In this document: positions 1 to 64,000 of the stretch, piece by piece | Numbering within the stretch: the stretch's first letter is position 1 | Layout: the number at the start of each line of letters is the position of its first letter | NCBI RefSeq assembly: GCF_964204645.1 | Contig: NC_134032.1 | Coordinates: forward strand, 12,822,275 to 12,886,274 | Source of the DNA: Tubulanus polymorphus | Taxonomy: Eukaryota > Animalia > Nemertea | Direction of reading: 5' to 3' | DNA length: 64,000 bases | The notes under the pieces: model-generated | What the model saw: only the letters and a program-made list of their open reading frames with translations | What the model was told of the DNA's origin: nothing | Database searches by the model: none | Translations under genes and position numbers: made by a program

Positions 1-2159
1 GTGTTGGCGCTACCACCGCGGGTGTCACGGGCGGCGTCACCGGCTGAGTTTCGACCGGTTTCATCGGCTCTGACTGAGGTTGCGGCTCAGCCGGCGCTGG
101 AGTGGGTGACTTCGTCGGAGTTTCCTCCGATGCCTCGTAGTTGGCGAACGCGGCGACGTCTGATTCATCATTGACGATGATACACAACAGCTGAAAAATA
201 AATTGCCCACGGGCAAAGTAGTTTACCTTGAACACTCGAGATGAGAAATCTCTTTAATGCCGAGTTCAAAGATCTATTTCATATTGCATTTTATCTTGAT
301 TAAGAATTATTATTTTGTAGTCAAATAAGGCCAAAAATATACATTTTATTTGTCAACGGTTCAGCAGAATTTTGGTTTAAATATTTCCACAAACATCACA
401 TGCTGCAGAAAGGGATGGATGAAAAGTGAGCTCAATAGCTAGCTGGGATTATTATCCCGAATAGGCTAAATAGTCGATTCGATGTTGATTAAAATGTAGC
501 AGAAATTCAAGCCCAGAACACGGGGCCTCACAAGCGGAATTCTCGCTTGCAGTAAGTGGAATCCTCTATTGGCGCAGAAGTTTGGTGTCCTACTACACAC
601 TAGCGACACCTGGTAGATTCAAGTGGAATCTTCTATTGCTGCTGCAGTTGATGACATACTGCACATCAGCACCTGGTGAATCCTCTATTGCCAGATGATG
701 TCCTACTGTACACTAGCGACACCTGGTGGAACTTCACTTGCCACAGTAGTTAGTATTGTCATACAGTGTTTTATATTACCTTGCCAATCGGAATATCTTT
801 CGTACCAGCGGCGACTAATACTTTTGCTAAAAAGCCTTCTTCGGGCGTTTCAAATCCCATTGTTGCTTTATCCGTTTCGATCTCCGCCAGTAAGTCACCT
901 TCTGAAAGCTGATCGCCCTCCTTCTTCTCCCAGCTAATGATCGTTCCCAATTCCATAGTTGGCGAAAGCGCGGGTAGCGTAATTTTGAAGTGGTCCGGTA
1001 AACTGCCATCTGAGTTAATAAATACAAAAAAATCATGTAAAAGTACACGTAGCCTGCAAATCATTAGAGTTATCAATCGGCAGCTTGGACCCCGATCCTT
1101 CAAATATTCAATACTTCATCAATATTCAATTTGTGACTGGACTTCACACATGTGTTCAGGACTTCACTCAAAACATTTTTAATGGTAAATGAACTACAAA
1201 CACCAGACCTTAGGCATTAAATGTCTAATGTCTGGTGCACCGGTACGTTCAAAACATGTGAAGTTCAAAACATGTGAAGTGTGGAGTGCGGATTGTCTGA
1301 AGCCGTGGTTCCAGGCTGCAGATAGCTGTGGTGGAATGTCTGAAGGGGTGCAGGTGTTAAATGTCTGATGTCTGGTGCACCGGTATGTTCAAAACATGTG
1401 AAGTGTGGAGTGCGGATCGTCTGAAGCTGTGGTTCAGCTGCGGATAGCTGTGGAATGTCTGAAGGGGAGGTTCCAAGGGGCCGATTGATTGTCTGAAGGG
1501 GTGCAGGTTCCAAGCTGCAGAATGTCTGAAGGATTGGTTCCACGCTACACGTTGATACCTGTTATTAGATTATTTTCTATTTTCAGTGTAATCTTGATTG
1601 ATACTTACTTGAATAATTTCTAGTAATTGTAAACCTATTGACGTTGAAATCACTTGTGTAAGCAGCCTTGGATTTTTTACAACAAACAGTGTACGGCCTG
1701 AAAATGCAATAAGAATAAAAATTTATAATTAGGCTGATGTCGAACAAAACCTGTGTTGAAATCCGTGGATTGTGCAGGGGGTAGGCCTACACCTAGGCTC
1801 TGAATTTCAGAGTAAAAGAAGGGTCAATTGTGTGGGCCAACTGGTCAAGGTCAGCCAGAGAATGGACATTGATTGAACATAGGTAATTTCATGGTTAACT
1901 AATCACACCAATTTATGAAGAACAGGGCAATTGCTGGGACAGATCTTTGATTTTGGATCCCAAGTTTTTCGTGACAGGCCCCTGGTGGTGGTGGTGACTG
2001 ATAGTGAACGAAGTCTTACCGGCTGAGGAAAGTTGTTCGTGCAGTCGCCGCCGCTGCGGGTGAAATAAACCGAGCAGGAACGAGATATCTCAATCCTCGC
2101 TGCATCACGTATTTCTGCAGCGTCAGATTATCTCGCAGAAAAACTACTGGACGATACAT
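1..2159 (-). CDS. DLAT: Dihydrolipoyllysine acetyltransferase (pyruvate dehydrogenase E2), 5' part; runs off the left edge
   Basis: Exons 2020-2159, 1609-1697, 780-1009 and <1-190 join in frame through GT-AG introns. They give a basic transit-peptide-like N-terminus ([10 protein letters not shown]...), a lipoyl domain ([13 protein letters not shown]...[25 protein letters not shown]...IPIGKLLCIIV) and a Pro/Ala/Thr-rich linker. Confidence 0.92.
555..730. repeat. Degenerate short tandem repeat in a DLAT intron
   Basis: About 3 copies of gtggaatcctctattg...ctacac..gcgacacctggt. Confidence 0.6.
1218..1540. repeat. Degenerate tandem repeats in a DLAT intron
   Basis: Duplicated ttaaatgtct..tgtctggtgcaccggta..ttcaaaacatgtgaagtgtggagtgcgg block plus repeated tgtctgaagggg units. 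Confidence 0.65.
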
Positions 2160-2892
2160 GATAGCGTTCTGAGAGAGATAATCCGATAGATAATCGGTCA
2201 AAAACACCAGCGATAATCTACCAGGCGTGAAACGAGATCAGCAGCATCGACCGTGAGAGGCACCGAGTAGCAATGTCAAATCAGAAGAAATTGATAACCC
2301 GACAATATACTGTGCGAGAAACGTCGCACTAGAGTAGGGTGCGCACTGAGGAATGACCAAGCCGGTCTCCCTCCGGCGGGCCGTCCATAGCCGAGTTTCG
2401 CAGCCGCCGGCTTCGCTGAACGTGGGTGGGCTCGATCGGCATGGCAGAATGGAAATGAAAATATTTTGCTAAATAAATCGCCCAACACACCACCGCCCCA
2501 GTGGTGCCGTGCCCGCCGGTCCAATCACTAACTTAAAAAAGTATTACAGAGAAAAATGTTCTCGAGTGCTCTGTAATAACTTAAAGACTCGAATCAAAAT
2601 TGATACTTGTGAACTGGGGCAGGCTCATTTCTGTTCGAATATTGATGTGACGTTTCGTGTACCTTATTGGTACGAGTTCTTACTTTAACGCTGATCGGCA
2701 GCGCTACCGGGTCTATATGCGCCGAAACACGGATATCCACAGTAGAACGCGTAACAACAACTTTGTTTATAAATGGCGGCCGACTGAGGTGCTTTTGCGA
2801 GAATCGTGACTTCCTAATAAGCTCAGCTAACAGGGGAAGCCGCAAGTTACATATTTCGAAGGTCAAGAGTAGCAGCAGAACATTTCGAGAAA
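2160..2892. promoter_or_regulatory. Probable bidirectional promoter/5'UTR region between divergent DLAT and MORN2
   Basis: The start codons are ~730 bp apart, head to head, and the region is locally CpG-rich. Promoter function is inferred. Confidence 0.55.
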
Positions 2893-4697
<1,805 letters not shown>

Positions 4698-5467
4698 AAC
4701 TATCTCTACCATGATTGAGAATGTGACACTTGTTCAAAATTTCAATCGAATCGCATCGCATAGTGCGTATATGTAAATGCTGTATTACTAAATATTTATC
4801 CATTTTCTTTATCAACGTATACTATTAATTCCTTTGTTTTCTGACATTAATAAATTGTTAATAGAATACTAGGTTTTGAATGTGCTCTTGCTTCGTGTTT
4901 ATTGATTTTCTTGGCGATGAAGACGTTGTATATATATCTTCAAATACCAAGCGATCGCGAGATAGACAAAGATTGATTACTATTAAAAATCATTTGAGCT
5001 AAAATCAGTTCGGTAGGATCGGCTCTACCCGAGCCCGACCTACTTACAGATACGAGTCTATACATCTGAGCGTACGTCATCATTATCGTAGCCAATACGA
5101 CCGTTAAACAAGGCAAAAAAGCGAACGAATAGTGCCAGCTAATGACGTGTTTGTCAGGTAATTCGCATGGGTAGACAAACTCCGGTTGTACCATAAAAAA
5201 TGTCTCCGAAGTGCGAAACACAATGATGATAATGATAAAACTGAAGCGGAACTTATAACGACCCAACATTATGTAGCAAATTCCGATAACGTATTTTGGA
5301 GTAATAATTAAACTTTCAGAAAAGGGTTTGACGATATTTGCATATCTCGGTGTTATGATTAAGAGAAAAGTTAAGGAACCTTCGCACGAAACGGTGACAG
5401 TAACCCCATCTAGACGGTATAATTAGCTATCCGTCCATGTTTCAGAATTCAGAAAATAAACGCCTTT

Positions 5468-5638
5468 AGGAGAGAATCCCACAATTATAACGAAAAAGTC
5501 CGAAAATGAAACTTCGAGATAGTAGTTTATTTCAACGTTTCGACTATATCCTAATAGTCATCTTCAGGAATAATAATCGGTATAATTTTTATTATTTATT
5601 ATAATTATCTTTTTATTATCATTGTGGGATTCTCTCCT
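5468..5638. mobile_element. Inverted-repeat element containing a hammerhead-like motif; partial second copy at ~7107-7180
   Basis: Perfect 18-bp inverted repeat aggagagaatcccacaat / attgtgggattctctcct. The internal sequence matches 7107-7180 in the opposite orientation. Confidence 0.55.
5527..5573 (-). ncRNA. Minimal type I hammerhead ribozyme-like motif
   Basis: Minus strand reads ttattc-CUGAAGA-u-GACUAU-uaggau-AUAGUC-GAAAC-GUU-gaaauaa. Confidence 0.5.
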
Positions 5639-6466
5639 CATCGCGTCAACACGGATATAGTGTTCTACCAATCGTGATAAACGCCTTTAAACTGGCAACC
5701 GAGGATCATACGATGCCCACGACGGGAGGGTGGTTTGATGTGTTTACAAGCTGTCATTTTCAAAATCTATAACATTCGAAAGCGCTGTCAATCGTGGTCG
5801 TTGTCGTTGTATGTGATTTTCATTGCAGCGCTAATGATCGGCACTGTTTGCCAAATGAATACATGACGAACAAACAATGACGTCACGTACGATACCCCTA
5901 TGATAAGATAAGATAAGATATTTATTTCACTCTAACCATAAGAATGGTACGTGGAGGCAAGATTGAATACAAAGTATGAAATATAAAAATGTACAAAACA
6001 TGAACATAATTATATACATATATACATACAGACAAAACAAAATAGGAATTAACAAAATTTAAAATCAAATTTTCAGTAAACCTATATCATACGATAAATG
6101 CGCCACCTATGATAAACATTTGCGTCTAGACTCATCGGCAAACAAAAACTTTCGAGATTTATAATCGACTTATGAACCATATACTGCTATCCGCGCTGAG
6201 ACTGTAACACTCGTACTGCTCATAAAGCCAGTAGATGGAATTCCTAGGAAAAACGTTTTCCCCTATATCCTTTATACCGTACATTTTCGTTGGAAGACCA
6301 CAGAATCCAGCGATGTTAATGTACGTAGTAGCAGAAATTTGTCTTATTTATTATACCGATATACGAATTACAAGTCTACGATATATTCATGCTCGTTACA
6401 ATGTAGGAATCTTGCGAATGATCATGCAAATACACTGAAAAAAACTCTGTAAAACACTGTACAAAT

Positions 6467-6509
6467 CACCCGATTGGGTAGATAGTATTTCGCTCTACCC
6501 AATCGGGTG
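6467..6509. repeat. Perfect 16-bp inverted repeat (hairpin)
   Basis: cacccgattgggtaga / tctacccaatcgggtg with an 11-nt spacer. Confidence 0.7.
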
Positions 6510-6663
6510 TACAAATAGAACCTGGCAACGATAGCTTACCCGCCTTCGGTGCCTTTTCGACACTACGGAAACGAGGACATAGAAATAAGATCCACTATCT
6601 ACAAATTAAAAGAATCTTAAAACAAGAAATTCCTTTATTCGAACAATCTAAAACATATAAAAT

Positions 6664-6705
6664 ACACGACGTTTCGATCTCACCCTAGAGATCATCGTCA
6701 GGTGT
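6664..6705 (-). ncRNA. Minimal type I hammerhead ribozyme motif (Penelope-like-element type)
   Basis: Minus strand reads ACAC-CUGACGA-u-GAUCUC-uagggu-GAGAUC-GAAAC-GUC-GUGU: core boxes, 6-bp stem II, 4-bp stem I, palindromic ACGU stem III and a GUC cleavage triplet. Confidence 0.65.
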
Positions 6706-9700
6706 CAAAAAATGTAGAGAGAATCCCTCGAGGACATAGAAATTCTGCCAGCAGCATGCATTGAGAAAATCACCCAGACTTCACCCATCAGTTGGGTTCA
6801 GATCAGATGGGTTCTATCTGAGGGGTTGGGAAAAGACACTTCGTGCATAGATGCCACCAGATTCCAGGTTCCACAAGAATCACCAGATTCGATAATATGC
6901 GGATCACAACTTTGACTGACGCGTAATATATACCTACCTCTTTCGGAAATTCGAAATACTGACAAACAAGAAGATTTTCAAGCCTTTTTAAAAACGAATA
7001 CACTCTTTGTAATTATTTACGTCTTTATCAAATGTGTTCCAAAACTTGGATAATATAATTTTAATATTCTGATATTTTTTTCATCACGATCTTTTTCATC
7101 GAAGATAGTCGAAACGTCGAATAAACTACTAGCTCCAGTAACAAACTCGGACTGATTTTCGTTATTATTAGGGGATCTCTATACATTTTTTTTCAGGGAC
7201 TGCAGTAATGAAACGATGTAGGCCAAATTGATGTTGACTTTGTTGAGTTCGCCTGTCAAGAAGAGCCGCCTTTTTTCATTGTATTTGTTCTTAAATGTAT
7301 TGACTTTGGTCAAATATGAAGAGCCGTTATATATCATATATACCCGTTTTATAGAGTGCACGAACTTTTTTTGGATTCGACCAAGTCCGAACAACCACTA
7401 GCCGGTTTTTACATTTAATTAAAAAGAAATCCGGTTGGCTGCTCTTTCATGTTATGGAGCCATTATTTGAAACGGTTCACGGGAATCTTCATTCATTCTC
7501 GGCGATACCTCTCTACCTAACAGCATTTTCAAACAACGAACTGTAACGGTCAATAATAACACGCAGTACCTGGTCGTTCAATTTCATGAATTATGAATAT
7601 ATACTTTTGTTTGGTTTTGGCGGAAGTGTGCGTTTCCATTGGAACCGACGCACTACGTACGTATGAGCACAGCTAATAAGTGTACTTGCGCACTGTGACT
7701 GGTCGTTGGTTGTCGTGCGGTTCAAGTTTTGATTTGGAGCGCTCGAAAAGGGCGAAAATGTATTCGAACTACAAAAAGCAAAACAGCGAGGTGAGCTAGT
7801 CGAATTTACAACATGGGAATCTGTACAAAATACTCGTAAATAAATGCTAACTATTTCTACTGATGTAATAAAATTTGCCGCCGCAAAAGAAAAGAACCAC
7901 AGGTCGGCATAGAATGAGAGACGAGCTATTCCAATTCAAAACAACATTTATTTGTCAATCAATCAAGATTGCGCAAACTAAGAACTCTAAATGCAAGACG
8001 ATTCGATCTCACAAATCACAACTGAAATTATTTCAAGCGTAATGGGCCATCGTTACCACTAACTGTGGCAAGTGATGATCCGCCAGGTTCGCTAGTAGTT
8101 ACTCGATCATTTGCATTCGCTTTCATTCACATCTAAATCGAATCCAATTTTCATTTTCTCTGAATTCAATCAATTTTCAATGAACACCGGACTAGAAACG
8201 TCAATCATATATCTTTACGACCACGCGTTTGATACTAATTTGCATTTAGGAATCGAACTGAAGTTTGTTTTCTCTTAGAAAATTTCGTCTACTTCTTGTA
8301 ATCTTTTGCGAATACGTTTGAAATGTATAAATTTTAAAATTAAAACATTTTAAGTATGCGTAGCAGAATTTTCTTTTTTATCAACTACTTCGTTATCGGG
8401 CAGTTACGGTGAATGACTTTTTAAAATCTTATTTGAAAATATTTTAGTTCTTTTTTCCTGCAAGTTCTTGTTCGTTTTACTTGATATCGACTCTTTTAAG
8501 TAAAGCAGCGTTTTAATCGGAAGCTACCGAAAAGCTACCAAATATACAGGGCACTAGTACTAAGTTATTCCTGGTTATTGCCGACTTGAAAAAATACGTC
8601 GAAATTATTCATAATTCATTAAGAGGTAGATGAAAAACCAGTTTGCAAAATGATTGTAAGGATCAGTGGCTTGCAATCCCATATATAGTATTGTGGCGAA
8701 CCTCTGACACACGCCACTGGACTCTTATTAATTGGTGTTTCTACCTATACAATACACAATACTGAAATATTTATTTTTCTGCTCGCAAGGTATGCACTAG
8801 GCCAGGCACATTAGCCAGCTATAAATACCACGATTTGCTTCGTTCTACGCGCGAAGTGTCCGCATTTAGCTCCACTGGTAACACGATATATGTCGGATAA
8901 ACCCGTAACAGCCCCTGCACATCAAACGTCTATATTAATGAATATTATAACGGAGAATTTTTAATATCTCGAGGTGTAAACATATATAAGAATGCCATGT
9001 TGGATCAATCAATGTCCTTTGTTCCCGATGTCTGGCAATCTAAGGTTTGCCCGACGGTCTGGTGAAAAGTAACCGAGATTCCGTCGTGAGAACCTGAATT
9101 ATCGAGAAACCACGCATATATATATAACCGGCACAATTCTAATGCCCTTTTCAAATAATAAACACAGCTTGACGTAATGTAATAAGAAAACATCTTTTTT
9201 TATGTAACATTTACAACGATTCGTTTGTCTATTAATCGAATGCAATATGAAAAAGGTGATGTGATTTCGCAGCAGGGAGTTCGAGATATTTCTTCTATTC
9301 AACGCCAAAACCGTCTATCGAAATAAAAGCTTGTGTAATACCTTCTTGTCTAGATCGGTGAAGGTATTCAATTTCTCGTTTGACGAAGACTAGTGTCTTG
9401 ATTGTTTAAACTTCTCCGGCGTTACGCCATTCAAGAGACTTCTATTTAGGAGAGTGCTTTGTATTTTATCATTTTTTATCAAATCGCAATGATTTATAAT
9501 GTTCAAATATATATTGATTGAATGACCTGAATGAATTCGTTGAAATATATTCAAGTACGGTAAAAGTAATCGATTAATACATGATTATCATAGTAATTAA
9601 CGATAGATGTATTTAAGAGACTTTATAGTGATAATGATATCTTGATTATGAATAATCTTGAATGAATCGTAAAATTTGCGTTGATATAATATGATAATTA

Positions 9701-10038
9701 ATTCGTGCCCGATTCCAAGCTATGCTACGGATATGTAATATGTGAAAACGGATGCGGTTGTAAGTAGATCATCTTGTCATTTCGCTTCCCGCTGATGTTC
9801 TCATCTCGATTTGATTATACACTAGACAGTATTGGAAGATGATCCAGGGTAATTTCGCCAAATATGTGAAACATTGTATCGCAAGTGTGAAACCAATACT
9901 GGGGTCTACCGAGTAATTAGGAATATTTCATGGCATTAAGGCTTTTAGAGACTTATCAGTTAGTGAAATGTGCGGTCAAAATTATCGCCAGTGAAATTTC
10001 GAAGGGAACTTGGTTATTCTATACTATTTTGGACAATA

Positions 10039-10299
10039 CAGGGTGGATCCAAGAGGGGGGAGGGGTGGTGGGGGGGTTTGACTCCCGCTGTTCCGTGTTC
10101 GAAAATTTTCTGATGTAAATGAGATGAAACTAAGCACAATTCAAATCTTTATCGATTTCTGTCACAGCGGCTGCCAGAAATTACTGTGGGTAATGCGCAT
10201 ATCTTTATGAATGCATTTTTTATTGATATACAAAAGAAATGATATCTGGGAAAACATTTCGCTTGAACCCCTCTGCTCGAATTTCTGGATCCGCCCCTG
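10039..10299. mobile_element. MITE-like element with G-rich termini
   Basis: Imperfect terminal inverted repeats cagggtggatcca... / ...tggatccgcccctg. Confidence 0.5.
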
Positions 10300-12748
10300 G
10301 CAATACCACGGCTGGCCTGGATCCGCGCCGGCATTCTCATTCTCTTAGGATCGGCCCAATCGAATCACCATCGATTGATTCAGGTGATTAGTCGACACCG
10401 AAAGATCGATGACCGCGAAATTGATGGCGCATAATTGGGACCCGAAATCATTATACACACACGACGTACCCGTGCATGTACTAGTTTAAGGCTAAAGAAA
10501 ATTGATACATTGTTTCTCCTGATCGGACGGATCACTTTTATAAACCGCAATGAAATTTGTAATCAGTTCATTTCTATATAACTGCCGGGTCTGTTATTGT
10601 ACTTAGCCTGATCGTGATTTTAAAGAAAGTGATGTACGTGGTAGATAGGCGATCGGCCGCCGGGTCATCTTGGCAGAAATGATAAACAAGGTATGAACGC
10701 CTTCAGCCTTAAGTCGTAAATATTGAAATTCGTTATCCACCGCGTATTTACGTATAAACATTGTGTATACCTATTGTGAGGAATTTTCTCATTTGCTCCG
10801 ACCGCGCAGACTCTATATTCGTCTGCCAGCAGCCACACTTTCCTTATTACACTTCGACGTGTCGGAAGTTGTTTTCGCGCTGCAGTCGACCTCAAGGTAT
10901 GAATTTTCGATTTCCTCCCGATCGTTTTAAATTTCAAATATATAAGTTGCACTTCGTAATTAGGGTTAATAATGGCTAATGCATTGCGGATTAAACATGT
11001 CTTAATTTTCGAATGTCAATAGTTGAGCTAATAATGGCTAATGCATTGTAAATTAAATCTAAGTGCTCTGCAATTTTGTGTGAAAAATCTTAATGTTATC
11101 TTCAGTTGTCCTGTAGAGATTTATTGCAGGCTCTCGCCTACTTTTACCCGAGGTGAAATATTCAAAATGTTCATCCCGAGATTTGTTCGTGTGTTCGTAA
11201 TGAGTACATCACATTGATTCGCGATCGGATATTTTTTGCTCATCCGAGTTGATAGTGCTACATCGAGATAAATATCGAGATAAATATTGAGATAAATCGA
11301 GATGCGCTTTTTTCACGAGAACCGGACTTTTTGCTTTTTTTAGTAAAGGTGGTAAAATAAATTCGGGCGTTATTTTTTCATCTAGACGAAAACCGGAATT
11401 ATGCTAATAGTGCTTTTAATTTACGTGGTAAAAAGAATTAGGCCATATTCATTAGACGAGCCGTTCTTAAACAAGAAACGCAATTTTTGCTGTTGGTGCT
11501 TTTGCTTTTGGAAAAAGAAACCGGTCGTATTCGTTGAGAGTAGGTTCTTTTATCATTTATACGTAAGTTCCGCGGACACTTGCGCGTTAAGTATAGATCG
11601 GAAACTCCTCAAACTAAATGTATATTACCTGAGAACTGTGTAGCTCTGTAAACGCGTATTTTTCTAAGCGTCTGCAAACGAAGTTGCTAAAAATATACGT
11701 ACAACATAAGCTTACATAAGCGACGTTACTGGAATATAGCTACCAATAACTTGCGCATTATTTTTATATACATGTAACTCTAGCTTTACATCGATCGAGA
11801 ACCGTGTAGGAATTTTTTTTATCATTAACTGGGGTTAAGGTCATAGTTTTGAAGGCCACGCAGGCGCCAGTGCAGTTCTTTGATGATCGCCTTAAATCTA
11901 GTACTTAATTACATCCAATGAAAATATACATAGGGTAACATATAATCATATCATTGGAATAAGATAGATTGAAATCACTTTTCAAAATCATGCGTACATT
12001 AAGACAAATTTCAATTCTAAAAATATAATTACCTACATTTTATTCATTAAATCTACATGGATTTAGTTTAGTTTTTCAAGTTCCTAGAATAGAGAACCTA
12101 AGAATTTGATTGAGTAAATGACTGGCAAACCTGGGTTTAGGCCTACGTTATCATTCCAAAATAACGAAAGGAAGTAAGTTCTCAATGTTCGACCTGTGGT
12201 TGCGTCTGTTTGATGGTAACTACTCGTAAAGGTAGGTATCGATAGAGCTAAAACATCATTAATTACCTAACTTCACACATGATTAACGCACGATCGTAAA
12301 TATGGCCTCGATTCGTTTGCAATTATTAATCATAACTCTTGACTACGAGTCATTTGTATTTTGATATTTTGTCGTGTATTTTACCCTGTCTTGTCAGGAT
12401 CACTAGTCCCTCTAATTCAATGGCCAATTTTAGAAAAACAATCAACTCCTTCAAATCTGTTTGATATAAACGGAATCAACGAAGAAATCAAATCGATCGA
12501 AGAGTTTAAACCTTCTTCATAATCGCTGGTTCTGTGAATTCGTTTCGTTAGTTTGAATCCTGTTGGGCGACAGTGTTTCCCGGTCTTCCAAGGTTCTTTC
12601 TCGGCCTGTCATCTATCGATACGATAAAAAAGAAACCCCTTCTAACCTTCCCTAACAGACCGTTTAGATCTATCTGTGTTTACACAGTTAAGATGACTTT
12701 AGTAGTCGGTATAATGTAAGCTCGTTATCTTGTGCACAGGAGGTAGGC

Positions 12749-15700
12749 ATGAAGTGCATCGACACTATCGATGGAATGTACAGCATTTTAGAGAAATCTG
12801 ACTCGAAATCGTTGCTGAAAAAATATCTGACGCCGGATAAATTCAAAAAACTGAGATCCCTCAAAACTAAACTCGGCGGCACTTTGGCTCACTGCATCAA
12901 TTCAGGTTGGTTCTATTTTTGCATCGAGCTGTTCTACAGTAGACTTCGCTCAAGTCGAATCTTTTGGGACCGTAAAATGTGTCCGACTTGAGTGATATTC
13001 GAGTTGGGTGTTATGCATTCGTTAAATGGTGTCACAAAAGATTTTTCAAAAGACATTCGAGTTGATCTCTCATCAATAATTCTCTGTTCCGGGAGAAGAG
13101 ATTTCGTACCTTTAATGGTTATAGTTAAGTTGATATGAAGCACCATTGATATCTTGTCATTCATTTATGATTGGTCATTTACAGGTGTTGAACACTTGGA
13201 GAGCAGTAATGGCATTTATGCCTGTGATCCGGAAGGATATGAAACGTTCAAAGATATTCTGGACCCGATTATAAAAGAATATCACAAGTTCGAAAATTCT
13301 GATATCAAACATCCGGATCCGGATTTTGGAAACTTGGCAAACCTTCCATTTGGTGATGTTGACCCAGATGGTAGATATGTTGTTTCAACACGAGTTCGTG
13401 TTGGTCGTAGCGTCGACGGTATTCCATTCCCTCCAACAATCAATAAAGCGGTAAGTCCCGATATCCTTCGCATAGTATTGCAATGATACAAATGGTGTGA
13501 AATGTGTTATTAACTTTTTCGAAAGGTTTTGACTAAATGCCAAAGATCCTGTAAGCATTTGCAAAACGTGATATCCTTGGGATGAATACGTTGAAGATAT
13601 CGTATTGAGGAATAATTGGTAATCAAAAAGTATACTGATTATCTTTAATAGCAACGTGCTGAGGTTGAAAGGAAAATCATGAAAGCTTTCGACGTGCTTC
13701 AAAATGATAAGGAATATGAAGGTACCTATTACCAGTTGCCAAAACTGACTCCTCAGGAGGCTGACCAACTGAGGATGGATCATTTCCTATTCAGCGAAAC
13801 TGATGAGTAAGTAAATTATTTGTATGATACTGCATAGGCGGATTAAGCGATTTTATAAAAAATTGCATTCACGTTCCTTATGAAAAACTATTCAAAACCA
13901 GTTAACTAATAATACTTTCAGCATTGCTCGATCTGCTGGTATCTATCGAGATTGGAGTGACAGTCGTGGAATTTACTGCAGTAACGACAAAAAATTTCTT
14001 GTGTGGGTAAATGAAGAAGATCATTATCGTCTCATATCCATGCAGAAAGGAGGCGACCTCGCAAAGGTGTATCGTAGATTGGTGAAAGTAAGGAGTACTA
14101 CTTTTGTCTGTACTATTGCCGTTTATTCTTTAAACAACACTTAAAAAGGATTTTTTTTTCCAATTCCAGGCCATTAAAACAGTGGAGCAACAGGTTACGT
14201 TCGCACACAGTAAACGCTTTGGTTACCTAACTTTTTGTCCTACAAATCTCGGAACAACGTTAAGAGCCAGTGTACATGTGAAGATACCCAGGCTTTCAGC
14301 AAACAAGAAAATGATGGAGGAGATTTGCGCTGAATATAAACTTCAACCAAGAGGTAAATAGACTAGAAATAGGATAAGAGATAACATGTAAAGTGTGGGT
14401 TTCTCATGAAAAACAAAACTCTTATGTTCCCCGGCTTCATATATTTCACTAAGGTATACATGGTGAACATACTGAGAGCGTTGGAGGTGTTTATGACATA
14501 AGCAATAAACGCAGATTGGGACTGTCTGAAATTGATGCCGTCACAGAAATGGCTGACGGTGTTAAAGCCATCATCGCCAAGGAAAAAGAACTGGTAATTG
14601 TCACTTTAATGTCCCCGGTAGAAATCAAAATTATTTAATAGTTTCAAACGTTTGCTTATTTTCTACATTCACAGGAAAAGATATGGGAGTATCAAGGTAG
14701 CATAGAGGATATGTACACCGTGCTTGTAAATTCCAACTCAAAATCATTGTTGAAGAAATACCTGACGCGAGAGGTATTTGACAGTCTGAAAGACAAGAAA
14801 ACGAGTCTTGGTGGTACATTGGCCCATTGCATCAATTCAGGTAATTAGATTTGTAAGCAATGGACATGTATTAAGCGACCTTTATAATACTTTATCGTAG
14901 AATCTAGGTGTTATTTACTTGGAGGGCAGTAATTAGACTAGAGGCAGAACATTCGTCAATAATTCGAAGTGATGGACTTGCAAGCTTTATGTATACTCTT
15001 TCATAAATTCCAGGTATTGTTCACTTGGAGAGCAGTAACGGCATTTATGCCTGTGATCCGGAAGGATACGAAACGTTCAAAGATATTCTGTACCCAATCA
15101 TCAAAGAATATCACAAGTTCGAGAATTCTGACATCAAACATCCGGATCCGGATTTTGGGAACTTGGCAAACCTTCCATTTGGTGATGTTGACCCAGACGG
15201 CAGATATGTTGTTTCAACACGAGTTCGTGTTGGTCGCAGTGCAGACGGTATTCCATTTGCTCCGTCTATCAGTGAAACGGTAAGTCCTACAATTCTGAAA
15301 TGATGGTTCTATAGTATGTACATTGATTTAAGCGTATGTAATACATTTGAAATCAGATGAGATATTGTCAATTTCATTATTGTAGCAACGGGCCGAAGTT
15401 GAAAACAAGATCATGAAAGCCTTTGAAGTACTACAAAATGAAAAGGAATATCAAGGTACCTATTACCAGTTACCAAAACTGACTCCTGAGGAGGCTGACC
15501 AACTGAGGACGGACCATTTCCTCTTCAGTGAGACTGATGAGTAAGTAGATTTGTAATAACGATCAAAAACATTTCAAATTAGCAGATCTAAACAATTGTA
15601 TTGAAGATGCATTCCGATTCCTCATGGCAAATTACATTTATTCACATTCGAAAGCACTAATTAACAAATTTCACTTTTAGCATTGCTCGATCAGCTGGTA

Positions 15701-18700
15701 TCTACAGGAATTGGAGTGACAATCGTGGAATTTACTGTAGTAACGACAAAAAATTCCTCGTATGGGTAAATGAAGAAGATCATTATCGTCTCATATCCAT
15801 GCAGAAAGGAGGTGACCTCGCAAAGGTGTATCGCAGATTAGTGAAGGTGCGGTATCTAATTCCCCTTGAAATTTTAGTGTTAATTCTATTATCAACAATT
15901 ACGAAAATCTTATTTAATTTAAAGGCCATCAAAACAGTGGAACAACAGGTTACGTTCGCACACAGTAAACGCTTTGGTTACCTAACCTTTTGTCCTACAA
16001 ATCTCGGAACAACGTTAAGAGCCAGTGTACATGTGAAGATACCCAGGCTTTCAGCAAACAAGAAAATGATGGAGGAAATTTGCGCTGAATATAAACTTCA
16101 ACCAAGAGGTGAATAAATATACTAGAAATAGGCTAAGAAATGGCATGTTAAGTGTTGGTTTCTCGTGAAGAACAAAACTTAAATGTTTGCTGGTTTCATG
16201 TATTTAATTAGGTATACATGGTGAACATACTGAGAGCGTTGGAGGTGTTTATGACATTAGCAATAAACGCAGATTGGGACTGTCTGAAATTGATGCCGTC
16301 ACAGAAATGGCTGACGGTGTTAAAGCCATCATCGCCAAGGAAAAAGAACTGGTAATTGTCACTTTAATGTTCCCGGTAGAAATCAAAATTATTTTATTGG
16401 TTTCAAACGTTTGCTTATTTTCTACATTCACAGGAAAAGATATGGGAGTATCAAGGTAGCATAGAGGATATGTACACCGTGCTTGTAAATTCCAACTCGA
16501 AATCGTTGTTGAAGAAGTATCTGACGCGAGATGTATTTGACAGTCTGAAAGATAAGAAAACCAATCTTGGTGGTACATTGGCCCATTGCATCAATTCAGG
16601 TAACTAGATTTGAATCAGTTAGACTTGAAGTAGAACATTCATCAAGTTAGGGACATGTATTAAGCAAGCTTTAAACTCATAAATTCCAGGTATTGTTCAC
16701 TTGGAGAGCAGTAACGGCATTTATGCCTGTGATCCGGAAGGATATGAAACATTCAAAGGTATTCTGGATCCAATCATCAAAGAATATCACAAGTTCGAAA
16801 ATTCTGATATCAAACATCCGGATCCGAATTTTGGGAACTTGGCAAACCTTCCATTTGGTGATGTTGACCCAGATGGTAGATATGTTGTTTCAACACGAGT
16901 TCGTGTTGGTCGCAGTGCAGACGGTATTCCGTTTGCTCCGTCTATCAGTGAAACGGTAAGACTTAAATGGCGGCACTAATTGTATTTCCAATGATCTTAA
17001 AGCGTTTGGAATACATTTGAAGATGAGGAGCAATTGAGTTAATTCTATCATTATAGCAACGTGCTGAAGTTGAAAACAAAATCATGAAAGCCTTCGAAGT
17101 ACTACAAAATACTAATGAATACCAGGGTACCTATTACCAGTTACCAAAGCTGACTCCTCAAGAAGCTGACCAATTGAGGAATGATCATTTCCTCTTCAGT
17201 GAAACAGACGAGTAAGTGACATATTTGCATCATACCACATAAGCATCTAAAGATTTTGAATTGTACAAATTCCTTATGTCACGTGACGTTTATTCAGAAC
17301 TTTTTAACAAATCTTATGAAACCTTACTCTTAGCATTGCTCGATCAGCCGGTATCTACAGAAATTGGAGTGACAATCGTGGAATCTACTGTAGTAACGAC
17401 AAAAAATTCCTTGTGTGGGTAAATGAAGAAGATCACTATCGTCTCATATCCATGCAGAAAGGAGGTGATCTCGCAAAGGTGTATCGCAGATTAGTGAAGG
17501 TGCGGTATCTAATTATCTTTGGACTGCTACAGTTAATTTTGTTATCAACAATTATAAACTTCTCATTTCCTTTAAAGGCCATTAAAATAGTGGAACAACA
17601 GGTTACGTTCGCACACAGTAAACGCTTTGGTTACCTTACCTTTTGTCCTACAAATCTCGGAACAACGTTGAGAGCCAGTGTACACGTAAAGATACCAAGA
17701 CTATCAGCAAACAAGAAAATGATGCAGGAGGTTTGCGCTGAACACAAACTTCAACCGAGAGGTAAAAACACTTTCTTAGGCTAAGAAAGAACGAACGTGT
17801 GAAATGCAGACTGTTCATGTAGGACTAGCTGTTAATGTTCATTGGCTTCATTTATTTCATTAAGGTATACACGGCGAACATACTGAGAGCGTAGGCGGTG
17901 TTTATGATATTAGTAATAAACGCAGATTGGGACTTACCGAAATCGATGCTGTCACAGAAATGGCTGAAGGCGTCAAAGCCATCATCGCCAAGGAAAAAGA
18001 ACTGGTAATTTTGAATAAATATGTCGATATAAAACATGTTGAAGATTGTTTTTCTCATTTTGTATTTCGACTTTATAGGAAAAGATTTGGGAATATCAAG
18101 GAAGCATCGAAGATATGTACACAGTACTAACAGAATCTAACTCGAAATCGTTGCTGAAGAAATACCTGACGCGTGAAGTATTTGAGAGTTTGAAAGATAA
18201 GAAAACCTCACTTGGTGGCACATTGGCGCATTGCATCAATTCAGGTACATATCCATCATAAAAGGAAAAGGAAATGTTTCAAAGTCGTGGGAACTTATTC
18301 ATATTAGATCTTTCCTAATATCTGGTTTATCAATTTTAGGGGTCGTTCACTTGGAGAGCAGTAATGGTATCTATGCCTGTGATCCGGAAGGATACGAAAC
18401 GTTCAAAGATATTCTGGACCCAATCATCAAAGAATATCACAAGTTCGAGAATTCTGACATCAAACATCCGGATCCGAATTTTGGAAACTTGGCAAACCTT
18501 CCATTTGGTGATGTTGACCCAGACGGTAGATATGTTGTTTCAACACGAGTTCGTGTTGGTCGCAGTGCAGACGGTATTCCATTTGCTCCGTCTATCAGTG
18601 AAACGGTAAGTCCTGTTAATCATTAATGATGGTACTACATTATAAATGTTGTTGAAAGCGTATACAATAATTTTGAAATTCAATGAATTATCATATAGTC

Positions 18701-21700
18701 AATCGATATTATTGTAGCAACGCGCTGAAGTTGAAAACAAAATTATGAAAGCCTTCGAATCACTTCAAAGTGATAGCGAATACGAGGGTACCTATTACCA
18801 GTTGCCAAATCTAACTTCTCAAGAGGCTGACCAATTGAGAATGGATCATTTCCTATTCAGCGAAACAGATGAGTGAGTAAATGATGTTTGCATTCTACCA
18901 AAATACTTCTTGAAGATCTTGAAGATTTTGATTGAAAATTGGTTATTATGTCACATGACGCTTATTCAAAATTCGTCAACATATCATACTTTCAGCATTG
19001 CTCGATCCGCTGGTATCTACAGGAATTGGAGTAACAATCGTGGAATTTACTGCAGCAACGACAAAAAATTCCTTGTATGGGTAAATGAAGAAGATCATTA
19101 TCGTCTCATATCCATGCAAAAAGGTGGTGACCTCGCCCAAGTGTATCGCAGACTAGTGAAAGTATGTATGGTATCTAATTCTTCTTGAACCACATGCTAC
19201 TCCTTGTATAACCACCAATTAATCAATATCTATTTTTGTTTTACTTCAAGGCCATCAAAACTGTGGAGCAAAAGGTTAAGTTCGCGCACAGTAAACGCTT
19301 TGGTTATCTTACCTTTTGTCCCACGAATCTTGGAACAACGTTAAGAGCCAGTGTACACGTAAAGATACCAAGGCTCTCAGCAAACAAGAAATTGATGGGG
19401 GAAGTTTGCGCTAGATTCAAACTTCAGCCGAGAGGTAAATAAGTTATCGTAGGCTAGGAGAGTACACACTGTACACGATTTATTCAAGCCTTTCCTTTTG
19501 GGATTCAAGGAACTAGTTTCTGATTCATGCTCCATATACTTTACTAAGGTATACACGGTGAACATACCGAGAGCGTGGGAGGTGTTTACGACATAAGTAA
19601 TAAACGTAGATTGGGACTGACCGAAATTGATGCTGTCACGGAAATGGCTGAAGGTGTTAAAGCCATCATTGCCAAGGAAAAAGAACTGGTAATTGACGCA
19701 GAAAATGTCGATAGAAATCTGAATAAATGGTTTTCTTTTTTTTCCCTGCTTCCTATCCCATTTCCCTATCTCATCGATATTTTAAAGCATCCTGGATTTT
19801 TACACATTTATAGGAGAAGATTTGGGAGTATCAAGGTAGCATTGAAGATATGTACACCGTGCTTACGGAATCCAACTCGAAATCGTTGCTGAAGAAATAT
19901 CTGACGCGTGAAGTATTTGAGAGTTTGAAAGATAAGAAAACCTCACTTGGTGGCACATTGGCACATTGCATCAATTCAGGTACATATTCATTATAAAAAG
20001 CAGTAGGAAATGTTTCGTAGGTTCGTACAACATCTATCCCAATATTTCGTTCATCAATTTTAGGTGTTGTTCACTTGGAGAGCAGTAATGGCATTTATGC
20101 CTGTGATCCGGAAGGATATGAAACATTCAAAGATATTCTGGATCCAATTATCAAAGAATATCACAAGTTCGAGAATTCTGATATCAAACATCCATCTACC
20201 GATTTCGGAAACTTGGAAGCTCTTCCATTTGGTGATGTTGACCCAGACGGTAGATATGTTGTTTCAACACGAGTTCGTGTTGGTCGCAGTGCAGACGGTA
20301 TTCCATTTGCTCCGTCTATCAGTGAAACGGTAAGACTTGCTATTCTTTAACGGTGGATTTCATTACCATTGTGATGAAATACTGTATATTGGAAGAATCA
20401 AATAAAATTTCAACGAGTCAATTTTATCATTGTAGCAACGCGCTGAAGTTGAAAACAAAATCATGAAAGCTTTCGAAGTACTTCAAACCGATAGTGAATA
20501 TCAAGGCACTTATTACCAGTTGCCAAAACTGACTCCTCAAGAGGCTGACCAATTAAGGATGGATCATTTCCTATTCAGTGAAACTGACGAGTAAGGAAAT
20601 TATTTGCATTTAACCGCTGACGCAAACTTATGATATTGATTGATGATCAATGCATGCACCCTATGACAACGTTTTTCACATTCTAATCCATTGCCACCCT
20701 TCACTTCCAGCATTGCTCGATCAGCCGGTATCTACAGGAATTGGAGTGACAATCGTGGAATTTACTGTAGTAACGACAAAAAATTCCTCGTATGGGTAAA
20801 TGAAGAAGATCACTATCGTCTCATATCCATGCAGAAAGGAGGTGACCTCGCCCAAGTGTATCGCAGATTAGTGAAAGTACGGATTATTTGAATCACTTCT
20901 GTTTATTTTATGACCAATTATTTATCAATGTTCAATATCATTTCACTTCAAGGCCATTAAAACAGTTGAGCAACAGGTTACGTTCGCGCGCAGTGATCGC
21001 TTTGGTTACCTAACCTTTTGTCCAACGAATCTCGGAACAACGTTAAGAGCCAGTGTACATGTGAAGATACCCAGGCTTTCAGCAAACAAGAAAATGATGG
21101 CGGAAGTTTGTGCTGAATATAAACTTCAACCAAGGGGTAACTGAACTATCATAGGCTCAGAAAAAAATTTTAATTTTGGATTGTTTATGAAGAACTAGCT
21201 TCTCATTTTCCCTGGCTCTAATTCTTTTTTCACTAAGGTATACACGGCGAACATACTGAGAGCGTTGGAGGTGTTTATGACATAAGCAATAAACGCAGAT
21301 TGGGACTGTCTGAAATTGATGCCGTCACAGAAATGGCTGACGGTGTTAAAGCCATCATCGCCAAGGAAAAAGAACTGGTAATTGTAAATGAATGTATCAA
21401 GTGAAATGGAAAACTTTCAGTTGTTCAAATCATTCTGTTTTGTCATTCACAGGAAAAAATTTGGGAATATCAGGGCAGCATCGAAGATATGTACTGGGTG
21501 CTAACGGAATCCAACTCGAAATCATTGTTGAAGAAATACCTGACACGAGAAGTATTTGACAGTCTGAAAGATAAGAAAACATCGCTTGGTGGTACTTTGG
21601 CCCATTGTATCAATTCAGGTACATATTCATCATCAAAGTAGTAGGAAAGTCCTGGGCGTTCTTTCAAATCATCTTAATCTTTTGTTCATAAAATCTAGGA

Positions 21701-23088
21701 ATCGTTCACTTGGAAAGCAGTAATGGTATTTATGCCTGTGATCCAGAAGGATATGAAACGTTCAAAGGTATTCTGGACCCGATCATCAAAGAATATCACA
21801 AGTTCGAGAACTCTGAAATCAATCACCCGGATCCGGATTTCGGAAACTTGGAAGCTCTTCCATTTGGTGATGTAGACCCAGATGGTAGATATGTTGTTTC
21901 TACACGGGTTCGTGTTGGTCGCAGTGCAGATGGTATTCCTTTTGCTCCATCTATCAGTGAAACGGTAAGTCCTGCTTTTTTCAAACTGTGCCAGTTCATT
22001 ATCGATGTGATGCCATTCTGTCTAAGATCCTGTGAAATATCAATGTTATCATTGTAGCAACGCGCTGAAGTTGAAAGCAAAATCATGAAAGCCTTCGAAG
22101 TACTTCAAAGTGATAATGAATACCAGGGTACCTATTACCAGTTACCAAAACTGACTCCTCAAGAGGCTGACCAATTGAGGATGGATCATTTCCTCTTCAG
22201 CGAAACTGATGAGTAAGTAGAATTGTAATTAGGATCAAACATAGACATATTGCCAGATCTAAACAATCGGACTGTAGATGCATTCGGGGTCCTCATGGCA
22301 AATTACATTTATTCACATTCGAAAGCACTAATTAACAATTTACTTTCAGCATTGCTCGATCAGCCGGTATCTACAGGAATTGGAGTGACAATCGTGGAAT
22401 TTACTGTAGTAACGACAAAAAATTCCTCGTATGGGTAAATGAAGAAGATCACTATCGTCTCATATCCATGCAGAAAGGAGGTGACCTCGCCCAAGTGTAT
22501 CGCAGATTGGTGAAAGTACGGATTATTTGAATCACTTCTGTTTATTTTATGGCCAATTGTTTATCAATGTTCAATATCTTTCACTTCAAGGCCATCAAAA
22601 CAGTGGAACAACAGGTTACGTTCGCTCACAGTAAACGCTTTGGTTACCTAACCTTTTGTCCAACGAATCTCGGAACAACGTTAAGAGCCAGTGTACACGT
22701 CAAGATACCAAAGCTTTCAGCAAACAAGAAAATGATGAACGAACTTTGCGCAAAACATAAACTTCAACCAAGAGGTAAACCCTATATCCCTTTATCGGAG
22801 TTTTGGAGTCCAGACGTCACTACTTTCCTATCATGTCTTCGTGACTTTGAGCTCTTTATAACCTAGATGGTAATCGTAGGACTAGTTCTTAATTAAACTG
22901 TCATCATTTATTCGGTTTTAGGTATACACGGTGAACATACCGAGAGCGTAGGCGGTGTTTATGATATAAGTAATAAACGCAGATTGGGACTGACCGAAAT
23001 TGACGCTGTCACCGAAATGGCTGAAGGCGTGAAGGCCATCATCGACATGGAAAAGGAATTGGAAACAAAAGAGAGCAGCAAAAAGTAG
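12749..23088 (+). CDS. Six-domain contiguous phosphagen kinase (ATP:guanido phosphotransferase, arginine-kinase type), 36 coding exons, 6480 nt, 2159 aa
   Basis: Exons. D1: 12749-12905, 13185-13450, 13652-13806, 13922-14087, 14170-14353, 14454-14593. D2: 14675-14840, 15014-15279, 15386-15540, 15681-15846, 15925-16108, 16212-16351. D3: 16434-16599, 16690-16955, 17057-17211, 17334-17499, 17578-17761, 17865-18004. D4: 18079-18244, 18340-18605, 18718-18872, 18996-19161, 19251-19434, 19549-19688. D5: 19814-19979, 20064-20329, 20436-20590, 20711-20876, 20953-21136, 21238-21377. D6: 21453-21618, 21699-21964, 22058-22212, 22350-22515, 22591-22774, 22922-23088 (TAG). All introns are GT-AG and homologous exons have identical lengths. 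Each domain carries [41 protein letters not shown] and [15 protein letters not shown] at ~23469. Confidence 0.9.
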
Positions 23089-24385
23089 AAAATTGAATCG
23101 TTATGAAGCATTGCAGGGCTCGTCAGTTGTGTGTTGTGTAAGACAGTTTCAGCTATATCTGTATTTACATGGGCGGCCAATGCTTTTTCATTGTTGATTT
23201 TGATGAGCCTTTCAAATCACATTTTGATTGCTGTTTGAGGGAATAGTTACAAATTAGTGTAATTGATTGTTAGTATTATACATGATTGTGTTTTTGCTTG
23301 TTAATTATCAATGTTGCTGGTTGGAACCAAATCCCTGACGTCCTTCTCTGTTTTCTATCATTTACATTCCAGTTTATATAAAAACTTTACCAAACTTATC
23401 GATATTAAATATATTTTGTGAATACTTTACTCCACAGTTCTGCGATGTATTCTGTAATTTTTTTTTCAAATAAAGAAAAATATGAAAACAGTTTTGTAAG
23501 ACGGGCGCAAATGACACGCACCATTATTTTGTTCCTTTACTTTATGCAAATATATAGACTAATTGTTGAATCTGCATGTTTGTCCTTTTCTTAAAATAGC
23601 TCGTTTTTGAAATAACTATATTGTTTAAGGTCTCTCTACTGGACGCAAGTTCCGTAGATCGCGAAGCCACATTGATGCCAGCTTCCATATTCAAGATATG
23701 ATCAATACCCACTTTTCATGTGCAAAATATCAAATGAAAAATGTAATATTCCTTTCATCGCAGTAATTCAGGTAGGCTTTGAATCGCTGTTGGTCCGGTG
23801 ATTCGGTAAATTGGTAAAAATGCCGAAAAAACTGGGCCAATCTTTCCGCCTAAGGTACAGTGTGATATCGATCATAAGGGCGTCTGGTTTGTCAGGGCCT
23901 CGGCGTTAGGCCGCGAAAAACGGGCATCCACCTAGCTAAACACCACGTCGATTCATAGCTATTTTGCAAAATATGTTACTCTCCGAACGTGATTGCGGTG
24001 GTTGGTTGGTATCCGGTTAAGACTAAACGTTTGGGGATGGGGGTTAATTTCTTTGTTTGCGACAGAGCCGAGCTACTAAAAGTTGGGCTGGAAAACTTTT
24101 AATTAGGTCAGTCGGTTGCTATGCTAACCGCCCCACTTCCTGAATCGATTGGCAGCCGTGAAACGGTCTTCTTGGTAACGAACCGTCGTCGTTATCGTAT
24201 CCCATAGTTACTCTCGCCGGTTTCAACTGTCACTGTTGTTTTGATTTTCGAGAGTGAAGGAAAACAAGTTATAGTACGTGATCCCTCCTCTGAAATATTA
24301 TCATTTCAAGACATATTCTGAAGATCATTATATTGAAAACCTTTCGTTTGCTACATATTTCGTTGCAGATACGAACACAGCAATC

Positions 24386-27300
24386 ATGGACGTTGCCGGC
24401 CCAATCGATGATATGTACAAGACGCTCAAGGGCGCAAATTCGAAATCTTTGTTGGCTAAGTACTTGAAGGACGATGTATTTGCTAAGCTGAAGGACAAGA
24501 AAACAAAGCTCGGTGGTACATTGGCTCAATGCATCAACTCTGGTGAGTAATTTCACTACTATTATCTCAGCTACTTTGATCGTCTGAAATAAAATGAGGA
24601 CAAGTCGGTCCTTATTTAACTCTCACTGCTTGTTTGATAATCCTTTGAAGACTGGAGCTTTTATTTATATTGTATAGTGCCAATTCCTACGAAAAATATA
24701 ACGGTGGAATTCTCATTTGATTCTAAAATACTTTTAACTTTTACGTTTAAAATATCTAAAGTTACTGGAATTTTCGTTAAGTCAACATGAGGCGCTTAAC
24801 TGTGTAGCACCACCCATATCTACCAGATGGCGAGTGTGATTTTAACATATATTCAAAAGTGAGAGACAGCGACAGTTGAACAACTGTCAGTTCGGCGAAA
24901 TTCTAATAGACGGCGTACATATCAAGTCGCCGATCTGTCCATATCACTCGTTTGAACCTGCTATCTATCATCCAGCATCAGAAACACTCGGAATCAGTAT
25001 CAATTTCAACTGATCCGAAAACTTCGGAACTGGTAGTTCTGACAGTAACGGGAAAATTCCTGGGAATTGCGATGATATTTCCCGGTTTGATTTGAGAATG
25101 CGATATAAGTTTTCCTCAATAATTCGGGAAATATTTGAGAAATTTAGCATAGCGTATGCCCATTGCTTGCGAGTGCAACTTTCTTCAGCAATTTATCCTG
25201 CAAATTACCTTTATCAACCAGAAAGTAACAAAATAAAAATGGTGACGCTCCTGTTGTTTGATAGAATATATTCTTTAATTTTACGAAGGCTTCATTTCCA
25301 TTTGGGCAAAAAATCAAACATGAAATGTATTTGAGAAAACTTGAGACTTTTTTCGAATTCATGTATATAACTGTGGGACCAAAGAATCTCGATTAGTTTG
25401 GAATGAATTTATTATTCGCAGGTGTCGAACAATTGGACAGCGGTACCGGTATCTACGTTTGCGACCCCGAGGGCTACGAGGTGTTCAAGGATCTGCTCGA
25501 TCCCGTAGTTAAGGACTACCACAAATTCCCGATGGACAAAGAAATCAAGCATCCATCCCCCGACTTCGGAGATATTGAAAATTTGCCGTTCGGAAACGTC
25601 GATCCAGAAGGCAAATACGTCGTCTCGACGAGAGTTCGTGTTGGCCGCAGCGCGGAAGGATTCGCCTTCCCACCACTCATCAGCAGAGAAGTATGTTTCA
25701 CTTATTTCTAGATAAAACGTCTCTACAACTTTTTGGAATATCTAGCTATAGCCTAAGTTTTTGTCCTTCTGTCTGGGTTATGATGCTTGGGGTTGTTGCT
25801 CATAAAGTTAGTTAAAGATTACCGGCGGATAAATACCTTATAGTAACTATTGTCACAATAGTCAACTATATCCACTGGTTTCTTTTAACTCTCTCGTTAA
25901 AACTACTTTTGAGCAAACTGGCCCTTTGGTTAGAATGTACAGGGGTGATCCAAGATCTTCAATGGGGTCTCTGATCATTCAGTTGAGCTGTTCCGTTCGT
26001 CGTGAGTATTGTACAGGGGACTGGCTGTGGTTGTCGGTTCCTGCTCCAGAAAAGGGAATTTGCTAAAAAGAAATAGGGATTCATCCCGCTTAAAATTTTG
26101 ATTGATATATTTCAATTTTATTTGAATTTTGTATTCCTTGCAAACCCGCCACACTGGCCGGGATAGAAACTGGACCCGGTTCCACAGTTGTGAGTTAGGA
26201 TTTGACTCGAGAAAATTAACTGATCTTAACTCACAACACTGTGGAACCGGGTCCAGTTTCGTTCCCGACTGGATCCATGGGGTTCAATTTCAAAATCGGA
26301 AATCGGGTTAGTCAAGTCGCATGATCGATTGTTTATATTTTAATTTCAGGGACGAAAGGAAATCGAATCGAAAATCGTGAACGCATTCAAGAAATTGGGA
26401 AGCGATCAAGAATACGCAGGAAAGTACTATTCGCTGGAAACGATGAGCGAAGATGACAGAAAGAAACTCGTCGACGATCATTTCTTATTCAACGATTCGG
26501 ATAGGTAAACATACAGTCTGTTTCTGTCGGAAACGTGGGCATTTATAGTTCTCTATCATAATTATGAACATTGTTTAATTGCAGGTTCGCTAGATCAGCC
26601 GGCGTTTACAGAAATTGGCCCGAGGGTCGCGGTATTTACTGCAACAACTCCAAAACGTTTTTGGTGTGGGTAAACGAGGAAGATCACTACCGTATTATTT
26701 CAATGCAGCAAGGAGGTGATCTCGCCGCTGTTTTCAAGAGATTAGTCAAGGTCAGTTGGTGAATATTGAACGATATCTCAATATTTATAGCGCTTTAACA
26801 CTTTTCTGAAGCCCATACGTGTAATTATCGTCATCACCAGGGCCCAGTTTCACAAAAAATGTTTTACTCACATTTTTGGCGTCGTTGCTTATGGTTACTT
26901 CATATTTTCAATGAGGACAACAATTCAAACTTAACCGTTTTTGGGTTAAACTTTTTCGTGAAACTGGGCCCTGGCTCCAGTTCCACAGTTCCGAGTTAAG
27001 ATTTGAAATTAAAAATGAGTTAACTTTATCTCAAGAGTTATAACTCTAACTCATAACTGTGGAACTGGGTTTTGGGGTTGGTTTCATGAAAAAGTTTAAG
27101 CTTAAATCAGTAAAGGTTGAATTGTTGCCGTCATTGAAAACATTAAGTAACCACTGGCAATTACACCAAAAATTCTAGTTCAAACTTTTTCGTGAAACTG
27201 AACCCTGTAGTGTTTAATCACCATTAATAAAACATTTAATCCCCGTCCTGACGAGAATACAAATTGGGAACATTTTCTGAATTGATATTAATTTTTCGTT

Positions 27301-27901
27301 ATCATTGCGTGGGATTCTCGTTGTTTTTTCTTCGATACGGAATAAGTTAAACTGTAAGACTTACAATTTTGCTCTATTTCGTTTCACAATGTAGGGCATC
27401 AAAACGATCGAAAGTGAGGTACCTTTCGCGCACAGCGACCGCCTCGGCTACGTGACCTTCTGTCCGACGAACCTGGGTACAACTCTCAGGGCGAGCGTAC
27501 ACGTCAAAGTGCCTAAACTTGCCGCCGATACTGAATTATTCCATGGAATCTGTGACCAGTACAAACTCCAACCAAGAGGTACGTCGCATTTCACCCCCTG
27601 CCCCCCGCTAGATACGGATCTGGAAATCGTTCTTTTGTGAAATTTGGCCAGAAACTGATAGAATCGCTCTCATAAGGATACTCGGGTCTGGACACATTCA
27701 CGCGTTGATCAAATGAAACATATTTAACTAAATTCCATTGACGATTTTGTTTTTGCAGGTATCCACGGTGAACATACCGAGAGCGTGGGAGGTGTCTACG
27801 ATATCAGTAACAAACGCAGATTGGGTATCTCGGAGATCCAGGCTGTTTCGGAAATGGCTGAAGGTGTCAAAGCCATCATCGCCAAAGAGAAATCTTTGTA
27901 A
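24386..27901 (+). CDS. Single-domain arginine kinase, 357 aa
   Basis: Exons 24386-24542, 25422-25690, 26350-26504, 26585-26750, 27395-27578 and 27759-27901 (TAA). It has the same five intron positions as each domain of the upstream gene, the AK signature LDSGTGIY and FLFNDSDRF, plus NEEDH and [14 protein letters not shown] at ~28164. Confidence 0.92.
25789..25925. mobile_element. MITE-like element in AK intron 2
   Basis: Imperfect terminal inverted repeats ggggttgttgctcataaagttagtt / aactacttttgagcaaactggccc. Confidence 0.5.
26166..26260. mobile_element. MITE (family B) in AK intron 2
   Basis: Perfect 22-bp inverted repeat gaaactggacccggttccacag / ctgtggaaccgggtccagtttc. Related copies lie at ~26971-27069 and ~28409-28531. 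Confidence 0.7.
26837..27207. mobile_element. Compound of three abutting MITEs (A, B, inverted A) in AK intron 4
   Basis: A at 26837-26974 (ccagggcccagtttcac / gtgaaactgggccctgg), B at ~26971-27069, and A' at ~27074-27207 whose internal sequence is reverse-complementary to A. Confidence 0.65.
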
Positions 27902-28279
27902 ACATAAATCTGTGACGAACGCATTTTTCCTTTAAAAATCCGCCAATTATTTTAGTTTAAGTTGTTTTTAATTATATTTGCGTGTGTTTTTTGTGTTCTC
28001 GAAAATTTATATCTAATTTATTCGCTCCAATATCAACCTGCCATTTCTAGTCTCATGAAGCCCTCGGACAATGAAGTCTTTGTATTATTAATACAGTACT
28101 ACTAGTATTTACGTACCTCGATCGTTATTTGTTAAAAAGCGTACAACGATTTAACTGTGTTGAAATAAAATAAAAAAAAGATTGTTGAGTATTAAGTAAG
28201 ATTTGTAGCGTTCGCTTTAACGGTTTTCGAGGCGTCTGAGACTGACGACGAATCGACATGCACGGTAGTGGAAATTCAT

Positions 28280-28558
28280 AGTACCTCGCCTAACTCGGAC
28301 GAATTGAAGCTGACAAAATCGGTCCGAGGTAGACGAAGTTTCGAGTAAGGATAGGAAAATACAGAAGTCTGAAAAATGATTTCATTTTTGTGCGAGTTAG
28401 TTAAAAGTCTGGGCCCGGTTACACAGTTGCGAGTTGGAGTTGACTCACGAGTTAAAGTCAGTTCATTTTCGATGTTTTAAAAAAAGAGTCAAATTTAACT
28501 TTAAAGAGTCAAGAACTGTGGAACTGGATCCTGAGTTGTCCCAGTAAGGCGAGGTATT
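28280..28558. mobile_element. MITE-like element with a nested family-B MITE
   Basis: Outer inverted repeat tacctcgcctaactcggac / gtcccagtaaggcgaggta; inner ccggttacacagtt...aactgtggaactgg at ~28409-28531. Confidence 0.55.
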
Positions 28559-29499
28559 ACTGTAAATACTCCAGCGCCCTTCAATATTAGCGAGTATTCA
28601 TTGAAGTGACCTGATTTGTTGTATAAGTGAGTCGGAGAACGCTGACGTCGTGACCGAATAGCATTGTTAGGATTCGAAGCATGAGTTTACCTTTTCCACC
28701 AAGCCGCGAAGATGACGACACAGTCCTTCTTGACGATTCGTTTCTCTTAAGTTCTTAGGAAAACTATTTCTATTCGTGGTGAAATGGTGTGTTTCAATAC
28801 GAGAAAAAACTTAGTTAACAAATAAAAACCCACGGTTAGATATGTAGACGTGTAGACGTAGAAAACTTTTTCGGTGTTACTTCTAAACCCCATCATCAGA
28901 TAAACCGAAAAATGGAATTTTAGTATCTACTGCGAATTTTTATTTGTTACCTCGACACTGAGATTAATATCGGTTCACTATTGTCATAAAAAAATTAATG
29001 ATTTTTGCGCAAAAAGGTTTGAAGCCTGTTTGTTCGATGGCTAGTGACGTCAAAAGTTCCAAGCAGTTCGAATGCCGTAACAATAAATAATGGAAATCCC
29101 TAAATACTTCTACAGTCCTTGACCCAGTCCCACTGTCTCAGACCCAGTAACTATGTTTTTGGACCCCCCTCAAATTCTGGACCCACACTTTGGATTCAAT
29201 TCAGACTTTTGTGGACCTAATTCCACTTTTCTGGATCCAGCTCCGTATAGTAGTTACATAAAGATGATTTTCTTTGAAGTGCTTGGAAGATTTATTTTCA
29301 AAGCGAGTTCTCTATATGCTGGGTGTATAGAGAAGCCTCCGCGTTCGTGGTTAATCGAGTGGAACATTCAGCTGAATTCAGACCCGAATATAACGGTAAA
29401 GAGAATCGTGCGCCTGCCGATTGGTCAAAACTGAAATGCGCCACCGATCTGAATAGAATCGGCGGCGGTCATTCAGCACATACCTCTTGAACGAAGCGG

Positions 29500-31030
29500 A
29501 CAAGGCTAGGATATTACCGGCGTTTTACAACGTGTGCTCCTGCATTCTTCCCGGCGTCCGAAGAAAAACGTCTTAAAGATGTTACTGTCCGTCTCTCGTG
29601 CTACCCGAGTCAGCTCCTGTGTGTGGTTTTGGTCCACTATCGGATATTTTCACAAAGCACGAGCCTATACGATTATAATAAGCTCACCACCAACTATCAG
29701 GTAAGGCCTGTTCTGTGGTTCAATTACTCTTTTTAAGCGTTCAATACGTTATTTTATCAGCACCTATTTATCTCTCGAATTTCAGTGTTTTGTCAAACAT
29801 GTCCGAATTAGGACGACGAAAAAGAGATGGGCGAATCCAGCTGCCACTGAGACGGAAACGATTACTGACGACAGCCCGCGAATGGGACCGGGACCGTGTT
29901 TCAGACGTGTCGCCGCTGCCGGTTCCGTTGCCGGGTCCGAGGCTGGTGCCGTGTTTACCCTACACCCGCGAAGGCTCCACAGATTCAACATAGAAATTCC
30001 TAGCCGATACTGAACCCAGCAATCTTGACAGGTAAGTTTAGTTTGTTTTTGGAAATTATGATTTTATTCTATATGAAATATTGTGTGAAGTGTGATTATA
30101 GGAGGATATCTTCTTTTATTCATTTCAGCTAAACTTAATCTCGAAAGGACCAGCTTGAGAGTAGAGTCGTCTACTACTACTACCACGACCACGAGTCCAA
30201 CTTGAATAACTCATTAACCACCGCATAAAGAGATACTGAACCCAGCAATCTTGACAGGTAAGTTGAGTTTAATGGAAATTATTAGGATTTTATTGGATAT
30301 GAAATATTGTGTGATTACAGGATATCCTCTTTAATTCGTTTCAGCTAAATGTAATCTATTAGAATGAACCCAGTCCCAGCTGAGATAAATGAGTCATCTA
30401 AAACCTACCAATACCTACCAATTAGGACAGCCCACAGAAATTTCCAGCTGGAATTAGACTCATCAACCAACTTAGAAAATCTGAGGCAGAACTGAAACCA
30501 GCAATCTTGAAAGGTAAGTTGATATACATTAAAATCATTATGATTAATGCTTTATGAAATATTCTGTGACTACGATATCTTCTTTTAACCCATCTCAGCT
30601 AAATGTCATCTATAACGAAAGACCCCAGCTAGAAATCAACGAGTCACCTAAAATCTACCGATGAGATCATCACAAAAGAGTCCAGCTAGAAATCAACGAG
30701 TCATCTAAAATCTACCAATGAGATCATCCAGCAAAAGAGTCCAGCTAGAAATCAACGAGTCATCTAAAAACAACTAAGAAGATTCAAGCAGATATTGAAC
30801 CCAGCAATCTCGAAAGGTAAGTTGATATACATTGGAATCGTTGTGATTTTATTCTAAATGAATTATTGTGTGATTACAGGATATCTTCTTTTATTTATTT
30901 CAGCTATAAGAAAGAGCCCAGCTTGAGATCAACTAGTCATCTAGAACCTACCAGCTTCATTAAACTCGTCGTCAACCAACTAACACAAGTCCAGACGAAA
31001 CTTAACATAGCAGTTTTGATATAAAGCTAA
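29500..31030 (+). ncRNA. Putative spliced long non-coding (or micropeptide) gene; seed copy of the downstream satellite
   Basis: Strong consecutive splice signals define introns 29701-29785, 30032-30128, 30258-30344, 30514-30598 and 30817-30903; the last four are homologous. Exons end in cccagcaatctYgaMag and contain a few diverged satellite monomers. No long ORF. The outer boundaries are approximate. Confidence 0.45.
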
Positions 31031-34000
31031 GTTGGTTTTTCATTTTTCTCATCGTAGCACGTAGAGCTGCTGGAGAGGTTGGAGGTGCTGTCCGCATTAA
31101 CATCTGATTTACTAACTGATCGAAGCTTTCTGGTCATGCAGTAGTGAATTGAAATTATAGCAACATCTTAGATATCTACAATATTAGACAAGTTCAATCT
31201 TCTCGTGAGGTCCCATATGAATATTGTTGGCTGATAATTAGAATAACGATAGGTCAGTTATGAATTAAGAGATCGTATCGAGAGAAGATATCGTATGTGA
31301 CATCTGAAATTTATCTCATGTCCGTTATTTCAGGCCTCATATGAATCAATATTGCCTAACTGACAATTTATCTTACGAATGAAACTCTCCATGTATGAAA
31401 CAATTAAACCGTGTGTAAAACATAACAATTTTAACAGATTATCTTGTGTGTATTGTAAAACAGGGAGAGCGTTTGTCTCCCTTTCATTTATTCAATCTGT
31501 TCATCAGTGATGTATAAAAAGTAATATTCTATAATCATATATATATGTATTCGAAAATTAAAAAAAAAATCTTGAATAAAAATTGTGATGGTTTGGGATA
31601 CCGGCAATGCTGCAGTGGTGAGCGAGGATTCTGCCATGATCGCTAGTGTCACTGGGTAACCGCGCTTCAATTTCCTTCTGCATTTCAATTAAATTAGAAT
31701 CGACTTTTTTCATTATATCAAATCAATGAAATTTATAGCATACACTGGTTAAGAGAGCGAAATCTTATATGTATATCGCATGACTGGTTTGATAGTTTTC
31801 GGACTTGGAAGCCTAAAAGTCTAGTTAGTTCAAATTTTATTGAAAATGGACTGATTTCCCTATGAAAATAAGATATAAATTAATTCTCCTGACTATTAAT
31901 GTTAGAATAAAGAGGTCTAAAAATATCATACATAGCAAAACATAATACAGAAAAGATAGAAAATGATACAGGCTTTGATAACCCAGTGTTCAGTTGCGCC
32001 ATCTGGTTTGTGCCGCTATCCCATTGACCTATAGGTACATTCAAACTCTTGTAATCGTTATACGCTGATGATACTGTTATACTCGCCGAGACACCAGACT
32101 GACTTCAATATGCCCTTGATAATATTTTAAACCACTGTCACGTGATGCATATTTGAATTGATTATGCAAAGACAAAGATTGTCATCTTTAGAAGAGCATA
32201 TAATTAATGTAAATAATGTCGTCTGAAAGTTCGATCGGCAAGTAATAGATAGTGCAAATCGCTTTACATAATTGGGTATTGAAATTAATTTCAACGCAAA
32301 CCATAATATATCAACCATCAATCTGGTGGCTCGGGGTGAATCAGCATACCATATTTTTATAAAATACCTCCTGCAATATCCAAGAATTATGTCATTAAAT
32401 TCTTTAAAAGCCTTTCACTTATGGCTGTCAAATATGGGCTTTCAAGGAACCAAAACAGAAAATTGGAGACAGTTCCTCTCGAATGGACAAATTTCTTTTG
32501 GAAATTCAACGTGTGATGATTTTGTATTGAAATTATAGTGAAATTGTTAATAAACCAATCAATTAGATGTTAACAATCCTTCAAGATCTTTAAAAGCTTA
32601 TAATGATAGATCTGGAATTCCTCATATACACGCAGGCTTGCTTTACTTATAATATAAAGATGACACTATTATGAACTAAAATATGTTAAAATATCATTCA
32701 TCAATAAAACTTCATCGTCAGTTAATAAATATTTGATGCATTTATAAAGATTGAGGCAATACATTGCAGTACGTACTGTGTGCTGCCTTAGCTGTTAGGA
32801 ATTTCTCGGTGGAAAGATACATAAGAGATATTGTCTATGGTTTTATCAATAGATCTTGGGCCAGGGCGTGATATGATAGCAGGAAAGACTACAGTCATTG
32901 TTCTAGGGATTTTAGAAATTGTGAATCGGTCTCAATGCTTTGACGAAACCAGTAATATTCCAAAGCTTTAATGGATTCTTCAATTCCTTCGTGAGAGCCA
33001 TATTATGCTTGTGTGTCTTGTTCGGGTGACACATAATAATATTTTTATCAAAGTGAAAAAGTTTTAATCAGTTTGAATATATATATCATTTCTCCAAGCT
33101 TACAGGATGCCCATACAACTGGTCGCATTCTTATAAATTGCCGAAATTCACCAATAACCTAACTGATTCCCGACAGCCATACTGTGCGTTGTGTATGGGT
33201 GACGTATGATTGAAATATAACTTGGAAAAATTATTAATTAACGGGATTGTTTAGATATTTACAATTAAGGTAGATTCAAAATCGTATGTGCTGTGAGATC
33301 TGAAATTAATTTTCGTAGGTTTGTAGGTAGTGCGTGTTATCTTGCGCACACTGGATGTGCGCATGTACACACACTAAAGAAAAGTGGTTATAAGTGGGAG
33401 CTTGTGGGGAAGTAAGATCAGCGATTAGTTACTATTATTTGATTGACTTGTAGCTCTGATTTGTATTTTGTATCCTAAAGCATCAATTGAATTGAATATA
33501 AAGATATTAAGACCTATATGGGAAGGTTATATCAGGTCAGGAAGGGAATAGAAGAAGATAGAACTAGGAAGAACAGGACAGAGAACAAAAAGAATGAGAG
33601 AGGATCTAATCGAAGGTTCAGTGAAAACAAATAAGAAAAATTAAACTTGATAACAGAAAGAAGTGTTGGTGTCAGCTGTATAGCTTGCGGGAGATCATGG
33701 AAAATTAAGGGAACGAAGCAGATTGAGGAGAGAATAGGAAACAAGGTGTCAGAAACAGAAGATCTGACTCTAAAACATTGGTGGAGCTTAGCATAGCAGA
33801 TCCATATAAATATCCTTACACTGAAATTAAAACATATAGCTAATATATGTATATTTGAGCACATCTATTTGTATCTAAGTGAATCCTTTCGCATCGATTA
33901 GTATTTACACTAATTTCCAAACTAATTTAAGGCAGATTTACTTCCGATCCTATCAAGATCGACAAATCTGTGTACATGCAATCCTGAATTTGCATGGGGG

Positions 34001-35889
34001 AATATTCCAATTTCATTGTGTATTTCAGATTGAGAGATTTGCTTTGACGGGATGTCCTTACTTAGGTCTTATTCCTCTTGCTAATAAATCTCCTACTAAC
34101 CCCTCCTTCAAAACTACTGTAGCATCACGTCTCGCACTAGGGAGGTCCAGCCAAAACAAGTTTTTCAGTCCTTATACACAGTGTACTTAATATAAATGGG
34201 AAATGAGGGAATTTCTTAGGCAATTTCTAATTAACCACTTGAATGTTTATTTATCTAAAACACTGATGTGATGATGGATTCAAATAGAGATACATTTAAT
34301 CTTCTACCATCTCAATTAATGTATTTACCTTAAGATTTGATACAAAATTAGAAGTTAAAATAATAATGAATTCAGAAAAACTTGTACCACCGGATCTGAA
34401 ATTCCTCCTGTTTGGATATCTCACCCCTCCCTCCCATATAGATATTGTGTGTCTGGCAATCGAAATATAGCTAAGACGATTAAAAATCAACCGATTACTT
34501 GGAAGTTAATGATGAAGAATAATCAACTATCTACAAACAAGCTTCATATTGAGAAAAAGGCAACGAGACTTGGCACCCGAGGATTTTTCAACTGGGAATG
34601 TGAACTTATTGTGAATGGGAAGAAATATGACGCACATGAACCCTTCAACAGCTGTGATGAGTAATGAATACAAATATCTTCATGTAAAAGTTGAGGAGTT
34701 TAGGGGAGTGTAAACTGTAAAATGTAGGATCGTCTAATACCGAATACCACGCCTATAGTGGTGTGAGGAATCAGTTAGGTTTTGGGAATTCTGGATTTTT
34801 CAAGCTCGGATGCATAGTTGAATGTTGAAATAGCGATGAATTCAAACTTGTCCAAGATCTGAAATTCTTCCTTAGAAGTGATTTCAACTCCTATATAAAT
34901 AAATCTTTCATAAATGATAATTCAATTAAAGCTAGGGCAATTATTATTTAATCAATTACTCAGATATCTACCATGATGACTGGTATAATATCTTCATATA
35001 GAATAAAATCTAAACCAGTTGATAAAACAACTGTATAATTTGTAATTTTGGTTGACAATAAAAGAATGCAGGGTGCATTTAACTTGGCCTCTTGTGCGAA
35101 GAATTTATTGAATCTGTTAGGTTTATAGGGAATTCTGGAATCGTCAAGGTGTGGGAATGATTCATGGTTTCTTAAATGCGTAGAACCACGTTTAGAATGA
35201 TCAGTGTGCTCAATCAGATCACTCTTTGAGATAACGTTGAGCCTTATATTATCATGATTAGAAGATTGAAATTGTATTAAGAACAATATTTAGAATTGCT
35301 GAAGAGGGTCGGAAAGCAATTCACGGGGTGCAAATATTCAAGTGTAAGGGTAGAAAACATATCTGGGTAAATTTCTTATAGTTATGAAAAGACTCGTGCA
35401 GAATTTATTTATAAACTGACGATGAAGTTAATTTGATAATATGATAATTGTTAAGCTGAAAATTAAAAAGGTAGATAGGGCAAATACTAGTAGGTTCATA
35501 GTATCAGGATTTTCTTGTATTGAAATTGTAGGTCTCATATTAATATTATTTAATGATTGACTATTATTACAATCTATGTACCGGTCCACATTGATAATCT
35601 TGTATATATTCGGCACCTTATTTTATAGTCACTAGTCTTAAACTGTGATTAACTCAATTTGCATCTATTATAAATAACTATTGGGGTCAAAACTTTATGT
35701 CCGAAATGCCAGAACACCAAGGAGAGATGCTGCAAATTCAACCACCACAGTCGGAAATGATCTGACGACAGACATCCCACCAATGCAAGAACACTAAGCG
35801 GAGATGCTGCAGATTCAACTGCCACCGAGACTGAAACAGATGACCTGATGACAGCCCACGAAGACACAACAACATTGAATTAAACTTTA

Positions 35890-38800
35890 CAACCAACTAA
35901 GAAGATTCCAGCAATCTCGAAAGGTAAGTTGATATAAATTGAAATCATTATGATTAATGCTTTATGAAATATTCTGTGACTACGATATCTTCTATTAATC
36001 CATCTCAGCTGAATGTCATCTATAACGCAAGAGTCCAGCTAGAAATCAACGAGACATCTAAAAACTACCAATGAGATCATCCCACAGAAGAGTCCAGCTA
36101 GAAATCAACGAGTCACCTAATAACTACCAATGAGATCATCCCACAGAAAAGTCCAGCTAGAAATCAACGAGTCACCTAAAAACTACCAATGAGATCATCC
36201 CACAGAAGAGTCCAGCTAGAAATCAACGAGTCACCTAAAAACCACTGATGAGTTCACCCAACAAAAGAGTCCAGCTAGATTTCAACGAATCACCTAAAAT
36301 CTACCAATGTCATCTATAACGCAAGAGTCCAGCTAGAAATCAACGAGACATCTAAAAACTACCAATGAGATGATCCCACAGAAGAGTCCAGCTAAAAAAT
36401 CAACGAGTCATCCAAAATCTACCAATGAGATCATCCCACAGAAGAGTCCAGCTAGAAATCAGCAAGTCACCTAAAAACTACCAATGAGGTCATCCCACAG
36501 AAGAGTCCAGCTAAAGAATCAACAAGTCATCTAAAAACTACCAATGAGATCATCCCACAGAAGAGTCCAGCTAAAAAATCAATGAGTCATCTAAAATCTA
36601 CCAATGAGATCATCCCACAGAAGAGTCCAGCTAGAAATCAGCAAGTCACCTAAAATCTACCAATGAGATCATCCCACAGAAGAAATCAGCAAGTCACCTA
36701 AAATCTACCAATGAGGTCATCCCGCAGAAGAGACCAGCTAGAAATGAACAAGTCATCCCACAGAAGAGTCCAGCTAAAGAATCAACGAGTCATCTAAAAA
36801 CTACCAATGAGATCATCCCACAGAAGAGTCCAGCTAAAAATCAACGAGTCACCTAAAATCCACTGATGAGTTCACTCAACAAAAGAGTCCAGCTAGATTT
36901 CAACGAATCACCTAAAATCTACCAATGTCATCTATAACGCAAGAGTCCAGCTAGAAATCAACGAGACATCTAAAAACTACCAATGAGATCATCCCACAGA
37001 AGAGTCCAGCTAAAAAATCAACAAGATCTAAAATCTACCAATGAGATCATCCCACAGAAGAGTCCAGCTAGAAATCAGCAAGTCACCTAAAATCTACCAA
37101 TGAGGTCATCCCACAGAAGAGTCCAGCTAAAGAATCAACAAGTCATCTAAAAACTACCAATGAGATCATCCCACAGAAGAGTCCAGCTAAAAAATCAACG
37201 AGTCATCTAAAATCTACCAATGAGATCATCCCACAGAAGAGTCCAGCTAGAAATCAGCAAGTCACCTAAAATCTACCAATGAGGTCATCCCACAGAAGAG
37301 TCCAGCTAGAAATCAACGAGTCACCTAAAAACTACCAATGAGATCATCCCACAGAAAAGTCCAGCTAGAAATCAACGAGTCACCTAAAAACCACTGATGA
37401 GTTCACCCAACAAAAGAGTCCAGCTAGATTTCAACGAATCACCTAAAATCTACCAATGTCATCTATAACGCAAGAATCCAGCTAGAAATCAACGAGACAT
37501 CTAAAAACTACCAATGAGATCATCCCACAGAAGAGTCCAGCTAAAAAATCAACGAGTCATATAAAATCTACCAATGAGATCATCCCACAGAAGAGTCCAG
37601 CTAGAAATCAGCAAGTCACCTAAAATCTACCAATGAGGTCATCCCACAGTAGAGACCAGCTAGAAATGAACAAGTCATCCCACAGAAGAGTCCAGCTAAA
37701 GAATCAACGAGTCATCTAAAAACTACCAATGAGATCATCCCACAGAAGAGTCCAGCTAAAAATCAACGAGTCACCTAAAATCCACTGATGAGTTCACCCA
37801 AGAAAAGAGTCCAGCTAGATTTCAACGAATCACCTAAAATCTACCAATGTCATCTATAACGCAAGAGTCCAGCTAGAAATCAACGAGTCACCTAAAAACT
37901 ACCAATGAGATCATCCCACAGAAGAGTCCAGCTAGAAATCAGCAAGTCACCAAAAATCTACCAATGAGGTCATCCCACAGAAGAGTCCAGCTAAAGAATC
38001 AACAAGTCATCTAAAAACTACACATGAGATCATCCCACAGAATAGTCCAGCTAGAAATCAACGAGTGACCTAAAATCTACCAATGACATCATCCCAGAGA
38101 AGAGTCCAGCTAGAAATCAACAAGTCACCTAATATCGACCAATGAGATCATCCCCCAAGAGTCCAGCTAAAAATTAACGAGTCACCTAAAACCTACCGAT
38201 GAGATCACCCAACAATAGAGTCCAGCTAGAAATCAACGAGTCATCTAAAAACAACTAAGAAGATTCCAGCATATATTGAACCCAGCAATCTCAAAAGGTA
38301 AGTTGATATACATTGAAATCATTATGATTAATGCTTTATAAAATATTCTGTGACTACGATATCTTCTATTACCCATCTCAGCTAAATGTCATCTATAACG
38401 CAAGAGCCCAGCTAGAAATCAACGAGTCACCTAAAAACTACCGATGAGATCTTCCCCCAATAAGTCCAGCTAGAAATCAACGTGTCATCTAAAATCTAAC
38501 AATGAGATCATCCCACAGAAGAGTCCCGCTAGAAATCAACGAGTCACCTTAAAACTACCAATGAGATCATCCCACAGAAGAGGCCAGCTAGAAATCAACG
38601 AGTCTTGTAAAAACTACCAATGAGATCATCCCACAGAAAAGTCCAGCTAGAAATCAACGAGTCACCTAAAAACTACAAATGAGATCATCCCACAGAAGAG
38701 TCCAGCTAGAAATCAACGAGTCTTGTAAAAACTACCAATGACATAATCCCACAGAAAAGTCCAGCTAGAAATCAACGAGTCACCTAAAAACTACAAATGA

Positions 38801-41800
38801 GATCATCCCACAGAAGAGTCCAGCTAGAAATCAACGAGTCACCTAAAAACTACCAATGAGATCATCCGACAGAAGAGTCCAGCTAAAAATCAACAAGTCA
38901 TCTAAAAACTACCAATGAGATCATCCCACTTCCAATGAGATCATCCAACAGAAGAGTCCATCTAGAAATCAACGAGTCATCTTTAATCAACCAATGAGAT
39001 CATCCCCCAAAAGAGTCCAGCTAAAGAATTAACGGGTCTTCTCAAATATACCGATGAGATCATCCCACAGATGAGTCCAGCTAGAAATCAGCAAGTCACC
39101 TAAAATCTACCAATTAGATCATCCCACAGAAGAGTCCAGCTAGAAATCAGCAAGTCACCTAAAATCTACCAATGAGGTCATCCCACAGAAGAGTCCAGCT
39201 AAAAATCAATGAGTCACCTAAAATCCACTGATGAGTTCACCCAACAAAAGAGTCCAGCTAGATTTCAACGAATCACCTAAAATCTACCAATGTCATCTAT
39301 AACGCAAGATTCCAGCTAGAAATGAACGAGACATCTAAAAACTACCAATGAGATCATCCCACAGAAGAGTCCAGCTAAAAAATTAACGAGTCATCTAAAA
39401 TCTACCAATGAGATCATCCCACAGAAGAGTCCAGCTAGAAATCAGCAAGTCACCTAAAATCTACCAATAAGGTCATCCCACAGAAGAGTCCAGCTAAAGA
39501 ATCAATGAGTCATCTAAATTCTACCAATGAGATCATCCCACAGAAGAGTCCAGCTAAAAAATCAACGAGTCACATAAAAACTACCAATGAGATCATCCCA
39601 CAGAAGAGTCCAGCTAAAAATCAACGAGTCACCTAAAATCAACTGATGAGTTCACCCAACAAAAGAGTCCAGCTAGATTTCAACGAGTCATCTAAAAACT
39701 ACCAATGAGATCATCCCACAGACGAGTCCAGCTAAAAATCAACGAGTCACCTAAAATCCACTGATGAGTTCACCCAAGAAAAGAGTCCAGCTAGATTTCA
39801 ACGAATCACCTAAAATCTACCAATGTCATCTATAACGCAAGAGTCCAGCTAGAAATCAACGAGTCACCTAAAAAATACCAATGAGATCATCCCACAGAAG
39901 AGTCCAGCTAGAAATCAGCAAGTCACCTAAAATCTACCAATGAGGTCATCCCACAGAAGAGTCCAGCTAAAGAATCAACAAGTCATCTAAAAACTACACA
40001 TGAGATCATCCCACAGAAGAGTCCAGCTAGAAATCAACGAGTCTTGTAAAATCTACCAATGACATCATCCCAGAGAAGAGTCCAGCTAGAAATCAACAAG
40101 TCACCTAATATCGACCAATGAGATCATCCCCCAAGAGTCCAGCTAAAAATTAACGAGTCACCTAAAACCTACCGATGAGATCACCCAACAATAGAGTCCA
40201 GCTAGAAATCAACGAGTCATCTAAAAACAACTAAGAAGATTCCAGCAGATATTGAACCCAGCAATCTCAAAAGGTAAGTTGATATACATTGAAATCATTA
40301 TGATTAATGCTTTATAAAATATTCTGTGACTACGATATCTTCTATTACCCATCTCAGCTAAATGTCATCTATAACGCAAGAGCCCAGCTAGAAATCAACG
40401 AGTCACCTAAAAACTACCGATGAGATCTTCCCCCAATAAGTCCAGCTAGAAATCAACGTGTCATCTAAAATCTAACAATGAGATCATCCCACAGAAGAGT
40501 CCCGCTAGAAATCAACGAGTCACCTTAAAACTACCAATGAGATCATCCCACAGAAGAGTCCAGCTAGAAATCAACGAGTCTTGTAAAAACTACCAATGAG
40601 ATCATCCCACAGAAAAGTCCAGCTAGAAATCAACGAGTCACCTAAAAACTACAAATGAGATCATCCCACAGAAGAGTCCAGCTAGAAATCAACGAGTCTT
40701 GTAAAAACTACCAATGACATAATCCCACAGAAAAGTCCAGCTAGAAATCAACGAGTCACCTAAAAACTACAAATGAGATCATCCCACAGAAGAGTCCAGC
40801 TAGAAATCAACGAGTCACCTAAAAAATACCAATGAGATCATCCCACAGAAGAGTCCAGCTAAAAATCAACCAGTCATCTAAAAACTACCAATGAGATCAT
40901 CCCACTTCCAATGAGATCATCCAACAGAAGAGTCCATCTAGAAATCAACGAGTCATCTTTAATCTACCAATGAGATCATCCCCCAAAAGAGTCCAGCTAA
41001 AGAATTAACGGGTCTTCTAAAATATACCGATGAGATCATCCCACAGATGAGTCCAGCTAAAAAATCAACCAGTCATCTAAAATCTACCGATAGATCATCC
41101 CACAGAAGAGTCCAGCTAGAAATCAGCAAGTCACCTAAAATCTACCAATGAGATCATCCCACAGAAGAGTCCAGCTAGAAATCAGCAAGTCACCTAAAAT
41201 CTACCAATGAGGTCATCCCACAGAAGAGTCCAGCTAACAATCAATGAGTCACCTAAAATCCACTGATGAGTTCACCCAACAAAAGAGTCCAGCTAGATTT
41301 CAACGAATCACCTAAAATCTACCAATGTCATCTATAACGCAAGAGTCCAGCTAGAAATGAACGAGACATCTAAAAACTACCAATGAGATCATCCCACAGA
41401 AGAGTCCAGCTAAAAAATTAACGAGTCATCTAAAATCTACCAATGAGATCATCCCACAGAAGAGTCCAGCTAGAAATCAGCAAGTCACCTAAAATCTACC
41501 AATAAGGTCATCCCACAGAAGAGTCCAGCTAATGAATCAATGAGTCATCTAAATTCTACCAATGAGATCATCCCACAGAAGAGTCCAGCTAAAAAATCAA
41601 CGAGTCACATAAAAACTACCAATGAGATCATCCCACAGAAGAGTCCAGCTAAAAATCAACGAGTCACCTAAAATCAACTGATGAGTTCACCCAACAAAAG
41701 AGTCCAGCTAGATTTCAAGGAGTCATCTAAAATCTACCAATGAGGTCATCCCACAGAAGAGTCCAGCTAAAGAATCAACGAGTCACATAAAAACTACCAA

Positions 41801-44800
41801 TGACATAATCCCACAGAAGAGTCCAGCTAGAAATCAACGAGTCACCTAAAAACTACCAATGAGATCATCCGACAGAAGAATCCAGCTAGAAATCAACGAG
41901 TCACCTAAAAACTACCAATGAGATCATCCCGCAGAAGAGTCCAGCTAAAAATCAACCAGTCGTCTAAAAACTACCAATGAGATCATCCCACTTCCAATGA
42001 GATCATCCAACAGAAGAGTCCATCTAGAAATCAACGAGTCATCTTAAATCTACCAATGAGATCATCCCCCAAAAGAGTCCAGCTAGAAATCAACGAGTCA
42101 CCTAAAATCTACCAATGAGATCATCCCACAGAAGAGTCCAGCTAGAAATCAACAAGTCGCCTAAAAACTACCAATGAGATCATCCTAGAGAAGAGTCCAG
42201 CTAACGAATTAACGGGTCATCTAAAATATACCGATGAGATCATCCCACAGAAGAGTCCAGCTAGAAATCAACGAGTCACCTAAAAACTACCAATGAGATC
42301 ATCCCAGAGAAGAGTCCAGCTAGAAATCAACGAGTCACCTAAAATCTACCAATGCGATCATCCCACAGAAGAGTCCAGCTAGAAATCAACGAGTGACCTA
42401 AAAACTACCAATGAGATCACCCCACAGAAAAGTCCAGCTAGAAATCAGCAAGTCATCTAAAATCTACCAATGATGTCATCCCACAGAAGAGTCCATCTAT
42501 AAATCAGCAAGTCATCTAAAATCTACCAATGATGTCATCCCACAGAAGATTCCATCTATAAATCAACGAGTCATCTAAAATCTACCAATGAGATCATCCC
42601 ACTGAAGAAATCAGCAAGTCACCTAAAATCTACCAATGAGGTCATCCCACAGAAGAGTCCAGCTAAAGAATCAACGAGTCATCTAATAACTACCAATGAG
42701 ATCATCCCACAGAAGAGTCCAGCTAAAAAATCAACGAGTCATCTAAAATCTACCAATGAGGTCATCCCACAGAAGAGTCCAGATTCTTTAGAATCAACGA
42801 GTCACATAAAAACTACCAATGACATAATCCCACAGAAGAGTCCAGCTAGAAATCAACGAGTCACCTAAAAACTACCAATGAGATCATTCCACAGAAGAGT
42901 CCAGCTAGAAATCAGCAAGTCACCTAAAATCTACCAATGAGATCATCCCACAGAAGAAATCAGCAAGTCACCTAAAATCTACCAATGAGGTCATCCCACA
43001 GAAGAATCCAGCTAAAGAATCAACGAGTCATCTAATAACTACCAATGAGATCATCCCACAGAAGAGTCCAGCTAAAAAATCGACGAGTCATCTAAAATCT
43101 ACCAATGAGGTCATCCCACAGAAGAGTCCAGCTAAAGAATCAACGAGTCACATAAAAACTACCAATGACATAATCCCACAGAAGAGTCAAGCTAGAAATC
43201 AACGAGTCACCTAAAAACTACCAATGAGATCATCCCACAGAAGAGTCCAGCTAAAAATTAACCAGTCATCTAAAAACTACCAATGAGATCATCCCACTTC
43301 CAATGAGATCATCCAACAGAAGTGTCCATCTAGAAATCAACGAGTCACCTAAAAACTATTAATGAGATCATCCCACAGAAAAGTCCAGCTAGAAATCAAC
43401 AAGTCACCTAAAAACTACCAATGAGATCATCCCACAGAAGAGTCCAGCTAGAAATCAACGAGTCACCTAAAAACTACCAATGAGATCATCCCGCAGAAGA
43501 GTCCAGCTAAAAATCAACCAGTCGTCTAAAAACTACCAATGAGATCATCCCACTTCCAATGAGATCATCCAACAGAAGAGTCCATTTAGAAATCAACGAG
43601 TCATCTTAAATCTACCAATGAGATCATCCCCCAAAAGAGTCCAGCTAGAAATCAACGAGTCACCTCAAATCTACCAATGAGATCATCCCACAGAAGAGTC
43701 CAGCTAGAAATCAACAAGTCGCCTAAAAACTACCAATGAGATCATCCTAGAGAAGAGTCCAGCTAACGAATTAACGGGTCATCTAAAATATACCGATGAG
43801 ATCATCCCACAGAAGAGTCCAGCTAGAAATCAACGAGTCACCTAAAAACTACCAATGAGATCATCCCAGAGAAGAGTCCAGCTAGAAATCAACGAGTCAC
43901 CTAAAATCTACCAATGCGATCATCCCACAGAAGAGTCCAGCTAGAAATCAACGAGTCACCTAAAAACTACCAATGAGATCATCCCAGAGAAGAGTCCAGC
44001 TAAAGAATTAACGGGTCATCTAAAATATACCGATGAGATCATCCCACAGAAGAGTCCAGCTAAAAAACTAACGAGTCATCTAAAATCTACCAATGAGATC
44101 ATCCCACAGAAGAGTCCAGCTAGAAATCAGCAAGTCACCTAAAATCTACCAATGAGGTCATCCCATAGAAGAGTCCAGCTAAAGAATCAACGAGTCATCT
44201 AAAAACTACCAATGAGATCATCCCACAGAAGAGTCCAGCTAAAAAATCAACGAGTCATCTAAAATCTACCAATGAGATCATCCCACAGAAGAGTCCAGCT
44301 AGAAATCAACGAGTCACCTAAAAACTACCAATGAGATCATCCCACAGAAAAGTCCAGCTAGAAATCAACGAGTCACCTAAAAACTACCAATGAGATCATC
44401 CCACAGAAGAGTCCAGCTAGAAATCAACGAGTCACCTAAAAACTATCAATGAGATCATCCCACAGAAGAGTCCAGCTAGAAATCAACGAGTCACCTAAAA
44501 ACTACCAATGAGATCATCCCGCAGAAGAGTCCAGCTAAAAATCAACCAGTCGTCTAAAAACTACCAATGAGATCATCCCACTTCCAATGAGATCATCCAA
44601 CAGAAGAGTCCATCTAGAAATCAACGAGTCATCTTAAATCTACCAATGAGATCATCCCCCAAAAGAGTCCAGCTAGAAATCAACGAGTCACCTAAAATCT
44701 ACCAATGAGATCATCCCACAGAAGAGTCCAGCTAGAAATCAACAAGTCGCCTAAAAACTACCAATGAGATCATCCTAGAGAAGAGTCCAGCTAACGAATT

Positions 44801-47800
44801 AACGGGTCATCTAAAATATACCGATGAGATCATCCCACAGAAGAGTCCAGCTAGAAATCAACGAGTCACCTAAAAACTACCAATGAGATCATCCCAGAGA
44901 AGAGTCCAGCTAGAAATCAACGAGTCACCTAAAATCTACCAATGCGATCATCCCACAGAAGAGTCCAGCTAGAAATCAACGAGTCACCTAAAAACTACCA
45001 ATGAGATCATCCCACAGAAGAGTCCAGCTAGAAATCAGCAAGTCACCTAAAATCTACCAATGAGGTCATCCCATAGAAGAGTCCAGCTAAAGAATCAACG
45101 AGTCATCTGAAAACTACCAATGACATAATCCCACAGAAGAGTCCAGCTAGAGATCAACGAGTCACCTAAAAACTACCAATGAGATCATCCCACAGAAGAG
45201 TCCAGCTAGAAATCAACGAGTCACCTAAAAACTACCAATGAGATCATCCCGCAGAATAGTCCTGCTAAAAATCAACCAGTCATCTAAAAACTACCAATGA
45301 GATCATCCCACTTCCAATGAGATCATCCAACAGAAGAGTCCATCTAGAAATCTACGAGTCACCTAAAAACTACCAATGAGATCATCCCACAGAAGAGTCC
45401 ATCTATAAATCAACGAGTCATCTAAAATCTACCAATGAGGTCATCCCACAGAAGAGTCCAGCTAAAAAATCAACGAGTCATCTAAAATCTACCAATGAGG
45501 TCATCCCACAGAAGAGTCCAGATTCTTTAGAATCAACGAGTCACATAAAAACTACCAATGACATAATCCCACAGAAGAGTCCAGCTAGAAATCAACGAGT
45601 CACCTAAAAACTACCAATGAGATCATTCCACAGAAGAGTCCAGCTAGAAATCAGCAAGTCACCTAAAATCTACCAATGAGATCATCCCACAGAAGAAATC
45701 AGCAAGTCACCTAAAATCTACCAATGAGGTCATCCCACAGAAGAATCCAGCTAAAGAATCAACGAGTCATCTAATAACTACCAATGAGATCATCCCACAG
45801 AAGAGTCCAGCTAAAAAATCGACGAGTCATCTAAAATCTACCAATGAGGTCATCCCACAGAAGAGTCCAGCTAAAGAATCAACGAGTCACATAAAAACTA
45901 CCAATGACATAATCCCACAGAAGAGTCAAGCTAGAAATCAACGAGTCACCTAAAAACTACCAATGAGATCATCCCACAGAAGAGTCCAGCTAAAAATTAA
46001 CCAGTCATCTAAAAACTACCAATGAGATCATCCCACTTCCAATGAGATCATCCAACAGAAGTGTCCATCTAGAAATCAACGAGTCACCTAAAAACTATTA
46101 ATGAGATCATCCCACAGAAAAGTCCAGCTAGAAATCAACAAGTCACCTAAAAACTACCAATGAGATCATCCCACAGAAGAGTCCAGCTAGAAATCAACGA
46201 GTCACCTAAAAACTACCAATGAGATCATCCCGCAGAAGAGTCCAGCTAAAAATCAACCAGTCGTCTAAAAACTACCAATGAGATCATCCCACTTCCAATG
46301 AGATCATCCAACAGAAGAGTCCATTTAGAAATCAACGAGTCATCTTAAATCTACCAATGAGATCATCCCCCAAAAGAGTCCAGCTAGAAATCAACGAGTC
46401 ACCTCAAATCTACCAATGAGATCATCCCACAGAAGAGTCCAGCTAGAAATCAACAAGTCGCCTAAAAACTACCAATGAGATCATCCTAGAGAAGAGTCCA
46501 GCTAACGAATTAACGGGTCATCTAAAATATACCGATGAGATCATCCCACAGAAGAGTCCAGCTAGAAATCAACGAGTCACCTAAAAACTACCAATGAGAT
46601 CATCCCAGAGAAGAGTCCAGCTAGAAATCAACGAGTCACCTAAAATCTACCAATGCGATCATCCCACAGAAGAGTCCAGCTAGAAATCAACGAGTCACCT
46701 AAAAACTACCAATGAGATCATCCCAGAGAAGAGTCCAGCTAAAGAATTAACGGGTCATCTAAAATATACCGATGAGATCATCCCACAGAAGAGTCCAGCT
46801 AAAAAACTAACGAGTCATCTAAAATCTACCAATGAGATCATCCCACAGAAGAGTCCAGCTAGAAATCAGCAAGTCACCTAAAATCTACCAATGAGGTCAT
46901 CCCATAGAAGAGTCCAGCTAAAGAATCAACGAGTCATCTAAAAACTACCAATGAGATCATCCCACAGAAGAGTCCAGCTAAAAAATCAACGAGTCATCTA
47001 AAATCTACCAATGAGATCATCCCACAGAAGAGTCCAGCTAGAAATCAACGAGTCACCTAAAAACTACCAATGAGATCATCCCACAGAAAAGTCCAGCTAG
47101 AAATCAACGAGTCACCTAAAAACTACCAATGAGATCATCCCACAGAAGAGTCCAGCTAGAAATCAACGAGTCACCTAAAAACTATCAATGAGATCATCCC
47201 ACAGAAGAGTCCAGCTAGAAATCAACGAGTCACCTAAAAACTACCAATGAGATCATCCCGCAGAAGAGTCCAGCTAAAAATCAACCAGTCGTCTAAAAAC
47301 TACCAATGAGATCATCCCACTTCCAATGAGATCATCCAACAGAAGAGTCCATCTAGAAATCAACGAGTCATCTTAAATCTACCAATGAGATCATCCCCCA
47401 AAAGAGTCCAGCTAGAAATCAACGAGTCACCTAAAATCTACCAATGAGATCATCCCACAGAAGAGTCCAGCTAGAAATCAACAAGTCGCCTAAAAACTAC
47501 CAATGAGATCATCCTAGAGAAGAGTCCAGCTAACGAATTAACGGGTCATCTAAAATATACCGATGAGATCATCCCACAGAAGAGTCCAGCTAGAAATCAA
47601 CGAGTCACCTAAAAACTACCAATGAGATCATCCCAGAGAAGAGTCCAGCTAGAAATCAACGAGTCACCTAAAATCTACCAATGCGATCATCCCACAGAAG
47701 AGTCCAGCTAGAAATCAACGAGTCACCTAAAAACTACCAATGAGATCATCCCACAGAAGAGTCCAGCTAGAAATCAGCAAGTCACCTAAAATCTACCAAT

Positions 47801-50800
47801 GAGGTCATCCCATAGAAGAGTCCAGCTAAAGAATCAACGAGTCATCTGAAAACTACCAATGACATAATCCCACAGAAGAGTCCAGCTAGAGATCAACGAG
47901 TCACCTAAAAACTACCAATGAGATCATCCCACAGAAGAGTCCAGCTAGAAATCAACGAGTCACCTAAAAACTACCAATGAGATCATCCCGCAGAATAGTC
48001 CTGCTAAAAATCAACCAGTCATCTAAAAACTACCAATGAGATCATCCCACTTCCAATGAGATCATCCAACAGAAGAGTCCATCTAGAAATCTACGAGTCA
48101 CCTAAAAACTACCAATGAGATCATCCCACAGAAGAGTCCATCTATAAATCAACGAGTCATCTAAAATCTACCAATGAGGTCATCCCACAGAAGAGTCCAG
48201 CTAAAGAATCAACGAGTCACCTAAAAACTACCAATGAGATCATCCCACTGAAGAAATCAGCAAGTCACCTAAAATCTACCAATGAGGTCATCCCACAGAA
48301 GAGTCCAGCTAAAGAATCAACGAGTCATCTAATAACTACCAATGAGATCATCCCACAGAAGAGTCCAGCTAAAAAATCAACGAGTCATCTAAAATCTACC
48401 AATGAGGTCATCCCACAGAAGAGTCCAGATTCTTTAGAATCAACGAGTCACATAAAAACTACCAATGACATAATCCCACAGAAGAGTCCAGCTAGAAATC
48501 AACGAGTCACCTAAAAACTACCAATGAGATCATTCCACAGAAGAGTCCAGCTAGAAATCAGCAAGTCACCTAAAATCTACCAATGAGATCATCCCACAGA
48601 AGAAATCAGCAAGTCACCTAAAATCTACCAATGAGGTCATCCCACAGAAGAGTCCAGCTAAAGAATCAACGAGTCATCTAATAACTACCAATGAGATCAT
48701 CCCACAGAAGAGTCCAGCTAAAAAATCGACGAGTCATCTAAAATCTACCAATGAGGTCATCCCACAGAAGAGTCCAGCTAAAGAATCAACGAGTCACATA
48801 AAAACTACCAATGACATAATCCCACAGAAGAGTCAAGCTAGAAATCAACGAGTCACCTAAAAACTACCAATGAGATCATCCCACAGAAGAGTCCAGCTAA
48901 AAATTAACCAGTCATCTAAAAACTACCAATGAGATCATCCCACTTCCAATGAGATCATCCAACAGAAGTGTCCATCTAGAAATCAACGAGTCACCTAAAA
49001 ACTATTAATGAGATCATCCCACAGAAAAGTCCAGCTAGAAATCAACAAGTCACCTAAAAACTACCAATGAGATCATCCCACAGAAGAGTCCAGCTAGAAA
49101 TCAACGAGTCACCTAAAAACTACCAATGAGATCATCCCGCAGAATAGTCCAGCTAAAAATCAACCAGTCGTCTAAAAACTACCAATGAGATCATCCCACT
49201 TCCAATGAGATCATCCAACAGAAGAGTCCATCTAGAAATCAACGAGTCATCTTAAATCTACCAATGAGATCATCCCCCAAAAGAGTCCAGCTAGAAATCA
49301 ACGAGTCACCTAAAATCTACCAATGAGATCATCCCACAGAAGAGTCCAGCTAGAAATCAACAAGTCGCCTAAAAACTACCAATGAGATCATCCTAGAGAA
49401 GAGTCCAGCTAACGAATTAACGGGTCATCTAAAATATACCGATGAGATCATCCCACAGAAGAGTCCAGCTAGAAATCAACGAGTCACCTAAAAACTACCA
49501 ATGAGATCATCCCAGAGAAGAGTCCAGCTAGAAATCAACGAGTCACCTAAAATCTACCAATGCGATCATCCCACAGAAGAGTCCAGCTAGAAATCAACGA
49601 GTCACCTAAAAACTACCAATGAGATCATCCCAGAGAAGAGTCCAGCTAAAGAATTAACGGGTCATCTAAAATATACCGATGAGATCATCCCACAGAAGAG
49701 TCCAGCTAAAAAACTAACGAGTCATCTAAAATCTACCAATGAGATCATCCCACAGAAGAGTCCAGCTAGAAATCAGCAAGTCACCTAAAATCTACCAATG
49801 AGGTCATCCCATAGAAGAGTCCAGCTAAAGAATCAACGAGTCATCTAAAAACTACCAATGAGATCATCCCACAGAAGAGTCCAGCTAAAAAATCAACGAG
49901 TCATCTAAAATCTACCAATGAGATCATCCCACAGAAGAATCCAGCTAGAAATCAACGAGTCATCTAAAATCTACCAATGAGATCATCCCACAGAAGAATC
50001 CAGCTAGAAATCAACGAGTCACCTAAAAACTACCAATGAGATCATCCCAGAGAAGAGTCCAGCTAGAAATCAACGAGTCACCTAAAATCTACCAATGCGA
50101 TCATCCCACAGAAGAGTCCAGCTAGAAATCAACGAGTCACCTAAAAACTACCAATGAGATCATCCCAGAGAAGAGTCCAGCTAAAGAATTAACGGGTCAT
50201 CTAAAATATACCGATGAGATCATCCCACAGAAGAGTCCAGCTAAAAAACTAACGAGTCATCTAAAATCTACCAATGAGATCATCCCACAGAAGAGTCCAG
50301 CTAGAAATCAGCAAGTCACCTAAAATCTACCAATGAGGTCATCCCATAGAAGAGTCCAGCTAAAGAATCAACGAGTCATCTAAAAACTACCAATGAGATC
50401 ATCCCACAGAAGAGTCCAGCTAAAAAATCAACGAGTCATCTAAAATCTACCAATGAGATCATCCCACAGAAGAATCCAGCTAGAAATCAATGAGTCATCT
50501 AAAATCTACCAATGAGATCGTCCCACAGAAGAGTCCAGCTAGAAGTCAACGAGTCATCTAAAGTCTTGCAATGAGATCATCCCCCAAAAGAGTCCAGCTA
50601 AAAATCAACGAGTCACCTAAAACCTACCAATGAGATCACCCAACAAAAAGGTCCAGCTAGAAATCAACGAGTCACCTAAAAACTACCGATGAGATCATCT
50701 CCCAAAAGAGTCCAGCTAGAAATCAACTAGTCACCTATAATCCACTGATGACATCATCCCCCAAAATCAACGAGTCACCTAAAAACTACCAATGAGATCA

Positions 50801-53800
50801 TCCCACAGAAGAGTGGTCCCACAGAAGAGTCCAGCTAGAAATCAGCAAGTCATCTAAAATCTACCAATGATGTCATCCCACAGAAGAGACCATCTATAAA
50901 TCAACGAGTCATCTAAAATCTACCAATGAGGTCATCCCACAGAAGAGTCCAGCTAAAGAATCAACGAGTCACCTAAAAACTACCAATGAGATCATCCCAC
51001 TGAAGAAATCAGCAAGTCACCTAAAATCTACCAATGAGGTCATCCCACAGAAGAGTCCAGCTAAAGAATCAACGAGTCATCTAATAACTACCAATGAGAT
51101 CATCCCACAGAAGAGTCCAGCTAAAAAATCAACGAGTCATCTAAAATCTACCAATGAGGTCATCCCACAGAAGAGTCCAGATTCTTTAGAATCAACGAGT
51201 CACATAAAAACTACCAATGACATAATCCCACAGAAGAGTCCAGCTAGAAATCAACGAGTCACCTAAAAACTACCAATGAGATCATTCCATAGAAGAGTCC
51301 AGCTAGAAATCAGCAAGTCACCTAAAATCTACCAATGAGATCATCCCACAGAAGAAATCAGCAAGTCACCTAAAATCTACCAATGAGGTCATCCCACAGA
51401 AGAGTCCAGCTAAAGAATCAACGAGTCATCTAATAACTACCAATGAGATCATCCCACAGAAGAGTCCAGCTAAAAAATCGATGAGTCATCTAAAATCTAC
51501 CAATGAGGTCATCCCACAGAAGAGTCCAGCTAAAGAATCAACGAGTCACATAAAAACTACCAATGACATAATCCCACAGAAGAGTCAAGCTAGAAATCAA
51601 CGAGTCACCTAAAAACTACCAATGAGATCATCCCACAGAAGAGTCCAGCTAAAAATTAACCAGTCATCTAAAAACTACCAATGAGATCATCCCACTTCCA
51701 ATGAGATCATCCCACAGAAGTGTCCATCTAGAAATCAACGAGTCGCCTAAAAACTATTAATGAGATCATCCCACAGAAAAGTCCAGCTAGAAATCAACGA
51801 GTCACCTAAAAACTACCAATGAGATCATCCCACAGAAGAGTCCAGCTAGAAATCAACGAGTCACCTAAAAACTACCAATGAGATCATCCCGCAGAAGAGT
51901 CCAGCTAAAAATCAACCAGTCGTCTAAAAACTACCAATGAGATCATCCCACTTCCAATGAGATCATCCAACAGAAGAGTCCATCTAGAAATCAACGAGTC
52001 ATCTTAAATCTACCAATGAGATCATCCCCCAAAAGAGTCCAGCTAGAAATCAATGAGTCACCTAAAATCTACCAATGAGATCATCCCACAGAAGAGTCCA
52101 GCTAGAAATCAACAAGTCGCCTAAAAACTACCAATGAGATCATCCTAGAGAAGAGTCCAGCTAACGAATTAACGGGTCATCTAAAATATACCGATGAGAT
52201 CATCCCACAGAAGAGTCCAGCTAGAAATCAACGAGTCACCTAAAAACTACCAATGAGATCATCCCAGAGAAGAGTCCAGCTAGAAATCAACGAGTCACCT
52301 AAAATCTACCAATGCGATCATCCCATAGAAGAGTCCAGCTAGAAATCAACGAGTCACCTAAAAACTACCAATGAGATCATCCCAGAGAAGAGTCCAGCTA
52401 AAGAATTAACGGGTCATCTAAAATATACCGATGAGATCATCCCACAGAAGAGTCCAGCTAAAAAACTAACGAGTCATCTAAAATCTACCAATGAGATCAT
52501 CCCACAGAAGAGTCCAGCTAGAAATCAGCAAGTCACCTAAAATCTACCAATGAGGTCATCCCATAGAAGAGTCCAGCTAAAGAATCAACGAGTCATCTAA
52601 AAACTACCAATGAGATCATCCCACAGAAGAGTCCAGCTAAAAAATCAACGAGTCATCTAAAATCTACCAATGAGATCATCCCACAGAAGAATCCAGCTAG
52701 AAATCAACGAGTCATCTAAAATCTACCAATGAGATCATCCCACAGAAGAATCCAGCTAGAAATCAACGAGTCACCTAAAAACTACCAATGAGATCATCCC
52801 AGAGAAGAGTCCAGCTAGAAATCAACGAGTCACCTAAAAACTACCAATGAGATCATCCCAGAGAAGAGTCCAGCTAAAGAATTAACGGGTCATCTAAAAT
52901 ATACCGATGAGATCATCCCACAGAAGAGTCCAGCTAAAAAACTAACGAGTCATCTAAAATCTACCAATGAGATCATCCCACAGAAGAGTCCAGCTAGAAA
53001 TCAGCAAGTCACCTAAAATCTACCAATGAGGTCATCCCATAGAAGAGTCCAGCTAAAGAATCAACGAGTCATCTAAAAACTACCAATGAGATCATCCCAC
53101 AGAAGAGTCCAGCTAAAAAATCAACGAGTCATCTAAAATCTACCAATGAGATCATCCCACAGAAGAATCCAGCTAGAAATCAACGAGTCATCTAAAATCT
53201 ACCAATGAGATCGTCCCACAGAAGAGTCCAGCTAGAAGTCAACGAGTCACCTAAAACCTACCAATGAGATCACCCAACAAAAGAGTCCAGCTAGAAATCA
53301 ACGAGTCACCTAAAAACTACCGATGAGATCATCTCCCAAAAGAGTCCAGCTAGAAATCAACTAGTCACCTATAATCCACTGATGACATCATCCCCCAAAA
53401 TCAACGAGTCACCTAAAAACTACCAATGAGATCATCCCACAGAAGAGTCGTCCCACAGAAGAGTCCAGCTAGAAATCAACGAGTCATCTAAAATCTACCA
53501 ATGAGATCATCCAGCAAGAGTCCAGCTAGAAATCAGCGAGTCATCTAAAAACAACTAAGAAGATTCCGGCAGATATTTAACCCAGCAATCTCGAAAGGTA
53601 AGTTGATATACATTGAAATCATTGTGATTAATGCTTTATGAAATATTCTGTGACTACGATATCTTCTTTTACCCTTCTCAGCTAATGTCATCTATAACGC
53701 AAGAGCCCAGCTAAGAATCAACAAGTCACCTAAAAACTACCGATGAGATCATCCCACAAAAGAGTCCAGCTAGAAATCAACGAGTCACCTAAAAACTACC

Positions 53801-56800
53801 GATGAGATCATCCCCCAAAAGAGTCCAGCTAAAAATGAACGAGTCATCTAAAATCTACCAATGAGATCATCCCACAGAAGAGTCCAGCTACAAATCAACG
53901 AGTCATCTAAAAACTACCGATGAGATCATCCCACAGAAGAGTCCAGCTAGAAATCAACATAGTCATCTAATGACAACTAAGAAGATTCCAACAGATATTG
54001 AACCCAGCAATCTCGAAAGGTAAGTTGATTTACATTGACATCATTATGATTAATGCTTTATGAAATATTCTGTGACTACGAAATCTTCTTCTACCCTTCT
54101 CAGCTAAATGTCATCTATAACGGAAGAGTCCAGCTAGAAATCAACGAGTCACCTAAAAACTACCCATGAGATCATCCTCCAAAAGAGTCCAGCTAGAAAT
54201 CAACGAGTCATCTAAAACAACTAAGAAGATTCCAGCAGATATTGACCCAGAAATCTTGAAAGGTAAGTTGATATACATTGAAATCATTGTGATTAATGCT
54301 TTACGAAATATTCTGTGACTACGATATCTTCTTTTACTTTCCTCAGTTAATATCATCTATAATGCAAGAGCCCAGCTAAGAATCAACAAGTCACCTAAAA
54401 ACTACCCATGAAAAGAGTCCAGCTACAAATCAACGAGTCATCTAAAAACTACCGATGAGATCATCCCACAGAAGAGTCCAGCTACAAATCAACATAGTTA
54501 TCTAATGACAACTAAGAAGATTCCAGCAGATATTGACCCAGAAATCTCGAAAGGTAAGTTGATATACATCGAAATCATAATGATTAATGCTTTATGAAAT
54601 ATTCTGTGATTACGATATCATCTATTACCCATCTCAGCTAAATGTCATCTATAACGCAGGAGCCCAGCTAGAAATCAATGAGAGCCGCCTAAAATCTACC
54701 GATGAGATTAGCCCACAGAAGAGTCCAGCTAGAAATCAACGAGTCATCTAAGATCTACCAATGAGATCATCCAGCAAAAGAGTCCAGCTAGAAATCAACA
54801 AGTCATCTAAAAACAACTAAGAAGATTCCAGCAGATATTGAACCCAGCAATCTCGAAAGGTAAGTTGATATACATTGAAATCATTGTGATTAATGCTTTA
54901 CGAAATATTCTGTGACTACGATATCTTCTTTTAACCATCTCAGCTAAATGTCATCTATAACGCAAGAGCCCAGCTAGAAATCAAAGAGTCACCTAAAAAC
55001 TACCGATGAGATCTTCCCCCAAGAAGTCCAGCTAGAAATCAACGTGTCATCAAAAATCTACCAATGAGATCATCCCATAGAAGAGTCCAGCTAGAAATCA
55101 ACGAGTCACCTAAAATCTACCAAGGAGATCATCCCCCAAAAGAGTCCATCTAGAAATCAACGAGTCATCTTAAATCTACCAATGAGATCATCCCCCAAAA
55201 GAGTCCAGCTAGAAATCAACGAGTCACCTAAAAACTACCAATGAGATCATCCTAGAGAAGAGTCCAGCTAACGAATTAACGGGTCATCTAAAATATACCG
55301 ATGAGATCATCCCACAGAAGAGTCCAGCTAGAAATCAACGAGTCACCTAAAATCTACCAATGAGATCATACCACAGAAGAGTCCGGCTAGAAATCAAAGA
55401 ATCACCTAAAAACTACCAATGAGATCATCCCAGAGAAGAGCCCAGCTAAAGAATTAACGGGTCATCTAAAATATACCGATGAGATCATCCCACAGAAGAG
55501 TCCAGCTAAAAAACAAACGAGTCATCTAAAATCTACCAATGAGATCATCCCACAGAAGAGTCCAGCTAGAAATCAGCAAGTCACCTAAAATCTACCAATG
55601 CGATCATCCCACAGAAGAGTCCAGCTAGAAATCAACGAGTCATCTAAAAACTACCAATGAGATCATCCCAGAGAAGAGTCCAGCTAAAGAATTAACGGGT
55701 CATCTAAAATATACCGATGAGATCATCCCACAGAAGAGTCCAGCTAAAAAACTAACGAGTCATCTAAAATCTACCAATGAGATCATCCCACAGAAGAGTC
55801 CAGCTAGAAATCAGCAAGTCACCTAAAATCTACCAATGAGGTCATCCCATAGAAGGGTCCAGCTAAAGAATCAACGAGTCATCTAAAAACTACCAATGAG
55901 ATCATCCCACAGAAGAGTCCAGCTAAAAAATCAACGAGTCATCTAAAATCTACCAATGAGATCATCCCACAGAAGAATCCAGCTAGAAATCAACGAGTCA
56001 TCTAAAATCTACCAATGAGATCATCCCACAGAAGAATCCAGCTAGAAATCAACGAGTCACCTAAAAACTACCAATGAGATCATCCCAGAGAAGAGTCCAG
56101 CTAGAAATCAACGAGTCACCTAAAAACTACCAATGAGATCATCCCAGAGAAGAGTCCAGCTAAAGAATTAACGGGTCATCTAAAATATACCGATGAGATC
56201 ATCCCACAGAAGAGTCCAGCTAAAAAACTAACGAGTCATCTAAAATCTACCAATGAGATCATCCCACAGAAGAGTCCAGCTAGAAATCAGCAAGTCACCT
56301 AAAATCTACCAATGAGGTCATCCCATAGAAGAGTCCAGCTAAAGAATCAACGAGTCATCTAAAAACTACCAATGAGATCATCCCACAGAAGAGTCCAGCT
56401 AAAAAATCAACGAGTCATCTAAAATCTACCAATGAGATCATCCCACAGAAGAATCCAGCTAGAAATCAACGAGTCATCTAAAATCTACCAATGAGATCGT
56501 CCCACAGAAGAGTCCAGCTAGAAGTCAACGAGTCATCTAAAGTCTTGCAATGAGATCATCCCCCAAAAGAGTCCAGCTAAAAATCAACGAGTCACCTAAA
56601 ACCTACCAATGAGATCACCCAACAAAAGAGTCCAGCTAGAAATCAACGAGTCACCTAAAAACTACCGATGAGATCATCTCCCAAAAGAGTCCAGCTAGAA
56701 ATCAACTAGTCACCTATAATCCACTGATGACATCATCCCCCAAAATCAACGAGTCACCTAAAAACTACCAATGAGATCATCCCACAGAAGAGTCGTCCCA

Positions 56801-59800
56801 CAGAAGAGTCCAGCTAGAAATCAACGAGTCATCTAAAATCTACCAATGAGATCATCCAGCAAGAGTCCAGCTAGAAATCAGCGAGTCATCTAAAAACAAC
56901 TAAGAAGATTCCGGCAGATATTTAACCCAGCAATCTCGAAAGGTAAGTTGATATACATTGAAATCATTGTGATTAATGCTTTATGAAATATTCTGTGACT
57001 ACGATATCTTCTTTTACCCTTCTCAGCTAATGTCATCTATAACGCAAGAGCCCAGCTAAGAATCAACAAGTCACCTAAAAACTACCGATGAGATCATCCC
57101 ACAAAAGTGTCCAGCTAGAAATCAACGAGTCACCTAAAAACTACCGATGAGATCATCCCCCAAAAGAGTCCAGCTAAAAATGAACAAGTCATCTAAAATC
57201 TACCAATGAGATCATCCCACAGAAGAGTCCAGCTACAAATCAACGAGTCATCTAAAAACTACCGATGAGATCATCCCACAGAAGAGTCCAGCTAGAAATC
57301 AACATAGTCATCTAATGACAACTAAGAAGATTCCAACAGATATTGAACCCAGCAATCTCGAAAGGTAAGTTGATTTACATTGACATCATTATGATTAATG
57401 CTTTATGAAATATTCTGTGACTACGAAATCTTCTTCTACCCTTCTCAGCTAAATGTCATCTATAACGGATGAGTCCAGCTAGAAATCAACGAGTCACCTA
57501 AAAACTACCCATGAGATCATCCTCCAAAAGAGTCCAGCTAGAAATCAACGAGTCATCTAAAACAACTAAGAAGATTCCAGCAGATATTGACCCAGAAATC
57601 TTGAAAGGTAAGTTGATATACATTGAAATCATTGTGATTAATGCTTTACGAAATATTCTGTGACTACGATATCTTCTTTTACTTTCCTCAGTTAATATCA
57701 TCTATAATGCAAGAGCCCAGCTAAGAATCAACAAGTCACCTAAAAACTACCCATGAAAAGAGTCCAGCTACAAATCAACGAGTCATCTAAAAACTACCGA
57801 TGAGATCATCCCACAAAAGAGTCCAGCTACAAATCAACATAGTTATCTAATGACAACTAAGAAGATTCCAGCAGATATTGGCCCAGAAATCTCGAAAGGT
57901 AAGTTGATATACATCGAAATCATAATGATTAATGCTTTATGAAATATTCTGTGATTACGATATCATCTATTACCCATCTCAGCTAAATGTCATCTATAAC
58001 GCAGGAGCCCAGCTAGAAATCAATGAGAGCCGCCTAAAATCTACCGATGAGATTAGCCCACAGAAGAGTCCAGCTAGAAATCAACGAGTCATCTAAGATC
58101 TACCAATGAGATCATCCAGCAAAAGAGTCCAGCTAGAAATCAACAAGTCATCTAAAAACAACTAAGAAGATTCCAGCAGATATTGAACCCAGCAATCTCG
58201 AAAGGTAAGTTGATATATATTGAAATCATTGTGATTAATGCTTTACGAAATATTCTGTGACTACGATATCTTCTTTTAACCATCTCAGCTAAATGTCATC
58301 TATAACGCAAGAGCCCAGCTAGAAATCAAAGAGTCACCTAAAAACTACCGATGAGATCTTCCCCCAAGAAGTCCAGCTAGAAATCAACGTGTCATCAAAA
58401 ATCTACCAATGAGATCATCCCATAGAAGAGTCCAGCTAGAAATCAACGAGTCACCTAAAATCTACCAAGGAGATCATCCCCCAAAAGAGTCCATCTAGAA
58501 ATCAACGAGTCATCTTAAATCTACCAATGAGATCATCCCCCAAAAGAGTCCAGCTAGAAATCAACGAGTCACCTAAAAACTACCAATGAGATCATCCCCC
58601 AAAAGAGTCCAGCTAGAAATCAACGAGTCACCTAAAATCTACCAATGAGATCATCCCACAGAAGAGTCCAGCTAGAAATCAACAAGTCGCCTAAAAACTA
58701 CCAATGAGATCATCCTAGAGAAGAGTCCAGCTAACGAATTAACGGGTCATCTAAAATATACCGATGAGATCATCCCACAGAAGAGTCCAGCTAGAAATCA
58801 ACGAGTCACCTAAAAACTACCAATGAGATCATCCCAGAGAAGAGTCCAGCTAGAAATCAACAAGTCACCTAAAATCTACCAATGCGATCATCCCACAGAA
58901 GAGTCCAGCTAGAAATCAACGAGTCACCTAAAAACTACCAATGAGATCATCCCAGAGAAGAGTCCAGCTAAAGAATTAACGGGTCATCTAAAATATACTG
59001 ATGAGATCATCCCACAGAAGAGTCCAGCTAAAAAACTTACGAGTCATCTAAAATCTACCAATGAGATCATCCCACAGAAGAGTCCAGCTAGAAATCAGCA
59101 AGTCACCTAAAATCTACCAATGAGGTCATCCCATAGAAGAGTCCAGCTAAAGAATCAACGAGTCATCTAAAAACTACCAATGAGATCATCCCACAGAAGA
59201 GTCCAGCTAAAAAATCAACGAGTCATCTAAAATCTACCAATGAGATCATCCCACAGAAGAATCCAGCTAGAAATCAACGAGTCATCTAAAATCTACCAAT
59301 GAGATCATCCCACAGAAGAATCCAGCTAGAAATCAACGAGTCACCTAAAAACTACCAATGAGATCATCCCAGAGAAGAGTCCAGCTAGAAATCAACGAGT
59401 CACCTAAAAACTACCAATGAGATCATCCCAGAGAAGAGTCCAGCTAAAGAATTAACGGGTCATCTAAAATATACCGATGAGATCATCCCACAGAAGAGTC
59501 CAGCTAAAAAACTAACGAGTCATCTAAAATCTACCAATGAGATCATCCCACAGAAGAGTCCAGCTAGAAATCAGCAAGTCACCTAAAATCTACCAATGAG
59601 GTCATCCCATAGAAGAGTCCAGCTAAAGAATCAACGAGTCATCTAAAAACTACCAATGAGATCATCCCACAGAAGAGTCCAGCTAAAAAATCAACGAGTC
59701 ATCTAAAATCTACCAATGAGATCATCCCACAGAAGAATCCAGCTAGAAATCAACGAGTCATCTAAAATCTACCAATGAGATCGTCCCACAGAAGAGTCCA

Positions 59801-62800
59801 GCTAGAAGTCAACGAGTCATCTAAAGTCTTGCAATGAGATCATCCCCCAAAAGAGTCCAGCTAAAAATCAACGAGTCACCTAAAACCTACCAATGAGATC
59901 ACCCAACAAAAGAGTCCAGCTAGAAATCAACGAGTCACCTAAAAACTACCGATGAGATCATCTCCCAAAAGAGTCCAGCTAGAAATCAACTAGTCACCTA
60001 TAATCCACTGATGACATCATCCCCCAAAATCAACCAGTCACCTAAAAACTACCAATGAGATCATCCCACAGAAGAGTCGTCCCACAGAAGAGTCCAGCTA
60101 GAAATCAACGAGTCATCTAAAATCTACCAATGAGATCATCCAGCAAGAGTCCAGCTAGAAATCAGCGAGTCATCTAAAAACAACTAAGAAGATTCCGGCA
60201 GATATTTAACCCAGCAATCTCGAAAGGTAAGTTGATATACATTGAAATCATTGTGATTAATGCTTTATGAAATATTCTGTGACTACGATATCTTCTTTTA
60301 CCCTTCTCAGCTAATGTCATCTATAACGCAAGAGCCCAGCTAAGAATCAACAAGTCACCTAAAAACTACCGATGAGATCATCCCACAAAAGAGTCCAGCT
60401 AGAAATCAACGAGTCACCTAAAAACTACCGATGAGATCATCCCCCAAAAGAGTCCAGCTAAAAATGAACGAGTCATCTAAAATCTACCAATGAGATCATC
60501 CCACAGAAGAGTCCAGCTACAAATCAACGAGTCATCTAAAAACTACCGATGAGATCATCCCACAGAAGAGTCCAGCTAGAAATCAACATAGTCATCTAAT
60601 GACAACTAAGAAGATTCCAACAGATATTGAACCCAGCAATCTCGAAAGGTAAGTTGATTTACATTGACATCATTATGATTAATGCTTTATGAAATATTCT
60701 GTGACTACGAAATCTTCTTCTACCCTTCTCAGCTAAATGTCATCTATAACGGATGAGTCCAGCTAGAAATCAACGAGTCACCTAAAAACTACCCATGAGA
60801 TCATCCTCCAAAAGAGTCCAGCTAGAAATCAACGAGTCATCTAAAACAACTAAGAAGATTCCAGCAGATATTGACCCAGAAATCTTGAAAGGTAAGTTGA
60901 TATACATTGAAATCATTGTGATTAATGCTTTACGAAATATTCTGTGACTACGATATCTTCTTTTACTTTCCTCAGTTAATATCATCTATAATGCAAGAGC
61001 CCAGCTAAGAATCAACAAGTCACCTAAAAACTACCCATGAAAAGAGTCCAGCTACAAATCAACGAGTCATCTAAAAACTACCGATGAGATCATCCCACAG
61101 AAGAGTCCAGCTACAAATCAACATAGTTATCTAATGACAACTAAGAAGATTCCAGCAGATATTGACCCAGAAATCTCGAAAGGTAAGTTGATTTACATCG
61201 AAATCATAATGATTAATGCTTTATGAAATATTCTGTGATTACGATATCATCTATTACCCATCTCAGCTAAATGTCATCTATAACGCAGGAGCCCAGCTAG
61301 AAATCAATGAGAGCCGCCTAAAATCTACCGATGAGATTAGCCCACAGAAGAGTCCAGCTAGAAATCAACGAGTCATCTAAGATCTACCAATGAGATCATC
61401 CAGCAAAAGAGTCCAGCTAGAAATCAACAAGTCATCTAAAAACAACTAAGAAGATTCCAGCAGATATTGAACCCAGCAATCTCGAAAGGTAAGTTGATAT
61501 ACATTGAAATCATTGTGATTAATGCTTTACGAAATATTCTGTGACTACGATATCTTCTTTTAACCATCTCAGCTAAATGTCATCTATAACGCAAGAGCCC
61601 AGCTAGAAATCAAAGAGTCACCTAAAAACTACCGATGAGATCTTCCCCCAAGAAGTCCAGCTAGAAATCAACGTGTCATCAAAAATCTACCAATGAGATC
61701 ATCCCATAGAAGAGTCCAGCTAGAAATCAACGAGTCACCTAAAATCTACCAAGGAGATCATCCCCCAAAAGAGTCCATCTAGAAATCAACGAGTCATCTT
61801 AAATCTACCAATGAGATCATCCCCCAAAAGAGTCCAGCTAGAAATCAACGAGTCACCTAAAAACTACCAATGAGATCATCCTAGAGAAGAGTCCAGCTAA
61901 CGAATTAACGGGTCATCTAAAATATACCGATGAGATCATCCCACAGAAGAGTCCAGCTAGAAATCAACGAGTCATCTAAAATCTACCAATGAGATCATCC
62001 CACAGAAGAGTCCAGCTAGAAATCAGCAAGTCACCTAAAATCTACCAATGAGGTCATCCCATAGAAGAGTCCAGCTAAAGAATCAACGAGTCATCTAAAA
62101 ACTACCAATGAGATCATCCCACAGAAGAGTCCAGCTAAAAAATCAACGAGTCATCTAAAATCTACCAATGAGATCATCCCACAGAAGAATCCAGCTAGAA
62201 ATCAACGATTCATCTAAAATCTACCAATGAGATCGTCCCACAGAAGAGTCCAGCTAGAAGTCAATGAGTCATCTAAAGTCTTGCAATGAGATCATCCCCC
62301 AAAAGAGTCCAGCTAAAAATCAACGAGTCACCTAAAACCTACCAATGAGATCACCCAACAAATGAGTCCAGCTAGAAATCAACGAGTCACCTAAAAACTA
62401 CCGATGAGATCATCTCCCAAAAGAGTCCAGCTAGAAATCAACTAGTCACCTATAATCCACTGATGACATCATCCCCCAAAATCAACGAGTCACCTAAAAA
62501 CTACCAATGAGATCATCCCACAGAAGAGTCGTCCCACAGAAGAGTCATCTAAAATCTACCAATGAGATCATCCAGCAAGAGTCCAGCTAGAAATCAGCGA
62601 GTCATCTAAAAACAACTAAGAAGATTCCGGCAGATATTGAACCTAGCAATCTCGAAAGGTAAGTTGATATACATTGAAATCATTGTGATTAATGCTTTAT
62701 GAAATATTCTGTGACTACGATATCTCCTTTTACCCTTCTCAGCTAATGTCATCTATAACGCAAGAGCCCAGCTAAGAATCAACAAGTCACCTAAAAACTA

Positions 62801-64000
62801 CCAATGAGATCATCCCACAAAAGAGTCCAGCTAGAAATCAACGTGTCGTCTAAAATCTATTAATGATATCATCCCACAGAAGAGTCCAGCTTGAAAATCA
62901 ACGAGTCACCTAAAAACTACCGATGAGATCATCCCCCAAAAGAGTCCAGCTAAAAATGAACGAGTCATCTAAAATCTACCAATGAGATCATCCCACAGAA
63001 GAATCCAGCTAGAAATCAACGAGTCATCTAAAATCTACCAATGAGATCGTCCCACAGAAGAGTCCAGCTAGAAGTCAACGAGTCATCTAAAGTCTTGCAA
63101 TGAGATCATCCCCCAAAAGAGTCCAGCTAAAAATCAACGAGTCACCTAAAACCTACCAATGAGATCACCCAACAAAAGAGTCCAGCTAGAAATCAACGAG
63201 TCACCTAAAAACTACCGATGAGATCATCTCCCAAAAGAGTCCAGCTAGAAATCAACTAGTCACCTATAATCCACTGATGACATCATCCCCCAAAATCAAC
63301 GAGTCACCTAAAAACTACCAATGAGATCATCCCACAGAAGAGTCGTCCCACAGAAGAGTCCAGCTAGAAATCAACGAGTCATCTAAAATCTACCAATGAG
63401 ATCATCCAGCAAGAGTCCAGCTAGAAATCAGCGAGTCATCTAAAAACAACTAAGAAGATTCCGGCAGATATTGAACCTAGCAATCTCGAAAGGTAAGTTG
63501 ATATACATTGAAATCATTGTGATTAATGCTTTATGAAATATTCTGTGACTACGATATCTTCTTTTACCCTTCTCAGCTAATGTCATCTATAACGCAAGAG
63601 CCCAGCTAAGAATCAACAAGTCACCTAAAAACTACCAATGAGATCATCCCACAAAAGAGTCCAGCTAGAAATCAACGTGTCGTCTAAAATCTATTAATGA
63701 TATCATCCCACAGAAGAGTTTAGCTGGAAAATCAACGAGTCACCTAAAAACTACCAACGAGATCATCCCCCAAAAGAGTCCAGCTAAAAATGAACGAGTC
63801 ATCTAAAATCTACCAATGAGATCATCCCACAGAAGAGTCCAGCTACAAATCAACGAGTCATCTAAAAACTACCGATGAGATCATCCCACAGAAGAGTCCA
63901 GCTAGAAATCAACATAGTCATCTAATGACAACTAAGAAGATTCCAACAGATATTGAACCCTGCAATCTCGAAAGGTAAGTTGATTTACATTGACATCATT
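35890..64000 (+). repeat. 59-bp tandem satellite array with higher-order repeats and 21 embedded ~85-nt intron-like units; continues beyond the window
   Basis: Consensus aagagtccagctagaaatcaacgagtcacctaaaaactaccaatgagatcatcccacag, roughly 430-450 monomers estimated from length, with stops in all three + frames. Confidence 0.95.

What the first reader, a model, noticed from the sequence alone, without database searches (positions are those of the whole stretch)
12749..23088. A six-domain phosphagen kinase encoded as one polypeptide
Seen: six complete kinase repeats of 6 exons each. Domains 1-5 have no stop codon; they end ...AKEKEL|gtaatt and a short phase-0 intron joins them to ag|[14 protein letters not shown].... 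Only D1 has an in-frame start Met and only D6 has a stop, giving 2159 aa (roughly 240-250 kDa). Catalytic motifs are intact in all six domains. Established: contiguous two-domain arginine/taurocyamine kinases (bivalves, sea anemone, trematodes), three-domain flagellar creatine kinase and a four-domain ciliate AK are known; I know of no characterised six-domain enzyme. Inference: it may be a covalent oligomer or anchored ATP buffer for flagella, cilia or muscle.
Basis: partly seen in the sequence, partly recalled or inferred. Interest (0 to 1): 0.9.

Follow-up and report, generated by a model that had tools for sequence, protein, structure and literature searches.

The report
Six-unit phosphagen kinase in ribbon worm
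A ribbon worm gene strings six near-identical energy-buffering kinase units into one 245-kDa protein; the feature is real and spliced in RNA, but a sponge and a flatworm have separately evolved predicted six-unit versions, so it is a rare, unstudied variant of a known design.

Summary
Observation confirmed. Window 12749-23088 holds 36 exons with 35 GT-AG introns, giving one open frame of 2159 aa (245 kDa) with six phosphagen-kinase domains. The domains are 85-96% identical, all catalytic motifs are intact, and dN/dS is 0.07-0.18. The genome is the nemertean Tubulanus polymorphus. A DNA run supports units D3-D6 at similar depth. A spliced (RNA) run shows the D4-D5 bridge exactly, plus exon-6 joins to D6 and to D2-type exon 1. 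D3-D4 was not seen, and no read spans all six units. The linker upstream of each internal Met varies only synonymously, so it is translated. Novelty is lower than claimed. RefSeq already predicts these domains in one (mis-fused) protein, and six-domain kinases are predicted in the sponge Dysidea avara (intronless ORF) and in Macrostomum. Trees indicate three independent origins. I found no characterised enzyme above three domains. This one arose from an ancestor shared with the adjacent single-domain gene, via a 5' acceptor and a donor at the old stop. It lacks a lipid-anchor signal, and the D62-R193 bridge is lost as in bivalve two-domain AKs; arginine is still the likeliest substrate. The scan has noted a three-domain kinase nearby, but this finding only on this DNA.

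The parts
12749..14593 (+). Domain 1, six exons (12749-12905, 13185-13450, 13652-13806, 13922-14087, 14170-14353, 14454-14593), 356 aa; start ATG at 12749, with a splice acceptor 9 nt upstream (AG at 12738-12739), so an upstream first exon probably exists
14594..14674 (+). Bridge intron D1-D2 (81 nt, phase 0), 96% identical to bridge D2-D3
   Evidence: an RNA contig joins an exon-6 end to D2-type exon 1
14675..16351 (+). Domain 2, six exons, 359 aa
16352..16433 (+). Bridge intron D2-D3 (82 nt); RefSeq uses a different in-frame 49-nt intron here
   Evidence: its junction sequence is identical to D1-D2, so RNA cannot tell the two apart
16434..18004 (+). Domain 3, six exons, 359 aa
   Evidence: internal splices seen in RNA
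18005..18078 (+). Bridge intron D3-D4 (74 nt)
   Evidence: not among the joints listed (5 joints were not shown)
18079..19688 (+). Domain 4, six exons, 359 aa
19689..19813 (+). Bridge intron D4-D5 (125 nt)
   Evidence: RNA contig with 113 and 118 nt on the two sides and 0 mismatches
19814..21377 (+). Domain 5, six exons, 359 aa
21378..21452 (+). Bridge intron D5-D6 (75 nt)
   Evidence: an RNA contig joins 24 nt of an exon-6 end (same in D1, D2, D3, D5) to D6 exon 1
21453..23088 (+). Domain 6, six exons, 367 aa, ends in TAG; no CaaX
23469..23474 (+). First AATAAA after the stop; candidate poly(A) signal (inferred)
24386..27901 (+). Separate single-domain paralogue (357 aa, 66-67% identical) with the same five intron positions and the canonical D62/G64/R193 signature; the closest named relative of the array

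Best explanation
A single gene encodes one polypeptide of six catalytically intact phosphagen kinase domains of the arginine-kinase (AK) cluster. Shown: the frame, the splice sites, purifying selection, and RNA splicing of at least one bridge exactly and two more in part. Inferred origin: a one-domain gene, sharing an ancestor with the neighbour at 24.4-27.9 kb, diverged quickly and was tandemly duplicated. A GT donor at the old stop position spliced in phase 0 to the next copy's 5' acceptor 9 nt before the start codon. The old UTR became EKI and the old start position now reads Trp. Further unequal crossing-over and gene conversion gave six homogenised units. Inferred function: each domain reversibly moves phosphate between ATP and a guanidino phosphagen, most likely arginine (about 60%; another guanidino compound about 30%). 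The protein would be a soluble, covalently linked six-site ATP buffer, with large size and neighbour contacts standing in for the lost D62-R193 salt bridge.
For: One frame with 35 GT-AG introns. dN/dS 0.07-0.18 at dS 0.29-0.55. The 12 linker codons before the internal Met are identical in protein across D2-D6, with variation only at synonymous third positions. RNA bridge joints, with no loose ends listed for the RNA run. The acceptor lies 9 nt before the start-equivalent codon in all six units, and the donor GTAA sits where the paralogue has its TAA. The six domains form a clade (SH-aLRT 100) on a 0.32 stem, grouped with the paralogue and other close single-domain relatives. Nearest neighbours differ exon by exon, e.g. 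D5/D6 exon 4 differ at 1 nt with a 97% intron, and D1/D2 exon 6 at 1 nt. AlphaFold model of D4-D5: pLDDT 90, each half matches AK structures at TM about 0.92. GS-loop length is AK-like with S63, Y68 and Y89 kept; D62 and/or R193 are also lost in bivalve two-domain AKs (PMC6429109 ref. 161).
Against: Only contigs were available, so no molecule spans all six units. The D3-D4 bridge was not listed, and D1-D2 versus D2-D3 cannot be separated. The 5' end and D1 were not covered by the read test. Inter-domain geometry is not predicted (pTM 0.57; rmsd 10-19 A to solved two-domain kinases). D62E, V65N and R193D are unusual together, and D62/R193 mutants are weak in single-domain AK (PMC11492440). No activity or tissue data.
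Confidence: 0.8

Rival explanations
1. The gene is expressed as a mix of shorter isoforms (exon-6 to exon-1 skipping between units, or termination in a bridge), with the six-domain form only one of them.
For: Bridge donors and acceptors are nearly interchangeable (last 30 nt of exon 6 identical in D1, D2, D3, D5). One RNA joint maps equally as D2-D6 or D5-D6. AATAAA occurs in bridges D3-D4 and D4-D5. Unspliced bridges give stops.
Against: The one bridge with long unique flanks (D4-D5) is the adjacent join. AATAAA occurs at chance frequency in the window (87 found, 94 expected).
Confidence: 0.12
2. The protein is a six-domain kinase for a substrate other than arginine (taurocyamine, hypotaurocyamine or an unknown nemertean guanidine), while the neighbouring one-domain gene remains the arginine kinase. 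This is compatible with the one-polypeptide model and differs only in substrate.
For: All six domains share E62, S64, N65 and D193, against D62, G64, T65 and R193 in the paralogue. The stem branch is long. Trematode TK and sipunculan HTK arose from AK-cluster genes (PMC3836730; PMC6429109).
Against: It lacks the shortened GS loop of trematode TKs and keeps Y68. Grouping with Clonorchis TK is rejected (p-AU 0.005; group chosen after seeing the first tree). Bivalve two-domain AKs with D or P at 193 remain arginine kinases.
Confidence: 0.3
3. Six separate single-domain genes in an operon-like array, each starting at its internal Met and resolved by trans-splicing.
For: Each unit has an in-frame Met at codon 13, and 74-125 nt spacers resemble intercistronic lengths (general knowledge).
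Against: Cis-spliced bridges in RNA. The codons upstream of the Met change only synonymously. No leader-like loose ends were listed for the RNA run.
Confidence: 0.03
4. Assembly artefact: fewer real copies.
For: Tandem arrays are error-prone. The best DNA run may be the assembly's own sample. An intron-2 joint in sample S2 suggests allelic variation.
Against: Units differ by 7-15% in exons and most introns by 20-40%. Unit-specific contigs occur at similar depth. An independent 2014 RNA run carries letters specific to D2, D4, D5 and D6.
Confidence: 0.03

Closest known systems
Contiguous two-domain taurocyamine kinases of trematodes (Schistosoma mansoni PDB 4WO8/4WOE; Clonorchis TK, PMC3836730)
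   Same: AK-cluster domains fused head to tail through a bridge intron; best PDB match by sequence and by fold; D62-R193 pair absent
   Different: Two divergent domains (about 50% identical) rather than six near-identical ones; shorter GS loop without Y68; a separate clade
Two-domain arginine kinases of bivalves (Spisula/Pseudocardium, Ensis, Calyptogena) and of the sea anemone Anthopleura (PDB 4RF6)
   Same: Duplication and fusion of an AK gene; bivalve forms also lack D62 and/or R193
   Different: Two domains; independent origin; in some clams only the second domain was reported active (PMC3018575), whereas all six here look intact
Three-domain flagellar creatine kinase (sea urchin, Chaetopterus, Lineus)
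   Same: Contiguous multi-domain phosphagen kinase
   Different: CK cluster with the long GS loop; the Chaetopterus protein starts MG (myristoylation type), which is absent here
Predicted six-domain AKs of Dysidea avara (XP_065916504.1) and Macrostomum lignano (A0A1I8I065, A0A1I8ILA6)
   Same: Six intact domains, 2136-2187 aa, domains 91-100% alike within a protein
   Different: Independent origins (one clade rejected); Dysidea is intronless and ends in a CaaX-like motif; both keep D62 and R193; uncharacterised, and the Macrostomum models (96-100% identical units) may be assembly-inflated
Nemertean three-domain 'taurocyamine kinase-like' proteins (Tubulanus XP_074655961-4, Lineus XP_064653124, XP_064652496)
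   Different: The Tubulanus/Lineus orthologous trimer is old (each domain orthologous between species), mostly CaaX-ended, and not the source of the six-mer

Membership tests
ATP:guanidino phosphotransferase (phosphagen kinase) family | N-terminal PF02807 plus catalytic PF00217 domain | tested here: met
   (D1 exons); all six domains align end to end
ATP:guanidino phosphotransferase (phosphagen kinase) family | Catalytic residues: R124/R126, NEED, R229, CP(T/S)N, R280, R309, E314/H315, R330 (Limulus numbering) | tested here: met
ATP:guanidino phosphotransferase (phosphagen kinase) family | AK/CK fold | tested here: met
   AlphaFold plus Foldseek, TM about 0.92 per domain
Contiguous multi-domain phosphagen kinases | Complete domains in one reading frame joined by a bridge intron that is spliced | tested here: met
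   D4-D5 exact, two further joins partial, D3-D4 not seen
Contiguous multi-domain phosphagen kinases | Full-length multi-domain protein detected | not testable with these tools
   needs long reads, western blot or mass spectrometry
Arginine kinase (EC 2.7.3.3) | Placement in the AK cluster, AK-length GS loop, S63, Y68, Y89 | tested here: met
Arginine kinase (EC 2.7.3.3) | D62-R193 salt bridge of typical AKs | tested here: not met
   E62 and D193 in all six; known exceptions exist among bivalve two-domain AKs
Arginine kinase (EC 2.7.3.3) | Phosphorylates L-arginine | not testable with these tools
   enzyme assay needed
Trematode-type taurocyamine kinase | Shortened GS loop lacking Y68; clade with flatworm TKs | tested here: not met
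Flagellar creatine kinase | CK-cluster domains with the long GS loop and an N-terminal Gly for myristoylation | tested here: not met
   the true 5' end is unverified

The most novel reading that the evidence does not exclude
The array is a lineage-specific neofunctionalised enzyme: a 245-kDa six-site kinase whose shared guanidino-site changes (D62E, V65N, R193D) serve a non-arginine, possibly undescribed nemertean phosphagen. Six would then be a size reached convergently in a sponge, a flatworm and a ribbon worm.
Probability: 0.2. Interest if true: 0.7.

Novelty: new variant of a known kind. Interest (0 to 1): 0.47.

Why it matters
Why phosphagen kinases repeatedly fuse into contiguous multimers is an open question. 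Studied cases have two or three domains. This gene doubles that number, keeps all six sites under purifying selection, and sits beside a single-domain relative with canonical residues. That gives a natural paired test of what fusion buys (cooperativity, retention by size, compensation for the lost salt bridge) and of whether the substrate changed. With the sponge and flatworm proteins it points to repeated, independent expansion to 4-6 domains that I could not find described. It also corrects a chimeric RefSeq model.

Tried and rejected
The joined spliced model was not sent to any search tool. It was built only inside scripts, for frame checks and local comparison. Database searches used single exons by reference, or stored public proteins and their parts (P0003, P0001, P0160). 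Rejected: (1) A seven- or eight-domain protein as in RefSeq XP_074656973.1. Its D6-to-paralogue join needs an AT-AC intron whose donor lacks the U12 consensus (consensus from my own knowledge), D6 and the paralogue each have their own stop and downstream AATAAA, and its first 124 aa come from a decayed copy about 38 kb before D1, across three other genes. (2) Descent from the Tubulanus three-domain kinase, or a common origin with the other six-domain proteins: both rejected by AU tests (quick LG+G4 trees on 44 rows, groups named after the first tree). (3) An N-terminal targeting exon: tblastn with relatives' extensions found nothing and the donor scan gave one unconvincing candidate. (4) Literature searches for five- or six-domain kinases and for nemertean phosphagen kinases found nothing relevant; the Schistosoma TK structure paper was not retrieved. 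(5) The bacterial promoter scan is irrelevant to this animal. The DNA between D1's start and 15.9 kb, and beyond 21.9 kb, was not read-tested (one call allowed).

Full report
Observation. Splicing 36 exons between 12749 and 23088 gives a 6480-nt frame of 2159 aa (245.1 kDa) with one stop. All 35 introns are GT-AG and each unit repeats the phase pattern 1,0,2,0,1 with a phase-0 bridge of 74-125 nt. D1's exons match Pfam PF02807 and PF00217. The domains are 85-96% identical in protein and 85-93% in DNA, and all nucleotide-binding and catalytic motifs are present in all six. Separate products were therefore a real alternative and had to be tested.

Source. The window matches Tubulanus polymorphus chromosome OZ123233.1 without mismatch over 37.9 kb. 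RefSeq XP_074656973.1 (2656 aa) contains the six domains. It also fuses on 124 aa of a decayed upstream copy and the downstream single-domain gene, the latter through an AT-AC join without a U12 donor. At D2-D3 it uses a different in-frame intron.

Are the six copies real? Most introns of different units are only about 60-80% alike. In DNA run X1, contigs spanning unit-specific introns of D3-D6 lie with zero mismatches at depth 27-34; X1 may be the assembly's own sample. An independent 2014 run carries letters specific to D2, D4, D5 and D6. An artefact is unlikely.

One polypeptide? Run X3 is spliced at GT-AG introns and so is RNA, although its kind is not on record. It contains the D4-D5 bridge with 113 and 118 perfectly matching bases on the two sides. 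It also has an exon-6 end joined to D6 exon 1, and an exon-6 end joined to D2-type exon 1. The last 30 nt of exon 6 are identical in D1, D2, D3 and D5, so those two joins do not name their donor. D3-D4 was not among the listed joints. No loose ends suggesting a spliced leader were listed for X3 (two rows were hidden). Independently, the 12 linker codons upstream of the internal Met are invariant in protein across D2-D6 while varying at third positions, and pairwise dN/dS is 0.07-0.18. The linker is translated and all units are under purifying selection. Contigs cannot show a full-length transcript.

Origin. A single-domain paralogue at 24386-27901 has the same five intron positions and 66-67% identity. 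In a 120-row domain tree the six domains form one clade (SH-aLRT 100) on a long stem, grouped with that paralogue, close unnamed single-domain proteins and one Lineus three-domain protein (98). In all six units an acceptor lies 9 nt before the start-equivalent codon (ATG in D1, TGG in D2-D6). The bridge donor GTAA lies where the paralogue has its TAA. Nearest neighbours change from exon to exon (D5/D6 share exon 4 and its intron; D1/D2 share exons 5-6 and the bridge; D4/D5 share exon 1), as expected from unequal crossing-over and gene conversion. A 5'-truncated copy of the array's 3' end lies about 38 kb before D1. It has no stops in its exons but has lost Y68 and the HGEH loop.

Function. An AlphaFold model of D4-D5 folds each half as a standard AK (pLDDT 90; TM about 0.92 to AK structures), with the last helix of D4 running into a short linker. 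The relative orientation is undetermined (pTM 0.57; rmsd 10-19 A to the solved two-domain enzymes). At the guanidino site the loop is AK-length and keeps S63, Y68 and Y89, but has E62, S64, N65 and D193 where the paralogue has D62, G64, T65 and R193. The D62-R193 pair matters in single-domain AK (PMC11492440). It is also absent in bivalve two-domain AKs and trematode TKs (PMC6429109 ref. 161). So the change does not by itself show a new substrate; it may go with fusion. I put arginine at about 60% and another guanidine at about 30%. There is no N-terminal Gly and no CaaX, unlike the CaaX-like ends of the Dysidea six-domain and nemertean three-domain enzymes. 'Anchored' is therefore unsupported, though an unknown first exon could add a targeting peptide.

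Comparison and novelty. The characterised contiguous kinases I could document have two domains (PMC3836730, PMC3018575). The three-domain flagellar CK is seen in database names and known to me. Databases hold predicted four- and five-domain proteins from several lineages and six-domain ones in Dysidea avara and Macrostomum lignano. The Dysidea gene is an uninterrupted 6411-nt ORF with 91-96% identical domains. The Macrostomum units are 96-100% identical and less trustworthy. A common origin of the six-domain proteins is rejected (p-AU about 1e-47), as is descent from the Tubulanus three-domain gene (quick trees, groups chosen after the first tree). I found no paper describing five- or six-domain enzymes in the open-access library, which omits most of this field's subscription journals.

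Verdict. Real, expressed and probably a single 245-kDa protein. It is a new variant of a known kind, not unique, and uncharacterised. Interest 0.47.

Noticed in passing
L001 8605-10640 (about 26-28 kb before the window's start): 5'-truncated duplicate of the array's 3' end (part of a D5-like unit, a bridge, and a D6-like unit; 78% nt identity). Exons have no stops but key active-site residues are lost (Y68, HGEH loop); probably a decaying pseudogene.
   Followed up: partly
window 24386-27901: Single-domain phosphagen kinase paralogue with a canonical AK signature and its own stop and AATAAA; RefSeq wrongly fuses it to the six-domain gene.
   Followed up: yes
window 18614 / 20417: In sample S2 (runs X2 and X4, whose loose ends look like a Hi-C bridge adapter, from my own knowledge) a contig joins a D2/D4-type exon-2 end to the D5 intron-2 end. 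It may be a gene-converted or recombinant allele, or a D2 allele lying outside the laid stretch.
   Followed up: partly
L003 3001-9411 (Dysidea avara): Intronless six-domain arginine-kinase-type ORF ending in a CaaX-like motif; related five-domain sponge-like proteins occur in ENA assemblies. Apparently uncharacterised.
   Followed up: partly
P0182/P0289 (Tubulanus), P0001 (Lineus, L002 10001-20331): Orthologous three-domain kinases conserved between a palaeonemertean and a heteronemertean, ending in CaaX-like motifs; some isoforms have N-terminal extensions.
   Followed up: partly
window about 30600-64000: Large satellite of a 59-bp unit with higher-order periods (118, 138, 476 bp) and strong strand skew; it begins just after short exon/intron-like repeats at 30.0-30.9 kb.
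   Followed up: no
window 1-2159, minus strand: 5' part of a dihydrolipoamide acyltransferase (2-oxoacid dehydrogenase E2) gene with a lipoyl domain.
   Followed up: no
P0003, P0158 (Macrobrachium), P0014 and relatives (dinoflagellate and other protists), P0184 (foraminifer): Three- and four-domain phosphagen kinases in other lineages, some fused to ankyrin repeats; multi-domain expansion is far more widespread than the reviews I read state.
   Followed up: partly
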